A stretch of 64,000 nt of DNA, from NCBI RefSeq assembly GCF_902766885.1, contig NZ_CACXFS010000036.1; one strand, given 5' to 3'. Shown in pieces: positions 1-64,000 of this stretch. Under the pieces are notes generated by a model. It did no database searches. It was not told the DNA's origin and was given only the letters and a program-made list of their open reading frames with translations. The DNA is from an uncultured Ruminococcus sp. (GTDB lineage Bacteria; Bacillota; Clostridia; Oscillospirales; Acutalibacteraceae). The number at the start of each line of letters is the position of its first letter. Positions within the stretch are counted from its first letter, which is position 1. The position numbers and the translations under genes are program-made.

Positions 1-1036
1 TTTTGATTTTTGCTGCATCGCCCTTGCCGCTTTCAATACGGTCGGGATAGATTGTGCCCTGTGCAAAGAATCCACTACCGTAGCTTTCACGTATTTTGCC
101 CCAGAACACCTTGTAAAATTCTGTGCCGATAATTTCTCTTTTCTTTTCAGGGTCAACAACGCCCTTTAACTTTGAGAGGAACTCATCCTGACAGTTAATG
201 CGTACAAAGTTCATATCAAACAACTTTGTAAAAGTTTCTTCTACAAAGTCGCCCTCGTCTTTACGCATAAGTCCCTGATCGACAAAAACGCAGGTGAGCT
301 GTTTGCCGACAGCCTTACTCAGAAGTGCTGCGGCTACAGAGGAATCGACACCGCCCGAAAGACCTAAAACAACGCCCTTATCGCCTATCTGCTCCTTAAG
401 CTGAGCAACGGTTGTGTCAATAAAGCTTTCCATTTTCCACTCGCCCTTGCACTCGCAGACATCATAAAGAAAGGATTTAAGCATACTTTTACCGTTTTCT
501 GTATGATTTACTTCGGGGTGGAACTGCACACCATAGAGCTTTTTATCAGGGCAGGACATTGCCGCTGTGGGACATACGGCAGTTGTTGCGGTTACGCTGA
601 AACCCTCGGGTACTTCACTGATATAGTCACGGTGGCTCATCCAGGAAATTCCGCTTTCGGGAAGTCCTTTGAATAAAACATCATCAGTATTATATTGTGT
701 TTCGGTCTTGCCGTACTCGCTTGATGAATTATCTGTTGCCGGAGTTACTACGCCGCCGAGCGAATAAGCCATAAGCTGACAACCGTAGCAGATTCCGAGA
801 ATCGGGATTCCGAGCTTGAATATCTCAGGTGTATAGTGAGGTGATGTTTCATCATAAACGCTGTTGGGACCGCCTGTAAAAATAATACCCTTTGGAGCTA
901 TATCCTTGATTTTTTGTATATCAACAGTATAAGGCAGAATTTCGCAGTAAACATTACATTCACGCACTCTGCGTGCAATCAGCTGATTATACTGACCGCC
1001 AAAATCAAGTACAATCACGGTTTCCTTATTACTCAT
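1..1036 (-). CDS. guaA: GMP synthase (glutamine-hydrolysing), N-terminal ~345 aa; the 3' end lies beyond the window start
   Basis: Absent from the ORF track because it is open at the window edge. Hand translation of the minus strand from the ATG at 1036 gives [36 protein letters not shown]. It continues through the GATase motif GICYGCQLM and the PP-loop [15 protein letters not shown]. Confidence 0.9.
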
Positions 1037-1066
1037 ATCCTCTCATCTTCCTTTCTATTAACAAGC

Positions 1067-1099
1067 GGCTGTCTCAAAATTAGACACTTTGAGGCAGCC
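1067..1099. repeat. Intergenic hairpin (GGCTGTCTCAAA / TTTGAGGCAGCC, 12-bp stem) between purA and guaA; member of a dispersed hairpin family
   Basis: Read directly: ggctgtctcaaa-attagacac-tttgaggcagcc. The same 12-mer core GGCTGTCTCAAA forms a second hairpin at 37132-37172. Confidence 0.6.
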
Positions 1100-1109
1100 T
1101 CTTTAGATA

Positions 1110-2387
1110 TTATCTGTAAATTATATCGCTTCTTGCAGGTCCGTTTGATACCATTGTAATCGGTACGCCGATTTCTTTTTCGGCAAACTCAATGTATTCT
1201 CGACATTCCTTTGGAAGCTTGTCATATTCTGTAATTCCGGAAATTGAACATTTCCAACCCTTAAGCTTTTTGAGAATGGGTTTGCATCTCTTGAGCTTTG
1301 TAGTTGACGGGAAATAGTCGATAACCTCGCCGTCAAGCTCGTAGCCTACGCATACGGGGATTTCGTCGAGATAACCGAGAACATCAAGAACGGTAAACGC
1401 AACCTGTGTTGCGCCCTGTACCATACAGCCGTAGCGTGTTGCAACGAGGTCAAGCCATCCCATACGGCGAGGTCTGCCTGTAGTTGCGCCGAATTCGCCG
1501 CCGTCACCGCCACGTTTACGGAGTTCATCTGCCTCTTCACCGAAGATTTCGGAAACAAACTCGCCAGCACCTACTGCACTTGAATAAGCCTTTACAACAG
1601 TTATTACATCCTTTATTTCATAGGGCGGAATACCTGCGCCCACAGCGCCGTAGCCTGCGATTGTGTTTGAAGAAGTAACCATAGGATAGATACCGAAATC
1701 GGTGTCCTTAAGTGAGCCGAGCTGACCTTCAAGAAGAATATTCTTTCCCTCTTTGAGCGCTTTATGAATAAAGGTGAAAGCATCTCCTACGTAAGGTGCA
1801 AGAAGCTCCTTATACTCCATAAGCTTATCGAAAACTTCTTCTTCAGTAATAGGCTCTTTATGGTAGAGATTTGTAAGTGTTGCGTTTTTAATTTCAAGTG
1901 CGTGATGAATCTTCTCTTTAAGAGAATCGGGGTCATCGTAAAGCTCGTTAATCTGGAAACCGATTTTTGAATACTTATCGGAATAGAAAGGAGCAATACC
2001 GCTTTTTGTTGAGCCGAAAGAATTTTTGCCGAGACGTTCTTCCTCATAGCAGTCAAATGCAACGTGATAAGGCATTACAATCTGCACTCTGTCGGAAATG
2101 ATGATATTCGGCTCGGGAACTCCTCTTTCCTTGAGATGAGCCATTTCCTTTACGAAATTTTCAACGCTGAAAGCAACGCCGTTGCCGATGATGTTTGTTA
2201 TATTCTGATGAAAAACACCTGACGGTAACTGGTGAAGAGCGAATTTTCCGTAGTCATTTACGATTGTGTGACCTGCGTTTGCACCGCCCTGAAAGCGGAT
2301 TACGATATCGCTGTCGTTGGCAAGAACATCGGTAATTTTACCCTTACCCTCGTCGCCCCAGTTAGCGCCTACAATTGCTTTTACCAT
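1110..2387 (-). CDS. purA: Adenylosuccinate synthetase
   Basis: 425-aa ORF. N-terminus MVKAIVGANWGDEGKGKITD contains the P-loop GDEGKGK typical of PurA, and the ORF is full length. Confidence 0.95.
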   Translation of the reverse strand: MVKAIVGANWGDEGKGKITDVLANDSDIVIRFQGGANAGHTIVNDYGKFALHQLPSGVFHQNITNIIGNGVAFSVENFVKEMAHLKERGVPEPNIIISDRVQIVMPYHVAFDCYEEERLGKNSFGSTKSGIAPFYSDKYSKIGFQINELYDDPDSLKEKIHHALEIKNATLTNLYHKEPITEEEVFDKLMEYKELLAPYVGDAFTFIHKALKEGKNILLEGQLGSLKDTDFGIYPMVTSSNTIAGYGAVGAGIPPYEIKDVITVVKAYSSAVGAGEFVSEIFGEEADELRKRGGDGGEFGATTGRPRRMGWLDLVATRYGCMVQGATQVAFTVLDVLGYLDEIPVCVGYELDGEVIDYFPSTTKLKRCKPILKKLKGWKCSISGITEYDKLPKECREYIEFAEKEIGVPITMVSNGPARSDIIYR

Positions 2388-2444
2388 AGTTAAACTCCTT
2401 CTTGCAGTAATCAGTTACAGAAACTGCATATATGATACAAATTA

Positions 2445-3881
2445 TTATACGTTAATTTCAGGCTTATCGGACTCAATATCCTTGTACTTTTCAAGTACGG
2501 GATTTACAAAGTCGTTTAAGAAATCCTCTGTCTGTTCCTTTGCCCTGCCTGTGTATTTTTCAGGCTGGAGAATATTTTCAAGCTCCTCAAGAGTTACGCC
2601 GAAGGCTTCGTCATTTGCAATACGCTCTAAAAGGTCGTTTTCTCCGCCTTCTTCTTTAATTACCTTTGAAGCCGCCATTGAATGGACACGAATTCTCTCG
2701 TGGAGTTGCTGACGGTCTGCGCCTCTCTTCTTTACAGCGTCCATCATAATATTTTCGGTAGCCATAAAGGGAAGCTCTTTTCTTAAACGCTGTTCGATAA
2801 CCTTGGGATAAACGACAAGTCCGTCAGCTACATTTGCATAGAGTGAAAGAATACCGTCAACGGCAAGGAAAGCCTCGGGAATACTCAGGCGCTTGTTTGC
2901 GGAATCGTCAAGAGTTCTTTCAAACCACTGTGTTGCAGTAGTGAAATATCCGTTTAACACATCGCACATAACGTATCTTGAAAGCGAACCGATACGCTCG
3001 CTTCTCATAGGATTGCGCTTGTAAGCCATAGCCGATGAACCAATCTGATTCTTCTCGAACGGCTCTTCAACCTCTTTGAGGTGCTGTAAAAGTCTAATAT
3101 CATTTGAGAATTTGGACGCTGACTGTGCAATTCCTGCAAGAACATTCAAGAACTGTGAGTCAAGCTTTCTTGAATAGGTCTGTCCCGATACGGGGAAACA
3201 AGACTTGTAGCCCATTTTCTCGGCAATCTTCTTATCAAGCTCTTTGCATTTTTCGTGGTCGCCGTCAAAGAGTTCAAGGAAGCTTGCCTGTGTGCCTGTT
3301 GTGCCCTTTGAGCCGAGAAGCTTTGCCTTTGAAAGCTGATATTCAACGTCCTCCAAATCCATTAAAAGCTCCTGAATCCAGAGTGTTGCTCTCTTGCCTA
3401 CCGTTGTGGGCTGTGCAGGCTGAAAATGTGTGAATGCAAGAGTCGGCAGAGCCTTGTATTCATCGGCAAATTTTGAAAGGTTGCGTATAACGGTTATGAG
3501 CTTATTTCTGATAAGCTGTAAGCCCTCGGTCATTATGATAATATCGGTATTATCGCCGACATAGCAGGAGGTTGCGCCGAGGTGTATAATGCCCTTTGCG
3601 TTGGGACACTGAACGCCGTAGGCATAAACGTGCGACATAACGTCGTGACGGACGAGCTTTTCTCTCTCCTGAGCTACTTCGTAATTGATGTCATCAGCGT
3701 GAGCTTTTAACTCGTCAATCTGCTCCTGTGTTATCGGCAAACCAAGCTCCATTTCGGACTCTGCAAGAGCAATCCAGAGCTTGCGCCATGTTCTGAATTT
3801 TTTATCGGGAGAAAATATATACTTCATTTCCTTGCTGGCATAACGTGCTGACAAGGGTGATTCATATGTATTTTTTTCCAT
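2445..3881 (-). CDS. purB: Adenylosuccinate lyase
   Basis: ORF 2445-3890. It carries the fumarate-lyase signature GSSAMAYKRNP and a PurB-like N-terminus SPLSARYASKEM. The start is moved to the ATG at 3881 because GAAAGG abuts the first ATG and lies 9 nt before the second. Confidence 0.92.
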   Translation of the reverse strand: MEKNTYESPLSARYASKEMKYIFSPDKKFRTWRKLWIALAESEMELGLPITQEQIDELKAHADDINYEVAQEREKLVRHDVMSHVYAYGVQCPNAKGIIHLGATSCYVGDNTDIIIMTEGLQLIRNKLITVIRNLSKFADEYKALPTLAFTHFQPAQPTTVGKRATLWIQELLMDLEDVEYQLSKAKLLGSKGTTGTQASFLELFDGDHEKCKELDKKIAEKMGYKSCFPVSGQTYSRKLDSQFLNVLAGIAQSASKFSNDIRLLQHLKEVEEPFEKNQIGSSAMAYKRNPMRSERIGSLSRYVMCDVLNGYFTTATQWFERTLDDSANKRLSIPEAFLAVDGILSLYANVADGLVVYPKVIEQRLRKELPFMATENIMMDAVKKRGADRQQLHERIRVHSMAASKVIKEEGGENDLLERIANDEAFGVTLEELENILQPEKYTGRAKEQTEDFLNDFVNPVLEKYKDIESDKPEINV

Positions 3882-3914
3882 TATATACATCCTTTCAAAA
3901 TTTGGATTATTTCC

Positions 3915-5372
3915 TTAACATTTCTTTTTATCAAAATTCATTCCGCCTCGTTCCTTACCCTTGAAGGTTTCTTTGGTAATCGGAGCAGGATAATTGCCGG
4001 TAAAGCAACCGTCGCAGAATCCTATCGGGGCGAAATTTATCATCTCGTGGAGCGACTCAACAGGCAGATATCCGAGCGAATCAGCTCCGCTTAATTTTGT
4101 AATTTCTTCAATTGTATGATTGCATGCTATAAGCTCGCCACGGGAAGGAATATCGGTACCGTAATAGCAAGGCCACAAAAACGGCGGTGAGCTGATACGC
4201 ATATGAACTTCTTTTGCGCCAGCCTCACGTAACATTGTGACAATTCTGTCAACGGTTGTACCACGCACGATGCTGTCGTCAATCATAACAACTCTTTTAC
4301 CCTTTACCATATCAGCAATAGGATTGAGCTTGATTTTAACGCTTTTCATACGCTCTTTCTGGCTGGGCTTAATAAAGGTTCTGCCGATGTAGCTGTTCTT
4401 TACAATAGCCTTTTCGTATGGGATTCCCGATTCTTCGCTGTAGCCTATTGCGGCGTCAATTCCCGATTCGGGAACACCGATTACCATATCGGCCTCAACA
4501 GGATAAGTTCTTGCAAGAATTCGTCCTGCCTGCTTTCTTGCCTCGTACACGCTTACGCCGTCAATAAAGGAGTCACTTCTTGCAAAATAGATATACTCAA
4601 AAATGCAGAGCGACTTTTTCTTTTCGCCGAAATCGGGTTTTATACTGCGAACGCCTTCGTTGTCGACAACGACAATTTCACCCGGCTCAACGTCACGGAT
4701 ATATTCAGCTCCGCAGGCATCAAGTGCCGCACTTTCGCTTGCAAAAACAATTGAATCGTTGTATTTTCCCATACAAAGCGGACGGAATCCGTGAGGGTCA
4801 CGAGCAGCAATAAGCTTTCTCGGACTCATTACGAGCAGAGAATACGCTCCTTCAATTACCTGCATTGTACGTGCAACAGCTTCTTCAACGGTATGACATT
4901 TCAGTCTTTCCCTTGCTATTACATAACAGATAACTTCTGAATCAATTGTAGTCTGAAATATTGCGCCACGCTGTTCAAGCTGTCTGCGGATTTCAAGGGC
5001 GTTTGTCAGATTGCCGTTGTGAGCAACCGAAAGAGTACCCTTTACATAACGCATAACAAGCGGCTGTGCATTTTCAAGCACAGAGCCGCCTGCCGTTGAA
5101 TAACGAACGTGGGAAATACCCATTTGACCGTTTAATGAGTCAAGAATACTGTTGTTGAACACTTCGGTAACAAGACCCATATTTTTGTGATAATCAATTA
5201 CACCGTCATCGGATACAGCTATTCCGCAGCTTTCCTGACCTCTGTGCTGAAGTGCAAGAAGACCGTTGTAGCAAGCGTAGGCAGGATTAATTGTGCCGTC
5301 GCTGAATATTCCGAATACGCCGCACTCCTCGTGCAGTCCCTCTTTTGCAAAATTATCGAAAGAAAAGTTCAA
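3915..5372 (-). CDS. purF: Amidophosphoribosyltransferase with a short propeptide before the catalytic Cys
   Basis: 485-aa ORF with a TTG start preceded by GGTGG. The Ntn motif EE-CGVFGIF follows a 17-aa propeptide, as in Bacillus-type PurF. PRPP-binding loop VVMIDDSIVRGTT is present, as are C-terminal Cys residues for the 4Fe-4S cluster. Confidence 0.93.
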   Translation of the reverse strand: MNFSFDNFAKEGLHEECGVFGIFSDGTINPAYACYNGLLALQHRGQESCGIAVSDDGVIDYHKNMGLVTEVFNNSILDSLNGQMGISHVRYSTAGGSVLENAQPLVMRYVKGTLSVAHNGNLTNALEIRRQLEQRGAIFQTTIDSEVICYVIARERLKCHTVEEAVARTMQVIEGAYSLLVMSPRKLIAARDPHGFRPLCMGKYNDSIVFASESAALDACGAEYIRDVEPGEIVVVDNEGVRSIKPDFGEKKKSLCIFEYIYFARSDSFIDGVSVYEARKQAGRILARTYPVEADMVIGVPESGIDAAIGYSEESGIPYEKAIVKNSYIGRTFIKPSQKERMKSVKIKLNPIADMVKGKRVVMIDDSIVRGTTVDRIVTMLREAGAKEVHMRISSPPFLWPCYYGTDIPSRGELIACNHTIEEITKLSGADSLGYLPVESLHEMINFAPIGFCDGCFTGNYPAPITKETFKGKERGGMNFDKKKC

Positions 5373-5413
5373 GGTTCCACCATCCGTTTTATAGAAATTG
5401 CGGTTAAAATTAA

Positions 5414-6121
5414 TTATGCAAGACCGATACGCTTCATCATCTCGGCATAAGCCTCTTCTACACCGCCCATATCACGACGGAAACGGTCTTTGTCAAGTTT
5501 CTCCTGAGTGTCCATATCCCAGAAACGGCAGGTATCGGGAGAAATTTCGTCAGCAAGTAAAATCTGACCGTGGAATCTGCCAAATTCAATCTTGAAGTCA
5601 ATTAAGTCAACATTACATTCCTTGAAGAACTCAACCATAAGCTCGTTAATGCGAAGTGCCATTTTTGAGATTGTGTCGATTTCTTCCTTAGTAGCAAAGC
5701 CTGCTGCAAGGATGTGATATTCATTTACCATCGGGTCGCCCAAGTCGTCGTTCTTGTAGCAGAACTCAAGCACGGGAGTTTTCATGGGTGTGCCCTCGGG
5801 AAGACCAAGGCGCTTGGAAAGACTGCCTGCAGCCTTATTTCTTACAATTACCTCTAAAGGTACAATTTCAACCTTCTTTAATACTGTATCTCTGTCGCTT
5901 AACTCCTCAACAAAGTCTGTTGCAATACCGTCTTTTTCAAGGAGTTTGAACATAAAGTTGCTCATACGGTTGTTTACAACGCCCTTGCCGATGATTGTAC
6001 CCTTCTTTTCGCCGTTAAAAGCAGTTGCATCGTCTTTGTAAGAAACAATGCAGTAATCGGGGTTATCGGTAGCGAATACTTTTTTAGCTTTTCCCTCGTA
6101 GAGAAGTTCTTTCTTTTCCAT
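5414..6121 (-). CDS. purC: Phosphoribosylaminoimidazole-succinocarboxamide (SAICAR) synthase
   Basis: ORF 5414-6136. [10 protein letters not shown] and DTCRFWD motifs are present. The first ATG lies inside the SD (atGGAGGaattaataATG), so the start is set at 6121. Confidence 0.92.
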
Positions 6122-6199
6122 TATTAATTCCTCCATACTGCGGCTTTATAATCAGATTTCCGATTAAAAAAGCCAAAACAAAATAAGAATACAACATAT

Positions 6200-6228
6200 A
6201 TTATAATATAGTTTTTGAAAATTAGCAA
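6200..6228 (-). promoter_or_regulatory. Candidate sigma-A promoter of the purC operon (TTGCTA-17 nt-TATAAT)
   Basis: The minus strand reads ttgcta attttcaaaaactatat tataat, about 75 nt upstream of the purC start. Confidence 0.45.
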
Positions 6229-6311
6229 CCATATTAGAATTAAAAATAAATTTTTACATATTTTTTTAAAATTTCCGCAAATCCGGTTATTTTTTGGAAA
6301 AATAAACTGTT

Positions 6312-6346
6312 AGAAAAAGAAAAAGCACCCACCATATGTGAGTGCT
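6312..6346 (-). terminator. Rho-independent terminator-like hairpin, the third in a row downstream of tRNA-Leu
   Basis: The minus strand reads agcactca-catatgg-tgggtgct followed by tttttctttttc. Confidence 0.5.
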
Positions 6347-6402
6347 ATGTCAACCAATTATGCAAAATACTTACACAGATGAAAGCAATAAATTAAAAAA
6401 CA

Positions 6403-6442
6403 AATGCCCCGTACGCAGTTTGCGTATCGAGGCACTCGATTG
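6403..6442 (-). repeat. Copy A of a 40-nt terminator-like palindromic element
   Basis: aatgccccgtacgcagtttgcgtatcgaggcactcgattg matches copy B at 35 of 40 positions. On the minus strand it folds into a GC-rich stem followed by tttgtttttt. Confidence 0.6.
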
Positions 6443-6501
6443 TCAATAGGTTATAAAAAAGATGTCACATCTGACGCGAGAATTAAACTTAAAAAAAGAA
6501 G

Positions 6502-6541
6502 AATGCCCCGTACGCGTTCTGCGTGTCGAGGCACTCGACTG
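6502..6541 (-). repeat. Copy B of the 40-nt terminator-like element, starting directly at the tRNA-Leu 3' CCA
   Basis: aatgccccgtacgcgttctgcgtgtcgaggcactcgactg. On the minus strand the stem GCCTCG..ACGC / GCGT..CGGGGC is followed by attcttcttttttt. Confidence 0.65.
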
Positions 6542-6626
6542 GTGCCGGTGGCGGGACTCGAACCCGCACGATGTCGCCATCAACGGATTTTGAGTCCGTC
6601 ACGTCTGCCAATTCCATCACACCGGC
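6540..6626 (-). tRNA. tRNA-Leu (anticodon CAA), type II with long variable arm, CCA encoded
   Basis: Minus strand: GCCGGTG..(D arm)..ACGGA-CTCAAAA-TCCGT..GATG-GCGA-CATC (variable arm)..GCGGG-TTCGAGT-CCCGC-CACCGGC-A-CCA. All four stems were folded by hand. Confidence 0.92.
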
Positions 6627-6639
6627 CAGTGCATAAGCT

Positions 6640-6668
6640 ATTATACACTAATAAAAATTAAAAATCAA
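6640..6668 (-). promoter_or_regulatory. Candidate sigma-A promoter for tRNA-Leu (TTGATT-17 nt-TATAAT)
   Basis: The minus strand reads ttgatt tttaatttttattagtg tataat. The -10 element ends 13 nt before the mature tRNA 5' end. Confidence 0.5.
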
Positions 6669-6755
6669 GTATAATTTCTTATTTAATGAATTCAATAAAA
6701 GACTATCCTATTTTACATATTAATCTTTCATTTTTCTTTTAAATATATTAAAATT

Positions 6756-7871
6756 GTGCTTATTTTTGGTAAAATGAAAAAAATCAATGAAAGCTGTGGT
6801 TTTATGACTAACAAAAATTTGATTGACCTTGAGGCTATGTCCCCCGAACAGATTGACAAAATAATCAGAAAAGCCAAGAAAATTATGCAGAGCCCTGCAG
6901 ATTACCGGCATGCCTGCGACGGAAAAATTCTTGCTACGCTTTTCTACGAGCCGAGCACAAGAACGCAGATGTCTTTTCAGACGGCTATGCTTAAACTCGG
7001 CGGACGTACTATCGGATTTGACAACCCGATGAATTCTTCGGTTGCAAAGGGTGAAAGCCTGAAAGATACTATTAAAATCATAAGCGGATATGCTGACATA
7101 ATCGCAATAAGACACCCTGTTGAGGGTACGGCTATGGCGTCGTCTTTGTATGCCGACGTGCCAGTAATTAACTGCGGTGACGGCGGTCACCTCCACCCTA
7201 CTCAGACATTGACAGATATTGTAACTTTAAGCTGTGAAAAAGGCAGACTTGATAATCTGAAAATCGGCGTATGCGGTGACTTGTTAAACGGAAGAACTGT
7301 TCATTCGCTTATTAAAACTTTGGCAAAATATGAAAATAATTCTTTTGTGCTTATTTCCACAAAAGAATTAAGCGTACCGCTTTATATTATTGATATCCTT
7401 GAAAAGCACGGCTGTAAGTATGAAATTTCTCACAGTCTTGCTGACGCAATCACTGACCTTGACGTACTTTATATGACAAGAATACAGCGTGAGCGTTTTA
7501 AAAGTGATGAAGAATATGAGGCTCAAAAGAATGTTTTTGTACTCGACAGAGAAAAACTCGATAAAGCAAAAGATGATATGATTATTCTTCATCCTTTGCC
7601 GAGAGTTAACGAAATTACGGTTGACATTGATGATGACCCGAGAGCACTGTACTTTAAGCAGGCTCAGTACGGAATGTACGGCAGAATGGCGCTCATTCTT
7701 ATGCTTTTGCAGGACGAAGATTTTACGATTGCGACAAGAGAAACAAATGTTATTGAACACAGATGCTCGAATCCAAAGTGCATAACTCAGACAGAGGAAT
7801 ATCTGCCTAATCTGAGCTATGAAAAGCTGGGAATGACAATGTGTGATTTCTGCGACAAACGAATTGACTGA
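6756..7871 (+). CDS. pyrB: Aspartate carbamoyltransferase catalytic chain fused to a C-terminal PyrI-type zinc domain
   Basis: 371-aa ORF. ATCase motifs STRTQMSF, HPTQ and HPLPR are present. The last ~50 aa (HRCSNPKCITQTEEYLPNLSYEKLGMTMCDFCDKRI) show the C-x4-C...C-x2-C pattern of the regulatory-chain zinc domain. The true start may be the ATG at 6804 (MTNKNLIDLE). Confidence 0.85.
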   Translation: MLIFGKMKKINESCGFMTNKNLIDLEAMSPEQIDKIIRKAKKIMQSPADYRHACDGKILATLFYEPSTRTQMSFQTAMLKLGGRTIGFDNPMNSSVAKGESLKDTIKIISGYADIIAIRHPVEGTAMASSLYADVPVINCGDGGHLHPTQTLTDIVTLSCEKGRLDNLKIGVCGDLLNGRTVHSLIKTLAKYENNSFVLISTKELSVPLYIIDILEKHGCKYEISHSLADAITDLDVLYMTRIQRERFKSDEEYEAQKNVFVLDREKLDKAKDDMIILHPLPRVNEITVDIDDDPRALYFKQAQYGMYGRMALILMLLQDEDFTIATRETNVIEHRCSNPKCITQTEEYLPNLSYEKLGMTMCDFCDKRID

Positions 7872-7881
7872 GGCGATAATT

Positions 7882-8493
7882 ATGGATAAAAAATCAACAA
7901 GAAAAAAGAATATTTTTAATAAGGAAAAAAGCGCTGCAAGCACGGCAATTATTGCCTCTCTTGCATATCTGGTATTAGGATTTATTATGATGCTGTTTCC
8001 TTCATCAATCAGCAGTGTGCTTTGCTACACGCTTGGAATTGTGCTGACGGTTTACGGTCTTTTTAACATAATCTCTTTTTTCATAAACAAGGAATACGGT
8101 CTGTATTTCGAACTTATTGTCGGCGTTTTAGCAACTGCTTTCGGAATATTTACTCTGTTTTCTCCAAGAATAATTGTAGATATAATTTTTGTTACTATAG
8201 GAATTATAATCATTATAGACAGCCTTATGGACATAAAACATTCCTTTCAGCTTAAAGCTTTGGGAATGAAATACTGGTGGATATGCACTGCTGTTTCTGT
8301 TTCAGTAATAATCCTCGGTTTATGCACAATCTTCTTCCCGAGCTTTTTCGGCGACTTCTTAATTTTCCTTTTAGGAATTATAATGATTTATGAGGGTGTT
8401 TCGGGACTTTTGATAATAGGCTTGTTCGGTCATTATTCGAAAAGCCGTAAAAATGACAAAATGATTGACGTAGACGCAACTGATGTTTATTAA
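7882..8493 (+). CDS. HdeD/DUF308-like multi-pass membrane protein
   Basis: ORF 7843-8493 trimmed to the ATG at 7882 (GAGG 7 nt upstream). It has six predicted TM helices in three pairs and resembles the HdeD family. The family call is tentative. Confidence 0.5.
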   Translation: MDKKSTRKKNIFNKEKSAASTAIIASLAYLVLGFIMMLFPSSISSVLCYTLGIVLTVYGLFNIISFFINKEYGLYFELIVGVLATAFGIFTLFSPRIIVDIIFVTIGIIIIIDSLMDIKHSFQLKALGMKYWWICTAVSVSVIILGLCTIFFPSFFGDFLIFLLGIIMIYEGVSGLLIIGLFGHYSKSRKNDKMIDVDATDVY

Positions 8494-8516
8494 CAGCTTA
8501 ATTCTAATTCAGAAAA

Positions 8517-8550
8517 ATCACTCTGTTTTACAGGGTGATTTTTATTTTAT
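8517..8550 (+). terminator. Rho-independent terminator
   Basis: atcactctg-tttta-cagggtgat followed by ttttattttatttt. Confidence 0.6.
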
Positions 8551-8613
8551 TTTAAAATACCATTGACTAAATTTTTCTAATTTTTTATACTATATTTGAA
8601 AGGAGTTATTAAC

Positions 8614-10851
8614 GTGAAAAAATTATTCAAGAGAACGCTGTCTGTTGCGTTATCGGCTTTAATGGCTTTTTCGGCACTTTCATTTTCTGCCTATGCCGCT
8701 GAAACCGAGTCAGCACAAACAAGCGCACAATCAGCAACACAATCAAACCCGTACGGACTTACGGAAAAAATCAGCGACGGTGTAATACTCCACGCTTGGT
8801 GCTGGAGCTTTAACACCATAAAGGAAAATCTTCCTAAAATTGCCGAGGCAGGCTATACTTCTGTTCAGACCTCGCCGATTAACGAATGTAAGGTCGGTGA
8901 CAACGGCGGTATGGAGCTTATGGGCAACGGCAAGTGGTACTACCACTACCAGCCTACTCTCTACACAATTGGAAACTATCAGCTTGGAACACTCGAAGAA
9001 TTCAAATCACTTTGCAGTGAAGCTAAAGAATACGGAATTCATATTATTGTTGACGTTGTTGCAAACCACTGTTCAAGTGACTACAATGCAATTTCTTCTA
9101 CAATCAAAAACATTGAGGGCGGTGCTTTTCACGATTCATTCGGAATCGGTGACTACAACAACCGTTATCAGTGCACACAGGGCGAGCTGCTCAACTTAAA
9201 AGACCTCAACACACAGAATAAAAATGTTCAGAATATGATTCTTGACTACCTGAAAAGCTGTGTAAGCGCAGGAGCAAGCGGATTCAGATACGACGCTGCT
9301 AAGCACATTGAGTTGCCCGACGAAGAACCTGAAAACGGAAAGGACTTTTCAAGTGATTTCTGGCCTACAATTCTTGACAACGGTTCAGAATTTCAGTACG
9401 GTGAAATTTTGCAGGACAAAGGCAGTCGTACTGCTGACTATGCAGAATATATGAGCGTTACAGCTTCATCATACGGAAGTGTAATCAGAAGTGCAGCGAA
9501 AAATGACAGCTTTAACGCTGAAAATCTTGTTGACTACCGTTCCGACGGTGCACCCAACGACAAGCTTGTAACGTGGGTTGAATCTCATGATAACTACACA
9601 GGCGACGGCACGTGGTCTGAGCTTGATAATCTTGACATAAGACAGGCATGGGCTGTAATTGCCGCAAGAGGCGAAACCACTCCCCTGTTTTTCAGCCGTC
9701 CTGACGGAAGCAGTACCAAAAATCAGTGGGGCAACAACAAAATCGGTGAAGCAGGCGACGATAACTTCTGTCATCCCGAGGTTGTTGCAGTTAACCAGTT
9801 CAGAAATGCAATGGTAGGTCTTCCCGACAGTCTTTCAAATCCGACAGGCGACAACAGCCTGCTTATGATTGAAAGAGGAAGCGCAGGCGCTGTAATCATC
9901 AACGCATCTGACAAAGATGTTGTGCTTGACTGCGCAACAGAAGTTGCTGACGGAACATACACAGATGAGGCGTACGGCGGTCTGTTTGACGTAACCGACG
10001 GAAAATTAAGCGGTACCGTAAAGGCAAATTCCATTGCAGTAATCTACAACAGCACGCTTGTTAAACAGCCTGTTGTTTCGCTTTCAAAGAACGGCGGTGA
10101 GTTCAGAGGAACTCTTACACTTACTTTAACTGCAAGGAACACAACTGAATCAACATATAAAATCGGCAACAGTGCTCCTGTTTCGTATGTTTCCGGCGAC
10201 ACAATTACAATCGGAGCTGATATGGCTGAAAACGAAAGTGTTGACATCGTTCTGTTCGGTAAGAACAGCGAAGGTGACACTGTAACAAAAACGTACACCT
10301 TTAAGAAGCTTGCAACTCCGTATATTGACGGTGAAACAACCGTTTACTTCGACAACAGCAAGTATAACTGGGATAAAGTAAATGTGTACGCATACTATCG
10401 TAACAGCAGCGGCAAGGTAATTAACAACGGCGACTGGCCCGGCACTGAAATGACTGACCTTGGCGGAGATATGTACGGCTACGTTGTAAATCCCGACTGG
10501 GATTATTCGACTGCTTACATTATTTTCAACAACGGCAGCGGAACGCAGTATCCGTCTGAGGTTGGATATGAAATCAAAAAAGGTGAATGCAAAATATTCA
10601 ACGGCAGCGGACTTGACGACTATGTTATTGATGTTCCGACACGACTTAAAGGCGACGTTAACAATGACGGAAATGTAAATATCAGTGACGCAACCTGTAT
10701 TCAGAAATTTACGGCAGAAATTAAAGATTCAGACGGAAAGCCGTTTATTGACGTGAACAATACTGATGATTTTTATGCAAGCGACGTTAACGGTGACAAC
10801 GTCATTGACGTTAAGGACGCAACCGAAATTCAAAAATTGATTGCGGCTTAA
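8614..10851 (+). CDS. Secreted GH13 alpha-amylase with a CBM25/26-like starch-binding module and a C-terminal type-I dockerin
   Basis: GTG start at 8614, 6 nt after AAAGGAG, followed by a signal peptide. GH13 regions are DVVANH, GFRYDAAKH, YGEILQD and WVESHDN. The CBM-like block is VYFDNSKYNWDKVNVYAYY..WPGTEM..IIFNNGSGTQ. The duplicated dockerin is GDVNNDGNVNISDATCIQKF / DVNGDNVIDVKDATEIQKLI. Confidence 0.9.
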   Translation: MKKLFKRTLSVALSALMAFSALSFSAYAAETESAQTSAQSATQSNPYGLTEKISDGVILHAWCWSFNTIKENLPKIAEAGYTSVQTSPINECKVGDNGGMELMGNGKWYYHYQPTLYTIGNYQLGTLEEFKSLCSEAKEYGIHIIVDVVANHCSSDYNAISSTIKNIEGGAFHDSFGIGDYNNRYQCTQGELLNLKDLNTQNKNVQNMILDYLKSCVSAGASGFRYDAAKHIELPDEEPENGKDFSSDFWPTILDNGSEFQYGEILQDKGSRTADYAEYMSVTASSYGSVIRSAAKNDSFNAENLVDYRSDGAPNDKLVTWVESHDNYTGDGTWSELDNLDIRQAWAVIAARGETTPLFFSRPDGSSTKNQWGNNKIGEAGDDNFCHPEVVAVNQFRNAMVGLPDSLSNPTGDNSLLMIERGSAGAVIINASDKDVVLDCATEVADGTYTDEAYGGLFDVTDGKLSGTVKANSIAVIYNSTLVKQPVVSLSKNGGEFRGTLTLTLTARNTTESTYKIGNSAPVSYVSGDTITIGADMAENESVDIVLFGKNSEGDTVTKTYTFKKLATPYIDGETTVYFDNSKYNWDKVNVYAYYRNSSGKVINNGDWPGTEMTDLGGDMYGYVVNPDWDYSTAYIIFNNGSGTQYPSEVGYEIKKGECKIFNGSGLDDYVIDVPTRLKGDVNNDGNVNISDATCIQKFTAEIKDSDGKPFIDVNNTDDFYASDVNGDNVIDVKDATEIQKLIAA

Positions 10852-10870
10852 AATTTAACAGCATATAGTA

Positions 10871-10904
10871 ACAGCCTGCTTTGAATTAAAGCAGGTTGTT
10901 TTTC
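10871..10904. terminator. Hairpin terminator between the convergent amylase and addA genes
   Basis: acagcctgcttt-gaatt-aaagcaggttgt followed by ttttc. Confidence 0.55.
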
Positions 10905-13900
10905 TACAATTTAATGTATTCACCGAGGTGAACAGAGCAGATTATACATTCAGAAACAGTCATTTCCGTTGACTGCTCCATAGCAAATCTGTAAAGTTCG
11001 AGTTGTTTCTCATAAAGCATAGCAAGCTTTGAAACGTCTTTTACACGGTCGGTTTTATAATCGACGATTACAAGCTTTCCGTTTTCTTCAAATGCTACGT
11101 CAACAGCACCCTGAACTATTATTTCAGCGTCTGTATCAACGTTTTCGTATTCATCAAACACCTGTGACGGTTTAAGCTTTGCGCTGAATTGCTCCTCACG
11201 GAATACAAGAGGTGAGTTGATTATTCGCTGCACAAGCTCTGAATTGAGCAGATTTTTCATCTTTTCTCTGTCAATCAGCTCGGTCTGTTCATCTGTAAGC
11301 AAACCGAGATTTTTGAGTCTTTCTATTTCATTATCAAAACATTCTTTTGCATTAGAAAAGTCGCAATACTGCAAAAACTTATGATGCGCAGTTCCCCTGT
11401 CAACTGCGGCAGCCGTTTCTTTGTTGAGAAACGACGGTTTCATCAAAACCTTTTCAAAATAATCACTCTCGCTGTGAGAAATCTGAGATGCGCTGACCTT
11501 CTGCGGAAGATTCATTATATCTGCATTTTTATATTTAAAAGATAAATTTGATTTTAAAAGCTCAGCATAATCAAACATATCTGTCTTTTTAATGCTATCT
11601 ATGATTTTTTCTGAATCATCTGTAGAATAATCAGAATTGCCGAAAATCATTTCTTCACTGTCAATGATTTCAAAATGCCAAGGTGAAGTTTCTTTATATG
11701 GTATCGGCTCGGCTGACGGATTTATTTTCATTCTCAAATCATTAAGTGACGGATGAACAAGGGCACAAAGCAGCAGCCAGTCTGAGATACCCGAGCATCT
11801 GACAACCGAATAAGGCTCAATAATATTACCGAACACTATTTTCGAATATAGGTTTGAAAGATACTTTTCGACGTTCTTTTTTGAACAAACGGCAATAAGC
11901 TTTTCCTTTGCCCTTGTCATAGCCACATAGAGCACACGAAGTTCCTCGGCAATTTCATTTTGTGAAATTTCGATTTCAACAGCAAGTCTTGGCAAGGTAT
12001 TGTAACGGCAAATTCCCTCTCGTTTTTTAATTCCGAGACCTGCGACGCTGTCAATCAGCACGTCACTTCTCAAGTCGGTTTTATTGAACTGCTTGGCGGT
12101 ATCGGCAAGAAAACATACAGGATATTCAAGGCCTTTCGAGGCGTGAATACTGAGCACCCTTACGCCGTTTATTGAGTCGGAATCGGAAGATGCGGCGGGA
12201 AGCTGTGTTCCGTTTTCAGTAAGCTTATCAATGTAGGAAATAAAATCTGAGAGTGTTTTGTAACCGTTTGATTCAAAGCTCCTTGCGTAAATTCTCAGGA
12301 GGTCGAGATTTCGCATTGGTGCTTCTCCGCCCTTTACAGCGGTGGTTATAGCACCGATTGCCGTTGTATCGTAAATTTTGCCGATAAGGTCGTCAACGGA
12401 GCTGGTATAGGAATAGTTTTTCAGCTGTTCAAGCTGTGAGAGAAATTCCTTTGCTTTAGTGCTTTTTGACGAATATTTTTTAACCGCTGAATATAGGTTA
12501 GAACGGCGTTCATCAGCTCTTATTTGAGAAAGCTCATCAGGGGTAAATCCGTAAATCGGACTGCACATAACCGATAAAAGCGGAATGTCAAGCGCAGGGT
12601 TGTCAATAACACGAAGAAGATTTAGTATAATATTTATTTCCTTTGCTTCAAACGAGTTTTCCTTATTCTCGCTGAAAGCGGGGATTCCGCAGTCAATCAG
12701 CGTTTTCACATAGGCTTGTGCGGTATTTTTTGTACTGCGCAGAATAACGGCAAAATCGCCGTAGGTAGCTTTTCGCTGAACATCGCCGTCTTTTACAAGA
12801 AATCCCGATTTCATCATCGAGTGAATTTTATTTGCGATAAAATGTGCCTCAATCTCTGCCGATTCATAGCCGTCAAATGCTGATTTTTCTATTAAAGAAA
12901 TTTCAAAATTGCAATCCGTACTCTGGGGATAGCTTGCACCTACATTAAGCATTTCGTCTTCTGTATAATCCATTTGTGCAGACTGCTTTGTCATGAGGTG
13001 TGAGAAGATGAAGTTTACTGCATCGCAGACTTCTTTTCTGCTTCTGAAATTCTTATCAAGAATTATAGTTGCAGGATAAGCTGGATTTTCCTCGTCAAAT
13101 TTTCCGTAGGAATTTTTGCGGTCAATGAAAATCTGCGGTTTTGCCTGACGAAAACCGTAAATGCTTTGCTTAACATCGCCTACGACAAAAATATTATTTT
13201 CCTCCCTGCTTACACATTTAAAAATCAAGTCCTGAACATCGTTGACGTCCTGAAATTCATCAACGATTACCGCATCATAGCGATTTGAAATCTCATCTGC
13301 TACAGAAGTTTTTTGATAACCGTCATCAATCGGATCTGCAAGTAATTGAACTGTGAGGAGCTCAATATCAGAAAATGACAAAACATTCTTTTTGTTTTTT
13401 AATGCGTTGAATTCTTTTATGAATTCTCGCACAAGGTCAAACAGAGTACCGACAATGCCTTGCAGCTCTTTCATTTCGGCGAGCACATCTTCCTCACTGC
13501 TGCTAAAATAAAGCTGCACAGACTTGATTGCAGACTTTACTTCATCTCGGTTGTCGGCTACGGCAACCTTTAAAGGATTGTCTTTGTAGCCTTTAGGAGG
13601 AGTCAGCCTGCCTGCCGTAAACAAAAAAGCTGATGAGCAGATATCATTCCAAGAATTTGAGTAGAGTTTTTTCAGAAGATTTTCAAGAAAGACGAGATCA
13701 TCTTCAATTTTTGGTGCAAAGGATTTTTGCAGTTTTTCATCATTTTCAAGAATTTCAAGTGAATTCTGAGTGAGGTTTATTGCGTGATGAACCGTAGACT
13801 TTGTATATTCAATTATAATTTTGCCCCATATTGACTCGGCAACCGAGCTTTCACCGTAATTAGAAAGCATTTCATCAAGCCACTTTTCGGGGAACGGCTG

Positions 13901-14452
13901 TGTTGAAAGAAAGGTACAGATTTTGAGCACGGTTTCACGAAGATTCACATCTCCTCCCTTGCTTGAAAATGCGTCAAGCAACGCAACAAATTCATCGCTG
14001 TCGGAAGAATAAAAGGTGTTAAAAGCATTGTCAAGTGCAGTTTTTCTCAGCACGTCGAGTTCTCCCTCGTCGGCAATTCTAAAGTCACGTGATACACCGA
14101 GGGCATGAAAATACTCACGTACTATTTCCGAGCAAAAGCTGTCGATTGTTGAAATGCTTGCAGTATATAAAAGCTGTTTCTGCTTTAAAAGATTTGGATT
14201 GTATGGGTCATTCTCAAGAAGCTTGTTAATCGCTTTTGAGATACGGTCACGCATTTCAGCGGCAGCTGCTCTTGTAAACGTAACAATCAGCATTCTGTCA
14301 ACATCAATCGGATTTTCACTTCTTGTTACAAGATTTATTACTCGTTCAACAAGCACAGCGGTTTTTCCCGAGCCTGCCGCAGCAGAAACGAGCACAGAGC
14401 CGTCGGTTGCATAGATTGCGTTTTTCTGTTGGTCTGTCCATTGTCTGCCCAT
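10904..14452 (-). CDS. addA: ATP-dependent helicase/nuclease subunit A (AddA)
   Basis: UvrD-type motifs AAAGSGKT and VDEFQD are present, with a C-terminal RecB-type nuclease motif (AVDVAFEENGKLVIVDYKTD). The ATG at 14452 shares 1 nt with the addB TGA stop and lies 8 nt after GGAGGTG. Confidence 0.92.
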   Translation of the reverse strand: MGRQWTDQQKNAIYATDGSVLVSAAAGSGKTAVLVERVINLVTRSENPIDVDRMLIVTFTRAAAAEMRDRISKAINKLLENDPYNPNLLKQKQLLYTASISTIDSFCSEIVREYFHALGVSRDFRIADEGELDVLRKTALDNAFNTFYSSDSDEFVALLDAFSSKGGDVNLRETVLKICTFLSTQPFPEKWLDEMLSNYGESSVAESIWGKIIIEYTKSTVHHAINLTQNSLEILENDEKLQKSFAPKIEDDLVFLENLLKKLYSNSWNDICSSAFLFTAGRLTPPKGYKDNPLKVAVADNRDEVKSAIKSVQLYFSSSEEDVLAEMKELQGIVGTLFDLVREFIKEFNALKNKKNVLSFSDIELLTVQLLADPIDDGYQKTSVADEISNRYDAVIVDEFQDVNDVQDLIFKCVSREENNIFVVGDVKQSIYGFRQAKPQIFIDRKNSYGKFDEENPAYPATIILDKNFRSRKEVCDAVNFIFSHLMTKQSAQMDYTEDEMLNVGASYPQSTDCNFEISLIEKSAFDGYESAEIEAHFIANKIHSMMKSGFLVKDGDVQRKATYGDFAVILRSTKNTAQAYVKTLIDCGIPAFSENKENSFEAKEINIILNLLRVIDNPALDIPLLSVMCSPIYGFTPDELSQIRADERRSNLYSAVKKYSSKSTKAKEFLSQLEQLKNYSYTSSVDDLIGKIYDTTAIGAITTAVKGGEAPMRNLDLLRIYARSFESNGYKTLSDFISYIDKLTENGTQLPAASSDSDSINGVRVLSIHASKGLEYPVCFLADTAKQFNKTDLRSDVLIDSVAGLGIKKREGICRYNTLPRLAVEIEISQNEIAEELRVLYVAMTRAKEKLIAVCSKKNVEKYLSNLYSKIVFGNIIEPYSVVRCSGISDWLLLCALVHPSLNDLRMKINPSAEPIPYKETSPWHFEIIDSEEMIFGNSDYSTDDSEKIIDSIKKTDMFDYAELLKSNLSFKYKNADIMNLPQKVSASQISHSESDYFEKVLMKPSFLNKETAAAVDRGTAHHKFLQYCDFSNAKECFDNEIERLKNLGLLTDEQTELIDREKMKNLLNSELVQRIINSPLVFREEQFSAKLKPSQVFDEYENVDTDAEIIVQGAVDVAFEENGKLVIVDYKTDRVKDVSKLAMLYEKQLELYRFAMEQSTEMTVSECIICSVHLGEYIKL

Positions 14453-17400
14453 CAACACTCACCTCCGTTCGTGATTTCTTCGTCAATTGAAGAATACACT
14501 TCATCATTTGTGACATCAAATGTGTTTACAGGCTCGCTCATTCTGTATGCGCATACGCTGTCATAGGGACAGTATTCGCAGGCATCGTGCGCACCCTTTG
14601 CAGGAGAAGCCTGAATATTACCTTGATAGAGTTCTTTTCCCATTGAAGCGACTGTGTTCTCAAGCTTTTTGAAAATTTTACCGAACTGCTCAAGATTTGC
14701 AATACTGCGCTCTGAAACTGCTGTGTCAAGCTTGATTTTAACAGGTATGTACTTACCCGACTCCGACTTATCCATTCCCTTGATCACTCTGACGTCATCA
14801 AGAAGAAGACCGTTCATTTTTAGAGCCTTGTCGATTTCAGAATTAATTTTATCGTCTGCAAGCTCTGTCTGTGCAGAAACAACAGGAACGGTTGCGGGCA
14901 TATAAAGTATTCCCGCAGGAGTAATTTCACCGTATTTGGCACTTCCGTTAAGCTTGATTGAATAGAGATAAAGGAGCATCTGGAGATTAAGTCCGTAGAG
15001 AATATCCGAAAGTTTGAATTTTTTTGTACCTGTTTTATAGTCAATAACCCTCAGGTATTTTTCTCTGTCTTTTTCCATAACATCAACACGGTCAACGTAT
15101 CCGCAGACGGCTATATTATGTCCATCGGGTAATTTTACCGTATATGAAGGAATGTCCTCACCAATTTTAAGTTCGCAGTCGGCAACGTCAAAATCACTCT
15201 GAGAAAGCTCTAAAACAATATGCTTTAAAAGAATAAAGACGTTATCTGAAAGAACTTTCAGATTGTAGAGAAATGCTTTTGTTCTGCTTTCTGCTCCGCC
15301 GAAATACTGCTCAATATACTCAGAAAGTATATTACCTATATATTCTTTTAAAACATCATCGGACATAGAAGAATATTCTGACTTATTAAAACTGCTGAAA
15401 AACTTTTCAAGAATATAATGCACAAGTGTTCCGTACTCCATAGGATTGATTTCTGCTCTGCGGCGTTCTTTAATATTAAGTCCGTAGTTACAGAAATAAG
15501 CAAATCTGCATAGGCTGAACTTTTCAATTTGTGATGCGGAAATATTCAGATTATCTCCAAAAAGCATTTCTGCATTTTGAGGATTTTCAATTCTGAACGG
15601 TGAATTTTCAATTGAACGGTGAACTGCGTTATACTGCGAAGAAAAAGAATTGTCGGTAGCAAAAAATTCACCGAGGGTTCTTAGTTCAGAGTTATTTTTG
15701 CCAAGTGAACGAGCATACTCCTCAAAGGCAGGTCTGAGTGCGTACATTGAGTCTTTCTTTCTGTCAAAATCCGCCCTGTCAAGCATTAATATATTTGGGA
15801 AAGTTTTTCTGATTTCCTCAAAAATTACTGAGGGATTGTACGGATTGCCGAGTAAATCAGCAGACGGGTAAGTTACATATAGCTTTTCCGACGGAGAAGT
15901 CATACAGCTGTACGCCATAAATGTTTCAAGGTCGGCAAGGTCTGAAAAATCCTCGGAAAGCTTTAAATCATTAAGTGACAGCATTTTCAGCTCAAACGAC
16001 GAGAAAACACCCGAACAATGCGGAACAGCAGGAAATTCTCCGTCAACACAACCAATAAGAAACGTTACCTTTTGCTTTGAAATTCTGACACGCTGTGCTG
16101 TTGTGATTGTGACGCTGTCTATCGTCTGCGGAATCTGCATCAGCTCTATTGAAGAAATCTGAATTGAAAGGAGCTCATAATATCGCTTTGGCGATACCGG
16201 CGTATCACCGATTACTGCAACTGTCTTATCAAAAGCATCCATTAAGAAGTTCCATATTCTGATTTGCTCTGCACCTAGTCCTTTTTCAACGCCGTTTTCA
16301 AGTGCGTCGTACATATCATTGAGTGCGTCCTGAACTTTCAGTTCGGTAAGGAGTTTATAGAGAAGCTCCGTTATTTCTCTGCCGTTCTTATTTTTTATAT
16401 TTTCACCGAAATTCAAAAGCGGCTCAATAACTGATTTTCTGACCTTTTCAACTGTTTCAAGATTTTTCTTGTCTTTTTCGGAAAAGGTCGATGAAAAGCC
16501 CCTCGGATTCTGTGTAAATTCAGATTTAAAAGCTGAATTATTTATGTTCCAGATATATGTATAGTTTTCAAACAGGCTTATGCTTTGCGGAGAATTTGTC
16601 GTAAGTCCTGTTTTGAGCAGAGAAATTACGTCGTCACGCTCAAAATTATCAAGGACAATTCTGAAAATTGAATTTACAAAACGCACAACAGGCTTGACCT
16701 CAATATCACTGTGAGCGTCCATAAAATAAGGAATTTCATATTTTTCAAAAACTGTATTGATTATGCCCTTGTACGGCTCGGTATCGTGGCAGATTACCGA
16801 AATGTCATTGTAAAGGTAATTTTCATCAACAATCATATGCTTAATCTGTCTTGCGACAAATTCACATTCCTCATATCTATCGGAGCCTTGATAGAGAATT
16901 ATATTCTGAGGATTTTTTGAATCGGGTGTAATATTATTTCTGAAAACCGACTTTTCAAGAAGTTCAAGTTCGCTGTTTGAAAACTTTTTATTTTCTGTGA
17001 GTTTTACGGGAGTTTTGATTTCAATGCAGTCACTTTTTGCAATATTCTTAAGCGTTTTATATGTAGCTTGTGAGGTAGCAAAAACCTCCTCTCTACCGTC
17101 GCTTTCAGAATCAAGCGTGAGGGCGACAAAAACAGAATCGCTCTGAGACATTATCAGACGTAACACCTTTAACTGTTGAGCAGAAAATCCGCTGAATGAA
17201 TCGACAAATACAGTATATCCGTCAAATATATTATTCTCTAAAAGAATATTATATAATCTTGTAAGGTCGTCAAGCGGGTCAACATAACTTTGCGAAAGAA
17301 TAGCATCAAACGTATCGAGAATCAATCCTGTTTCATACAACTTTGTTTTCAGAGTTTCATTCTCAACATTTTTGGAAACCTCGTAAAGAGTATCAGTAGA

Positions 17401-17793
17401 AATGCTGTTCTTCTTACAATCCGACAGGGTTTGCAACATTATATCGGTAAGGCTTTTTGTGTTTTTAGTCTTTAAAAGCTTTAGTTTTTCGGTAAGCTGT
17501 TCAAGAGCAATATTCATAATAACAGCACGAGTGCCGCTGTCAATTACATTTTGCGGCAAATTTGAGGTATGCTCAAAAACAAATCTGCATAGACGTGAAA
17601 ATCCAAAAACCTTGATATTCTTTGAAAGACGTGCACCGAGAAGATTAAGAAACGCCTTTTCTGTTTCAAATGTACTCATATCCGGCACGAGCATCAATAT
17701 TTTATTATTGCCGCTCTTTACAAGTTCTGAAACTTTGTCGTATATATATGTTGTTTTACCGGTTCCGCTTTTTCCTAAAATAAACCGAATCAT
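14452..17793 (-). CDS. addB: ATP-dependent helicase/nuclease subunit B (AddB) with Fe-S cluster cysteines
   Basis: Walker A GKSGTGKT is present, with nuclease motif RVIDYKTG and C-terminal CEYCPYDSVC. The start is taken at MIRFILGK. Confidence 0.9.
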   Translation of the reverse strand: MIRFILGKSGTGKTTYIYDKVSELVKSGNNKILMLVPDMSTFETEKAFLNLLGARLSKNIKVFGFSRLCRFVFEHTSNLPQNVIDSGTRAVIMNIALEQLTEKLKLLKTKNTKSLTDIMLQTLSDCKKNSISTDTLYEVSKNVENETLKTKLYETGLILDTFDAILSQSYVDPLDDLTRLYNILLENNIFDGYTVFVDSFSGFSAQQLKVLRLIMSQSDSVFVALTLDSESDGREEVFATSQATYKTLKNIAKSDCIEIKTPVKLTENKKFSNSELELLEKSVFRNNITPDSKNPQNIILYQGSDRYEECEFVARQIKHMIVDENYLYNDISVICHDTEPYKGIINTVFEKYEIPYFMDAHSDIEVKPVVRFVNSIFRIVLDNFERDDVISLLKTGLTTNSPQSISLFENYTYIWNINNSAFKSEFTQNPRGFSSTFSEKDKKNLETVEKVRKSVIEPLLNFGENIKNKNGREITELLYKLLTELKVQDALNDMYDALENGVEKGLGAEQIRIWNFLMDAFDKTVAVIGDTPVSPKRYYELLSIQISSIELMQIPQTIDSVTITTAQRVRISKQKVTFLIGCVDGEFPAVPHCSGVFSSFELKMLSLNDLKLSEDFSDLADLETFMAYSCMTSPSEKLYVTYPSADLLGNPYNPSVIFEEIRKTFPNILMLDRADFDRKKDSMYALRPAFEEYARSLGKNNSELRTLGEFFATDNSFSSQYNAVHRSIENSPFRIENPQNAEMLFGDNLNISASQIEKFSLCRFAYFCNYGLNIKERRRAEINPMEYGTLVHYILEKFFSSFNKSEYSSMSDDVLKEYIGNILSEYIEQYFGGAESRTKAFLYNLKVLSDNVFILLKHIVLELSQSDFDVADCELKIGEDIPSYTVKLPDGHNIAVCGYVDRVDVMEKDREKYLRVIDYKTGTKKFKLSDILYGLNLQMLLYLYSIKLNGSAKYGEITPAGILYMPATVPVVSAQTELADDKINSEIDKALKMNGLLLDDVRVIKGMDKSESGKYIPVKIKLDTAVSERSIANLEQFGKIFKKLENTVASMGKELYQGNIQASPAKGAHDACEYCPYDSVCAYRMSEPVNTFDVTNDEVYSSIDEEITNGGEC

Positions 17794-17863
17794 ACTGCAC
17801 CTCAAAATCAAAATATAACTTGGATTATGATTATAATATCATAATAGATGTGGAGAAAATGTC

Positions 17864-18460
17864 TTATCCGAAATAAGAACAGATTTTTTCAAAAATTTCT
17901 ACGATTTTAAATTTATATTCGTATTTTTCGTTCTTTACAATATCATACTGATTGTCATTGAACGTTTCCTTTGCGGCTTCGTCCTGACTTTCTTCGGACG
18001 AAATACAGATTGACGGGTACATTACGCACCACCAGTTGTGTCCATTTCCGCTGCCGATTGTAATCCTCAATGCGTCATACATTCCCGAAGGCAGAGTGTA
18101 GCTTTCATATGTTCTGGTTGTAAAGTACATTTTTGTAATCTGTGCAGTTACGGGATAATCGTAGCCGTTGTCTTTTACTTCTTTTTGCGCAGTGTTGCAG
18201 ATAGCCTGAAGATTTTCGGAAATAAGACTTTCGGCTTCTTCCTTTGACTGTGCTTTTTCAAAAAGTGACTCTGTATATAAAAGGACTTTATCCCTTACTT
18301 TCAGTTTTAATTCCTGATCATAGTCTTCATCGGAATTTGCAAGAATATGAAGTCTGAAAACTTCGTCTGAGATTTCTTTACACTCTGTATGAAAAGGAAT
18401 CATTGAATAAATTACAGTAAGTACAAAGGCAATGCAAGCTGATTTGATAAAGAGTTTCAT
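17864..18460 (-). CDS. spoIIR: Stage II sporulation protein R
   Basis: 198 aa with a signal/anchor sequence and the SpoIIR hallmark RLHILANSDEDYDQELKLKVRD. Confidence 0.85.
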   Translation of the reverse strand: MKLFIKSACIAFVLTVIYSMIPFHTECKEISDEVFRLHILANSDEDYDQELKLKVRDKVLLYTESLFEKAQSKEEAESLISENLQAICNTAQKEVKDNGYDYPVTAQITKMYFTTRTYESYTLPSGMYDALRITIGSGNGHNWWCVMYPSICISSEESQDEAAKETFNDNQYDIVKNEKYEYKFKIVEIFEKICSYFG

Positions 18461-18521
18461 AAAAATAACCTGTCCTCTCTTATTTATAACCGATAAGAGT
18501 ATGGACAGGTTTTTGGTAAAA
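18461..18521 (-). terminator. Long hairpin plus U-tract between ispE and spoIIR
   Basis: The minus strand reads acctgtcc..ctcttat-cggttataa-ataagag..ggacaggt followed by tatttttATG. Confidence 0.4.
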
Positions 18522-18557
18522 TATACCTAATATAATTATTTTTCTGAAACAGAATAA

Positions 18558-19427
18558 TTAATCAATCTTACAACCGTCTTTAATCGGCTTGCAAAGAAAT
18601 ACTTCTTTATAAGATTCCTTAAGAGTTTCATAACACTTTTTTGCTCTGCGTGATGAAGTGAAAACAGCAAAAACAGCTGAGCCTGAGCCGCTCATTCCTG
18701 CCCCTCTTGCCTTGCAGTCAAGCATAATCTTCTTGATTTCATTGACCTCAGGGATTGAAAGTGCAAGCTCAAAATCATTGAATATTGTGGTGGTTATGAA
18801 AAACATATCACGGCTGTAAAGTGCTTTTATCATTTCATCTGTATATGATGCATGGGGATTTAAAGCGTCGACCTTTTTATACGCATCAGCTGTAGAAACG
18901 CTGACTGAATCGGGCTTGCATATAACAATATCAGAGCAGTTAAATGAAGGCAGCTTTTTAAGCTTTGTTCCTATTCCCGTTGCAAGCTTTGTTCCTCCGA
19001 CAAGGCAAAAAGGCACGTCAGCACCTACTCTTTCGCAGATTTCGTGCATTTCGGCAGGTTTTAATCCTGCACCGAAAAGTCGGTTAAGACCAAGCACTAC
19101 TGCCGCACCGTCACTGCTGCCGCCTGCAAGTCCTGCCTGCGTGGGAATATTCTTATCAATATCAATATGTACGCCCTTTACGTCCATTCGGCAGTAATCA
19201 AAAAAGCGAAATGCCGCTTTGGCGCATATATTGCTGTCGTCGCAGGGTACGCCTTCGTAGTTGCAGGAAACTGTAACGCTTTCGCTGTCGTTGTCCGTAA
19301 GGGTGATTGTGTCGTACAGTGAAACAGTCTGCATTACGGTTGAAATCTCGTGATAACCGTCGGGACGTTTTCCGAGAACTTCAAGTGAAAGATTTATTTT
19401 TGCAGGAGCAAGTACTTTAACTTCCAT
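18558..19427 (-). CDS. ispE: 4-diphosphocytidyl-2-C-methyl-D-erythritol kinase
   Basis: N-terminal APAKINLSLEVLGKRPDGYHEI and GHMP kinase motif GLAGGSSDGAA. Confidence 0.92.
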   Translation of the reverse strand: MEVKVLAPAKINLSLEVLGKRPDGYHEISTVMQTVSLYDTITLTDNDSESVTVSCNYEGVPCDDSNICAKAAFRFFDYCRMDVKGVHIDIDKNIPTQAGLAGGSSDGAAVVLGLNRLFGAGLKPAEMHEICERVGADVPFCLVGGTKLATGIGTKLKKLPSFNCSDIVICKPDSVSVSTADAYKKVDALNPHASYTDEMIKALYSRDMFFITTTIFNDFELALSIPEVNEIKKIMLDCKARGAGMSGSGSAVFAVFTSSRRAKKCYETLKESYKEVFLCKPIKDGCKID

Positions 19428-20598
19428 TGTTTAACTCCTCTAAAAACTCTCTGATACGCTCAAGAGCAATTTTAAGATGCTTGAGTGAATAGGAATACGA
19501 AACTCGCACAAATCCCTCGCCGCTTTCTCCGAAGGCTGTTCCGGGAACAACTGCAACGTGCTTGTCCATAATCAGACGAGTACAGAATTCCTCTGATGTA
19601 AGTCCCGTACTTTTAATACAGGGGAAAACGTAAAATGCGCCCAAAGGCTCAAAGCACGAAAGTCCCATTTCATTAAAGCCGTCAACTACAAGTCTTCTTC
19701 TCATATCGTACTCGTCACGCATTTTGCACACGTCACGGTCACCGTTTCTGAGTGCTTCAATAGCGGCATACTGCGCTGTTGTCGGTGCAGACATTATTCC
19801 GTACTGGTGAAGCTTTGTCATCTGTGCAATTAACGGAGCAGGTCCGAGCGCATAGCCGAGCCTCCAGCCTGTCATAGCGTAGGATTTTGAAAAGCCGTTG
19901 ATGACAATTGTACGCTCGTACATATTGTCAAGTGACGCAATTGAAACATGGCTTTTTCCGCCGTATGTAAGTTCCGAATAAATTTCATCAGAGAGAACAA
20001 TCAGGTCGTGTTTGAGGACAACCTCTGCAATTTCTTCAAGGTCTTTCTTCTCCATAATTGCGCCTGTTGGGTTATTCGGAAAAGGCAGTACGAGAAGCTT
20101 GGATTTTGGTGTTATTGCAGCCTCAAGGTCTTTTGCCTTTAATCTGAAATTATCTTCATTTTTTGTCTTGATTATAACAGGAGTTCCGCCTGCCATTACA
20201 GCAAGAGGTTCGTAGCAGACAAAAGACGGCTCGGGGATAATAACCTCATCGCCTTGCTGAACAAGCGTTCTGAATGCAAGGTCAATAGCTTCACTTCCGC
20301 CTACGGTTACAAGGGTCTGCTTTTTTGCATCGTATGGAATACCGAATCTGCGTTCGTAATAGTTTGCTATTTCCTGTCTTAATTCCATAAAGCCTCTGTT
20401 CGGAGAATACCATGTTTTACCTTTTTCAAGGCTTTTTATACCCTCGTCACGAATGTGCCATGGCGTCTGGAAGTCAGGCTCGCCGATACTGAGCGAAATT
20501 ACGTCGTCCATTTCATTCGCAATATCAAAAAATTTGCGTATTCCCGACGGCTTAACGGTTTTTATGTGGTCGTTTAAATATTTATCGTAATCTATCAC
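19417..20598 (-). CDS. Class I/II PLP-dependent aminotransferase (AspC/AlaT-like)
   Basis: 393 aa with PLP-lysine motif GFSKSYAMTGWRLGY. The start overlaps the stop of the upstream Lrp-family gene (ATGA). Confidence 0.85.
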   Translation of the reverse strand: MIDYDKYLNDHIKTVKPSGIRKFFDIANEMDDVISLSIGEPDFQTPWHIRDEGIKSLEKGKTWYSPNRGFMELRQEIANYYERRFGIPYDAKKQTLVTVGGSEAIDLAFRTLVQQGDEVIIPEPSFVCYEPLAVMAGGTPVIIKTKNEDNFRLKAKDLEAAITPKSKLLVLPFPNNPTGAIMEKKDLEEIAEVVLKHDLIVLSDEIYSELTYGGKSHVSIASLDNMYERTIVINGFSKSYAMTGWRLGYALGPAPLIAQMTKLHQYGIMSAPTTAQYAAIEALRNGDRDVCKMRDEYDMRRRLVVDGFNEMGLSCFEPLGAFYVFPCIKSTGLTSEEFCTRLIMDKHVAVVPGTAFGESGEGFVRVSYSYSLKHLKIALERIREFLEELNNGS

Positions 20599-21077
20599 AG
20601 GATTAAATTCCTCCCGTCGGTGCGATCACCAAAGTCAATAAGGTTCATTCCTCTGTCTTTGTAGCGGCGCATAATAAAGTGTGTGCCTGTTGAAAGCACT
20701 CCGTCAATTGTTGAAAGCTTTTTTGCAACAAACATAGCAATGTCCTGCATTGTTTCGCCCCTTACAATAAGTGCAAAGTCATACGCTCCCGCCATAAGAT
20801 AAACCGATTCAACTTCTTCAAAAGCCATGCAGCGCTCTGCCATTTCGTCAAAGCCTGTTTCTTTTTTAGGGGTTACTTTCAGCTCTATCAGCGCTTCTAC
20901 ATCACCGTCGTCAAGCTCGTCACGGTTAACAACAGCCTGATAACCCTTGATGATTCCCTTGTTTTCATACTCTTTAATCTGCGCCTTTATGTAATCCTCG
21001 GGTTCACCGAGCATTGTTGCTATTTCACCGGTTGTAAATCCGGAATTTGTGCTTAAAAGCTGTAACAGTTTATCCAT
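20595..21077 (-). CDS. Lrp/AsnC family transcriptional regulator
   Basis: 160 aa with an N-terminal HTH (TTGEIATMLGEPEDYIKAQI) and a C-terminal RAM/AsnC-type ligand domain. Confidence 0.8.
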   Translation of the reverse strand: MDKLLQLLSTNSGFTTGEIATMLGEPEDYIKAQIKEYENKGIIKGYQAVVNRDELDDGDVEALIELKVTPKKETGFDEMAERCMAFEEVESVYLMAGAYDFALIVRGETMQDIAMFVAKKLSTIDGVLSTGTHFIMRRYKDRGMNLIDFGDRTDGRNLIL

Positions 21078-21105
21078 AATTATTCCTCCTGTTATTTTTG
21101 TTTAA

Positions 21106-21132
21106 GGCAATACCGCATTGTGCGGTGTTGCC
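21106..21132. repeat. 12-bp-stem hairpin (GGCAATACCGCA-TTG-TGCGGTGTTGCC) abutting the stop codon of ORF 21137-21613
   Basis: Read directly. Its right arm plus flank (21117-21136, attgtgcggtgttgccctaa) is identical over 20 nt to 47688-47707. Confidence 0.6.
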
Positions 21133-21136
21133 CTAA

Positions 21137-21613
21137 TTATACCGCCTGAATTGCAAGCTTGTCAACTGTATTAATCAGATTCGTGCAGATTGAAGTTGCA
21201 ACACAGTAAAGCTCATCACTATTATCTGCGATATTTAGTTCGATATAGTCTGCGTGCTTTGACTGCGATGCAATCAGAGAATTGTCAACGTCAATTATGC
21301 TGAAATTTCCCTTTGTAATTTCACCGTTGATGTGCCAGTTATTGCCGTAGTAATACCCGATTATTCCGTTTGATGAAATAATCATAACAAAGGTAATGTG
21401 GTGCTTACCTGCTTTCAAGGCAAAGGTGTGAGTGCCTACAATCGGGATTTTGCGGATTTTCAGCACAGCTTTGTCTGCTTTATCCGAAACTATTAATTTT
21501 GAAACAGACTTACTCCCCGTAAAAGATGCATAATACTTTTCATTCCCGTACTCGTCAAAAACCGTAAAACAGGACTTGTCGGGAGAAGTGTTGCGTTTAA
21601 TAAAAAGTTTCAT
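21137..21613 (-). CDS. Hypothetical protein, possibly LURP-one/tubby-C-like (YxjI-type) fold
   Basis: 158-aa ORF with a beta-rich repetitive pattern. The family guess comes only from general resemblance. Confidence refers to the gene being real, not to the family. Confidence 0.5.
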   Translation of the reverse strand: MKLFIKRNTSPDKSCFTVFDEYGNEKYYASFTGSKSVSKLIVSDKADKAVLKIRKIPIVGTHTFALKAGKHHITFVMIISSNGIIGYYYGNNWHINGEITKGNFSIIDVDNSLIASQSKHADYIELNIADNSDELYCVATSICTNLINTVDKLAIQAV

Positions 21614-21655
21614 ACAATCACCGCTGTAATTATCTGTTGACTTATAAAAATTAAT

Positions 21656-23590
21656 TTATGCGTTTTCAAGCTCATCAAGCCACGCTTTTACAGACGCATC
21701 GCTCGGCATTCTCCAGTCGGAACGAGGCGACAGAGTAACAGAACCGACCTTTGGTCCGTCGGGCAGGCATGAGCGCTTGAACTGCTGACTGAAAAATCTC
21801 TTTATGAACACAGTGAGCCATTTTTTGATTGTTTCTTCGCTGTATTTATCCTTAAAGGAGAGTTTTGCCATATAATATATTTTACTCGGAGCGTAACCGA
21901 AACGTACCAGATAATAAAGGAAAAAGTCGTGAAGCTCATACGGACCTACAACGTCCTCGGTTTTCTGCACAATCTCACCGTTTTTATCGGGCGGCAAAAG
22001 TTCGGGACTAACAGGAGTGTCGAGAACATCAAGCAAAACATTCTTTAGTGTTCCGTCAGATTTCTGTGCTTCGTAAGCAGTCAGGTAACGCACAAGAGTT
22101 TTAGGGATTGACGCATTAACTGCATACATACTCATATGGTCGCCGTTGTAGGTTGCCCAGCCGAGAGCAAGCTCGGAAAGGTCTCCCGTTCCGATTACAA
22201 GACCGTTGTACTTGTTTGACAAATCCATAAGAATCTGTGTGCGCTCACGAGCCTGTGAATTCTCATAGGTTATATTTGTAACACTTTCATCGTGTCCGAT
22301 GTCGGAAAAATGCTGACGGACAGCAAGAGTGATATTGATTTCTTCAAAGGAAACACCGTATGCCTCAGCAAGTTTTTCTGCATTTGACTTGGTGCGCTTT
22401 GTTGTGCCAAAGCAAGGCATAGTTACGGTATGAATATTCTTTCTGTCGAGCGAGAGCATATCAAAAGCGTGAACGCAGACGATTAGTGCAAGGGTGCTGT
22501 CAAGTCCGCCCGATAAACCTAAAACAACGTTCTGAATACCCGTATGTGCAAGACGTGTTGCAAGACCTGTTGCCTGAATTGTGAGGATTTCCTCACAACG
22601 GTTTTCGAGGTCGCTCTTATCCGACGGAACAAAAGGAGTACAAGGAAAAGTTCTTGATAATTTTGTATCACGCTTTTTTATTTCAAAATCCTTTTCGGAA
22701 TAGTATCGTGAATTACAGTCAGGTATATAGTCGATATATGTGTTTGTCCTTCTGCGTTCGCTCATAAGGCGTTCGACGTCAATGTCGGCATAGGTTATTC
22801 CGTTATTAAAGCGACAGCTTTCAGATACTATTGTTCCGTTTTCGGCAATTATATTCTGCGCCGAAAAAACCATATCTGTTGTGCTTTCGCCGAAACCTGC
22901 GTCACAATAGACATAGCCGCAGCAGAGCTTTGCACTCTGCATTTTTACAAGGTCACGGCGGTACTGTGCTTTACCGATTAAATCATCGGAACAAGAGAGA
23001 TTACATATAATAGCTGCTCCGCTCTGTGCAAGTCTTATTGACGGTGACTCGGCTACCCACAAATCTTCACAGATTTCAACCCCGATAGTAAAATCATCCA
23101 TACCCAAGCAACGGAATATTTGCTTTGATGATATTAAAACATCATCTTCACCGGCGTAAGTTACTGATTCAACTGTATTTTTGCCGCTTGTAAAATGTCT
23201 TACCTCGTAAAATTCACTGTAATTAGGAATATTCACCTTTGGTACTGCCCCGAGGATTTCGCCCCTGCAGATTACAACACCGCAGTTATAAAGCGATTGC
23301 TTTACCGCTATTGGAACTCCTACAACAAATACTATGTCGAGGTCTTTCGTTTCATTTTTTATCTTCAAAACGGCTTTTTCAGCCGCTTTAAGCAATGTAC
23401 TTTGTAAAAACAAGTCCGAGCAGGTGTAGCCTGTTACACAAAGCTCAGGAAAAACCAAAAGCGACGCTCCGTTCTGATATGCCTCTTTAACGCATGCGAT
23501 GATCTGATTTGCGTTATAATCACAATCTGCTACTCTGATTTTTGGCGTTGCCGCCGCTGTTTTTACAAACCCGTATTTCAAATCTATCAT
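21656..23590 (-). CDS. nadE: Glutamine-dependent NAD+ synthetase (CN-hydrolase domain plus NAD synthase domain)
   Basis: 644 aa. N-terminal nitrilase-like domain (FPELCVTGY, EICEDLW) and PP-loop GLSGGLDSTL. Confidence 0.92.
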   Translation of the reverse strand: MIDLKYGFVKTAAATPKIRVADCDYNANQIIACVKEAYQNGASLLVFPELCVTGYTCSDLFLQSTLLKAAEKAVLKIKNETKDLDIVFVVGVPIAVKQSLYNCGVVICRGEILGAVPKVNIPNYSEFYEVRHFTSGKNTVESVTYAGEDDVLISSKQIFRCLGMDDFTIGVEICEDLWVAESPSIRLAQSGAAIICNLSCSDDLIGKAQYRRDLVKMQSAKLCCGYVYCDAGFGESTTDMVFSAQNIIAENGTIVSESCRFNNGITYADIDVERLMSERRRTNTYIDYIPDCNSRYYSEKDFEIKKRDTKLSRTFPCTPFVPSDKSDLENRCEEILTIQATGLATRLAHTGIQNVVLGLSGGLDSTLALIVCVHAFDMLSLDRKNIHTVTMPCFGTTKRTKSNAEKLAEAYGVSFEEINITLAVRQHFSDIGHDESVTNITYENSQARERTQILMDLSNKYNGLVIGTGDLSELALGWATYNGDHMSMYAVNASIPKTLVRYLTAYEAQKSDGTLKNVLLDVLDTPVSPELLPPDKNGEIVQKTEDVVGPYELHDFFLYYLVRFGYAPSKIYYMAKLSFKDKYSEETIKKWLTVFIKRFFSQQFKRSCLPDGPKVGSVTLSPRSDWRMPSDASVKAWLDELENA

Positions 23591-23665
23591 TCCTTATACA
23601 AAAATATCCATAGAAAATTACATTCCTATGGATATTATACCTCATTTTTCAATATTATACAAGCA

Positions 23666-25129
23666 CTACAGCAGTGTTCTTGTAAGACGTTTTCTGTGGA
23701 AAAGATACTGTGTTTCAAGCATAGGCTCGAATTTTGCAATGTAACAGCTCATATATCCCATCATCAACCAAAACCACATAACCATAAAGGAAATGTCATA
23801 CAAGAGGGCTTTCTCAAACATTGCATAAATAAGATATGCAAACAGGAAAGCAAACAGACAGGGATAAACGTCGTTGCGGAAGGTCTTTTTCTGCAAAAAC
23901 AAGTGCTGTGCAGAATGCTTTGCAAAGCGGAATCCGAAGATACCGAACAGCAGAAATCCTATTATTCCCGTTGAAACGAGAATCGTAAGATATCCGTTGT
24001 GCAAATCGCTTTGGTGGTAGGAATAGTTGAGAACTCCGTTTGAATATTCCTCACTGTAAAAGACTATATTTCCGTTTGAAATACCAATAATAGGAGATAT
24101 TTTGAACAGATTAATTGACTCTTTCCATAGCTTGAAACGTCCGCTGTCAATGTTTTTGTTTTCGTGGCCGAAGGTAACGTCTTTTTTCCCTTCTGTTGTA
24201 TTATTTTCCGTTGATGATATTCCCGAAGTTATATCATTGTCGCCCATAATTACGCTGATAATTGAATTTGTTTTTGATAGGACAACGGAAAAACCAGTCT
24301 GACAAATCGTTCTCAGCATAAGTGCCGAAGAAACAAGAAATGCACCGACAACTACAAGAGCAATTATTTTGAATATTATTTTTGACGCTGACAAGCCTGT
24401 TTTGTCTGCAAAGAAAATGTATATTATATATACTATTGCATATGCAAGGATTAAAACCAAAGACGCATTTGAGTCGCAAAGGATAAGTGAAAACAGGTTT
24501 GTTGCCACGCAGGTGAAAATCCAGATTTTACTCACTCTCGGCTGTTTTACGGACTTCATCAATTTTTCTTTATAGAGCATATGACAGCAGACTATTGACA
24601 CAACTGAAACAAAGCCCAAAAGATTAGGATTGACGTAAACGCCCGTAAAGCGATTTTCATAAATTGTAAATTTAATCCAGTACCACTCAAACGTGATACC
24701 GAACATAAGGCAGATAATTCCGATAATATTTGCAACTGTTGTGACATAAACTATAAATCTTGCAATTGAATAAAGCTCGCTTCTGAAATCAAAATCAGGC
24801 TCGGTATGCATTCCGTAAAAAACAAAAAAACATACTAAAACATGAAGAAGCATTATAAGGCTGTAGAGAATTGTTGCCGAGAAATTTATGATAATTGATA
24901 ATAAAGAGAAAATCAGAAAAGCTCCTATCCAAAGTCCGAAACGGAGTTTGAAAAAAGTTTTGTTGACACGCTGATTATAAATTGCAAGTCCTACTCCCCA
25001 TATAAACAGGAAAACAAGCAAAACGTATGCGGGAATCTGGAGAAATGCAATATTGCAGAAGAATAAATCAGCTATGTAGAGTTTTCTGAAAAGAGAAGAA
25101 TCCTTTAACTTTTCTTTAACAGCAATCAT
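23666..25129 (-). CDS. O-antigen ligase/polymerase (Wzy_C)-like polytopic membrane protein
   Basis: 487 aa with at least 10 TM helices and one large loop. It lies adjacent to a priming sugar transferase. The family assignment rests on topology and context. Confidence 0.5.
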   Translation of the reverse strand: MIAVKEKLKDSSLFRKLYIADLFFCNIAFLQIPAYVLLVFLFIWGVGLAIYNQRVNKTFFKLRFGLWIGAFLIFSLLSIIINFSATILYSLIMLLHVLVCFFVFYGMHTEPDFDFRSELYSIARFIVYVTTVANIIGIICLMFGITFEWYWIKFTIYENRFTGVYVNPNLLGFVSVVSIVCCHMLYKEKLMKSVKQPRVSKIWIFTCVATNLFSLILCDSNASLVLILAYAIVYIIYIFFADKTGLSASKIIFKIIALVVVGAFLVSSALMLRTICQTGFSVVLSKTNSIISVIMGDNDITSGISSTENNTTEGKKDVTFGHENKNIDSGRFKLWKESINLFKISPIIGISNGNIVFYSEEYSNGVLNYSYHQSDLHNGYLTILVSTGIIGFLLFGIFGFRFAKHSAQHLFLQKKTFRNDVYPCLFAFLFAYLIYAMFEKALLYDISFMVMWFWLMMGYMSCYIAKFEPMLETQYLFHRKRLTRTLL

Positions 25130-25143
25130 TTTTATACCTCATA

Positions 25144-25827
25144 TCAGCAGAAAACCTCTTTGACGGTTTTTAACATAAGCTTTAAATCAGAACGAAATCC
25201 GAAATTCTCGGTATACTGTAAATTATATTTCATCTTTTCGGGAAGTATTTTTTCAATATAAACCTTGTCAACATCCTGCTCTGATCTTAAAAGCTTTTCC
25301 TCGTCCTTATACATAATAGACGCAAGCGAGGTTATTCCGGCAGGAATAAGGAGTGTTGCAAGGTATTCGGGTTTGTATTGCTCAACATACTTTGGTACTT
25401 CGGGACGTGTTCCTACAACGGACATACTGCCCGAAAGCACATTGAAAATCTGCGGAAGCTCATCAAGACGGTATTTTCTTAAAAATCTGCCTACCTTTGT
25501 CACCCTTGAATCGCTGTCGGTAGTAACAAGCGAGCCGATTTTATCGGCATTTTCAACCATTGTGCGAAATTTGAGAATTTTAAAATGTCTGCCGTAGGTT
25601 GTAACACGCACCTGTCTGTAAAAGACGGGTCCTTTTGAGGTTACTTTGACTGCGACGGCAATAATTATAATAGGAATAATCAGAATAACAAGCAGTATTA
25701 CGGAGAAAATCAAATCCGTAATGCGCTTTAAAACAAGACTTCCTGTTTTTTTACACAGAATATCATAATAATATTTTACTTCCTCACACTGAAACTGCTT
25801 TGGAAGTTTATCAAATGATTTCATGCC
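25144..25827 (-). CDS. Undecaprenyl-phosphate sugar phosphotransferase (bacterial sugar transferase family)
   Basis: Single N-terminal TM followed by RLDELPQIFNVLSGSMSVVGTRPE, the hallmark of the family. The start is taken at MKSFDKLPK. Confidence 0.88.
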   Translation of the reverse strand, partial: GMKSFDKLPKQFQCEEVKYYYDILCKKTGSLVLKRITDLIFSVILLVILIIPIIIIAVAVKVTSKGPVFYRQVRVTTYGRHFKILKFRTMVENADKIGSLVTTDSDSRVTKVGRFLRKYRLDELPQIFNVLSGSMSVVGTRPEVPKYVEQYKPEYLATLLIPAGITSLASIMYKDEEKLLRSEQDVDKVYIEKILPEKMKYNLQYTENFGFRSDLKLMLKTVKEVFC

Positions 25828-25936
25828 ATATCTCCTTATAATAAGCATAAATATTGCATTTTACTATGATATTATATATCTTTTTAAAATCTATTTCAAT
25901 TATTATTTCAAAATCTTAATAATTTACGGCATAACG

Positions 25937-25968
25937 TAAAAACCGACGGTATGCAGCCGTCGGTTTTT
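25937..25968. terminator. Bidirectional hairpin terminator
   Basis: aaaaaccgacgg-tatgcag-ccgtcggttttt. Confidence 0.6.
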
Positions 25969-26145
25969 AGGTAATTTTATGGAGTAATCAAGCACATAGA
26001 AAGGAAGTTGTCAGTTAATTAATGTAAGATAATCTTTATCTTGTCTATACTATACCACAGTCTTTGTTTATTGTCAACACTTTTTTTAAACTTTTTTTAA
26101 AAATAATATGTTAATTATTTAATTATTTATAAATCACTAAACCTC

Positions 26146-26174
26146 TTGACTAAATGCTTAAAAAAATGTAAAAT
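26146..26174 (+). promoter_or_regulatory. Candidate sigma-A promoter (TTGACT-17 nt-TAAAAT)
   Basis: ttgact aaatgcttaaaaaaatg taaaat, about 25 nt upstream of the DUF1292 gene start. Confidence 0.5.
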
Positions 26175-26197
26175 TAAATCAGCAAGGAGGAATAACA

Positions 26198-26494
26198 ATG
26201 AGCAACGAATACAATCCCGACCTTGTCACTTTAATCAGTGACGAAGGAGAAGAAATTGAATTTGAAATCCTTGATATAATTGAAAACGATGAAGGAAAAT
26301 TCTATGTACTCTACCCCTACTATGCCGATCCTGCTGACGCAGTGAACGACCCCGGCGAGTATTATATTTTTGAAGTTCAGGAAATTGACGGTGAAGAAGA
26401 ACTTGCTGAAATTGAAGACGATGAAAAGCTCGACAGAATTGCCGCAATATTTGAAGAAGAATATAACAAAGAACTTTTTGATGAGGATGAGTAA
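26198..26494 (+). CDS. DUF1292 (UPF0473) family acidic small protein
   Basis: 98 aa, strongly acidic. The pattern ITLISDEGEEIEFEILD..DEGKFYVL is typical of the family. AAGGAGG lies 8 nt upstream. Confidence 0.7.
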   Translation: MSNEYNPDLVTLISDEGEEIEFEILDIIENDEGKFYVLYPYYADPADAVNDPGEYYIFEVQEIDGEEELAEIEDDEKLDRIAAIFEEEYNKELFDEDE

Positions 26495-26552
26495 TTTTTT
26501 AATTCTTTTAACATAATATAATATTAGGATTTTAATTGACTTTAGTCTTTTT

Positions 26553-26736
26553 TCCTGCCCGATTCGCGAATGATTTTAAAATAACCCTACAACTCTTAAA
26601 TCGGGAGCTTGGCTCTTTAAGCGGTGTGCAGACCTCCCGTGTTCGGAAGAAGGGAGCCTGAAGCTTAAAGGCGGGCACCCACCTGCTTTTTCGTAGGCAG
26701 GTTATTATTTAAATCATACGGTCGGGCGGGATTTTT
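26553..26736 (+). ncRNA. ssrS: 6S RNA-like structured ncRNA (~184 nt)
   Basis: Hand folding gives a ~30-bp closing helix (5' UCCUGCCCGAUU..AUGAUUU..AAUAACC pairs with 3' GGUUAUU..AAAUCAU..GGUCGGGCGGGA). Inside it is a large internal bubble whose 3' side carries a small hairpin (CCUGC-UUUUUCGUAG-GCAGG). A long terminal helix follows (CUUUAAGC/GCUUAAAG, CUCCC/GGGAG), then a U-tract. There is no ORF. Confidence 0.55.
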
Positions 26737-26795
26737 ATTGTTTATAATTTTCCAATTTTTTCTATATATCTATTAAAAAACAGGAGTAAAAATAT

Positions 26796-27758
26796 ATGAA
26801 TGTTTCAGTTCTCGGATGCGGCAGATGGGGCAGCTGCATTGCATGGTATCTCGATAAAATCGGTCATGACGTGCTTTCCTGCGGTCTTGCCGACGCCCCT
26901 GAGTTTATTCAGCTGAAAAAAACTCACAAAAACGACTACCTTACTTTTCCCGATTCCATTGAAGTTTCTTCGGATTTGGAAAAAGCTGTAAGCAGAGCAG
27001 AAGTGATTGTTATTTCAATTTCTTCCCAGTATCTGCGTTCTTATTTTGAGGATATTTCAAAGTATAACCTTGACAATAAAATTATTGTGCTTTGTATGAA
27101 AGGCGTTGAAGCAACAACAGGAAAACGCCTCAGCGAGGTTGTCGGGGATTTTGTTGATGAAAGCAAAACTCCGATTGCTGTCTGGGTAGGTCCGGGACAC
27201 CCGCAGGATTACGTTAAGGGTATTCCGAACTGCATGGTAATCGACAGCAAAAATCAGGCTGTTAAGGAAAAACTTGTCAATGAGTTTACAAGCGAGCTTA
27301 TTCGTTTTTATCTTGGCACTGACTTAATCGGAAGCGAAATCGGAGCTGCGGCTAAAAATGTAATCGGAATTGCCGCAGGTATGCTTGACGGTCTTAACTA
27401 CACGTCCCTTAAAGGCGCACTTATGGCACGAGGCACAAGGGAAATTGCAAGACTTATAAAAGCACTTGGCGGAAACGAAATGAGTGCATACGGACTTTGC
27501 CATCTCGGAGATTATGAGGCTACGCTGTTCTCCCCTTGGAGCCATAACAGGAAATACGGTGAGGACCTTGTAAAGGGCATTAAGTTTGAAAAACTTGCCG
27601 AGGGCGTTATGACGTCAAAGGCTTTGTATAAGCTGGGCTGTGACTACGGAGTTGAACTTCCTATTGTTGAGAGCGTATATAACGTTCTGTTCAATAATGT
27701 TGACGCAAAAGAAGCTTTGGGAAAGCTATTTGTGCGCTCGGTAAAAAAGGAATTTTAA
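26796..27758 (+). CDS. gpsA: NAD(P)H-dependent glycerol-3-phosphate dehydrogenase
   Basis: 320 aa with Rossmann motif VLGCGRWGSCIAWYL and GAAAKNVIGIAAGM. Confidence 0.85.
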   Translation: MNVSVLGCGRWGSCIAWYLDKIGHDVLSCGLADAPEFIQLKKTHKNDYLTFPDSIEVSSDLEKAVSRAEVIVISISSQYLRSYFEDISKYNLDNKIIVLCMKGVEATTGKRLSEVVGDFVDESKTPIAVWVGPGHPQDYVKGIPNCMVIDSKNQAVKEKLVNEFTSELIRFYLGTDLIGSEIGAAAKNVIGIAAGMLDGLNYTSLKGALMARGTREIARLIKALGGNEMSAYGLCHLGDYEATLFSPWSHNRKYGEDLVKGIKFEKLAEGVMTSKALYKLGCDYGVELPIVESVYNVLFNNVDAKEALGKLFVRSVKKEF

Positions 27759-27773
27759 CAGGCGGATATGATT

Positions 27774-29456
27774 ATGAAAAATACAGGAACCAAAAATAAA
27801 AATTCAACGAAGAAAAGCACTGACGGCAAAAAAGCTACCGTTAAAACAATCAGCAGACAAAATACATTTGAATATGTAATTGTAAATATTATCTGTCTGT
27901 TTTTGTTTGTTGCATTCGGATACATAGCAATTATGAGTTTCTTGCAGACAAGCGTCTTTGACGAAGCCGCTTATTCAAGTGAAAAAATCCTTTATGAAAT
28001 GGATAATATTGCACTGAACATTTTCTGCACAGCTGTTTTTACAGTTTTTGTGTTTAAAATGAAAAAACACTACGACTTCTTTGCAAAAGTTGATTTACGT
28101 TTTATGGAAGTCGGTCTTGTAATTTACACAATTCTGCTCGGTTTGATATGGATTTTTTCCGTTGCTTCAATCCCTGCGGCTGACAGCCAGAATGTATTTG
28201 AAACAGCAACAGAGGCAACTGTCGGTGATTATTCTTCAATAAACGGCAACGGAGATTTTTATAACAGCGCATACTATAACAATTACGCTTACTACAACTT
28301 CTATCCTTTCCAGCTTGGATTTGTGTTTATCAGCGAGATAATTTACAGAATTTTCGGCACTTCAAGCTCTATGCCCGTTCAGGTGCTGAATGTAATCTGC
28401 GTAGCTCTTGCGTATCTTGGCATTGCAAAAATCACTAAGCATATTTTCAAAAGACGTTCGATTGAATTTATCACAATTCTTCTGCTTGCCGGTTGTTTTC
28501 AGCCGATGCTTTTCTGTACCTTCGTTTACGGCAATATTATCGGAATGTGCTGTGCAATCTGGGCAAGCTACTTTTTGATAAGATATTTTCAGACTTCAAA
28601 ATATATACTTCTTCTCCCCTGTGCAGGACTTCTTGTTCTGGCTACAATGGCAAAATACAATAATATGATTTACCTTGTTGCATTTGTGATTATGCTGATA
28701 GTTCACACGGTAAAGGAGAAAAAGTGGCAGAGCATTGCATTTGCGCTTGCACTCTGCGTTGCAACCGTAGGTATAAGTAATCTGATTATTATAAGCTATG
28801 AAAGCAGAGCAAATACTGACCTAGCCGACGGTGTGTCGCAGGCAATGTACCTTGATATGGGACTTAATGATTCATATATGGCTCCCGGTTGGTACAACGG
28901 TCTTGCACTTGAAACGTATAAAAGCAGTAACCTTGACAACAAAGTTGCCGACCAGAGAGCATGGAGCGACATTAAAAACAGATTAAATGTGTTCGGAAGC
29001 AATCCTGAATATGCAATTGACTTCTTTGGCAAGAAAATTGTAAGCCAGTGGAACGAGCCTACCTTTGAAAGTATCTGGGTAAGCGAGGTTAAGTCACATA
29101 GTTACAATGTCAATTCTATCGGCAACGGTATGTATAACGGAAGTTTAGGACAGTTCTTTGAATTGTATTTCAACCTTTATATACAAATTCTGTATATTCT
29201 GTTTGTAATAGGAATTTACTGTTTATTCCTTAAACGAAAGACTAACATTGAAACAGCGTTGCTTTTGCTTGTTATTTTGGGAGGATTCGGATATCATCTT
29301 CTTTTTGAAGGAAAATCTCAGTATATTCTGACATATATTCCCCTTCTGATTCCGACTGCGGCATTCGGAATGAATACAATACTCGAAGGCAAATTTACAA
29401 AGGTTAAAGAAATTGTCGGAAAGCTAAAAGCGATTCCCGAAACGAAAAATGCATAA
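27774..29456 (+). CDS. Polytopic membrane protein, possibly a GT-C (ArnT/PMT-like) glycosyltransferase
   Basis: About 560 aa with 11 or more TM helices and a soluble loop near the C-terminal third. No diagnostic motif was recognised. Confidence for the functional call is low, although the gene itself is convincing. Confidence 0.35.
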   Translation: MKNTGTKNKNSTKKSTDGKKATVKTISRQNTFEYVIVNIICLFLFVAFGYIAIMSFLQTSVFDEAAYSSEKILYEMDNIALNIFCTAVFTVFVFKMKKHYDFFAKVDLRFMEVGLVIYTILLGLIWIFSVASIPAADSQNVFETATEATVGDYSSINGNGDFYNSAYYNNYAYYNFYPFQLGFVFISEIIYRIFGTSSSMPVQVLNVICVALAYLGIAKITKHIFKRRSIEFITILLLAGCFQPMLFCTFVYGNIIGMCCAIWASYFLIRYFQTSKYILLLPCAGLLVLATMAKYNNMIYLVAFVIMLIVHTVKEKKWQSIAFALALCVATVGISNLIIISYESRANTDLADGVSQAMYLDMGLNDSYMAPGWYNGLALETYKSSNLDNKVADQRAWSDIKNRLNVFGSNPEYAIDFFGKKIVSQWNEPTFESIWVSEVKSHSYNVNSIGNGMYNGSLGQFFELYFNLYIQILYILFVIGIYCLFLKRKTNIETALLLLVILGGFGYHLLFEGKSQYILTYIPLLIPTAAFGMNTILEGKFTKVKEIVGKLKAIPETKNA

Positions 29457-29544
29457 GTCGAGTACCTCGACAAGTAATTTGAGCAGGCAGCTTGATGTTA
29501 TCAGAACTTCTTTGACAGACTGTTTCTAAACAATTTCTATAAAT

Positions 29545-29592
29545 TAAAAAAAGGCTGTAATGTGTATCAGTAAAAACATACACATTACAGCC
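29545..29592 (-). terminator. Strong hairpin terminator closing the PqqD-peptidase-NTase operon
   Basis: 15-bp perfect stem ggctgtaatgtgtat / atacacattacagcc. On the minus strand it is followed by ttttttt. Confidence 0.65.
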
Positions 29593-29597
29593 TATAT

Positions 29598-30818
29598 TTA
29601 TTCAAAATCGTCGAAACCTGTTTCAATAAGTAAGCCTTTAAAATATTCAACATCATCGTCGGTGTAAGAGAATCGGTTTTTAATTCCGTTCTTTACATTG
29701 ACGTTTTTATCTATAAAAAATCTTCTGAACCACATTTGAACCCAAGAAACCGGAAGTAAAAACGGAAAACTGTTCAGATACGAATAATTTACCGACATAG
29801 AATTTTTATTTGGAAATACGCTACTTAAAAAATAAGAAAACTTCGACTTGCTTTTGCCCTCTTTCTCTACCGATTTAATCATCTTATGCGAGCCTATCAT
29901 AACGCCTGCATCAATTCTGCCGAGCCTTGCGCTCAGAAGAATGAATACTTCTAAATCGTCAAAGGTAATCTTTTGTTTGTCGGGAGAAAACCAATTGAAA
30001 GCAATTTCCCTTATACGCTTTTCGAAAGTTTCCAGTTTAAACAGTCTGAGTTTATCACTTAAATAATCAAGGTCAAAATCATCTTTATGATTGCGGTAAT
30101 ATACGTAGGTATCAAGCAACATTCTGATACTCAAACCACCCATTCTGAAATGATTGGAATTATGGACAAGCATATACAAATAGTGGTCTTCAAGGCTTAA
30201 TTCATACGAATATTCATATCCGTCACGTTTTATTGATTTGTCGATTATGTCAACAAGGTAGGGATAATAACTTTCCCATTCGTGAACAAGAGTTGCATGC
30301 ATTTCAATATACATATATGGTTTTTTCTTAAAGTGGTACTGATTATCGTCGTAATGTAAAAATTCATAACCAAGCTCTGAAAAAGCTTTTTTTACCAAAT
30401 CAATCTGATTTCTGTTAAAAAGAATGTCATAATCGCTTATTGAACGGTAATCGGAACGAGGATATTCATTTTTAATAAAATAGCCTTTGAGAGGAACATT
30501 TTTGATTTTATACTTATCAAAGGCAGAAAGCACCTTTTCAATCTCATAACCGTGATTACTGTCAATTAAAATTTCAGCGTTAATATTCTCTTTCAGAATT
30601 TTAATTATATCTTGATTCGGAAGATATTCTTTAGGAAGTGTTAAAACAGTATTTGCAAAAGCCGCATCAAGTCCGCAGATTTTTGAAATGTTAAACAGTC
30701 TGAGCCAGTTTATACCCTCATAAGGAATAGGAGCAGGAGTTTCATTTACGGCAGAGGAGAAAACGCTGATAAGATAGGAATATTCTTTTTTCTCAATATC
30801 ATTCAACTGTTTTTTCAT
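29598..30818 (-). CDS. NTP_transf_5-like (Pol-beta superfamily) nucleotidyltransferase family protein
   Basis: ORF 29598-30917 trimmed to MKKQLNDIEKK (406 aa). The NTase-fold pattern PLKGYFIKNEYPRSDYRSISDYDILF (G..DxD) and the overall size resemble the uncharacterised nucleotidyltransferases found beside PqqD genes in RiPP loci. The start overlaps the upstream stop by 20 nt. Confidence 0.55.
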   Translation of the reverse strand: MKKQLNDIEKKEYSYLISVFSSAVNETPAPIPYEGINWLRLFNISKICGLDAAFANTVLTLPKEYLPNQDIIKILKENINAEILIDSNHGYEIEKVLSAFDKYKIKNVPLKGYFIKNEYPRSDYRSISDYDILFNRNQIDLVKKAFSELGYEFLHYDDNQYHFKKKPYMYIEMHATLVHEWESYYPYLVDIIDKSIKRDGYEYSYELSLEDHYLYMLVHNSNHFRMGGLSIRMLLDTYVYYRNHKDDFDLDYLSDKLRLFKLETFEKRIREIAFNWFSPDKQKITFDDLEVFILLSARLGRIDAGVMIGSHKMIKSVEKEGKSKSKFSYFLSSVFPNKNSMSVNYSYLNSFPFLLPVSWVQMWFRRFFIDKNVNVKNGIKNRFSYTDDDVEYFKGLLIETGFDDFE

Positions 30819-31290
30819 CTGATTTTTTATTTCCTTTTCCGAATAATTTTGAAACTTTATTTGTACCGAAACGATAAGAATGTCTGAAAAAACGGGTATA
30901 GAACCAGAAATTGACATAAAGTCTGTAGCTGAAAGAGTTTACGCTGTATGCCTTTCCTTTGCGGTAAAAAGCTGTTACAACGCCTATGATATCGCTGTCC
31001 TTTATTCCGTGCTCTAATACAAACTGATTATCACCGCAAAGCACATAGCTTCCGTCAGCGTCAAAGTTTACAATTCTGTGGAGAACGTAAGACCCGTTAC
31101 TCCTTTTATAAAACGGAATATCAAAAAGATGCAGTCTGCCGTCTGGCTTTGAGAGTACAACAACGTCTTCACCGTCACGCAGCATCGGAAGCATACTTTT
31201 TCCTTTAGCAGAAAATGTCACCGTGCCTCCGCTGTTTAGTTTTTCAACCATTATATCTATTACGTCATCAATTGCGACTTCTTTACTCAA
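30799..31290 (-). CDS. S24/S26-like serine peptidase
   Basis: 163 aa with nucleophile motif GKSMLPMLRDGD and LexA/signal-peptidase-like beta strands (VVVLSKP, YVLHRIV, VLCGDN). The start overlaps the PqqD stop by 8 nt. Confidence 0.6.
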   Translation of the reverse strand: MSKEVAIDDVIDIMVEKLNSGGTVTFSAKGKSMLPMLRDGEDVVVLSKPDGRLHLFDIPFYKRSNGSYVLHRIVNFDADGSYVLCGDNQFVLEHGIKDSDIIGVVTAFYRKGKAYSVNSFSYRLYVNFWFYTRFFRHSYRFGTNKVSKLFGKGNKKSDEKTVE

Positions 31291-31546
31291 GAATATCAGC
31301 GCCCTTTACCTTTTCTATGAACAAATCAATATCCTTTTCAGCCTTTTGCTCGGTTACTTCATATTCATCAAGCATTTTACTGATAAGTTCTTCCCTGTTT
31401 GCTCCGTTCTGCATAAGATTAAAAAGGAATGCACCTGTTTCATTGAGGTTGATAATACCGTTAAAGTCAAGCGACATATTATTTACGGGTACTACAACGT
31501 AGGAATCAGCAACCTTGCGCAAAATAAAATCTTCCTTTATCTTCAT
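31283..31546 (-). CDS. PqqD-family protein (RiPP recognition element-like)
   Basis: ORF 31283-31618 trimmed to MKIKEDFILRKV (87 aa, AGGTGG 5 nt upstream). The PqqD pattern is ..VVVP....LNETGAFLFNLMQNGANREELISKMLDEYEV..EKAEKDIDLFIEKV. Confidence 0.7.
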   Translation of the reverse strand: MKIKEDFILRKVADSYVVVPVNNMSLDFNGIINLNETGAFLFNLMQNGANREELISKMLDEYEVTEQKAEKDIDLFIEKVKGADILE

Positions 31547-31583
31547 AAAACCACCTGCTATATACGAATATTCTATGCAATCT

Positions 31584-31612
31584 ATTATAATATACAGCAA
31601 TAAAAAAAGCAA
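31584..31612 (-). promoter_or_regulatory. Candidate sigma-A promoter of the PqqD operon (TTGCTT-17 nt-TATAAT)
   Basis: The minus strand reads ttgctt tttttattgctgtatat tataat. The -35 element overlaps the descending arm of the upstream terminator. Confidence 0.5.
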
Positions 31613-31639
31613 GGGCATTGCAGTTTTGCAACACCCTTG
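31602..31639 (-). terminator. Rho-independent terminator of the 213-aa dockerin protein gene
   Basis: The minus strand reads caagggtgttgca-aaac-tgcaatgcccttg followed by cttttttt. Confidence 0.6.
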
Positions 31640-31656
31640 ATTATTTTAAATAATAA

Positions 31657-32298
31657 TTATCCTTCAACAAGCATTTTGTTTAAAGCTGTTGCATCTGTTA
31701 TATCTACAAAACCGTCACCGTTAATATCAATTACCGTTTTATATTCAAAAACAAATTTTCTATCACTTTCAATGCCTGCAATATATTTCTGAATTTCAGT
31801 TGCATCCTTTACGCTGAGTATCCCGTCACTGTCTGCATCACCGAATAATGAAATACGAGAAAATGTCTTGTCGTTGGATTTCATTACCTTATAAAATTTA
31901 TCCATTTCAACTACGTTATTTGCATATGCATCATTAATTATGGAAACACCGTCTTCAGTAGCAATAAAGTATATTCCTTCTTCGTCGCCGCCTGTAATTC
32001 CCGGACTATATAAAATATAGTCGCCAAATACATTTACACATACCATATCACTAATAAAACCATACCAGCATAAAACATCAAATCTTGTGCCGTCGCTGTT
32101 TTCACCGGTTCCTATATAGGTGTACTTATACTGAGTATTTATATCCTGATATACAACAGTACCATCACCAGTGGTATATTTTGTAAAATAGTCGTATTCA
32201 TCAATTCCGGCAGCAAAAGCAGAAAAACACATTACGCTAGTAAGCAAAACAAAAGAAACTAAAACTGAAACTGCACGTTTAAAAAACAATCTTTTCAT
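31657..32298 (-). CDS. Secreted dockerin-containing protein of unknown function
   Basis: 213 aa with a signal peptide (MKRLFFKRAVSVLVSFVLLTSVMCFSAFA) and a ~130-aa unknown domain. The C-terminal dockerin is GDADSDGILSVKDATEIQKYI / DINGDGFVDITDATALNKML. Confidence 0.7.
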   Translation of the reverse strand: MKRLFFKRAVSVLVSFVLLTSVMCFSAFAAGIDEYDYFTKYTTGDGTVVYQDINTQYKYTYIGTGENSDGTRFDVLCWYGFISDMVCVNVFGDYILYSPGITGGDEEGIYFIATEDGVSIINDAYANNVVEMDKFYKVMKSNDKTFSRISLFGDADSDGILSVKDATEIQKYIAGIESDRKFVFEYKTVIDINGDGFVDITDATALNKMLVEG

Positions 32299-32430
32299 AA
32301 AAATTCCTCCTTAAAAAATTAATTAAATAAAATATACCAAAATAATATATATATTTATTTAATTTAATTATAGCGATATTACTATATATTGTCAAGTAAT
32401 CAGTGAATTTTTATTAATTATGTTTTAACA

Positions 32431-32468
32431 CAAAAAACAACAGACTGCCGGAATTGACAGTCTGTTGT
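32431..32468 (-). terminator. groEL terminator
   Basis: The minus strand reads acaacagactg-tcaattccgg-cagtctgttgt followed by tttttg. Confidence 0.65.
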
Positions 32469-32496
32469 ATAAAACTTCAATAAATAAATTATTTAA

Positions 32497-34131
<1,635 letters not shown>

Positions 34132-34158
34132 TTACCTCCGATATAATATATTATACGA

Positions 34159-34476
<318 letters not shown>

Positions 34477-34481
34477 TTATT

Positions 34482-34508
34482 TTAGCACTCTCACTTCCTG
34501 AGTGCTAA
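34482..34508 (-). promoter_or_regulatory. CIRCE operator (HrcA binding site)
   Basis: Perfect TTAGCACTC-N9-GAGTGCTAA, located 39 nt upstream of the groES start. Confidence 0.9.
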
Positions 34509-34512
34509 TTAT

Positions 34513-34540
34513 ATTTTATACCATTTTTTTGAAATGTCAA
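34513..34540 (-). promoter_or_regulatory. Candidate sigma-A promoter of groESL (TTGACA-16 nt-TAAAAT)
   Basis: The minus strand reads ttgaca tttcaaaaaaatggta taaaat, immediately upstream of CIRCE. Confidence 0.5.
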
Positions 34541-34793
34541 GAGGAATTTGACTATTTTTGACCTTTATTTTTATATACATTATTTTTTTAATGTGCATAC
34601 AATTAGTTTTCTTACAGTAAGTTAAATAAAAGGCCGATTTATCAGCGATTATAAATGCGTATAAATATAGATTTTATACAAATTATTTCCCACTTAAGTT
34701 TCTAATGTTGTTAATATTACAAAATTACATTGACATTAATTTAAAAATATATTATTATTTATTCATAAATATAATTTTCAGGAGAAATATGTT

Positions 34794-35267
34794 ATGATAA
34801 TAAAAAAGATACTTTCAAAATTATTATGTGCTGCTGTAATTGCAACTATGTGTATTGCGGCAACAGCTTGTTCATCATCAAATTCTTCTTCAGCAGAATC
34901 CAAGGTTTCAGCTGACGGCTATGAGCTTCCTTACGAATACAGCGACGGCTACACAGCAAAGCTTAAAACAACCGACGAAACAACTTATCTTGTTACATCA
35001 ACCGATTTAATCGGAAATAAGGTCGTTCAATTCAAAACTGACAAGAGTGAAGAAGAAGTAAAAAAATATTATGATGATTACTTTGATACGCTTGAAGAAG
35101 TCAAGCTTAAAAACGAAAAAGATAAAACGCCCGGCTATTTTGACAAGGATAAAAGACTTATTATGTATAATCTCGTAGTCTGGACTGCAGACGGCAAGAC
35201 TAATTATCAATTAAGCTGTGAAGCCTGCGACAACCTTTCAGACAGTGAAAACTGGGAAGCAAAATAA
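34794..35267 (+). CDS. Hypothetical lipoprotein
   Basis: 157 aa with signal peptide and lipobox IAATAC-SSS. No family was recognised. Confidence 0.6.
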   Translation: MIIKKILSKLLCAAVIATMCIAATACSSSNSSSAESKVSADGYELPYEYSDGYTAKLKTTDETTYLVTSTDLIGNKVVQFKTDKSEEEVKKYYDDYFDTLEEVKLKNEKDKTPGYFDKDKRLIMYNLVVWTADGKTNYQLSCEACDNLSDSENWEAK

Positions 35268-35283
35268 ATTACATACAAATATT

Positions 35284-35319
35284 AAAGCGGTCGAATAAAT
35301 CGACCGCTTTTGTTGTTTT
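35284..35319. terminator. Bidirectional hairpin terminator
   Basis: aaagcggtcga-ataaa-tcgaccgcttt followed by tgttgtttt. Confidence 0.6.
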
Positions 35320-35320
35320 A

Positions 35321-36121
35321 TTAATCTGTGCTTAACAACATTCTGTCATTTTCAAGCTTTGAACCACTTACCTGTTCGAATTTCTGCAACAGATGCTCAA
35401 CAGTGAGCTTTTTCTTCTCTTCACCGGAAATATCAAGAATAATTTTACCCTCGTTCATCATAATAAGACGATTTCCGTGAGTGATTGCATCGTGCATATT
35501 ATGAGTAATCATCATCGCAGTCAAGCCTTCATTGCTGATGATTTTGTCGGAAAGGTCAAGTACCTTTGCAGCTGTAGCAGGGTCAAGAGCTGCGGTATGT
35601 TCATCAAGCAAAAGTAGTTTTGGAGTTCTCAAAGACGCCATAAGAAGTGTAAGAGCCTGTCTCTGACCGCCCGAAAGCAAACCGACTTTTGTTGTCATTC
35701 TGTCTTCAAGTCCGAGACCGAGTGTTGACAGCTTTTCACGGAACATTGCCTTTTCAGCTGAGGTTGTGCCCCATCTCAAAGTTCTGCTTTTACCGCGTCT
35801 GTATGCTAATGCAAGATTTTCTACAATCTGCATATCGGGTGCAGTACCCATCATCGGATCCTGAAAGACTCTGCCGATATACTTTGCCCTTTTGTGCTCC
35901 TTTAAACCGGTGATATTGACTCCGTCAAGGTAGATACTTCCGTTATCAACAGGCCAGACGCCTGTTATTGCGTTCATAAGAGTTGACTTGCCGGCACCGT
36001 TACCACCGATTATTGTTACAAAATCACCCTTATTAAGGTGGAGCGAAACTCCCGTTAAAGCCTTTTTCTCATTTATTGTACCGGGGTTAAAAGTTTTTTC
36101 GATTTTATTAATTTTCAGCAT
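35321..36121 (-). CDS. ABC transporter ATP-binding protein (COG1101-type)
   Basis: Walker A GGNGAGKST, signature LSGGQRQAL and Walker B LLLLDEH. Confidence 0.88.
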   Translation of the reverse strand: MLKINKIEKTFNPGTINEKKALTGVSLHLNKGDFVTIIGGNGAGKSTLMNAITGVWPVDNGSIYLDGVNITGLKEHKRAKYIGRVFQDPMMGTAPDMQIVENLALAYRRGKSRTLRWGTTSAEKAMFREKLSTLGLGLEDRMTTKVGLLSGGQRQALTLLMASLRTPKLLLLDEHTAALDPATAAKVLDLSDKIISNEGLTAMMITHNMHDAITHGNRLIMMNEGKIILDISGEEKKKLTVEHLLQKFEQVSGSKLENDRMLLSTD

Positions 36122-37073
36122 CTAACTTTTCCCCTCTCTTTTTTGCAAGTTTAAACGAGCTTTTTTTCTGTCCTTTAAGGTATGGTACTGCAAGGAACAG
36201 TGCAACTATTACGGCGGTAAACAGTTTCAAGTCGTTTGAGTCGAGCTTCAGCCAGAGAACTATTGAAATTACAATGTAGTAAACTACTCCGCCGAGAACA
36301 ACAAACGTAAGCTTTCCCCAGAAATTGAGGTGTTTGCCAAGAAGTGCAAGACCGATTACCTCGCCGATAATTACAGCTGCAAGACCGATTACGATTGCAC
36401 CTCTGCCCATATTGATGTCAACATATCCCTGGAACTGTGACATAAGTCCGCCCGAAAGAGCAACAAGGGCATTTGAAAGTGCAAGACCGATTATTTTCAT
36501 ATTATTAATGTTAATTCCCTGAGCACTGCTCATAGAATGGTTACTGCCAGTAGCACGCAGTGCAGAGCCTTGTTCTGTTCCGAAATACCAGTAAAGGAGC
36601 AGAATTATTGCAACAGCAAAAACAGCCGTTACCAATATAGCCATAGGAACGTTACCGAGAGATACATACAAATCTGTTTCACCGAAGTTGAAAGATTTGT
36701 TTGCAGACATACCCATTATTCTGAGGTTTATTGAATATAATGCAAGCTGTGTGAGTATTCCCGAAAGAATTGCGGGAATACCGAGCTTTGTATGCAAAAG
36801 TCCTGTTACTGCGCCTGCGGCAAGACCTGCAAGCACGGCTATAAGCAGGCAAGACCACATAGGAAAGCCTGCAATTTTTAGCATTACGGTCACTGCACCG
36901 CCGGTTGTAAATGAGCCGTCAACAGTTAAGTCGGCTATGTCAAGTATTCTGAATGTTATGTAAACACCGAGCGCCATTATACCCCAGATTATTCCCTGGG
37001 CAATAGCGCCGGGCATACTTCCGAGAAGATTCATCGGATTTAATGATGCAAAATAAGAAAGTATAGATTCCAC
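36108..37073 (-). CDS. ABC transporter permease (COG4120-type)
   Basis: 321 aa with about 9 TM helices. Its stop overlaps the start of the ATPase gene. Confidence 0.8.
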   Translation of the reverse strand: MESILSYFASLNPMNLLGSMPGAIAQGIIWGIMALGVYITFRILDIADLTVDGSFTTGGAVTVMLKIAGFPMWSCLLIAVLAGLAAGAVTGLLHTKLGIPAILSGILTQLALYSINLRIMGMSANKSFNFGETDLYVSLGNVPMAILVTAVFAVAIILLLYWYFGTEQGSALRATGSNHSMSSAQGININNMKIIGLALSNALVALSGGLMSQFQGYVDINMGRGAIVIGLAAVIIGEVIGLALLGKHLNFWGKLTFVVLGGVVYYIVISIVLWLKLDSNDLKLFTAVIVALFLAVPYLKGQKKSSFKLAKKRGEKLDAEN

Positions 37074-37131
37074 AAGTATTATCCTTTATTTTTTATTTCT
37101 ATAATAAATATATCTCTATTAACACAATCAA

Positions 37132-37172
37132 GGGGCTGTCTCAAAGCACATTAATGCTTTGAGATAGTCCCC
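37132..37172. repeat. Intra-operon hairpin (GGGGCTGTCTCAAAGCA / TGCTTTGAGATAGTCCCC); second member of the GGCTGTCTCAAA hairpin family
   Basis: Read directly. It lies between the substrate-binding and permease genes. Confidence 0.6.
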
Positions 37173-37196
37173 GAAAATTTAATAAGGAATTATAAA

Positions 37197-38213
37197 TTAT
37201 TCAGCAGCAATTGCCTCGTAATCATCAGGCACTTCAATGCCGAGAGTTTTACAGATTTCTGCATTGTACTTCTTTGTGAATTTAGGAGCACTCTGGATTT
37301 CCATTGTGCTGATGTCAGCACCGTTTACGAGAATATCGTAAGCCATTTCGCCTGTTTTCTGACCAAGGTCATAGTAGCTGATTGAAAGTGTTGCAACACC
37401 GCAGCCTGCGCAGATGCCTTCTTCGCCTGCTACAATCGGGATTTTCTTCTCAAGTGCCACGTTATTGATTGCCTTTGTGCAGGAAGCGGCTGTGTTATCT
37501 GTAGGAATGTAGAGAACATCGCTTTCACTGCAAGCAGTTGTTGTTACGGAAGTAACGTCGTTTGAGTCAGAGAATGTGTATGTGTTTACTTCATAACCGT
37601 CTTTTTTGAAGTACTCGGTAATTGTATCAGCCTGATAAATTGAGTTAGGCTCACTTGAGCAGTAAACAATACCAACCTTTTTAGCGTCAGGGAAAAGCTC
37701 CTTGAGCATTTCTGCCTGTCCGTCAAGAGGAGCAAGGTCGGAAGTACCTGAAATGTTTGCGCCTGTTGTGCCTTTCCAGTCGCTGATATTAAGAGCTGTA
37801 GCATAGTCTGTAACTGATGTTCCGAGAATAGGAATGTCCTTTGTTGATGACATAGCTGCCTGAAGAGCAGGGGTTGCGTTTGCAAGAATCAAATCAACCT
37901 TGCTTGTAACAAACTGATTGCAGATTGTTGAGCAGGTAGCTGAGTCGCCTGCCGCATTTTTCTCATCAAATGTAACCTTATCTTCTCCGAGCAACTCAGT
38001 AAGCTTATCCTTAAAGCCCTTTGTTGCGGCATCAAGAGCATCGTGCTGTACGAGCTGACAGATACCGATGTTGTAAACCTTGTCGGCATCAGCCTTGCTT
38101 GAGTTGCCGGAAGCTTCGCTTGAAGAACCGGATGAACCGCCGCAGCCTACGAGTGCAAATGACATTGTAAGAGCTGCAAGTAAAACAGCCAATACTTTTT
38201 TAGACTTTTTCAT
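37197..38213 (-). CDS. ABC transporter substrate-binding lipoprotein (COG2984 / ABC_sub_bind-like)
   Basis: 338 aa with lipobox LVGC-GGS and a periplasmic-binding-protein type I pattern (IGICQLVQHDALD). The ligand is unknown. Confidence 0.72.
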   Translation of the reverse strand: MKKSKKVLAVLLAALTMSFALVGCGGSSGSSSEASGNSSKADADKVYNIGICQLVQHDALDAATKGFKDKLTELLGEDKVTFDEKNAAGDSATCSTICNQFVTSKVDLILANATPALQAAMSSTKDIPILGTSVTDYATALNISDWKGTTGANISGTSDLAPLDGQAEMLKELFPDAKKVGIVYCSSEPNSIYQADTITEYFKKDGYEVNTYTFSDSNDVTSVTTTACSESDVLYIPTDNTAASCTKAINNVALEKKIPIVAGEEGICAGCGVATLSISYYDLGQKTGEMAYDILVNGADISTMEIQSAPKFTKKYNAEICKTLGIEVPDDYEAIAAE

Positions 38214-38352
38214 AATTTTTCCTCCTAAACGCTTTTACACTTTTATGTGCTAAAGTGATTTTACAAATAGTATTATACAACATATTACGTTACTTTTCAA
38301 TAGTTTTGCTAATATTCATTAAATGTAAATAATTTGAAATAATAATTTTTGT

Positions 38353-41300
38353 CTATTTTGTCGCTACATTTTTATCTCCGAGCTGGAATTTGAGTTCTTT
38401 TATCATTACATCATTAAGCGAAACCCACATAGACGAGGGTGCTTTAACCTTTCTGTTTGAATTTGTAAGATAAAAAATGACCGGTGTAGGACCTTCAAAA
38501 ATATCGAGCACACGCTTTGCCTTAACATAAAGCTCAGTGTTTAAATCGTCAATGCGCAGATACAGAGCAGACGGTTTTGTATTGACAGGCTTTGCAGGTA
38601 TATTACGTGCTTGCTGTCCTGCATTAAGTGCAAAGTTGTTGTTTTTACATTCCTCATTTGAGCGAGCTTTTTCGATTGTATCGCAAATAAGCTTTGGTTC
38701 TTCGTTTTCTTTAAAATTCAGCGTTCCCCGAATTAAAATTGCGTTTCCGTCGCTTAAATACAGTGCGTACTTTTCATAGACATTCGGAAAAATAACTGCT
38801 TCCATTGAGCCGTATCTGTCCTCAATATTCACAAAAGCCATCATTTTGTTGTTCTTGGTAAGCTGAGTTTTGACCTTTGATACAATGCAGACAAGCGACA
38901 CCTTTTTGCCGTCAAAATAGAGTCCCGAATCATTTGAAATAATCTCGCCCGTTCTGTCAGCCTTAATGATTCGTGAAAATTCTGTATAATCGTCCATCGG
39001 GTGACCGCTTAGATACATTCCTGCAATTTCATTTTCCATATGAAGAAGCTCATTTTTTGGGAATTCCTCCATATCGGGAATTTGCGGCTCGGAGGAAGTT
39101 TTACGGGTTTCTCCTCCCAAATCGAAAAATGAAATCTGACCGCCCATATTGCGCTTTGACTCGTAATCCAAATCGTCAAGAACTGTCTTGCTTACTGCAA
39201 GGAGCTGACGGCGGTTTGCACCCAGTGTATCGAAAGCACCGCATTTTATAAGGCTTTCAATTGCCCTGCTGTTCATATTCCTGCCGTAAAGACGCTTGCA
39301 GAAGTCATAAAATGATTTATACGGCTTGTATCTTCTTTCAGCAATAATTTCATCAATAAACTGCCTTCCGAGGTTTTTAATTGCAAGCAAGCCGTAGCGG
39401 ATATTACCGCCTGTTACGGAAAATCCGTGATTACTTTCGTTCACATCGGGCGGAAGTACTTTGATTCCGAGGCGCTGACATTCGCCGATATAAACTGCCA
39501 TTTTGTTCTGATTATCAAGAACGCTTGAAAGCAGAGCTGCCATATACTCACGAGGGTAATAGCACTTGAGCCACGCTGTTTTGTAAGATATTGAAGCGTA
39601 TGCCGCTGCGTGGGATTTATTGAAAGCATAGGACGCAAAGCTTTCCATTTCATCATAAATGGAATTTGCAGTTTTTTCATCAATACCCCGTCTTATGCAG
39701 CCGTCAACAATAATATTTCCGTTTTCATCGGTAAGACCGTGAATGAAAATATTTCTTTCCTTTTCCATTACGGCGTGCTTTTTCTTGCTCATTGCACGGC
39801 GCACAATGTCAGCACGTCCGAGGCTGTAGCCTGCAAGTGTTCTGAAAATCTGCATTACCTGCTCCTGATAGACAATACAGCCGTAGGTTACTTCAAGAAT
39901 TTCTTTGAGCATTGGGTGCTTATATCGTATATGCGATGGGTTGTGTCGGCAGTCGATGTAGGTAGGGATACTGTCCATAGGTCCGGGGCGGTAAAGAGAA
40001 AGTACAGCTATCAAATCCTCAACGCTGTCTGGCTTTAGCTGGGTAAGCACATTGCGCATACCCTGACTTTCAAACTGGAACACACCCTCGGTATAGCCTT
40101 TTGAAATCATATTAAAGACATTTTCATCGTCTTCCCTGACATTTTCGGGATTGTATTCGGGGTAATTGTGCTTTATAAGCTTTTCGGCATCGTCAATTAC
40201 AGTTAAATTGCGCAGTCCGAGAAAATCCATTTTGAGCAGACCGAGTTCTTCAAGGGTTGTCATAGTAAACTGCGTTACTACATTATCATCATTTTTAGAA
40301 AGCGGAACATAGTCGGAAACAGGCTTGTCGGTAATTACCACGCCTGCGGCGTGCATTGTAGCGTGACGCGGCATTCCCTCAATGCTCATTGCAATATCGA
40401 GTAGATTTTTTGTCTGCTCGTCCTCGCTGTAGCGTTTATTAAGCTCTGAACTGATTTTGAGTGCCTTTTCAATTGTTATGTTAAGCTCCATTGGAACGAG
40501 CTTTGCAATAACGTCAACTGTTGCGTACGGAATTGCAAGCGCCCTGCCGACGTCACGAATTGCGCCTCTTGCCGCCATTGTTCCGAAAGAGATAATCTGA
40601 GCAACGTGGTCATCACCATACTTACGGACTACATAATCGATTACCTCTCCCCTGCGTTCCTTGCAGAAGTCAATATCGAAGTCGGGCATACTGACACGTT
40701 CGGGATTTAAAAATCGTTCAAACAGCAGATTGTATTTTATCGGGTCAATTGCAGTAATTCCGATACAATATGCACAAAGCGAGCCTGCGCCCGAGCCTCT
40801 GCCGGGACCTACGGGAATTCCGTTTGACTTTGCATACTGAACAAAGTCGTTTACGATTAAATAATAATCGACAAATCCCATTTTCGAAACTGTGCTTATT
40901 TCGTATTCAAGTCGGTCAATAAGGCTTTTATCGGGATTTTCGCCGTAGTGCTTATACAAACCCTTGTAGCAATTCCTTCTGAAATATTCAAGATGGTCTT
41001 CGTTGTTGGGAACGTCAAAGCGTGGAAGCTTGCGTACACCGAACTCAAACTCAACGTTGCATCTGTCCGCAATTTTCTGTGTATTCTCAATTGCCTGCGG
41101 ATATTTCGGGAAAAGCTCACGCATTTCTTCTTCGGTTTTCAGATAGAACTCATTGGTCTGGAACTCCATTCTATCGTTATCGTTTATAGTGCGGTTCGTC
41201 TGGATACAAAGTAAAATATTGTGAATTTTACTGTCCTCTTTTTCGATATAGTGGCTGTCGTTTGTTGCGACAATATCAACGCCGATTTCATCTGCTATGC

Positions 41301-41868
41301 GGATAAGGTTTGGGATAATCCTCTGCTGTTCTTCAATTCCGTGGTCCTGAAGTTCAATAAAAAAATTATCTTTGCCGAACAAATCACGGTAATACTCTGC
41401 TTTGGCTTTAGCACCGTTATAATCACCGTCGAGGAGCTTTTGCGGAATTTCACCTGCAAGGCAGGCTGAAAGGCAGATTAATCCCTCGTGATATTTTTCA
41501 AGAAGTTCGTCATCAATTCTCGGTTTTGAATAGAATCCTTCCGTAAAGCCGTAAGAAACGAGCTTAATAAGATTCTGATAGCCGACGTTATTCTCACAAA
41601 GGAGCACCATATGATAGTACTTTTCATATGACGAGGTTTTGTCAAAGCGCGAGTGAGGCGCAACGTAGACCTCACAGCCGATAACAGGTTTAATGTTTTC
41701 TTTGATACACGCTCTGTAAAAGTCAATTACGCCGTACATTACGCCGTGGTCGGTTATTGCAAGTGAGGTCATACCCTTCTGACGTGCGGCAGACGCTATT
41801 TTATTTATGCGGCACGCACCGTCAAGCAGGCTGTATTCGGTATGAACGTGCAAATGTGCAAAAGCCAT
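38353..41868 (-). CDS. dnaE: DNA polymerase III alpha subunit (DnaE type)
   Basis: About 1171 aa. PHP domain MAFAHLHVHTEYSLLDG, catalytic PDFDIDF and a C-terminal OB fold. The ATG lies 2 nt after the xseA stop. Confidence 0.95.
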   Translation of the reverse strand: MAFAHLHVHTEYSLLDGACRINKIASAARQKGMTSLAITDHGVMYGVIDFYRACIKENIKPVIGCEVYVAPHSRFDKTSSYEKYYHMVLLCENNVGYQNLIKLVSYGFTEGFYSKPRIDDELLEKYHEGLICLSACLAGEIPQKLLDGDYNGAKAKAEYYRDLFGKDNFFIELQDHGIEEQQRIIPNLIRIADEIGVDIVATNDSHYIEKEDSKIHNILLCIQTNRTINDNDRMEFQTNEFYLKTEEEMRELFPKYPQAIENTQKIADRCNVEFEFGVRKLPRFDVPNNEDHLEYFRRNCYKGLYKHYGENPDKSLIDRLEYEISTVSKMGFVDYYLIVNDFVQYAKSNGIPVGPGRGSGAGSLCAYCIGITAIDPIKYNLLFERFLNPERVSMPDFDIDFCKERRGEVIDYVVRKYGDDHVAQIISFGTMAARGAIRDVGRALAIPYATVDVIAKLVPMELNITIEKALKISSELNKRYSEDEQTKNLLDIAMSIEGMPRHATMHAAGVVITDKPVSDYVPLSKNDDNVVTQFTMTTLEELGLLKMDFLGLRNLTVIDDAEKLIKHNYPEYNPENVREDDENVFNMISKGYTEGVFQFESQGMRNVLTQLKPDSVEDLIAVLSLYRPGPMDSIPTYIDCRHNPSHIRYKHPMLKEILEVTYGCIVYQEQVMQIFRTLAGYSLGRADIVRRAMSKKKHAVMEKERNIFIHGLTDENGNIIVDGCIRRGIDEKTANSIYDEMESFASYAFNKSHAAAYASISYKTAWLKCYYPREYMAALLSSVLDNQNKMAVYIGECQRLGIKVLPPDVNESNHGFSVTGGNIRYGLLAIKNLGRQFIDEIIAERRYKPYKSFYDFCKRLYGRNMNSRAIESLIKCGAFDTLGANRRQLLAVSKTVLDDLDYESKRNMGGQISFFDLGGETRKTSSEPQIPDMEEFPKNELLHMENEIAGMYLSGHPMDDYTEFSRIIKADRTGEIISNDSGLYFDGKKVSLVCIVSKVKTQLTKNNKMMAFVNIEDRYGSMEAVIFPNVYEKYALYLSDGNAILIRGTLNFKENEEPKLICDTIEKARSNEECKNNNFALNAGQQARNIPAKPVNTKPSALYLRIDDLNTELYVKAKRVLDIFEGPTPVIFYLTNSNRKVKAPSSMWVSLNDVMIKELKFQLGDKNVATK

Positions 41869-41870
41869 AA

Positions 41871-43085
41871 TCAATCACCGTTTACTGTTGCATTGATTTT
41901 TCCGTCAGAAAACTCAAGCGTGAAATTATCACACTTGTTTAGCTGTGAGCTTGATGTGATTACACTGCCGTCTTTTTCGGCTATTGAGTAACCTCTTGAA
42001 AGTATTGAAAGAGGATTCAGGCTTTCAAGCTTGGCGGAAATTTTTGTTATATCATTTGATTTTTCATTATACTTTTCGTTAATTAAATTCTGTGATTTAT
42101 TCAGTAACAGTTCCATGTTTTTCTCATACTTTTCAATTTTTGACTGAGGAGATACAAGGGAAATTCTACGCTGAAAATCAATCAGCTGTGAACTGCTTTT
42201 TCTGAATTGTGAATCCATAAAGGATGAAAGATACTGTAGCTGTGAACTATAATAAGACATTAATTCGGATTTGTCGGGAACTGCAAGCTCAGCCGCCGCC
42301 GATGGAGTCGGCGCACGCATATCCGAAACGAAGTCGCAGATTGTAAAATCGGTTTCGTGACCGACTGCGGAAATTACGGGGATAGTGCAGTCATAAATTG
42401 CATTAGCAAGCGTTTCGTCGTTAAACGCCCATAAATCCTCTATTGACCCGCCGCCCCTGCCGATGATTATTACATCGCAGGCTTTATACATATCAAGCGT
42501 TTTCACTGCACGTACAAGCTGTTCGGGTGCACTGTCACCCTGAACAAGAACGGGGCACATAACGATATTTACACAGGGAAATCTTCTGTAGAGAATGTTG
42601 CGTATATCCTGAACAGCCGCACCTGTCGGGGATGTTATCACACCGACTGTTTTTGGAAATTTAGGCAAAGGCTTTTTGTGTGCAGAATCAAAAAGTCCTT
42701 TTTCTGCAAGTTTCTTTTTTAGCTGTTCATAGGCAAGCGTAAGCGCACCGATTCCGTCGGGCTGCATATCTTCGATATAGAGCTGATACTGACCTGTAGG
42801 CTCGTAAACAGCTACTCTGCCTCGGCAAATTACTTTCATTCCGTCTGTCGGCTTAAAGCGAAGATTTCTTGCGTTGCCCGCAAACATTACGGCACGAATT
42901 ACTGACTTTTCATCTTTTAGTGAAAGATAGATATGTCCGCTCCGGTAGTGGTCAGTGAGATTTGAAATTTCGCCGGACAAAAAGACAATATTCAGTTTTG
43001 AATCATTTTCAATCAGCGATTTGATGTAAAAATTAAGCTGTGAAACTGTAAGCACTCTCGGGGCTGTAAAATTAGGTGTATACAT
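41871..43085 (-). CDS. xseA: Exodeoxyribonuclease VII large subunit
   Basis: The start is taken at MYTPNFTAPRVLTVSQLNFYIKSL. Motifs GEISNL, GVITSPTGAA, IIGRGGGS and GHETD are present. Confidence 0.9.
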   Translation of the reverse strand: MYTPNFTAPRVLTVSQLNFYIKSLIENDSKLNIVFLSGEISNLTDHYRSGHIYLSLKDEKSVIRAVMFAGNARNLRFKPTDGMKVICRGRVAVYEPTGQYQLYIEDMQPDGIGALTLAYEQLKKKLAEKGLFDSAHKKPLPKFPKTVGVITSPTGAAVQDIRNILYRRFPCVNIVMCPVLVQGDSAPEQLVRAVKTLDMYKACDVIIIGRGGGSIEDLWAFNDETLANAIYDCTIPVISAVGHETDFTICDFVSDMRAPTPSAAAELAVPDKSELMSYYSSQLQYLSSFMDSQFRKSSSQLIDFQRRISLVSPQSKIEKYEKNMELLLNKSQNLINEKYNEKSNDITKISAKLESLNPLSILSRGYSIAEKDGSVITSSSQLNKCDNFTLEFSDGKINATVNGD

Positions 43086-44016
43086 TTTTAAACTTCCTGT
43101 ATGCAAGATATGCAATTCCTGCCGCATTGTCGGTTGAGTAGCACGGCTCGGCAAAAACAGCATTGTATTTTTCTGTAAAAGAATTTTTAATTATTGTATT
43201 AGACATAACTCCGCCTGCAAAAACAAGCGGAAGTTTGCCGTATTTTTCAAGCAGTCTGTCGGTCATCATCATAAGAGTTTTTCTGATGTATTCAAGGCAG
43301 TAAGCTGAAATATATTCAGCCCTTTTACCTTCATTAAGTAATCTTTTGCAGATATTTTCAATTCCGCTCAAGCAGCAGTCACAGCCCTTTAAACTTGGGT
43401 GGACACTAAATTTTTCCGTATTTTTAAGTGCAAGCTTTTCAAGCTCTGCGCCGCAGGGGAAGTCAAGTCCGAGCATTACACCCACTCTGTCTACTGCCTG
43501 TCCTGCGTGCAAATCAAGCGAAGATGCGACAAGCTCAGCAGAAAAGCTGTCACCGTTTCCTTTTGCAAGCACAGCTTCGGTTGTGCCGCCGCTGACGTGA
43601 AAAGCAATAAAATTTTTCGAAAATAAATCATCTTGATTTGCACTGTAGAGAGCCGCCGAAATATGCCCCTCCTGATGTGAAAAAGGAAAAAGAGGAATTC
43701 TGAGCGCTGATGATAAAATTTTTGCCGTGTTTTCTCCGACAGTGAAACACGGCATATAAGAGCCGTCAATCGGACGGGGCTTCGTGGACACTCCGATTGC
43801 GGCTATCTGATTAACATCAATATCCTTTACAAGTTCTGAAAAAAGCGAATGTAACTTCACTGTGTGGTGAAATACAGCGTCACGCTGACGAAGTCCGAGC
43901 TGACCGTGCTTTACGGGCAAAAGCTTTTTCTGCTGGAGCATTTCACCTGTTTTGCTGTTAAAAATCGCAGTTGATGTGGTGTAATTAGATGTATCAATTC
44001 CGATAAAAAGGCTCAT
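43072..44016 (-). CDS. Divergent TsaD/Kae1 (ASKHA, peptidase M22) family paralog
   Basis: 314 aa with GIDTSNYTTS, metal motif SHQEGH, VSGGTT (GGHT in canonical TsaD), AGGVMSN and STDNAAGIAY. Confidence 0.55.
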   Translation of the reverse strand: MSLFIGIDTSNYTTSTAIFNSKTGEMLQQKKLLPVKHGQLGLRQRDAVFHHTVKLHSLFSELVKDIDVNQIAAIGVSTKPRPIDGSYMPCFTVGENTAKILSSALRIPLFPFSHQEGHISAALYSANQDDLFSKNFIAFHVSGGTTEAVLAKGNGDSFSAELVASSLDLHAGQAVDRVGVMLGLDFPCGAELEKLALKNTEKFSVHPSLKGCDCCLSGIENICKRLLNEGKRAEYISAYCLEYIRKTLMMMTDRLLEKYGKLPLVFAGGVMSNTIIKNSFTEKYNAVFAEPCYSTDNAAGIAYLAYRKFKNVYT

Positions 44017-44450
44017 TTTGTTTCCTCATTACTGCGGATAAATGCACCAAGAATTCCGTTGACAAATTTACTTTCGTCAATTGTGTATTTCTTTGCAAGC
44101 TCCACAGCCTCGTTTACCGATACGCTGTCGGGTACGCTGTCAAGGTATTTTATCTCGTAAAATGCAAGGCGGAGAATTGCAAGAGAGGGCTTTGAAATTC
44201 TTGAAATTGTCCAGCCCTTTTTAAGAAATTTTGAAATTTCAGCGTCAATTTCGTCTTTTTTATCTTCAATTGCACTTACCACCGACTGTGCATAGCCGCA
44301 AACTCCGCCCTCAAACATTTCGGAATTATCTTCAATTGTAGCTTCGAGCGGTTCATCATCAAAAGATTTTGAGAACAAAAGCATAAAAGCCTGTTCCCTC
44401 GCTTCACTTCTTGTAAGCTTTATCTGTTCGCTGTTTAATTCATTGCTCAT
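44013..44450 (-). CDS. nusB: Transcription antitermination factor NusB
   Basis: 145 aa. REQAFMLLF and LAILRLAFYEIKYLDSVPDSVSVNEAVELAKKY. Confidence 0.88.
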   Translation of the reverse strand: MSNELNSEQIKLTRSEAREQAFMLLFSKSFDDEPLEATIEDNSEMFEGGVCGYAQSVVSAIEDKKDEIDAEISKFLKKGWTISRISKPSLAILRLAFYEIKYLDSVPDSVSVNEAVELAKKYTIDESKFVNGILGAFIRSNEETK

Positions 44451-44519
44451 TTTTCTACCAACTTTACATTGAAATATAAAATATTATACCATATTGAAAC
44501 AAAAATGTAAATTACTTTG

Positions 44520-44561
44520 ATAAATAAGTGCAGAAAACATCTGCAAACATTTTCTGCACTT
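44520..44561 (-). terminator. Hairpin downstream of the P-type ATPase gene
   Basis: aagtgcagaaaa / ttttctgcactt 12-bp stem. The downstream tract on the minus strand is only moderately T-rich. Confidence 0.45.
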
Positions 44562-44580
44562 AAGAATTTAAATTATGGAA

Positions 44581-47208
44581 TTATTTTTTTAGACGTTCGA
44601 AAATTACCTTTACAAGCTGAATGATAATTGTGGGAATTACTGCGAGCAGTCCGATAAATCCTATCTGTGCGCCTGTGAGTGTTTCAACGCTGAACAGCGG
44701 ATGCATAAACGGAACAAAGAGTACGAACGAAAGCAGGAACACACCGACAAAGAATGCTGCTACGCTGTAGAGATTTGAAGTAAAGCCGAGTTTGAAAATC
44801 GAGTGGCGGCTTCTGCAATTAAAGCCATGGAAAAGACGAGCAAGCGTGAGCGTCGCAAAAGCCATTGTACTTGCGGTTGCAGCGTTAACCTGATAACCGA
44901 GATAAAAGGCAACGAGCGTTACTGCGGCAATAAGAGCACCCTGACCAAACATAAGAGCCACAAAATCCTTTGTCATTATGCCTGTTTTTGGGTCACGTGG
45001 TTTTTGTGAAAGTAAGTCCTTTTCTGGCTTTTCCATACCGATTGCAATTGCAGGCAGCGAGTCTGTGAGGAGATTTATAAACAGAAGATGAACTGCCTCA
45101 AACGGCTGAGGAAGTGCCATAATTGAGGTATAGAGAACGGCAAAGATACCCGCCATATTACCCGAAAGCAGGAAAAGAACAGCGTTTTTGATGTTTCTGA
45201 ACACGTTTCTGCCGTTTGCTACTGCTTTGATTATGGTTGCAAAGTTATCGTCCTGCAATATCATTGATGCGGCGTCTTTGGAAACCTCTGTTCCCGTAAT
45301 TCCCATTGCAACGCCGATATCGGCTTTTTTGAGTGCAGGTGCGTCATTTACGCCGTCGCCTGTCATTGAAACAATGTGACCTTTTTTCTGCCAGGCGTCA
45401 ACTATTCTGATTTTATTTTCGGGAGATACTCGTGCATAAACGGAAATTTTTTCAATCTTTTCGTCGAGTTCTTCATCACTCATTGCATCAAGCTCAAGAC
45501 CTGTTACGGCTATATCGCCGTCGTGGAAAATTCCGATTTGCTTTGCAATTGCAGTTGCTGTAATTTTGTGGTCGCCTGTAATCATTACGGGCTTTATACC
45601 GGCACGGATTGCGTCGGCAACAGCCTGCTTGGACTCCTCTCTGGGCGGGTCAATCATTGAAACAAGACCGATAAATGTGTAGTCGTATTCAGTATCAATG
45701 CTTAAAGCTTCATCGGATTCCTTGTATGCGAATGTGAGAACACGAAGTCCTTCTTCGGAATATTTTTTATTCTGTTCAAGAATCAAACGCTTATCTTCAT
45801 CAGTTATCGGACGGACGCCGTCTTTAGTAGCAATATTAATACATCTGTCAAGAATTACGTCAAGCGCACCCTTTGTAAGAATATGAGAAACACCGTGCAT
45901 TTTGTACTTAGTGCTCATCATCTTTCTGTCGGAATCAAAGGGAACTTCCTCGATTCTTGAAAGACCGTTTCTCATTATATTTTCGTCAAGTCCGATATTG
46001 CGGAAGGTTTCAAGCAGAGCGTATTCTGTCGGGTCGCCTATTCCCTTTCCGTCAACAATGCTTGAATCGTTATTGAGCACCATATCATAGAGAAGGTGTC
46101 TGTGACTTTCAATATTCAAGTCGAGCTGGTCCTCTCGGATACTCTCGCCGTTGATATAAATTTTCTGAACGGTCATTTTATTCTGAGTAAGAGTACCTGT
46201 TTTGTCGGAGCAGATTACGGAAACACAGCCTAGGCTTTCAACAGCCTTCAAATCCTTGATAACGGCGTTTTCTCTTGCCATTTTCTGCGTACCCATAGCC
46301 TGAACTATTGTGACGATTGAACCGAGCGCTTCGGGAATTGCTGCTACTGCAAGAGCAACGGCAAACATAAGAGCGTCAAGGATTTTACCCTGATTCAGTC
46401 CGACAGGCTCAACAGAGAAATTCTGCCAGAGGTTAAGACCGAAAACAACAACACAGATGATAATAATTACGGTTGCAAGCATTTTTGAAAACTTGTCAAG
46501 GCTAACCTGTAACGGAGTTTTCTTTTCTTTTGCCGAATTCATAAGGGAAGCGATTTTGCCGATCTCGGTGTTCATTCCCGTTGAGGTTACGGCTACAAGC
46601 GCTCTGCCGTAGGTTACAAGGCTACCGGAGAACACCATATTTGTTCTGTCGGCAAGAGGTACTTCACCGTTGATTACTTCATCGTTTTTATCAACATTAG
46701 TTGACTCACCCGTAAGTGAGCTTTCGTTAACCTGCAAGGAATAGTTGTTGATGATTCTTCCGTCGGCTACGATTAAGTCGCCTGCTTCCAGAACGATTAT
46801 GTCACCCTCTACAATGTCTGTTGAGTCAATTTCAATCTTCATGCCGTCACGAATTACCTTTGCGCTGGGTGACGAGAGTGACTTAAGACTTTCAAGTGAC
46901 TTTTCAGCCTTTACGTGCTGAACCGTTCCGAGAATTGCATTGAGGATAATTACGGCAAAAATTACAATTGTGCTTTCAAGGTTGCCCGAAAAAATCGAAA
47001 TAATAGCGGCAACAATCAGAATGATTACAAGTAAGTCTGCAAATTGGCTTAGAAACACCTGTAAAACCGACTTTTTCTTGCCCTCCTGCAAGACGTTTTT
47101 TCCGTTCTTTTCAAGAAGCTCGTTTGCCTTTTCTGACGTAAGCCCATCGGTCGTTACTCCGAGAGAGTTTAAAACCTCGTCTTTTGACATCTGATACCAT
47201 TGTTTCAT
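44581..47208 (-). CDS. P-type (P2, Ca2+/Mn2+-type) cation-transporting ATPase
   Basis: Motifs CSDKTGTLTQNKM, MITGDHKITA and TGDGVNDAPALKKADIG, with 10 TM helices. The start is set at MKQWYQMSKDEV (GGAGG 7 nt upstream), not at the first in-frame M of ORF 44581-47277. Confidence 0.9.
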   Translation of the reverse strand: MKQWYQMSKDEVLNSLGVTTDGLTSEKANELLEKNGKNVLQEGKKKSVLQVFLSQFADLLVIILIVAAIISIFSGNLESTIVIFAVIILNAILGTVQHVKAEKSLESLKSLSSPSAKVIRDGMKIEIDSTDIVEGDIIVLEAGDLIVADGRIINNYSLQVNESSLTGESTNVDKNDEVINGEVPLADRTNMVFSGSLVTYGRALVAVTSTGMNTEIGKIASLMNSAKEKKTPLQVSLDKFSKMLATVIIIICVVVFGLNLWQNFSVEPVGLNQGKILDALMFAVALAVAAIPEALGSIVTIVQAMGTQKMARENAVIKDLKAVESLGCVSVICSDKTGTLTQNKMTVQKIYINGESIREDQLDLNIESHRHLLYDMVLNNDSSIVDGKGIGDPTEYALLETFRNIGLDENIMRNGLSRIEEVPFDSDRKMMSTKYKMHGVSHILTKGALDVILDRCINIATKDGVRPITDEDKRLILEQNKKYSEEGLRVLTFAYKESDEALSIDTEYDYTFIGLVSMIDPPREESKQAVADAIRAGIKPVMITGDHKITATAIAKQIGIFHDGDIAVTGLELDAMSDEELDEKIEKISVYARVSPENKIRIVDAWQKKGHIVSMTGDGVNDAPALKKADIGVAMGITGTEVSKDAASMILQDDNFATIIKAVANGRNVFRNIKNAVLFLLSGNMAGIFAVLYTSIMALPQPFEAVHLLFINLLTDSLPAIAIGMEKPEKDLLSQKPRDPKTGIMTKDFVALMFGQGALIAAVTLVAFYLGYQVNAATASTMAFATLTLARLFHGFNCRSRHSIFKLGFTSNLYSVAAFFVGVFLLSFVLFVPFMHPLFSVETLTGAQIGFIGLLAVIPTIIIQLVKVIFERLKK

Positions 47209-47235
47209 TTTCTTCCTCCATAAACTACAAGGGAA

Positions 47236-47375
47236 ATAAAAAAGACTTTTATTGCAAAAGGCACCACGCCCATGCAATAAAAGTCTCGTTCTTTAAGATA
47301 TAACCGATACCATAAAAGGTATGTACTGACGATTAATATCACAGAATATCTGCGAACTACTCCCCTTTAAAGTAT
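47236..47375 (-). promoter_or_regulatory. yybP-ykoY-like (Mn2+) riboswitch leader with an intrinsic terminator expression platform
   Basis: The minus strand reads CUUUAAAGGGGAGUAG, matching the conserved AAAGGGGAGUAG of the motif. It continues ..CGCAGA-UAU-UCUGUG..GUCAGUACAUACC-UUUUAU-GGUAUCGG..AUCUUAAAG. A 14-bp terminator stem (agacttttattgca / tgcaataaaagtct) and tttttt end about 25 nt before the ATPase start. Confidence 0.6.
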
Positions 47376-47385
47376 ACTTATTTTA

Positions 47386-47649
47386 TCATAACAAATCGGA
47401 ATTGTCAACAGAATTTTCATCCTGCAAACCTTCAGTATTTTGCTTAGGCTTTTCTTTTTTAGGTTTACTCAGCATTACAAAGATTATACCCAGAAAAGCA
47501 ATGAATGCTCCGCCTGCGGAAAACACAGCGGAAAATTTAGGTCTTTCAAGCAGATACGCCACTATAATTGCGGCTATGAGCATAACTATACACACCATAA
47601 GCAGGATAAAGCCTGTTTTAAAAAGTCCGTTCATTTTACGTTTTTGCAT
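47386..47649 (-). CDS. Small two-TM membrane protein, unknown function
   Basis: ORF 47386-47679 trimmed to MQKRKMNGLF (AAGGA 9 nt upstream). It has two hydrophobic helices and an acidic C-terminal tail. Confidence 0.5.
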   Translation of the reverse strand: MQKRKMNGLFKTGFILLMVCIVMLIAAIIVAYLLERPKFSAVFSAGGAFIAFLGIIFVMLSKPKKEKPKQNTEGLQDENSVDNSDLL

Positions 47650-47668
47650 TTTATCAGTCCTTTTTAAA

Positions 47669-47704
47669 GGGAATATCACACATTTTTATTGTGCGGTGTT
47701 GCCC
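47669..47704. repeat. Degenerate copy of the GGGCAAYACCGCA hairpin element, overlapping the rsmA stop codon
   Basis: gggaatatcacaca-tttttat-tgtgcggtgttgccc. Positions 47688-47707 are identical to 21117-21136. Confidence 0.55.
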
Positions 47705-48552
47705 TAAAGATTGTTTGCTATATCGGCAAAGTTTTGCAAAGAAAGCTTTTCTGCTCTCGCATTAAGAGGAACATCTGATTTTTCAAGAATCTCGGCAGTT
47801 TTGGATTTGTCAAGAGAAAGTCCCGAACTGAGTGAATTTGAAATAACCTTTCTTCTTTGTGAAAAAGAGGCTTTGACAACCGAAAAGAACTTTTTTTCAT
47901 CATTCACCATTACAGGCGGCTTGTCTAAAACATTGAGCCTTATTACTGCTGAATCTACTTTTGGTGCGGGCATAAACGAACCTGCGCTGACTGAAAAAAG
48001 CATTTCGGGTTTTGCGTAGTAGTTTACAGAAACGGTTACTGCGCCGCTCTGACGTGAGCCGACCTCTGCACAGATTCGCTGTGCGGCTTCCTTCTGCACC
48101 ATAACTGTGATTGCAGATATCGGGAGTTTATCCTCTAAAAGCTTCATTATTACGGGTGAAGTTATATAATACGGAAGATTTGCGCAGACCACAACCTCCA
48201 TTCCCGAAAATTCATCTTCAATCAGTTTATGAAGATTGGTTTCAAGCACGTCAGCATTGACGACTTTCAGATTGTCATACTCTCCGAGTGTTTCTTCAAG
48301 TACGGGCAAAAGCCGCTTATCAAGCTCAATTGCTACGACCTTATCGGCAAGCTTGCAAAGCTCGTTGGTAAGCACTCCGATTCCCGGACCGATTTCAATT
48401 ACTCCTACTCCCTTGCCTGCTCCCGAAAGCTCAGCCATTCTCGGACAGACTGACGGATTAATCAGAAAATTCTGACCGAGTGATTTTGAAAAGGTAAAGC
48501 CGTGGCGGCTTAAAATATCTTTTATTGTACCGATGTCGGATAATCTGTTCAT
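47704..48552 (-). CDS. rsmA: 16S rRNA (adenine1518/1519-N6)-dimethyltransferase
   Basis: 282 aa with LGQNFLINPSV and SAM motif VIEIGPGIGVLT. Confidence 0.92.
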   Translation of the reverse strand: MNRLSDIGTIKDILSRHGFTFSKSLGQNFLINPSVCPRMAELSGAGKGVGVIEIGPGIGVLTNELCKLADKVVAIELDKRLLPVLEETLGEYDNLKVVNADVLETNLHKLIEDEFSGMEVVVCANLPYYITSPVIMKLLEDKLPISAITVMVQKEAAQRICAEVGSRQSGAVTVSVNYYAKPEMLFSVSAGSFMPAPKVDSAVIRLNVLDKPPVMVNDEKKFFSVVKASFSQRRKVISNSLSSGLSLDKSKTAEILEKSDVPLNARAEKLSLQNFADIANNL

Positions 48553-49871
48553 TTTAAAATTCTCAAGCCTTTCGGGTATTTATTTTTAAGTCTGCCGTTT
48601 GACGCTTTGCCAAAGCCGGTTGTCATTCCATTAACGCAGACCGCTGTAAAGCCTTTTACATTATCAGGAACGGTAATTTCCTCACCGTGTAGAAACGCTT
48701 TGATTTCATTGCAGTTTACGTCAAAATCGACTGCGTTACGGCAGGAATCTTTCTTTGCACAGGTAAATACACTGTGGTGAGGCTCAATTCTGTTTTTAAG
48801 AATTTCTCCGAGAATTACCCCTGCACGAAGTACTGACAAGCCTTTTATATCAAAATTAAATTTCTTTGGCAGAATTATGATTTTATCTTTTACTACTTTT
48901 ATATTTTCACCGAACGGACGGTTGTAAAACAGGCTGTCATAAAAATCAAGGAATTCTTTACCGACCTTGCAAGATGAAATATCCGGAATGTCTACTTTGA
49001 CATTCTCGCCCTTTTTACGCAGTCTTGCGGCAAAGTGGCCCTCTCCTCCGTCCATCGGGAAAATTCTTCTTGCATAATCAAGCGTTGGTCTGCCGAAATT
49101 AACGCCTGCGTCTTCAAGCTCAAAGTCAGGATTTTCAGAAAGAAAGCGAGTTATAACCCCCTCGTTTTCCTCAACGGAAAAAGTACAGGTGGAATACACC
49201 AGCACACCGCCGCTTTTGAGTGCTTTTTTGGCACTGTTAAGAATATTTAGCTGACGTTCAGCACAGCTTTTAACGTGCTCCTCACTCCACTCGGTCTGCG
49301 CCTCCTGATTTTTGCGGAACATTCCCTCGCCGCTGCAAGGTGCGTCAACAAGCACTCTGTCAAACTGATTTGCAAGGCGTTCGCAGAGAATATCGGGGTA
49401 GCAGTTTGAAACAACTGCATTTGAGATTCCCATACGTTCAATATTCGATAAAAGAATATTAGCTCTGTTTCTGACAATTTCATTGCTCCATAAAAGACCG
49501 GAGCCGTTTAATTTTGCTCCTATTTGCGTACTCTTTCCACCCGGAGCGGCACAAAGGTCAAGCACAAAGTCGCCCTCCTCAACACCGAGCATTTCAACTG
49601 CCGAGGTTGCAGACGGCTCCTGAATATAAAATGCACCGCAATGATGCAAAGGACTGTTGCCGAGTGATACAACATCATCGGGAATGTAAAATCCTTCTTT
49701 GCAAAAAGGCGTATTTTCAAGCTCAAAATCGAGCAGGCTTTTAAGCTTATCGGGATAGCATTTGAGTGTATTTACACGAAGTCCTCTGAAATTATCGGCT
49801 TCGTAATATTTTAAAAATTCGCTGTATTCATCACCTAAAAGTGATTTCATTCTAAATAAAAATTTATCCAT
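48549..49871 (-). CDS. rsmF: RsmB/RsmF-family rRNA cytosine-C5 methyltransferase
   Basis: 440 aa with DLCAAPGGKSTQI, DAPCSGEGMFRK and YSTCT, plus a C-terminal PUA-like extension. Confidence 0.82.
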   Translation of the reverse strand: MDKFLFRMKSLLGDEYSEFLKYYEADNFRGLRVNTLKCYPDKLKSLLDFELENTPFCKEGFYIPDDVVSLGNSPLHHCGAFYIQEPSATSAVEMLGVEEGDFVLDLCAAPGGKSTQIGAKLNGSGLLWSNEIVRNRANILLSNIERMGISNAVVSNCYPDILCERLANQFDRVLVDAPCSGEGMFRKNQEAQTEWSEEHVKSCAERQLNILNSAKKALKSGGVLVYSTCTFSVEENEGVITRFLSENPDFELEDAGVNFGRPTLDYARRIFPMDGGEGHFAARLRKKGENVKVDIPDISSCKVGKEFLDFYDSLFYNRPFGENIKVVKDKIIILPKKFNFDIKGLSVLRAGVILGEILKNRIEPHHSVFTCAKKDSCRNAVDFDVNCNEIKAFLHGEEITVPDNVKGFTAVCVNGMTTGFGKASNGRLKNKYPKGLRILK

Positions 49872-49899
49872 TGAATAATTCCTGAATTTAGGTTAATAA
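49871..49899 (+). promoter_or_regulatory. Candidate sigma-A promoter for the Q/N micro-ORF transcript (TTGAAT-17 nt-TAATAA)
   Basis: ttgaat aattcctgaatttaggt taataa. The match is weak and AT-rich, so confidence is low. Confidence 0.35.
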
Positions 49900-49922
49900 T
49901 ATGGTCAAAGGGAGGTGTTAAT

Positions 49923-50051
49923 ATGAATTTTAATCAGAACAACAATCAGAATAACAACCAGAACAACAATCAGAACAAGAACCAGAACAACAACCAGAAT
50001 AAGAATCAGCAGAACAACAATCAGAACAAAAGTCAGCAGAACAACAGATAA
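49923..50051 (+). CDS. Unannotated 42-aa Asn/Gln-repeat micro-protein
   Basis: Below the ORF-track size cut-off. Hand translation gives MNFNQNNNQNNNQNNNQNKNQNNNQNKNQQNNNQNKSQQNNR. AAAGGGAGGTG lies 5 nt before the ATG. The DNA is an imperfect ~12-nt tandem repeat (cagaacaacaat) of about 9 units. Confidence 0.5.
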   Translation: MNFNQNNNQNNNQNNNQNKNQNNNQNKNQQNNNQNKSQQNNR

Positions 50052-50233
50052 TACTAATTTTCCATAGAAATACGGAATAGATTTTCGAGCAGATTTTGTG
50101 CTGTTCGAATAATGAACCACATGAAGGCTGACGCCTTCCGAGGATTCAGTATGAAGAACAGTGCAAAATATGCCGGGAAGATTTTCGTATTATCTGTGGA
50201 ATGTTAGTATAGATACATTCTGCACAATAGCGG

Positions 50234-50280
50234 CAAGCCGTGGGCGCAATGGAGCGTTCACGGCTTGTTTACTTTTTCTT
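50234..50280 (+). terminator. Plus-strand rho-independent terminator ending the micro-ORF transcript
   Basis: caagccgtg-ggcgcaatggagcgtt-cacggcttg followed by tttactttttctt. The U-tract occurs only on the plus strand. Confidence 0.6.
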
Positions 50281-50282
50281 AA

Positions 50283-50945
50283 TTAGTAACCGTATTCTTC
50301 GCCGATGATGATTACTTTGATTCTGTTTACGTGGCGCTGTTGTGCGCATACTACATAGTTACAGCAGATTCTTGCGTCGCTGTGACAGCCCTCGCAAAGT
50401 TCAGCATTTTCTTTTCCGAGTGAAACGCAACTTCCCTCTTTTGCGCAGTATGTATCGCAGTTAAGACGGATTGTGTTCTGCGGAGCGGCTACAGTCTTTA
50501 CACGCTTGATTGCTTCGTCAATATTCTTTACAAGTTTATTGATTCCGCATACAACAACTACGCTTTTCGGTCCGTAAAGAATTGCAGCTACACGGTTTGA
50601 GTTGCCGTCAACGTTGTAAAGCTCACCGTTTTCGGTTACGGCATTTGTGCTTGTGAAAAATGCGTCGGCAGTAAAGGTTTTGCGGTAAACCTCCTCAACC
50701 TGTTCACGAGTTATTCCAGGAGCAGACCTATCAAGATAATTATAGTCGGAGGAAGTTATTATGTCATAAACTCCTGTTTCCTTTAAGGTAACCGAGCCGC
50801 CGCTTGAAATTACGTCGCCTTTATTAATCAGCGTTTTTACAAGCTCGCAGGCTTCTTCTTTAGTATTGCAGAAATAAGGCTCCATTTTGTTGCGCTTTAA
50901 ATTCTGCATTGTTTTATCTATTCTTGCTTTGAGTTCGTCTGTCAT
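50283..50945 (-). CDS. LUD (lactate-utilisation, DUF162) domain protein with a C-terminal Cys-rich segment
   Basis: 220 aa with NTKEEACELVKTLINKGDVISSGGSVTLKETG, typical of stand-alone LUD proteins. The Cys cluster is CDTYC..C..CEGC..CC. Confidence 0.65.
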   Translation of the reverse strand: MTDELKARIDKTMQNLKRNKMEPYFCNTKEEACELVKTLINKGDVISSGGSVTLKETGVYDIITSSDYNYLDRSAPGITREQVEEVYRKTFTADAFFTSTNAVTENGELYNVDGNSNRVAAILYGPKSVVVVCGINKLVKNIDEAIKRVKTVAAPQNTIRLNCDTYCAKEGSCVSLGKENAELCEGCHSDARICCNYVVCAQQRHVNRIKVIIIGEEYGY

Positions 50946-51020
50946 TTTATTATCCCCTTTGTTTGTAAAATTACTACATTTAGTATTATACTATATCATT
51001 TTGATTTTTGCAACGAAAAG

Positions 51021-51040
51021 TCGAGTGCCTCGATACGCAA
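51021..51040 (+). repeat. Truncated, inverted third copy of the tRNA-Leu terminator-like element
   Basis: tcgagtgcctcgatacgcaa is the exact reverse complement of 6420-6439. Confidence 0.6.
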
Positions 51041-51107
51041 TTCGGCAGACTGATTTATACTTACAAAACTTATTTTTCCCGACAGTTCAGTTGCAGTTTT
51101 TCATAAT

Positions 51108-51149
51108 GCAAAAAGGTACAGAACTTCAATTTACTGTTCTGCACCTTTT
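51108..51149 (-). terminator. Terminator of the amidase gene
   Basis: The minus strand reads ggtgcagaac-agtaaattgaa-gttctgtacc followed by tttttg. Confidence 0.6.
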
Positions 51150-51157
51150 GAAATTAT

Positions 51158-51700
51158 TTATGGTTCTACAAACGGGACACCGAAATACTGTGCCACCGAC
51201 TGAGAAAGATTGCGTGCAATGTTGTTGATGTTGTCACGAATCCACTGTGCTTCCTCGGGATTGTCGTGGTAAGCAACTTCAATTAACGCTGTCGGAGTTT
51301 TTGTGCGCCGCACTTCTGCAAGCGTAGTAGTGGGAATTATGTCAACGTCTGAGGGGTCGGGATAAACTTTTTTATAATTATCCTGAAGAATCTCCGCAAA
51401 GCGTTTGCCGGCTGTGCTTGTAGGGTAATAATAAATGTCTGCACCTGTGTATCTTCCTGCCGCACTCGGCGGTGCGGCGTTGCTGTGAATTGCGAGATGC
51501 AAATCGGGATTGGCTTGGTTTGAATCTGCTATCGCCTGCGAAAGAGTCATATCAGGGCGGTTGCGGTCTACTTCTATTCCGCTTGCCTCAAGATACGGCT
51601 GCATTGCGTCAGCTATAAGATTCATATAATATTCTTCGTTACCCCCGTCAACGTATGGATTATACTCCTGAAGCGAGGGACTGAGATATACTTTAGGCAT
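51158..51700 (-). CDS. N-acetylmuramoyl-L-alanine amidase (Amidase_3 family), no signal peptide
   Basis: 180 aa with LHLAIHSNA, ALIEVAYHDN and the overall MurNAc-LAA pattern. Confidence 0.72.
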   Translation of the reverse strand: MPKVYLSPSLQEYNPYVDGGNEEYYMNLIADAMQPYLEASGIEVDRNRPDMTLSQAIADSNQANPDLHLAIHSNAAPPSAAGRYTGADIYYYPTSTAGKRFAEILQDNYKKVYPDPSDVDIIPTTTLAEVRRTKTPTALIEVAYHDNPEEAQWIRDNINNIARNLSQSVAQYFGVPFVEP

Positions 51701-51833
51701 AAAATTTCCTCTTTTCGCAATAATCTAATCTTCATAATCCATAATATTCTGAAAATTGATTTTTGCGACAGTAGAAGATTATTACCGTTAATTAATATGC
51801 AATTCGGATTTTGCAGTAATATTGTCGAAATGA

Positions 51834-52751
51834 TTATTTGTTTTTCTTATGTGATTTTCTTGTTTTCAATTTACTAATCAAAGAATGTAAACTGAAATTC
51901 TTTATCTGCTCATGGTAAACATAATTTATCTCAGCACAAATCATAAGGCAGACCATGCAAAAATACAGCCAAATCATAATACCGGCAAGTGTTGCAAGTC
52001 CCCCGTAAACAGAGAAACCGTTGAAGTTATCAACATAAATTGAAATTCCGAAAGAAAGCGCATACCAAGACAATGTGCAGAGAAATGCACCGGGCAGTTG
52101 ATACTTGATTCCGTACTCCTTGTGCTGTTTACGGCTTATATTCGGGAAATTGCGATACACAAGTGCAAACAGGACAACAAGAAACAGAAAAATCAATACA
52201 TAACGAAGATGATAGATGAGTGCTACAAAATCCGGAAGATATTTTAAATATGGTGACAGCCATCCGTTGATTGACGTGCCGAGACCGATTATCAGAAGTG
52301 AAACAAGAATTATTGCAAAAAATGCAATTGTGTAGAACATAGCACGTATTCTTAAGAAAAACCAGTTTCTGTTTTCGTAAGCATCGTAAATTCTGTTTAG
52401 TCCGTTTGTTATTGCGTGGATTCCCTGAGCCGCTGACCAGAGTGTAATAATCAGCGTAATAAGTGAAATTCCCACTGCATTTTTGTAGGCGTTTGTGAGA
52501 AATTCGGATAGTTCACCTACAATCTGTTCTGAAAAGATGCCGCTAAATATATTTTCAATAAATTCAACGGGAATGTGCAGGTTTTGCAATATTGAAACAA
52601 TGAACATTGAAAGCGGCACTGCTGACAAAATCAAAAAGAATGCAGACTGACCTGCAATTGCAAAAATATTATCGTGCAGACATTTACTTGTTATCGGGTC
52701 GAATCTGTCGATAAAATTTCTTACAGATTCAATATGCTTTTTTATCTTCAT
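51834..52751 (-). CDS. YihY/BrkB family membrane protein
   Basis: The start is set at MKIKKHIES (AAAGGAGG upstream). Pattern AGQSAFFLILSAVPL with 6 TM helices. Confidence 0.75.
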   Translation of the reverse strand: MKIKKHIESVRNFIDRFDPITSKCLHDNIFAIAGQSAFFLILSAVPLSMFIVSILQNLHIPVEFIENIFSGIFSEQIVGELSEFLTNAYKNAVGISLITLIITLWSAAQGIHAITNGLNRIYDAYENRNWFFLRIRAMFYTIAFFAIILVSLLIIGLGTSINGWLSPYLKYLPDFVALIYHLRYVLIFLFLVVLFALVYRNFPNISRKQHKEYGIKYQLPGAFLCTLSWYALSFGISIYVDNFNGFSVYGGLATLAGIMIWLYFCMVCLMICAEINYVYHEQIKNFSLHSLISKLKTRKSHKKNK

Positions 52752-52784
52752 CAGAGTACCTCCTTTCATTGTGTATTTACAAAA

Positions 52785-53543
52785 TTATTTTCCGTTCTTC
52801 TTTTGCTGAACGTGGTAGGAAATGCGTGTAAGTGCTTTTTCGCTGACAAAATGCTGTAAAAACTTTGTGGCTTTCATTTCAAATCCGGGTGTGATTATCA
52901 TTTTGCCCTTTATAGTTTTGTCAACGGCATACTTTGCAACATATTCGGGAGTAAGTCCTCTTATGCAGAATTTAACGTTTGCAACGTCGTTGAAGTTAGT
53001 CTGAACAGGACCGGGACAGAGTACGGAAACTTTTACGTTTATGTTATCTCTGCGGAGCTCCTCGTGGATTGCCTGAGTAAGACGGACAACGTAGTTTTTT
53101 GACGCATAGTAGCTTGAAAAAGTAGGACCTGCAAGAAACCCTGCCGCTGAGCCGACGTTGAGAATATATCCGCTGTTGCGCTTTACCATATCCTGCAAAA
53201 ACAGCTTGGTAAGCACGTGAACGGCTACGATATTGGTATGAATCAAACCGATTTCTTTTTCAAGTGGAACTTCGGTGAATTTACCGTATGCACCGAAACC
53301 GGCATTATTTACAAGGAAATCAATCTGTTCATCTTTGAGATGCTCGTACAAATCAAAGCTGTCCTGTTCCCTGCACAAATCGAGAGTGATTACTCTGACG
53401 TTTACGTTTTTGAGTTCATCACGCAGCTTGTAAAGCTTTTCTGTATTTCTTGCAACAACAATCAGGTCATAGCCCATTGAGGCAAGATATTTTGCAATTT
53501 CTCTGCCTATTCCCGAGCTTGCACCCGTTATAAGAGCTTTCAT
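52785..53543 (-). CDS. SDR family oxidoreductase
   Basis: TGASSGIGREIA and the catalytic YYASK motif are present. The start is taken at MKALITG. Confidence 0.85.
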   Translation of the reverse strand: MKALITGASSGIGREIAKYLASMGYDLIVVARNTEKLYKLRDELKNVNVRVITLDLCREQDSFDLYEHLKDEQIDFLVNNAGFGAYGKFTEVPLEKEIGLIHTNIVAVHVLTKLFLQDMVKRNSGYILNVGSAAGFLAGPTFSSYYASKNYVVRLTQAIHEELRRDNINVKVSVLCPGPVQTNFNDVANVKFCIRGLTPEYVAKYAVDKTIKGKMIITPGFEMKATKFLQHFVSEKALTRISYHVQQKKNGK

Positions 53544-53545
53544 AT

Positions 53546-54175
53546 TTACTCCTTTTCGGCTGTTACGCACAGCCAGCCTGTACTGCTTTTTGAATAAGTC
53601 CTGATATTCTGATAGCCTGCGTGTAAAAGAATATCGGCTATGCCGTCTTTTGAAACGGCTTCGATTCCCAATGACTTTTCAACCTTATCCCATTTATGCG
53701 GCTCTTCCTCGCTTTTTACCATTTCAAAAACAAGCAAAAGCTTTCCGCCTGACTTTAACACACGATAGACTTCTTTCAGGTCATTGAGCTTGTCCGGCCA
53801 AAAATAGTAGGTTTCAACTGCGGTTATCACATCAAACTTATTATCTTCAAAAGGCAGTGACGATACGGAAGATTGTAATATTGAAGCCTTGCCGCACATA
53901 ATATTATTTTTGTTGAGCTTTTTTGATTTTTCAACGCAGAGCTCGGAATAGTCAATTCCGAAAACCTTACCGTTTCCTATTCTCTTGCAGAGCTTTGAAA
54001 CGGTTTTTCCTCCTCCGCAACCTATGTCGAGAGCATTATAATTACGTTTTATTTCAAGGTGAACAAGTGCCCAGTCGGTTAATTCCGAATGACCTTTGTT
54101 CATTGATTTTATCATCATTTTGCCCCAAAAACCTTGCGGGCGTCCTGCATTTTCAACAAGCTTGTGATATTTCAT
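53546..54175 (-). CDS. Class I SAM-dependent methyltransferase
   Basis: ALDIGCGGGKT motif. The start is set at MKYHKLV (AGGAG 7 nt upstream). Confidence 0.8.
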   Translation of the reverse strand: MKYHKLVENAGRPQGFWGKMMIKSMNKGHSELTDWALVHLEIKRNYNALDIGCGGGKTVSKLCKRIGNGKVFGIDYSELCVEKSKKLNKNNIMCGKASILQSSVSSLPFEDNKFDVITAVETYYFWPDKLNDLKEVYRVLKSGGKLLLVFEMVKSEEEPHKWDKVEKSLGIEAVSKDGIADILLHAGYQNIRTYSKSSTGWLCVTAEKE

Positions 54176-54204
54176 ATTCTCGCTCCTGTTCATTCACTCA
54201 TTGT

Positions 54205-55089
54205 TTATTTATGTTTTTTCTTGTTTTTATTTTCTTTTTTCTTATTTTGTCCTTTCACAGTTTCTTCCGAATCTTTTTCAGGAATAAATATCAACACTAA
54301 AATTATAAAAAGAACACCAATCCACAACAACATAACTGAGCTTACATCGTCGTACGACATATAATACGACAAATCGGAAAGCTCTCCGTTTTGCACGAGC
54401 ACGGGAAATACGTCGGATTCGTCACCTGTTGATGTTGAGTAGACATTAATTTCATTACCGCCAATCCATGCAAGAAAAGACAGATTTGTGCCCGACTTCA
54501 TAAAACGTATATCATAACGCTTTATTCCGTAGTTTTCTTCATCTGCATCAGGGTCCTTTGGCAGACCTTCGGGATAATAGTAATTTATATCAACAGCAAC
54601 CTTGGATTTTGCATTTTCTTTTATCTGACTGTCGCTTGTCAGTGTGTCGGGATTATCTACACTGCATCCCGTAAAATCCACGGGAATATCATCGTATAAG
54701 TAGGTTTCATCTGACATTTTGGTGCGTATATCATTGTTCTTCTCCCATCTGTATGTGGTCTGAGCACCGAGAACGTCCTCATAATGTACGCTTGATTCTA
54801 AAGTTTCTCCCGAATACTGAATGTAAAAGTATTCATCATTCAGAATATCAAATTCATCTTCTACTACACTGCCCTTGACAGGTGCTTTTAATACAGCGTA
54901 AAGCTTTTTTGAGCCGCTGAGTGCTTCCTGCAACTGCGACTTATTTGCGATTTGCGGAAGATTTTCAGCCGTTTCATCGGTTTCTCCCATCTTTGCACAG
55001 GAAATAAACGAAAAAATAACCACTCCGATTAGCAACACGATGATAATGTATTTTCTTACTTCCCAAAAGGTTATTTTTTTATTGCTCAT
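54205..55089 (-). CDS. Hypothetical bitopic protein (N- and C-terminal TM helices flanking a ~220-aa domain, Lys-rich tail)
   Basis: 294-aa ORF. No motif was recognised. The tail is GQNKKKENKNKKKHK. Confidence 0.5.
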   Translation of the reverse strand: MSNKKITFWEVRKYIIIVLLIGVVIFSFISCAKMGETDETAENLPQIANKSQLQEALSGSKKLYAVLKAPVKGSVVEDEFDILNDEYFYIQYSGETLESSVHYEDVLGAQTTYRWEKNNDIRTKMSDETYLYDDIPVDFTGCSVDNPDTLTSDSQIKENAKSKVAVDINYYYPEGLPKDPDADEENYGIKRYDIRFMKSGTNLSFLAWIGGNEINVYSTSTGDESDVFPVLVQNGELSDLSYYMSYDDVSSVMLLWIGVLFIILVLIFIPEKDSEETVKGQNKKKENKNKKKHK

Positions 55090-55114
55090 AACACTCCCCC
55101 CATTTTACAGTGTT

Positions 55115-56491
55115 TTATTGCTCCTTATCCTTTTTAGTAATCAGGCATACGCTTTCCACATGGGCGGTGCGGCTGAACATATCGCAGGGTGTTATTTCTT
55201 TTACGGAATAATTGCCCTCGGTAAAGGATTTTAAATCCCTTGCAAGTGTTGCAGGATCGCACGAAACGTAAACTACTCTGCCGGGCGACATTTCAAAAAT
55301 CGTCTTGACAAGTTCCTCTCCGCAACCCTTTCTCGGCGGGTCAAGGATAATTACGTCAGGCTTTAAACCCTCGTTATTTAGTTTTTCAGCGGCTTTCGGT
55401 GCGTCTGCGCAGATAAAACGTGCGTTATTAATACCGTTCATCTTTGCGTTTTCTTCGGCGTCATTTATTGCGTCCTGCACAATCTCTACGCCGACAAGCA
55501 TTTTGCACTCGTTTGCCATTGTAAGTCCTATTGTACCCGTTCCGCAGTATAAATCAAGGAGAATTTCGTCGGATTTGAGATTTGCATACTCCTTAGCCTT
55601 ATTATAGAGCTTTTCAGCCTGTTTCCTGTTGACCTGCCAGAATGAAAAAGGCGATATTTTGAATTTAAGCCCGCACAATTCATCGGTAATATAATCTTTT
55701 CCGTATGCAGTTCTGTTCTTTGAGCCGAGAATTACGTTGGTATCCTCACGGTTTGAGTTGATTATTACGCTTGTAAGATTAGAAAAACTTTCACGGAGCA
55801 TTTTTACAAGCAAATCTTCCTGCTTTAAGCCGTTTCCGTTAACAACATAGCAGACCATAAGTTCGTTTGTCACCTCTCCTATTCTGATGTAGAGGTGACG
55901 AAGTCTGCCCTTGCCTGTTTTCTCGTCGTAAATATCGTTATTTGTCTGAGCAATAAATTTTCGTGTGACTGCAATTACCTTTGAAAAAATCTCAGGTTGT
56001 AAAACGCAGTCGGTACAATTGACTATCCTGTGGCTGTGAAAGGCATAAAATCCGATTAGAACCTCGCCGTTTTTATCAAGTCCTATCGGGAGCTGTGCCT
56101 TGTTGCGGTAACGCAGTGTATCGTCACAAGCGATAATAGGAGCAAAATCTGCGTTCTTGATTCCGCCGATTCGGGTTACCGCGTCAACTACCTTCTGCTC
56201 TTTGATTTTACATTCTTCCTCATAGCTTATGTGTCGCCACACGCAGCCGCCGCACTTTGAAAAATTCCCGCAATCAGGTTCTATGCGTGACATAGATGGC
56301 GTTATAATTTTCTCGATTTTTCCGAATGCGTAGGTCTTTTTTGTCTTTAAAATACGCACCTCAAGCTCGTCACCTATTGCGGAAAGCGGAACAAAAACCG
56401 GTATTCCGTCCTGCGTTCTGCCTACTCCGCTGCCCTCTGCCGAGGCAGAGGTTATTGTAAGATTTATAATATCATTTTTCTTTAAAAGCAT
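55115..56491 (-). CDS. rlmD: 23S rRNA (uracil-C5)-methyltransferase RlmD/RumA family
   Basis: TRAM domain, Fe-S cysteines (CGNFSKCGGC), LDLYCGTGTIGL and DPPRKG. The start is set at MLLKKNDI (GGTGG 8 nt upstream). Confidence 0.88.
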   Translation of the reverse strand: MLLKKNDIINLTITSASAEGSGVGRTQDGIPVFVPLSAIGDELEVRILKTKKTYAFGKIEKIITPSMSRIEPDCGNFSKCGGCVWRHISYEEECKIKEQKVVDAVTRIGGIKNADFAPIIACDDTLRYRNKAQLPIGLDKNGEVLIGFYAFHSHRIVNCTDCVLQPEIFSKVIAVTRKFIAQTNNDIYDEKTGKGRLRHLYIRIGEVTNELMVCYVVNGNGLKQEDLLVKMLRESFSNLTSVIINSNREDTNVILGSKNRTAYGKDYITDELCGLKFKISPFSFWQVNRKQAEKLYNKAKEYANLKSDEILLDLYCGTGTIGLTMANECKMLVGVEIVQDAINDAEENAKMNGINNARFICADAPKAAEKLNNEGLKPDVIILDPPRKGCGEELVKTIFEMSPGRVVYVSCDPATLARDLKSFTEGNYSVKEITPCDMFSRTAHVESVCLITKKDKEQ

Positions 56492-56688
56492 AATAATTAC
56501 CACCGTAAAGTTATGTTTATATTCTATCATTATTGTTTTAATTTGGCAACAGGCTTAAAATTGAATTTTTTCCGTAAAATATACTATTATTTCTTATAAA
56601 TTTTATTTTAGGTATTTATTTTTTTGCTTTTTAGCCTTATAATAATAAAGATACATATTATTCTGATTAAAAAGGACGGTCTGTTGTT

Positions 56689-58077
56689 TTGAATTACGAT
56701 AAGCTTATGGATAAAATAAAAAGAATACATTTCATCGGAATAGGCGGCAGTGGAATGTGTCCGCTGGCTGAGATTCTGCGCAGTGAAGGCTTTGAGCTTT
56801 CCGGTTCCGATATGAACGAGGGAGAAACGCTTGACAGAATCAAAAGCTACGGCATACCCGTTTATATGGGACACAAGGCTGAGAATATTAACGGTGCAGA
56901 GCTTGTTGTGTACTCCGCTGCAATCAAGGAAACAAATCCCGAAAGGAAAGCCGCAATGGAACAGGGTATTCCCTGCATTGAACGCAGTGTTATGCTCGGT
57001 ATTGTGACAAGAAGATATAAAAGGAGCATTGCTGTTTCGGGTACTCACGGAAAGACAACAACTACTGCTATGCTGTCGCAGATTTTAATCGGCAGTGGAT
57101 TTGACCCGTCGGCAATCATCGGCGGTAAACTTCCGTTTATCGGGGGCAACAGCTACGTCGGTCACAGCGACATAATCGTATGCGAGGCTTGTGAATACGT
57201 TGACACATTCTTGCAGCTTAACCCGTTTATCTCGATTATTTTAAATATTGACGCTGACCACCTTGACTACTTTAAAAATCTTGACAACATTAAAAAATCA
57301 TTTAACAAGTTTTCAAAGCAGACTACGGGACTTCTTGTGATTAACGGTGACGACGAAAATACGCTTGACGCCGTTAAAGATGTTGAAATTGAAAAGATTA
57401 GCTACGGTTTCGGAGAAAGCTGTGACTACAGAGCAGTAAATGTAAGTGCCGACAAAGGCGTTCACGAGCAGTTCGACTTATACTACAAGGGAGAAAAGCT
57501 GACAAACATCAAGCTTATAGTCCCCGGCAAGCACAACATTTACAATGCTCTCGCGGCGGCGGCTACGGCTCACTATCTCGGTGCAACTCCTAAGGAAATC
57601 TCCGAAAATCTGCACAAGTTCGGCGGAGTTCACAGAAGATTTGAAATTCTCGGTACACCTTGCGGAATTACTGTTGCAGATGACTTTGCACACCATCCGA
57701 CAGAGCTTACCGCAACACTTAATGCCGCTATGAATATGGGCTTTAAAAAGGTATGGGCTGTGTTCCAGCCGCACACATTTTCAAGAACTGCTATGTTGCT
57801 TGACGATTTCGCAGAGGCTCTTAAGATTCCCGATGTTGCAATTATTTCCGAAATTCTGCCTGTAAGGGAAACAAACACGTACAATATTTACTCAACAGAC
57901 CTCGGTGCTAAGGTTCCGAACTCGGTTTGTCTTGACACATTTGAGGAAATCACAGACTACGTTTGCAAAAACGCAAAAGAGGGCGATTTGATTCTCACAA
58001 TGGGCGGCGGCAACGTTTATATGTGCGCAAATATGATTTACAAGCTACTGAAATTTATTGAGGACGGACAGGAATAA
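56689..58077 (+). CDS. murC: UDP-N-acetylmuramate--L-alanine ligase
   Basis: IHFIGIGGSGM and GTHGKTTTT are present. The track start at 56689 is TTG, and an alternative ATG lies at 56707. Confidence 0.93.
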   Translation: MNYDKLMDKIKRIHFIGIGGSGMCPLAEILRSEGFELSGSDMNEGETLDRIKSYGIPVYMGHKAENINGAELVVYSAAIKETNPERKAAMEQGIPCIERSVMLGIVTRRYKRSIAVSGTHGKTTTTAMLSQILIGSGFDPSAIIGGKLPFIGGNSYVGHSDIIVCEACEYVDTFLQLNPFISIILNIDADHLDYFKNLDNIKKSFNKFSKQTTGLLVINGDDENTLDAVKDVEIEKISYGFGESCDYRAVNVSADKGVHEQFDLYYKGEKLTNIKLIVPGKHNIYNALAAAATAHYLGATPKEISENLHKFGGVHRRFEILGTPCGITVADDFAHHPTELTATLNAAMNMGFKKVWAVFQPHTFSRTAMLLDDFAEALKIPDVAIISEILPVRETNTYNIYSTDLGAKVPNSVCLDTFEEITDYVCKNAKEGDLILTMGGGNVYMCANMIYKLLKFIEDGQE

Positions 58078-58116
58078 AAAATCTGTTCCGGTTATGCAAA
58101 AAGTATTTTATATACA

Positions 58117-58152
58117 GAAAAAGCTCCCGAAAAATCGGGAGCTTTTTCTTTT
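58117..58152. terminator. Bidirectional terminator between murC and htrA
   Basis: aaaaagctcccga-aaaa-tcgggagcttttt. Confidence 0.65.
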
Positions 58153-58179
58153 GGAGAGGTATTTTATGAAAAACAACAA

Positions 58180-59877
58180 TTACCAGCCAAACATCTGTGA
58201 CCAAATGTCATCAGAGCTGTCATTAGCGGGTGTTGTTGATGACTGTTTCTGAGCATTTCCGCTTGGAACGTACTCTGCAAGTGTAAGTGTTAAGTCTGAT
58301 GTTGTACCGTTGCGGTAAACGGTGAACTTGACTTTATCGCCTACCTTTGAATTTTCAAGAGCCTTTTCAACATCTGATGAAGTGCTTACGCTTGTACCGT
58401 TAACCTTGGTGATGAGGTCGCCTGTGTGAAAACCTGCTTCTTCTGCATTAGAACCACGTGTTACCGACAGCACATAGCAGCCCGTCTGATTTACACCGTA
58501 ATAGAATGCGGTATCCTTTGAAGTAATATCGGTAAGCTGCATACCAAGGTCGATTTTTCCTGTTACATAACCGTAGGATTTGAGGTCATCTATGATATCA
58601 AGAACATTGTTTATCGGAATTGCAAATGCTATACCTTCAACTTCGGTTGCGCTGTCCTTTGCGTTGACAATACCGATTAACTCACCGTTTGCATTAAAGA
58701 GTCCGCCGCCTGAGTTACCGGGGCTTATCTGGGCGTTAGTCTGAAGAAGAGTCATATTCTGATCTTCAATTGTAACATCTCTTGCAAGTGCGCTGATAAT
58801 ACCGTCTGTTACAGTACCGCCGAGCTCTCCGAGCGGATTGCCGATTGCTACAACGTAGTCACCTACTGCGAGAGTTGAGCTGTCACCAAAGGTTGCGGGT
58901 GTAAGACCTGTAGCGTCCACCTTGAGTAGGGCGATATCGTTATCGGAATCACTTCCGATTACTGCGGCTGTGTAGTTTGTCTTTCCGTCACGGAGTGTAA
59001 CTGTTACGCTGTTTGCGTCCTCAATTACGTGGTAATTTGTGATAATATATCCGTCCTCGGAAATTATTACGCCCGAGCCTGCACCCTGCACAACATACTG
59101 CTGAGCAAAGCTGCCAGTTTTTACGCCTTCGGTTGCAATTTCAACTACACTGTCTGCTGTTTTCTTTACGATATCCGAAGTTGTATTTGAAGACGGACTT
59201 CCGGCGCTTGAAGTGTTGCTTGCCTCTACCTTATTGATATTTATACTGCCTGAGCTTGAAGTATTCAGATTGTTTGCAAGATAGCCTCCGCCAAAGCCGA
59301 GTGCTGCGGAACAGAGAATTGAAACTATGAGCATTGCAGCTACAAAGCCTTTTGAAGCTGGCTTTTTAGGTTTTTTAACCTTTTGCTTTTTAACCTTTAC
59401 TTTATGCGTATTATGAGGATGTCCGTAAGGTGAAGCTTGCTGTCCTGCGGTATTTGAATAAGTTGTGTACGGAGTCTGAGAATTGTAAGTGCCTGATGCA
59501 CCGTATGAACTGTTTGAACCGTATCCTGACGCTGAACCGTTGTAGCCTGAATTCGAATATGAAGATGAATAGGTGTTTTGTGAATTAGAATTATCTGAAG
59601 TTGAATTGGACGAATTAGGTGTTGAATAAGCATTTTCATAATTATTCGGATTATGAGATGCGTTTTCATTGTTTCCGTTTACATAAGAGTAATGATACTC
59701 TCCGTTTGAACTGCTTTGAGTGCTGTTTGAATTCCATTCGTAAGAATTCTCTGTTGCTTTTGATTCAGAAGAAGTTCTGTCGGAACTGCTGTAAACATCG
59801 TTGCTGTTTGTGTTCTGATTTTCGGGCGGGTTATCGCCGCTGTTAAATTCATTGTTATTATTATAATAATCAGACAT
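58180..59877 (-). CDS. htrA: HtrA/DegP-family serine protease with PDZ domain and a long N/S/Y-rich N-terminal low-complexity region
   Basis: Catalytic triad context TNYHVIE, DIALLKV and GNSGGGLF, with a single TM and a C-terminal PDZ domain. Residues ~1-150 are an N/S/Y-rich low-complexity stretch, followed by a Lys-rich stretch. Confidence 0.88.
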   Translation of the reverse strand: MSDYYNNNNEFNSGDNPPENQNTNSNDVYSSSDRTSSESKATENSYEWNSNSTQSSSNGEYHYSYVNGNNENASHNPNNYENAYSTPNSSNSTSDNSNSQNTYSSSYSNSGYNGSASGYGSNSSYGASGTYNSQTPYTTYSNTAGQQASPYGHPHNTHKVKVKKQKVKKPKKPASKGFVAAMLIVSILCSAALGFGGGYLANNLNTSSSGSININKVEASNTSSAGSPSSNTTSDIVKKTADSVVEIATEGVKTGSFAQQYVVQGAGSGVIISEDGYIITNYHVIEDANSVTVTLRDGKTNYTAAVIGSDSDNDIALLKVDATGLTPATFGDSSTLAVGDYVVAIGNPLGELGGTVTDGIISALARDVTIEDQNMTLLQTNAQISPGNSGGGLFNANGELIGIVNAKDSATEVEGIAFAIPINNVLDIIDDLKSYGYVTGKIDLGMQLTDITSKDTAFYYGVNQTGCYVLSVTRGSNAEEAGFHTGDLITKVNGTSVSTSSDVEKALENSKVGDKVKFTVYRNGTTSDLTLTLAEYVPSGNAQKQSSTTPANDSSDDIWSQMFGW

Positions 59878-60106
59878 TATATTTGCCTCCTGTTTATCAG
59901 CTTTCGCTGCTGTTTTTTTATGTTGTAACTATAATAATCTGAAAAAGTGAAAACTATATGAACTCGTTTTGAAATAAATATGAAATAATATATACCATTA
60001 TGTGAAAAACAAGCAAAAAATATAAGATATTACATTGTAATTTACAGTAATATATGATATAATTATTATAAATTAATTAATTTTTTTGTTGATGGGAGAT
60101 ATATTT

Positions 60107-61930
60107 ATGAGAAAACGTTTCTTAAAAGTAATGCTTTGTGCAATTTTAAGTACTATGATTGCGTTATCTGCATCATTTGCTGCTTTTGCAACAGAAACAA
60201 ATTGCCCTGATATTCTTTTTGAGGTTAAAACAGACGAAAACGGTTTTCAGTATATAAAGGAAAACGAGAATGTAAAGGCGGATAAGATTAAAGTTAATGA
60301 TAATTTAATAAAATCTATTTCTCTTCCCTCAGAATACAATCTTGCAGACTATAACCAAGTGACCGGAATAAAAAATCAGAATCCATACGGTACGTGCTGG
60401 GCGTTTTCTGCAATTTCATCTATTGAATCGACACTGATAAAGTCAGGAAATGCTGACTCATCTGTTGATTTATCCGAAAAACACTTAATCTGGTTTAACT
60501 ACAACGGAGCTGACAGCAGTACAGACAAGAGCCTTTATGCAGGTAATGACTCCTATAACAGTTTAGGATATTCACCGTTTTTGTTGGGCGGTTCAATGTA
60601 TATGGCTGCATCTACTCTTTTGAGAAGATACGGAGTAGCTGATGAAAGTAAAGCGCCCTATGAATTTTCAAACGGCACAGAGCTTGACAGTTCTCTCAAA
60701 AATACATCTGACATTTATCTTAAAAATGTAACTTTCCTGCCTGAAACCGTATCATTTACAACAGATAGTTCGGGTAATGTTACAAATCAGGAACTTCTTG
60801 ACAGCAATACTGTCGCTGCAAGTATCAAGGAAATTAAAGAAAACATATATACTAAAGGTGCTGTTGCTGCCTCGTATTACTGTTCAGATTCAATGACCGG
60901 AAATAACTCAAATGACAAATACTGGGACAATACATATAAAAGCTATTACTTTAATGCAAAGCTTTCGGGCGAGGATAATTTTAATGCTCCTAACCATGGA
61001 GTTACCCTTGTCGGCTGGGATGACAGCTTTTCTAAAAACAACTTTGCAACAGCTCCTCCAAAAGACGGTGCGTGGATTGTTAAAAACAATTGGGGCAGCA
61101 ATTGGGGTAACAAAGGATATTTTTATCTTTCATATTATGATTTAAGCTTTAATGAACCTGTTGTTTTTGAAGCAGAAAATGCCAAATATAAATCCGACGG
61201 CACTACAAAGCACGAGTACAAAAACATATATCAGTATGACGGAATCGGCTTTGGTGACGCTCAGATTTATGATTACGGTAAAGACACATATAAATCAGCT
61301 AATTTCTTTACAGCAAGAGGCAACGAAAAGCTTGAAGCTATTTCGGTATCTTCACTTTATGATAATTGCACCATAAACTACGAAGTATATAAAAATCTCA
61401 CTTCAGATGTTAATCCCACACTCGGAACGCTTGCCGCTAAGGGCAGTAAATCGTTTGTAAACAAAGGCTACTATACCATACAGCTTGACACTCCTGTTGA
61501 ACTGTCCGAAGGTGAAAAATACTCTGTAGTAATAAATATATACTTTACAAGCGGAGGAAAGGATTATTCTATTCTCGCCTGCGAAACTCAATACGGTTAC
61601 TATACAAGCATTGAGGTAAACGAAAATCAGTCGTCATATTACTCAAACGGTAAGTGGCAGAAAATTGATTCATCATTAACAATTCTCGGCTGTAAAATCG
61701 GAAATGCAACTGTCAAAGCTTATACAAATGATGCTGCACAGCCTCTTTACGGAGATGTAAACAAAGACGGTGTTCTGAGTGTTGCAGACTCAACATTAAT
61801 CCAGAAGTACTGCGCTGAATTTGTAACCTTTACTGATGAACAGATTGCAGTTGCCGATATAAACAGAAACGGAAAAATCGACATCGGAGACGCTACTACA
61901 ATACAGAGAATCGTAGCCGGATTATTATAA
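60107..61930 (+). CDS. Secreted papain-like (C1 family) cysteine peptidase with a C-terminal dockerin
   Basis: Signal peptide, then QNPYGTCWAFSA (Cys), NHGVTLVGWDD (His) and VKNNWGSNWG (Asn). The dockerin is GDVNKDGVLSVADSTLIQKY / DINRNGKIDIGDATTIQRIV. The start is set at MRKRFLK (GGGAG 9 nt upstream). Confidence 0.85.
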   Translation: MRKRFLKVMLCAILSTMIALSASFAAFATETNCPDILFEVKTDENGFQYIKENENVKADKIKVNDNLIKSISLPSEYNLADYNQVTGIKNQNPYGTCWAFSAISSIESTLIKSGNADSSVDLSEKHLIWFNYNGADSSTDKSLYAGNDSYNSLGYSPFLLGGSMYMAASTLLRRYGVADESKAPYEFSNGTELDSSLKNTSDIYLKNVTFLPETVSFTTDSSGNVTNQELLDSNTVAASIKEIKENIYTKGAVAASYYCSDSMTGNNSNDKYWDNTYKSYYFNAKLSGEDNFNAPNHGVTLVGWDDSFSKNNFATAPPKDGAWIVKNNWGSNWGNKGYFYLSYYDLSFNEPVVFEAENAKYKSDGTTKHEYKNIYQYDGIGFGDAQIYDYGKDTYKSANFFTARGNEKLEAISVSSLYDNCTINYEVYKNLTSDVNPTLGTLAAKGSKSFVNKGYYTIQLDTPVELSEGEKYSVVINIYFTSGGKDYSILACETQYGYYTSIEVNENQSSYYSNGKWQKIDSSLTILGCKIGNATVKAYTNDAAQPLYGDVNKDGVLSVADSTLIQKYCAEFVTFTDEQIAVADINRNGKIDIGDATTIQRIVAGLL

Positions 61931-61944
61931 TTACTAAAACAGAT

Positions 61945-61986
61945 AAAACTCCTGCAACAGTTAATTTTGTTGCAGGAGTTTTTTTA
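61945..61986. terminator. Bidirectional terminator
   Basis: aaaactcctgcaaca-gttaattt-tgttgcaggagttttt. Confidence 0.65.
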
Positions 61987-61992
61987 TATACG

Positions 61993-62880
61993 TTATACGC
62001 TCTCGGTGACTGGTTTATCGTCATTTTCTTTTGACTTTTCACGTTTTTCAACTATTCTCTTTTTTACGATAACTTCATCAAACTTCTTTTTAAATGAGAT
62101 TCTGCCTATGAACCTGCGATTACAGCGTTTGCAGAAAAACTCGGCTGAAAAGCTCTTGTTGTGACTTTTCCACTTTGTCATTCGTCTTGCCTGTTTTCCG
62201 CAGCAGTCACATTTGAACTTCATCTGGCTTTTATCAATTTCATCGCTGTTTAAATCAGTTATGAAACGAGTTTTAAAAGTCATTTTTTCGTAGAAATTAT
62301 TATCATCTGCATTCAGGATAAAGCCTTTAAGCGGCTTTTTATCCGAAAGCTGCTTAAGACATTTAAGGCTCAATTCAGCATCAAAAAACGCACGGTGCTG
62401 TTCCTCCTGCGAAAATTCAATTCCGAGCAACTCGGCGCAGCTTGAAAGTCCGAGCTGGCTTGATGAATTGTGCAAATCAAGGCAACCCTCGCAATATGCC
62501 TGCAAATTGCAGTATCTTTTAAGAAACGGCAAATGATAATCACCTGTAAAATAGCTGTAGTTTTCAATCAGAGCGTGAATATCCGACGTTCCCCAAGTCA
62601 TTAAAATGCTGTCTCCGGAAAACTCGGTAAAGCGATTTACTGCGTCAAGAAACGGGATACCCTTTTCCTTTAACTCTTCATTTGTTATCTTTGTGAGCTC
62701 TTTTACCTTACTGCAAAGTTTTTTGCCGATTTGCGGCTTTATAAGCACGGAAAAAGTATCTGTAATATTAAACTCATCATCAACCTTTACTGCACCGAAT
62801 TCAATTATTTCATTGACAAATCTGTGCAAAACGGTGCTGTATGAGCCGTTCCATTCCAAATCAAGTATTACAAAACTCAT
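61993..62880 (-). CDS. DEDD-type 3'-5' exonuclease (KapD/ERI-like) with a C-terminal CxxC..CxxC zinc ribbon
   Basis: VILDLEWN (Exo I) and EIIEFGAV are present. The C-terminal ribbon is KCDCCGK..CKRCNRRF. The ATG shares 1 nt with the typA stop (TAATG). Confidence 0.62.
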   Translation of the reverse strand: MSFVILDLEWNGSYSTVLHRFVNEIIEFGAVKVDDEFNITDTFSVLIKPQIGKKLCSKVKELTKITNEELKEKGIPFLDAVNRFTEFSGDSILMTWGTSDIHALIENYSYFTGDYHLPFLKRYCNLQAYCEGCLDLHNSSSQLGLSSCAELLGIEFSQEEQHRAFFDAELSLKCLKQLSDKKPLKGFILNADDNNFYEKMTFKTRFITDLNSDEIDKSQMKFKCDCCGKQARRMTKWKSHNKSFSAEFFCKRCNRRFIGRISFKKKFDEVIVKKRIVEKREKSKENDDKPVTESV

Positions 62881-64000
62881 TATTTCTTACGGAAAGCCTG
62901 TTTCATACGCTGTTCTTTTGAAAGAATACGCTTGCGCATACGAATGTTTTCGGGAGTTACCTCAACAAGCTCATCGTCAGCAATAAATTCAAGGCACTGC
63001 TCAAGCGACATCTGGGTTGGAGGTGTAAGCTTTAACGCGTCATCCGAGCCCGACGCACGTGTGTTTGTAATGTGCTTTTTCTTGCAGACGTTTACGGTTA
63101 TATCCTCTGCCTTGGGACTTGCACCCACAATCATTCCCTCGTAAACGGGCACGCCTGCACCTATAAAGAGTCTGCCTCTCTCCTGTGCGGCATAGAGACC
63201 GTAGGTTACGGTTTCGCCGGTTTCGAAGGCAATAAGAGAGCCCTGATGACGTGTTACAATTTCGCCCTTGTAAGGCTCATAGCCGTCAAAAACGTGGTTC
63301 ATAATACCGTTGCCGTTTGTGTCGGTAAGGAATTCGGGGCGATAACCCATAAGTCCTCTTGCGGGAATTCTGAACTCAATGTGAGTTACACCGCCGTCAC
63401 GTGTGCCCATATTTACAAGCTCTGCTTTTCTTGAGCCTAGCTTTTCCATTACTGCGCCTACATATGAATCGGGCACTTCGATAATAAGAAACTCGATAGG
63501 CTCGTAAAGCTTGCCATCTATAGTCTTTGTGATTACCTGAGGGCGTGAAACCTGAAATTCGTAATTCTGGCGGCGCATTGTTTCAATGAGGATTGAGAGG
63601 TGAAGCTCGCCTCTGCCGGAAACCTTGAATGTATCGGCGCTGTCTGTTTCTTCAACACGCAGAGCTACGTTTGTTTCAATCTCCTTGAAAAGTCTGTCAC
63701 GCAGGTTACGGGAGGTAACGTACTTACCCTCTTTTCCTGCGAAGGGAGAATTGTTTACAATAAAGTTCATCGAAACGGTAGGCTCATCAATCTTAACAAA
63801 AGGCAAAGGCTCTATGCAGTCGGGAGAACAGATTGTTTCACCGATGTTGATGTCCTGAATACCGCTTATGCAAACGAGGTCTCCGAGCTTTGCTTCCTCA
63901 CACTCAACTCTTTTAAGACCTCCAAACTGGTAAAGCTTTGCAATTCTTACATTCTGCGTTGTGCCGTCAGCGTGACAGAGAACTGCCGCCTGTCCGTTCT
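62880..64000 (-). CDS. typA: Translational GTPase TypA/BipA, C-terminal ~373 aa; the 5' end lies beyond the window end
   Basis: The track ORF starts at an internal M (63806), but the frame stays open to position 64000 (hand translation ..NGQAAVLCHADGTTQNVRIAKLYQFGGLKRVE..). BipA-specific C-terminal domain motifs IEFRIPARGLMGYRPEFLTDT are present. Confidence 0.92.
   Translation of the reverse strand, partial: NGQAAVLCHADGTTQNVRIAKLYQFGGLKRVECEEAKLGDLVCISGIQDINIGETICSPDCIEPLPFVKIDEPTVSMNFIVNNSPFAGKEGKYVTSRNLRDRLFKEIETNVALRVEETDSADTFKVSGRGELHLSILIETMRRQNYEFQVSRPQVITKTIDGKLYEPIEFLIIEVPDSYVGAVMEKLGSRKAELVNMGTRDGGVTHIEFRIPARGLMGYRPEFLTDTNGNGIMNHVFDGYEPYKGEIVTRHQGSLIAFETGETVTYGLYAAQERGRLFIGAGVPVYEGMIVGASPKAEDITVNVCKKKHITNTRASGSDDALKLTPPTQMSLEQCLEFIADDELVEVTPENIRMRKRILSKEQRMKQAFRKK

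Follow-up and report, generated by a model that had tools for sequence, protein, structure and literature searches.

The 64-kb window analysed here, a whole stretch of DNA from a Ruminococcus bromii-like gut bacterium, carries on its minus strand an operon of three genes that probably make up a functional, reduced RiPP module of the LPP type: an RRE-guided leader peptidase and an optional tailoring nucleotidyltransferase (NTase), with the substrate encoded outside the window. The LPPs (linear polyphosphorylated peptides) are known from the lpp cluster (LppA/K/B/S/D/N) of Paenibacillus alginolyticus DSM5050 (Popov et al., Nat Commun 2026, PMC13381572). In this system, the RRE LppB presents the leader peptide (motif YxxPxVLxHQxIxFETxxS, Px9Fx[T/A]) to the SipW-like peptidase LppS; cleavage requires LppB, and the S29A, H68A and D93A mutants of LppS are dead. 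The cluster also encodes an HprK-like kinase (LppK), which polyphosphorylates the core peptide, an MsbA-like exporter (LppD) and an NTP_transf_5 protein (LppN).

Judging from sequence comparisons, the window trio is a distant homologue of the lpp genes (19-25% identity) and belongs to a Clostridial sister clade that was tabulated but unstudied in PMC13381572, where the system was characterised only in Bacilli. An initial annotation of the window had suggested that the module could be undescribed. This can no longer be held: PMC13381572, which describes this type of system, appeared in May 2026, and Ruminococcus and Clostridial RRE-associated peptidases are among the entries of its supplementary table, their RRE given as 'other' and no precursor assigned. 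For the homologous LppB/LppS pair, experiments have since established the logic proposed in that annotation, an RRE coupled to a leader peptidase (PMC13381572).

Gene layout and boundaries of the operon

The features of the operon are collected in Table 1. All three genes lie on the minus strand at the places given initially. Independent gene callers chose the same start codons, and the overlaps, calculated from the coordinates, are 8 nt (RRE/peptidase) and 20 nt (peptidase/NTase). The terminator of the upstream dockerin gene, called by the scan at 31610-31639, is the 5' boundary of the transcription unit. At the opposite end, the terminator that had been claimed was confirmed by folding, is strong (dG -28.5 kcal/mol, z = -7.3) and is common to the operon and a convergent PMT_2 gene; Rfam miRNA matches at this position were sub-threshold and merely reflect the hairpin. 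The promoter is the weakest part of the described unit. The -10 hexamer is perfect and its spacing to the start codon is kept at 36-37 nt in the window and the close relatives compared, but the -35 hexamer is weak, overlaps the 3' end and T-tract of the upstream gene's terminator, and the site was not called by a consensus scan.

Table 1. Features of the three-gene operon and its boundaries in the window
Feature	Position	Strand	Remarks
RRE / PqqD gene, LppB-like	31283..31546	-	87 aa
S24/S26-like Ser/His leader peptidase gene, LppS-like	30799..31290	-	163 aa, TTG start
NTP_transf_5 gene, LppN-like	29598..30818	-	406 aa
Putative -35 hexamer TTGCTT	31607..31612	-	sequence reading; 3/6 matches to TTGACA
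Putative -10 hexamer TATAAT	31584..31589	-	sequence reading; 37 nt 5' of RRE start codon
Intrinsic terminator, downstream	29545..29593	-	fold; 16-bp stem, 10-nt loop, U7
Terminator of upstream dockerin gene	31600..31639	-	scan; 13-pair stem + T-run

Properties and conservation of the three proteins

A profile search gave gene 1 a score of 53.7 bits against PF05402 PqqD (cut-off, 23.4), in agreement with the PqqD-like fold assigned initially, and the protein matched TbiB1 and 9x8z_B (LppB) in the PDB. The window RRE shares 19% identity with LppB and includes an N-terminal segment, MKIKxxFxLRxVA...VVPV, that is not shared with LppB. The leader-binding residues of LppB (N33, Y60, D70 and F74) correspond to N35, Y62, D72 and F76, and each of these four is kept in 96% or more of the 80 loci. 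The operon has, as an LPP cluster does, a discrete RRE beside the peptidase with the residues that hold a YxxP leader.

Matches of gene 2 to curated models were weak, the best being to signal peptidase I models. The scores were 13.5 bits against Peptidase_S24, under the cut-off, and a sub-threshold 23.3 bits against TIGR02228, the archaeal-type signal peptidase I (cut-off, 51.85). Nonetheless, the predicted assignment as an S24/S26-like peptidase still holds because phmmer aligned GKSMLPML to box B, and LHRIV to VKRII, of SpsB and Bacillus signal peptidase I, and because a PDB search with the AlphaFold model (pLDDT 77.9) retrieved only clan-SF peptidases, namely lambda cI, LexA, UmuD, SipA and SpsB. 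The model shows an amphipathic N-terminal helix (residues 7-19) in the place of the membrane anchor of signal peptidases and no hydrophobic N-terminal anchor, so the protein falls outside the bona fide type I signal peptidases, defined by an above-cut-off score and such an anchor. The peptidase is 25% identical to LppS (E = 9e-14) and 37% identical to the Ruminococcus SpI of SSN cluster 9 in PMC13381572 (E = 2e-33). A Ser/His dyad had been suggested on initial inspection. This idea gained support, since the essential S29, H68 and D93 of LppS align with S32, H71 and E93, all 100% conserved in 78 orthologues. The window enzyme has the triad of the SpI-like peptidase of an LPP cluster, although the acid is Glu in place of the Asp of LppS.

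Gene 3 contains the Pol-beta-type G[SY]...DxD...E motif and scored 134 bits against PF14907 NTP_transf_5 (cut-off, 31.2), the Pfam family to which LppN also belongs; the NTase fold ascribed to it was borne out. Of 32 orthologues, 31-32 keep residues G112, D129-x-D131 and E172. A PDB sequence search with the NTase found no solved relative. Literature searches naming NTP_transf_5, or PqqD, nucleotidyltransferase and S24 together, found nothing relevant.

The RRE and peptidase genes are adjacent in all 80 species-level loci, and the gene order and overlaps are preserved across the orthologous loci. The dN/dS values of 0.15 (RRE), 0.13 (peptidase) and 0.11 (NTase) indicate that all three genes are under purifying selection. 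The NTase gene, which is split into two ORFs in one locus (L062), lies directly downstream of the peptidase gene in about 32-35 of the 80 loci (~40%). The NTase is dispensable to the module, being absent from over half of the orthologous loci, and this does not support the analogy with the lasso cyclase C drawn earlier. Nor is that analogy supported by the pseudomycoidin system, in which the N protein acts in tailoring and attaches hexoses to a phosphoserine, or by the absence of any detectable change after deletion of lppN (PMC13381572).

Missing partners, proposed function and alternatives

The locus had been called an orphan with no precursor, maturase or exporter in cis, and this description holds across the whole window. 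No ScmC/HprK-like homologue, the counterpart of LppK, was found in the window by phmmer, and the Pfam scan of its large ORFs likewise showed none. There was no MsbA-like ABC exporter in the window, the sole ABC match being the ATPase of a substrate-binding-protein-dependent importer, and neither a lasso Asn-synthetase-like cyclase C nor a transglutaminase-like B2 appeared in a Pfam scan that took in almost every non-shadow ORF of 120 aa or more. Six-frame scans of the window and the 80 loci with strict, medium and loose forms of the published LPP leader produced no credible match. Among neighbouring proteins no conserved [YW]xxP N-terminus was found; only a PaaK-type ligase and a cell-wall amidase matched. 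When 2,882 small intergenic ORFs from across the loci were clustered, all conserved ones proved to be shadows of known genes or corresponded to GroES, DUF1292, a 6S RNA or a leader hairpin. Two gaps in fuller clusters (L075 and L080), considered as precursor sites, hold a low-molecular-weight phosphotyrosine phosphatase and cps genes, and ORFs of 66-76 aa in L081, L084, L089 and L090 were rejected as precursors because they lack the motif, one of them being a TM2-domain protein.

A kinase or exporter was found nearby in only about six of the 80 loci. It had been considered that orthologous trios might always sit beside a lasso or sactipeptide core, but the relatives have an ABC exporter and a kinase of the HprK/ScmC type as neighbours, and no cyclases. 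Fuller Clostridial clusters (L081, L084-L091 and L097-L103) encode a ScmC-like kinase, PqqD, SpI, an ABC protein and sometimes NTP_transf_5. Candidate precursors with the motif [F/Y]xxP...D[V/I]IT[T/I]S were found upstream of such clusters in five contexts and unlinked to them in two. Some have no cluster within 10 kb, and it is therefore plausible that the substrate of the window module is encoded in trans. This Clostridial variant of the leader motif is absent from the window and from all 80 Ruminococcus-type loci.

By analogy with LppB and LppS, we infer that leader cleavage by the window pair depends on the RRE. The 87-aa RRE would bind a ribosomally made peptide or small protein by its [Y/F]xxP-type leader and hand this leader to the cytoplasmic SipW-like peptidase, which would remove it with Ser32 as the nucleophile, His71 as the base and Glu93 as the third residue. 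The NTase would be an optional tailoring enzyme which, like its pseudomycoidin relative, probably transfers a nucleotide-activated group. The substrate and any kinase or exporter would be encoded outside the 64-kb window.

Some observations count against the LPP reading. No substrate was found in the window or the 80 loci and the defining kinase is absent; identity to the characterised proteins is 19-25%, Glu replaces Asp, and LppN activity was not shown in the model system (PMC13381572). Because the unphosphorylated precursor is a poor LppS substrate (PMC13381572), a module lacking the kinase may work differently. We tentatively consider that the RRE-SpI(-NTase) set of the R. bromii group could be a self-sufficient, kinase-independent system acting in trans, in which an unlinked peptide or small protein is matured and the NTase modifies the substrate directly rather than a phosphoserine. 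Its substrate is possibly related to the [F/Y]xxP...D[V/I]IT[T/I]S peptide family.

It is rather unlikely, if still worth weighing, that the substrate of the pair or trio is a full-length protein and not a small RiPP precursor, for example a protein of a cell-envelope or glycan pathway, with the RRE as substrate adaptor and a tie to the neighbouring PMT_2, Bac_transf and Wzy_C genes. The convergent PMT_2 gene adjoins the module in 62 of the 80 loci, with Bac_transf and Wzy_C coming after it, and relatives lie inside capsule loci (Wzz/CpsD/CpsB/LytR). PMC13381572 likewise describes clusters within capsular polysaccharide loci, and precursors of up to 200 aa. Among relatives, the peptidase domain also occurs fused to NTP_transf_5 and to ABC exporters, which speaks for the LPP-type reading; its fusion to the sugar-transfer ATP-grasp family and the lack of a small precursor in the 80 loci would fit a protein substrate. 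However, synteny among related Ruminococcus species may reflect shared descent only, no neighbour has the conserved [YW]xxP N-terminus, and the fuller clusters have small peptide candidates.

The lack of kinase, exporter and precursor, together with an NTase that is missing from over half of the loci or, in one, split, might also suggest that an LPP or lasso cluster, formerly complete, is decaying here and has lost its function. This is very improbable and already largely refuted by the selection analysis, with dN/dS of 0.11-0.15 in the three genes, catalytic and binding residues invariant in about 80 species, and intact gene order and overlaps. Missing partners combined with genes under selection could be expected of a module acting in trans to intercept or inactivate the LPP-like peptides of other bacteria, as immunity or cheating, and a conflict-like, patchy history was inferred for such systems (PMC13381572). 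We give this idea little credence, as there is no evidence of peptide uptake and the conserved location beside groESL looks vertically inherited, unlike that of a conflict system. A housekeeping role for gene 2, as a signal peptidase of the SipW type that processes secreted proteins (the dockerin protein next to it, for instance), is hardly credible, in spite of its signal peptidase I matches and the proximity of that secreted protein: the model has a soluble N-terminal helix and no membrane anchor, pairing with a cytoplasmic RRE is obligatory, the dockerin neighbour occurs in only six of the 80 loci, and true SipW enzymes form a separate network cluster (PMC13381572).

The reading as a reduced LPP-type module has consequences beyond this locus. 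The RRE-peptidase core reaches far beyond the sample of PMC13381572, with 7,219 representatives at 50% identity versus about 200 sequences. In Ruminococcus, the core persists under purifying selection without the class-defining enzyme, the kinase; either the genes of the LPP cluster are routinely scattered over the genome or the core serves a purpose that needs no kinase. R. bromii, in the host group, is a keystone species for resistant starch breakdown in the human gut. A kinase-independent trans module, if true, would be a new subclass of LPP-like RiPPs in such a keystone starch degrader. The candidate precursor family of the sister clusters provides a concrete motif for searching complete genomes and peptides for in vitro work.

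Comparison with known systems

Like the window, the lpp cluster has a discrete RRE directly upstream of a SipW-like Ser/His/acid peptidase and an NTP_transf_5 gene in the same operon, and it is associated with envelope-polysaccharide genes. It differs in the presence of LppK, LppD and LppA and in its hosts, Bacilli rather than Clostridia (Ruminococcus), and window-type sequences were assigned to network clusters other than that of LppS (PMC13381572). The fuller Clostridial clusters are of the same RRE/peptidase clade as the window and share the RRE-SpI-N gene order (38-61% identity for the RRE and 39-47% for the peptidase), but have a kinase and an exporter and, in some cases, a candidate precursor of 33-41 aa.

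The paeninodin/pseudomycoidin-type lasso clusters of Bacillota (A, B1, B2, C, D, K, N) share the discrete PqqD-type RRE and the NTP_transf_5-type N protein. They use a cyclase C and a transglutaminase-like B2, whereas the predicted leader peptidase of the window is a clan-SF serine peptidase. The SipW and archaeal- and ER-type signal peptidases I (TIGR02228, S26B) have in common with this enzyme the box B GxSMxP, a His for the general-base Lys and the GDN box. The window peptidase, in contrast, scores under the cut-off, has no membrane anchor and is paired with a cytoplasmic RRE, and its predicted substrates are leader peptides, not Sec signal peptides.

An RRE-peptidase-nucleotidyltransferase operon

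The initial annotation had described an orphan operon coding for a PqqD-like protein, a serine peptidase and a nucleotidyltransferase (NTase). Its existence was confirmed by Pfam matches, alignment, structural modeling and the gene overlaps of 8 and 20 nt; independent gene callers picked the same starts. The promoter proposed for it stood in part: the -10 element is perfect and its position is kept in the close relatives displayed, but the -35 element is poor and the promoter was missed by a consensus scan.

Gene 1 scored above the cut-off against PF05402 (PqqD, 53.7 bits), the family of the RiPP recognition elements (RRE). Below threshold, it also matched lasso PqqD chaperone models and the lasso RRE TbiB1 (PDB). 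Gene 2 fell under the cut-offs of Peptidase_S24 (13.5 bits) and of TIGR02228, the archaeal-type signal peptidase I (23.3 bits). Nonetheless, its GKSMLPML sequence aligned with signal peptidase I box B, "LHRIV" faced the general-base "KRII", and its AlphaFold model (pLDDT 77.9), which includes a high-pLDDT N-terminal helix (residues 7-19), matched exclusively clan-SF structures in the PDB (lambda cI, LexA, UmuD, SipA and SpsB). Gene 3 matched PF14907 (NTP_transf_5) with 134 bits, and G112, D129-x-D131 and E172 were kept in 31-32 of 32 orthologues. The NTase gene of Ruminococcoides intestinale (locus L062) is split, either as a frameshifted pseudogene or through an assembly error.

Features of the window and of the compared loci (L handles)
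Feature	Location	Strand	Remarks
Gene 1, PqqD family/RRE, 87 aa	31546-31283	minus	PF05402 match
Gene 2, SpI-like peptidase, 163 aa	31290-30799	minus	TTG start; signal peptidase alignment, AlphaFold model
Gene 3, NTP_transf_5, 406 aa	30818-29598	minus	PF14907 match
Terminator downstream of trio	29545-29593		16-bp stem, then U7; dG -28.5 kcal/mol; z = -7.3
Terminator of upstream gene	31610-31639
Bac_transf, Wzy_C, PMT_2 genes	23666-29456		grouped beside module
6S RNA (SsrS) gene	26549-26736	plus	between DUF1292 and gpsA
Hairpin AAAAACCGACGG...CCGTCGGTTTTT	~25930-25995	minus	terminator-like
Alpha-amylase	8596-10851	plus	CBM26 starch-binding module, dockerin
Papain-family peptidase	60086-61930	plus	lectin-like domain, dockerin
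Split NTase gene	L062:10480-11699		ORFs 10480-10980 and 10977-11699
Kinase, exporter and phosphatase genes	L075:3147-8379
TM2-domain proteins, 66-67 aa	L081:8674-8877; L084:8662-8862
Candidate peptide genes	L085:2284-2406; L086:7850-7951; L087:6278-6385		motif
Candidate peptide genes	L097-L099:10001-10123; L098:11021-11140; L102:10001-10123		motif

Homology to the linear polyphosphorylated peptide system

Linear polyphosphorylated peptides (LPP) were described by Popov et al. (Nat Commun 2026; PMC13381572). Their core cluster encodes the precursor LppA, the HprK-like kinase LppK, which polyphosphorylates Ser3 of the core, the discrete RRE LppB, the archaeal-type (SipW-like) signal peptidase homologue LppS, the MsbA-like exporter LppD and the NTP transferase LppN (PMC13381572). 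LppS cannot cut off the leader without LppB; the LppS mutants S29A, H68A and D93A are inactive, and deletion of lppN had no detectable effect (PMC13381572). The domain tables of that study (LppN, NTP_transf_5; peptidase, TIGR02228; exporter, TIGR02203; PMC13381572) list the families found in the present analysis.

Judged by sequence, the trio is a distant homologue of this system. The RRE shares 19-23% identity with LppB, and N35, Y62, D72 and F76 correspond to the LppB residues that grip the YxxP motif of the leader (N33, Y60, D70 and F74; PMC13381572). The peptidase shares 25% identity with LppS (E = 9e-14); its S32, H71 and E93 face S29, H68 and D93, and its helix 7-19 is the counterpart of the one with which LppS, in its model, docks on the RRE-leader sheet (PMC13381572). 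Supplementary Data 1 of that study places an "uncultured Ruminococcus" signal peptidase I-like leader peptidase (SpI) in network cluster 9 and those of Dehalobacter and Anaerocolumna in cluster 4, all with RRE "other" and precursor "ND"; cluster 1 (Bacilli) was the sole cluster studied (PMC13381572). The cluster-9 Ruminococcus SpI is 37% identical to the window peptidase (E = 2e-33).

Genomic context and candidate precursors

A peptidase profile search retrieved 7,219 representatives at 50% identity, 2,805 of them at E <= 1e-10, far more than the approximately 200 sequences in the LPP study (PMC13381572). SpI-like domains were also found fused to NTP_transf_5, an ABC exporter, a "sugar-transfer associated" ATP-grasp or a GNAT acetyltransferase (proteins P0264, P0248, P0231 and P0252); the exporter fusion is analogous to peptidase-containing ABC transporters. 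In 80 species-representative loci, nearly all of them from Ruminococcus (R. bromii ATCC 27255 among them), RRE and SpI genes adjoin without exception, while the NTase gene, present in only about 32-35, always lies directly downstream. The usual order is groES-groEL-(dockerin)-RRE-SpI-(NTase), facing a convergent PMT_2 glycosyltransferase gene, beyond which lie gpsA, DUF1292, Bac_transf and Wzy_C.

In the 64-kb window, Pfam annotation covered nearly all large ORFs. It identified housekeeping genes, the three envelope-glycan genes and, as is typical of an R. bromii-like organism, enzymes with dockerins; genes for a kinase, an MsbA-type exporter, a cyclase, a B2 protease, a radical-SAM protein or a YcaO protein are absent. 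The dockerin amylase and papain-family peptidase point to an R. bromii-like amylosome-forming host. The glycan genes encode an initiating sugar-phosphate transferase (Bac_transf), a member of the O-antigen ligase/O-oligosaccharyltransferase family (Wzy_C) and a GT-C glycosyltransferase (PMT_2), which could constitute a protein or lipid glycosylation pathway. The hairpin in the untranslated 5' leader of the Bac_transf gene is kept in 44 loci and matched nothing in Rfam at E <= 0.1; it may control the glycan genes by attenuation or antitermination. What looked at first like a small ORF, conserved on both strands across 40-49 loci, proved to be the 6S RNA gene (RF00013; 91.5 bits in the window, gathering threshold 46.4).

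More distant Clostridial loci, often within capsule loci, carry a fuller set: a ScmC/HprK-like kinase, RRE, SpI, ABC exporter and sometimes NTP_transf_5. In two such clusters that are related to each other, L081 and L084, the gene next upstream of the kinase gene encodes a TM2-domain membrane protein that lacks the leader motif. At roughly 1.3-6.5 kb upstream of its RRE-SpI pair, the Ruminococcus locus L075 has a ScmC-like kinase gene and two ABC exporter genes, with a low-molecular-weight phosphotyrosine phosphatase gene on the opposite strand. Therefore, the missing parts can lie in the neighborhood of the pair even if they do not adjoin it.

No LPP-type leader was found in the window or in the 80 loci, nor was any small ORF conserved alongside the pair. 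Three fuller clusters are preceded by small called ORFs (e.g., MKFEMPVIEVVEFAVEDVITTS..., MKTFNAPVINVEKFEMVDVITTS... and MKHFYTAPDFDVSVYDIDDIITIS...) that have in common the motif [F/Y]xxPx[I/F]xV...D[V/I]IT[T/I]S, which reads as a variant of a [Y/W]xxPx[V/L] leader with a Thr/Ser junction after it. Searched against 5.8 billion proteins, a profile of these peptides collected 18 members of 33-48 aa (E 5e-16 to 9e-8). In five distinct contexts (L085, L086, L087/88, L097-99 and L102/103) the peptide gene lies 0.3-6.6 kb upstream of a kinase-RRE-SpI(-ABC) cluster on the same strand, with a second copy in L098 and L099; two others (L094-96 and L100/101) have no cluster part within 10 kb. The peptides are candidate precursors for the clade with precursor "ND" (PMC13381572). 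Neither the window nor any of the Ruminococcus-type loci has the peptide motif. A substrate encoded in trans is plausible for the trio, although these candidates do not pinpoint it: such peptides accompany sister clusters or have no cluster part within 10 kb, and the RREs of the peptide-bearing clusters are 38-61% identical to that of the window.

In most contexts (L086, L087, L094, L097 and L100) a gene for a large protein lies 50-170 bp upstream of the peptide gene; the domains of three of these proteins are of the Flg_new_2, Beta_helix or heparinase-like type, and others lack any Pfam match. A nearby 296-aa protein in L086 ends in ...MFEDETELDF, resembling the peptide core ...MFDDETEMD.

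Mechanism and comparison with known systems

We consider it probable that the trio acts in leader recognition and cleavage. By homology, the RRE would bind a [Y/F]xxP-type leader and hand it to a cytoplasmic Ser32/His71/Glu93 peptidase. The NTase would be an accessory tailoring enzyme; a relative in the pseudomycoidin pathway attaches hexoses to phosphoserine, but the window has no kinase.

A protein substrate tied to the adjacent envelope-glycan genes is a distinctly less likely explanation, and none of the neighboring proteins carries a conserved [YW]xxP motif at its N-terminus. Three defining features of the LPP cluster (kinase, exporter and precursor) are missing in cis; nevertheless, decay to a remnant is improbable: the catalytic and leader-binding positions show 96-100% conservation, and with median dN/dS values of 0.15, 0.13 and 0.11 for genes 1, 2 and 3 the module is one that selection maintains. 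Interception of foreign peptides is equally improbable. Least likely of all is a housekeeping signal peptidase; the peptidase gene adjoins that of an RRE throughout the sample.

The initial interpretation is borne out in part. Leader cleavage by an RRE-peptidase pair, as first proposed by analogy to lasso B1/B2/C, finds support in the homology to LppB and LppS, but the kind of system, suggested to be undescribed, was already known (May 2026). Within this known kind of system the locus stands as a new and reduced form, belonging to an uncharacterised sister clade in the Clostridia.

Follow-up and report, generated by a model that had tools for sequence, protein, structure and literature searches.

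An uncultured Ruminococcus sp. carries, between rsmF and a LUD-domain gene, a short open reading frame (ORF) for a 42-residue peptide that consists largely of Asn and Gln. We regard it as highly probable that this ORF is a real gene. Judging from the signals that surround it and from their conservation in relatives, we favor, with some reserve, the interpretation that this N/Q gene is transcribed in the forespore and encodes a small spore protein, with a layout like that of ssp genes and a role in the spore core.

A stand-alone ORF for an Asn/Gln-rich peptide

The window, i.e. the whole stretch of DNA analyzed here, comprises 64,000 nt. Pfam searches agreed with the original prediction in identifying the flanking genes as rsmF and a LUD-domain gene, both on the minus strand; the gap of about 411 nt between them holds the plus-strand ORF. 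The features of the locus, in window coordinates, are as follows:

48549–49871, minus strand: rsmF (Pfam PF01189 and partner domains)
49873–49877, plus strand: -35-like element GAATA, adjoining the start codon of the divergent rsmF (49869–49871, minus strand)
49895–49901, plus strand: -10-like element AATAATA, 17 nt past the -35-like element, matching the forespore sigma-G/F type xATAxTA
49911–49917, plus strand: Shine-Dalgarno (SD) sequence GGAGGTG, 9 nt after the -10-like element and separated from the ATG by a 5-nt spacer
49923–50051, plus strand: coding sequence (CDS) of the 42-residue Asn/Gln/Lys microprotein, stop codon included
50052–50209, plus strand: long-hairpin dispersed repeat, a MITE-like insert recognized by its fold, by empty sites in relatives and by its termini TACTAA...TTAGTA
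50232–50279, plus strand: intrinsic terminator of the microprotein gene, with a 16-pair stem (50232–50269) followed by a T-run
50283–50945, minus strand: LUD-domain gene (Pfam)

The SD sequence, 5-nt spacer, ATG and 42-residue ORF foreseen in the original prediction are thus all present, as is the terminator with a U-tract on the plus strand only, and the proposal of a stand-alone plus-strand unit is borne out by an SD sequence, a start codon and a terminator of the gene's own.

Read codon by codon, the peptide contains 24 Asn, 11 Gln, 3 Lys and one each of Arg, Ser, Phe and Met, which corrects an initial count of 36 N/Q residues to 35 of 42 (83%). Asn contributes 57%, Gln 26% and Lys/Arg 10% of the residues; Glu and Asp are absent, and the net charge is +4. 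Tandem Repeats Finder reports the approximately 12-nt imperfect tandem repeat that had been noticed before (period 12, 9.6 copies, 76% matches) along with a period of 24 (3.7 copies, 88% matches), which corresponds to N-Q-N-N-N-Q-N-K and is the better unit. AlphaFold, run on the single sequence, returned a model of low confidence (pLDDT 60.8) without secondary structure, and the peptide is predicted to be disordered.

Conservation argues for a translated N/Q frame

As low complexity defeats profile tools, the family was traced through genomes by blastn and pattern searches. With the ORF region as blastn query, a counterpart of the gene was found in 83 of the 151 species genomes of the genus, this one included. 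A set of 300 genomes distributed over 29 further genera and about 16 families of the order contained 46 with a counterpart. About 45% of the sampled genus genomes gave none, the complete genome G002 among them.

The original prediction had named conservation of the frame in relatives as a check. Indeed, all 37 distinct genus loci carry an SD-led start codon in the N/Q frame (ATG, replaced by GTG in two loci), and the frame encodes 35 to 59 residues, a length that drifts between species. The same arrangement, with 38–72 residues and differing nucleotide repeat units, is seen in 19 loci from other lineages of the order, and in both sets a stop codon is reached no more than a few codons from the repeat end. 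When the SD region of the genus loci is itself translated in the N/Q frame, the reading K/Q-G-G-V-x-M recurs, indicating that SD sequence, spacer and start codon keep register with the frame. In alignments of orthologous CDSs, gap lengths are divisible by 3 in 69% of cases, most of them measuring 3, 6 or 9 nt, and by 12 in only 6%; in upstream DNA, 20% of the gaps are divisible by 3. The hypervariability through 12-nt slippage that had been expected is at odds with these step sizes, as length changes between species are mostly 3, 6 or 9 nt, and also with the peptide length of 42 residues shared by the window, two close relatives (G012 and G116) and a metagenome contig (L094), a comparison of shallow depth.

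Features of the encoded protein are maintained as well. Across the family, N and Q make up about 80% of the residues. Lys or Arg recurs at approximately every eighth residue, the peptides have a basic or aromatic end, acidic residues are nearly absent (Glu and Asp 0.5% each in the genus) and the net charge ranges from +1 to +6. For Asn, AAC and AAT replace each other as synonymous codons; 97% of Gln codons are CAG, versus 84% genome-wide.

An open frame by itself proves little at this locus, because all three frames of such a repeat are open and the observation is weak evidence of coding. The locus could thus be read as a non-coding A/C-rich repeat RNA, for example a protein sponge, or as a slippage-prone DNA repeat in which the ORF is incidental. 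Some of the results of database searches would also fit such a reading. For four family members, Pfam and NCBIfam contained no family at E ≤ 10; a phmmer protein search yielded 530 word candidates, none of which produced a score; exact look-up in a collection of 15 billion proteins found none of eight family peptides (one query, L061, having been taken from wrong minus-strand coordinates); and Rfam, searched with 49600–50500 at E ≤ 10, gave chance-level matches only, with weak CrcZ-like matches of 15–16 bits lying far under the gathering score of 95. The HMMER miss, however, arises because the composition filter rejects the low-complexity peptide, and the ESM Atlas holds the exact sequence, beside unnamed clusters of 35–47-residue hypothetical proteins. 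Moreover, SD sequence and ATG always stand in the N/Q frame, even in families with other repeat units, indels occur at the codon level, and the Lys/Arg periodicity and basic C-terminus are kept in the protein. At this locus, the SD/ATG register, the codon-level indels and the protein-level features carry more weight than the open frame. We consider a non-coding repeat improbable and suggest that the ORF is most likely translated.

A run of Asn and Gln codons followed by a terminator could also suggest a leader peptide or attenuator that senses the charging of Asn/Gln-tRNA, as originally offered among the possible functions. No plus-strand gene follows, though, the next gene being the convergent LUD-domain gene, and no antiterminator is conserved. 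In 24 of the 37 genus loci, the stop codon precedes a hairpin that ends in a T-rich tail, and in relatives the terminator comes directly after the stop codon, at a distance of about 4–20 nt. In addition, the N/Q gene keeps its own promoter in differing genomic contexts. The leader peptide was rejected for want of a downstream plus-strand gene and an antiterminator, and we judge it very improbable.

The structured 3′ region is a MITE-like insertion

Downstream of the stop codon, the region 50052–50285 folds at -100.7 kcal/mol (z = -10.4 relative to shuffles), to which a single hairpin of about 160 nt contributes nearly everything. The hairpins drawn by hand in the original prediction are real, but they turn out to be nested parts of this one structure. 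Close relatives lack it: in G012, in G116 and in metagenome contig OIEG01009489.1 (L094), the single contig returned by a metagenome scan for strain variants, the gene is 97–99% identical and the insert is absent. In these three, a C, TACATTCTG and the terminator come in this order after the stop codon; in relatives without the insert, the terminator lies about 20 nt after the stop. Relative to the three, the indel measures 161 nt (50052–50212); in another genome (G062), a 37-nt piece resembling a remnant stands at the insertion point.

The repeat of about 160 nt occurs at about 15 other places in genome G003, has a second copy in the present genome (G000, at C80:22211-22343) and is also found in G010 and G012. 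All copies examined share the termini TACTAA...TTAGTA and form long hairpins with folding energies between -47 and -75 kcal/mol; the sequences of their stems differ among copies while pairing is kept. All copies are flanked by TA, and comparison with the empty sites gave no clean target-site duplication for the present insert. A search for an IS630-type (DDE_3) transposase in the draft genomes G000, G003 and G012 found none. With terminal inverted repeats, dispersed copies and empty sites in relatives, element 50052–50209 resembles a MITE. The structured 3′ region is a recent, lineage-specific MITE-like insertion and not part of the gene, nor is it a conserved RNA domain. RUP of Streptococcus pneumoniae and the Correia elements of Neisseria, bacterial MITEs able to form long hairpins, resemble the insert of about 160 nt in having terminal inverted repeats and multiple dispersed copies, and further in presence/absence polymorphism, intergenic insertion and, as predicted for the insert, co-transcription into a 3′ UTR. 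The insert differs from them in having no sequence relation to either and no Rfam match.

These observations bear on two other readings of the locus. The first, put forward in the original prediction, takes the transcript as a dual-function sRNA with a conserved, structured riboregulatory domain at its 3′ end. The fold is very stable, as this reading would have it, but it belongs to a dispersed repeat that the three close relatives lack at this site and that lies elsewhere in G003, G012, G010 and G000; nor is there an Rfam match. As the 3′ structure is an inserted dispersed repeat and is not conserved at the locus across relatives, the basis for the sRNA idea is removed, and we attach a very low probability to it. 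The second reading holds that the true gene is the mirror-image, V/L/I-rich minus-strand ORF of 71 residues (49905–50120), encoding a small membrane protein. This ORF exists, as originally described, is longer than the N/Q ORF and is the one that ORF lists report. Its GTG start codon, by contrast, lies inside the inserted repeat and is missing in close relatives, no SD sequence is conserved for it, promoter and terminator face the opposite way, and it has no Pfam match. On account of its start codon within the insertion, the mirror ORF was rejected, and it strikes us as the least credible of the readings weighed here.

A candidate forespore promoter

The sigma-G consensus of Bacillus subtilis is GHATR-17/18-CATXHTA. 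By sequence, the GAATA-17-AATAATA upstream of the N/Q gene has the geometry and the sequence of Bacillus sigma-G promoters. The corresponding motif, G[ATC]ATA-17/18-xATAxTA, is kept in all 37 genus loci, 33 of them recognized by a regular expression and four by eye; the latter four have a small hairpin inserted in the leader, between the -10 element and the SD sequence. In other species, the -10 element reads CATACTA, GATACTA or AATACTA, with variants such as GAATA-17-CATACTA, and most order-level loci have GAATA or GTATA followed, after 17–18 nt, by CATAATA or CATACTA. Promoter recognition by SigF and SigG overlaps strongly in Clostridia (PMC7438776), and for that reason we leave sigma-F and sigma-G undistinguished here. 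The candidate forespore promoter motif is short and AT-rich.

The motif was calibrated within the present genome by requiring an SD sequence and a start codon within 16 nt after it, and by comparison with 60 column-shuffled control motifs. Seven sites were found in the genome, versus 1.8 ± 1.4 with the control motifs (maximum 5). They precede the N/Q gene, gpr (TIGR01441, 300 bits), a gene for a bitopic, membrane-anchored M23 peptidase with SpoIIQ as its top NCBIfam match, a YetF/DUF421 gene, genes for two unknown small proteins and a rubredoxin gene; a relaxed scan of the genome adds spoVT. The genome also contains a sigG-like gene (409.6 bits). At the promoter of its single alpha/beta SASP gene (C41:11047-11223), used as a positive control, a -10-like AATACTA is present and the strict motif is not.

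The same bases can be parsed differently. In a consensus scan, TTGAAT-18-AATAAT scores 9 of 12 as a sigma-70-type promoter, and the N/Q gene could encode a real small protein that is made vegetatively from a housekeeping sigma-A promoter and acts outside the spore, e.g. in nucleic-acid or ribosome binding or in stress protection; the many genomes that carry gpr and have no N/Q gene would be in line with this. Across species, however, the conserved core of the -35 element is GxATA and not TTGACA, many orthologs no longer have the TTG (ataaGAATA, atatGTATA), the variants of the -10 element tend toward CATACTA or GATACTA and not toward TATAAT, and in this genome the motif accompanies gpr, the SpoIIQ-like and YetF-like genes and spoVT. 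We think a vegetative sigma-A gene rather unlikely, though distinctly less so than the non-coding reading. Expression in the forespore, as suggested by the promoter sequence, appears reasonably probable to us, and the spore association raised as a possibility in the original prediction fits the conserved motif of forespore type. R. bromii is known to form spores (PMC5814915).

As to the distribution of the gene, GPR (TIGR01441) served as the sporulation marker. Of the 151 genus genomes, 140 encode it, as do 269 of the 301 genomes of the order, a near-universal presence that offers no contrast for a phyletic test. Genomes without the N/Q gene, complete ones among them, keep gpr, indicating that the N/Q gene is dispensable for sporulation.

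Comparison with known spore proteins and Asn/Gln-rich proteins

SspE, the gamma-type SASP of Bacillales (SASP_gamma, PF04259), serves as an amino-acid reserve for outgrowth; to our knowledge, Clostridia are usually said to lack this type of protein. With SspE, the N/Q peptide shares small size, a Gln/Asn-rich and internally repetitive sequence and the lack of a stable fold, and the genes share a monocistronic layout, a strong ribosome-binding site (RBS), a terminator of their own and a sigma-G-type promoter, in the N/Q gene a candidate one. The two differ in several respects. The N/Q peptide is half as long or shorter, more extreme in composition and basic where SspE is near-neutral; because it contains no Glu, it has no GPR-type cleavage site (E-F/I-A/G-S-E type); and it has no profile match in Pfam or NCBIfam at E ≤ 10, making it an analogue and not a homologue. 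Furthermore, the N/Q family occurs in Clostridia (Oscillospirales), which are not known to have SspE.

The minor SASPs of Bacillus subtilis (SspG–SspP and Tlp), proteins of 34–71 residues, are sigma-G-dependent and dispensable for sporulation; work on ssp genes has reportedly been carried out by Cabrera-Hernandez and Setlow. The N/Q gene resembles the genes of the minor SASPs in the size range of its product, in its monocistronic organization, strong RBS and terminator, and in being dispensable. In sequence, however, its product is unlike any of them, N/Q repeats are not seen among them, and the spore location of the N/Q peptide is a predicted one. For alpha/beta-type SASP (PF00269), the N/Q peptide gave no Pfam match. 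Small size, monocistronic organization, a strong RBS and a separate terminator give the N/Q gene the layout of an ssp gene, and the N/Q peptides probably constitute a new family in the operational class of small spore proteins. In literature searches on N/Q-rich spore proteins of Clostridia or R. bromii, no account of the N/Q family came to light.

An extreme Asn/Gln content and predicted disorder are also common to the N/Q peptide and the prion-like N-domains of yeast Sup35 and Ure2. The N/Q peptide differs from these in being a free 42-residue peptide in which Lys/Arg recur at regular intervals and Tyr, Gly and Ser are nearly absent, and its regular positive charges may oppose amyloid formation.

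Discussion

Beyond the observed anatomy of the gene, the conservation of its frame and signals, the promoter motif with the genes that it accompanies and the insertion, we infer the sigma-factor dependence, spore location and function of the N/Q peptide as follows. RNA polymerase carrying sigma-G (and/or sigma-F) would transcribe the monocistronic gene in the forespore from GAATA-17-AATAATA, and the strong SD sequence would drive translation of a basic, hydrophilic, acid-free and extremely nitrogen-rich peptide of 42 residues; the gene's own hairpin terminator would end the transcript. The peptide would become abundant in the spore core, where it could serve as a nitrogen-rich amino-acid depot and/or as a hydrogen-bonding filler of the dehydrated core. 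In this strain, a mobile hairpin of about 160 nt has landed between stop codon and terminator, which would leave the transcript with a long structured 3′ UTR. A storage or core-matrix function is a tentative proposal, less probable in our view than forespore expression as such.

Equally tentative is a wider extrapolation to the order. Gut Clostridia of the Oscillospirales, with the keystone R. bromii group among them, might possess a widespread class of forespore microproteins made of Asn/Gln only, absent from family databases and seldom picked up by gene callers. These would fill the niche of the gamma-type SASP as a dense depot of nitrogen and amino acids and possibly also as a reversible, hydrogen-bonded matrix (polar-zipper or glass-like) of the dehydrated core, and a protease other than GPR would degrade them at germination.

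The window adds to the family a member from the R. bromii group and a calibration of the promoter motif within a genome. It also shows the 3′ structure to be a mobile insertion, and illustrates on a small scale how the 3′ UTR of such a gene can be reshaped by a mobile repeat. Strains of the R. bromii group are culturable and sporulate (PMC5814915), which makes the spore hypothesis testable at the bench. Several standard tools miss the gene, as the HMMER filter rejects the peptide, the protein collection is without the family peptides and ORF lists give the mirror ORF; if confirmed, it would reveal an annotation blind spot for small low-complexity genes. For many gut commensals, spore formation is a driving force of transmission and persistence, and the N/Q peptides, if confirmed, would represent a new component of the Clostridial spore core.

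Small ORFs and an amidase gene behind forespore-type motifs

Outside the window, forespore-type (sigma-G/F) promoter motifs followed by a Shine-Dalgarno sequence (SD) precede three small ORFs elsewhere in the same genome, and a related motif lies upstream of an amidase gene within the window:

G000:C35:18175-18345, minus strand, 56-aa ORF (locus L046); perfect GAATA-17-CATACTA, SD 5 nt downstream
G000:C17, minus strand, 91-aa ORF; GTATA-17-CAATATA upstream, SD 5 nt downstream (relaxed scan)
G000:C78, minus strand, 142-aa ORF, unknown protein; GTATA-17-GATAATA upstream, SD 6 nt downstream (motif plus SD scan)
Window 51158-51700, minus strand, Amidase_3 protein of 180 aa (Pfam)

Neither Pfam nor NCBIfam gave a match for the 56-aa ORF. 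After the N/Q (Asn/Gln microprotein) gene, it is this genome's second candidate for a small protein of the forespore. The 91-aa product is small, basic and strongly hydrophilic, and is possibly another spore-type small protein. The contig carrying the 142-aa ORF also bears the YetF-like gene of this genome. Upstream of the Amidase_3 gene, the relaxed scan detected GAATA-17-TAGATTA, 9 nt before the SD; the encoded protein may be a CwlD-like sporulation amidase.

Regions flanking the N/Q gene

In other species, the leaders of the orthologous N/Q genes at loci L007/L042, L043 and L013 contain a short hairpin of ~16-27 nt, placed downstream of the -10 element and ahead of the SD. The alpha/beta SASP gene of G000, the only one in that genome, has a long leader, and a hairpin is found there too.

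In the related genome G062, a 37-nt piece similar to the hairpin repeat at its right end directly follows the stop codon at locus L019, at the exact position that the full repeat occupies in the window. The shared position points to an old insertion that has since lost internal sequence, or else to an insertion hot spot.

A search of the gap (49872-50282) for a sigma-70-like promoter that could serve rsmF on the minus strand found none, so rsmF and the LUD-domain gene may be co-transcribed on a single transcript, which, if so, would cross the N/Q gene in antisense.
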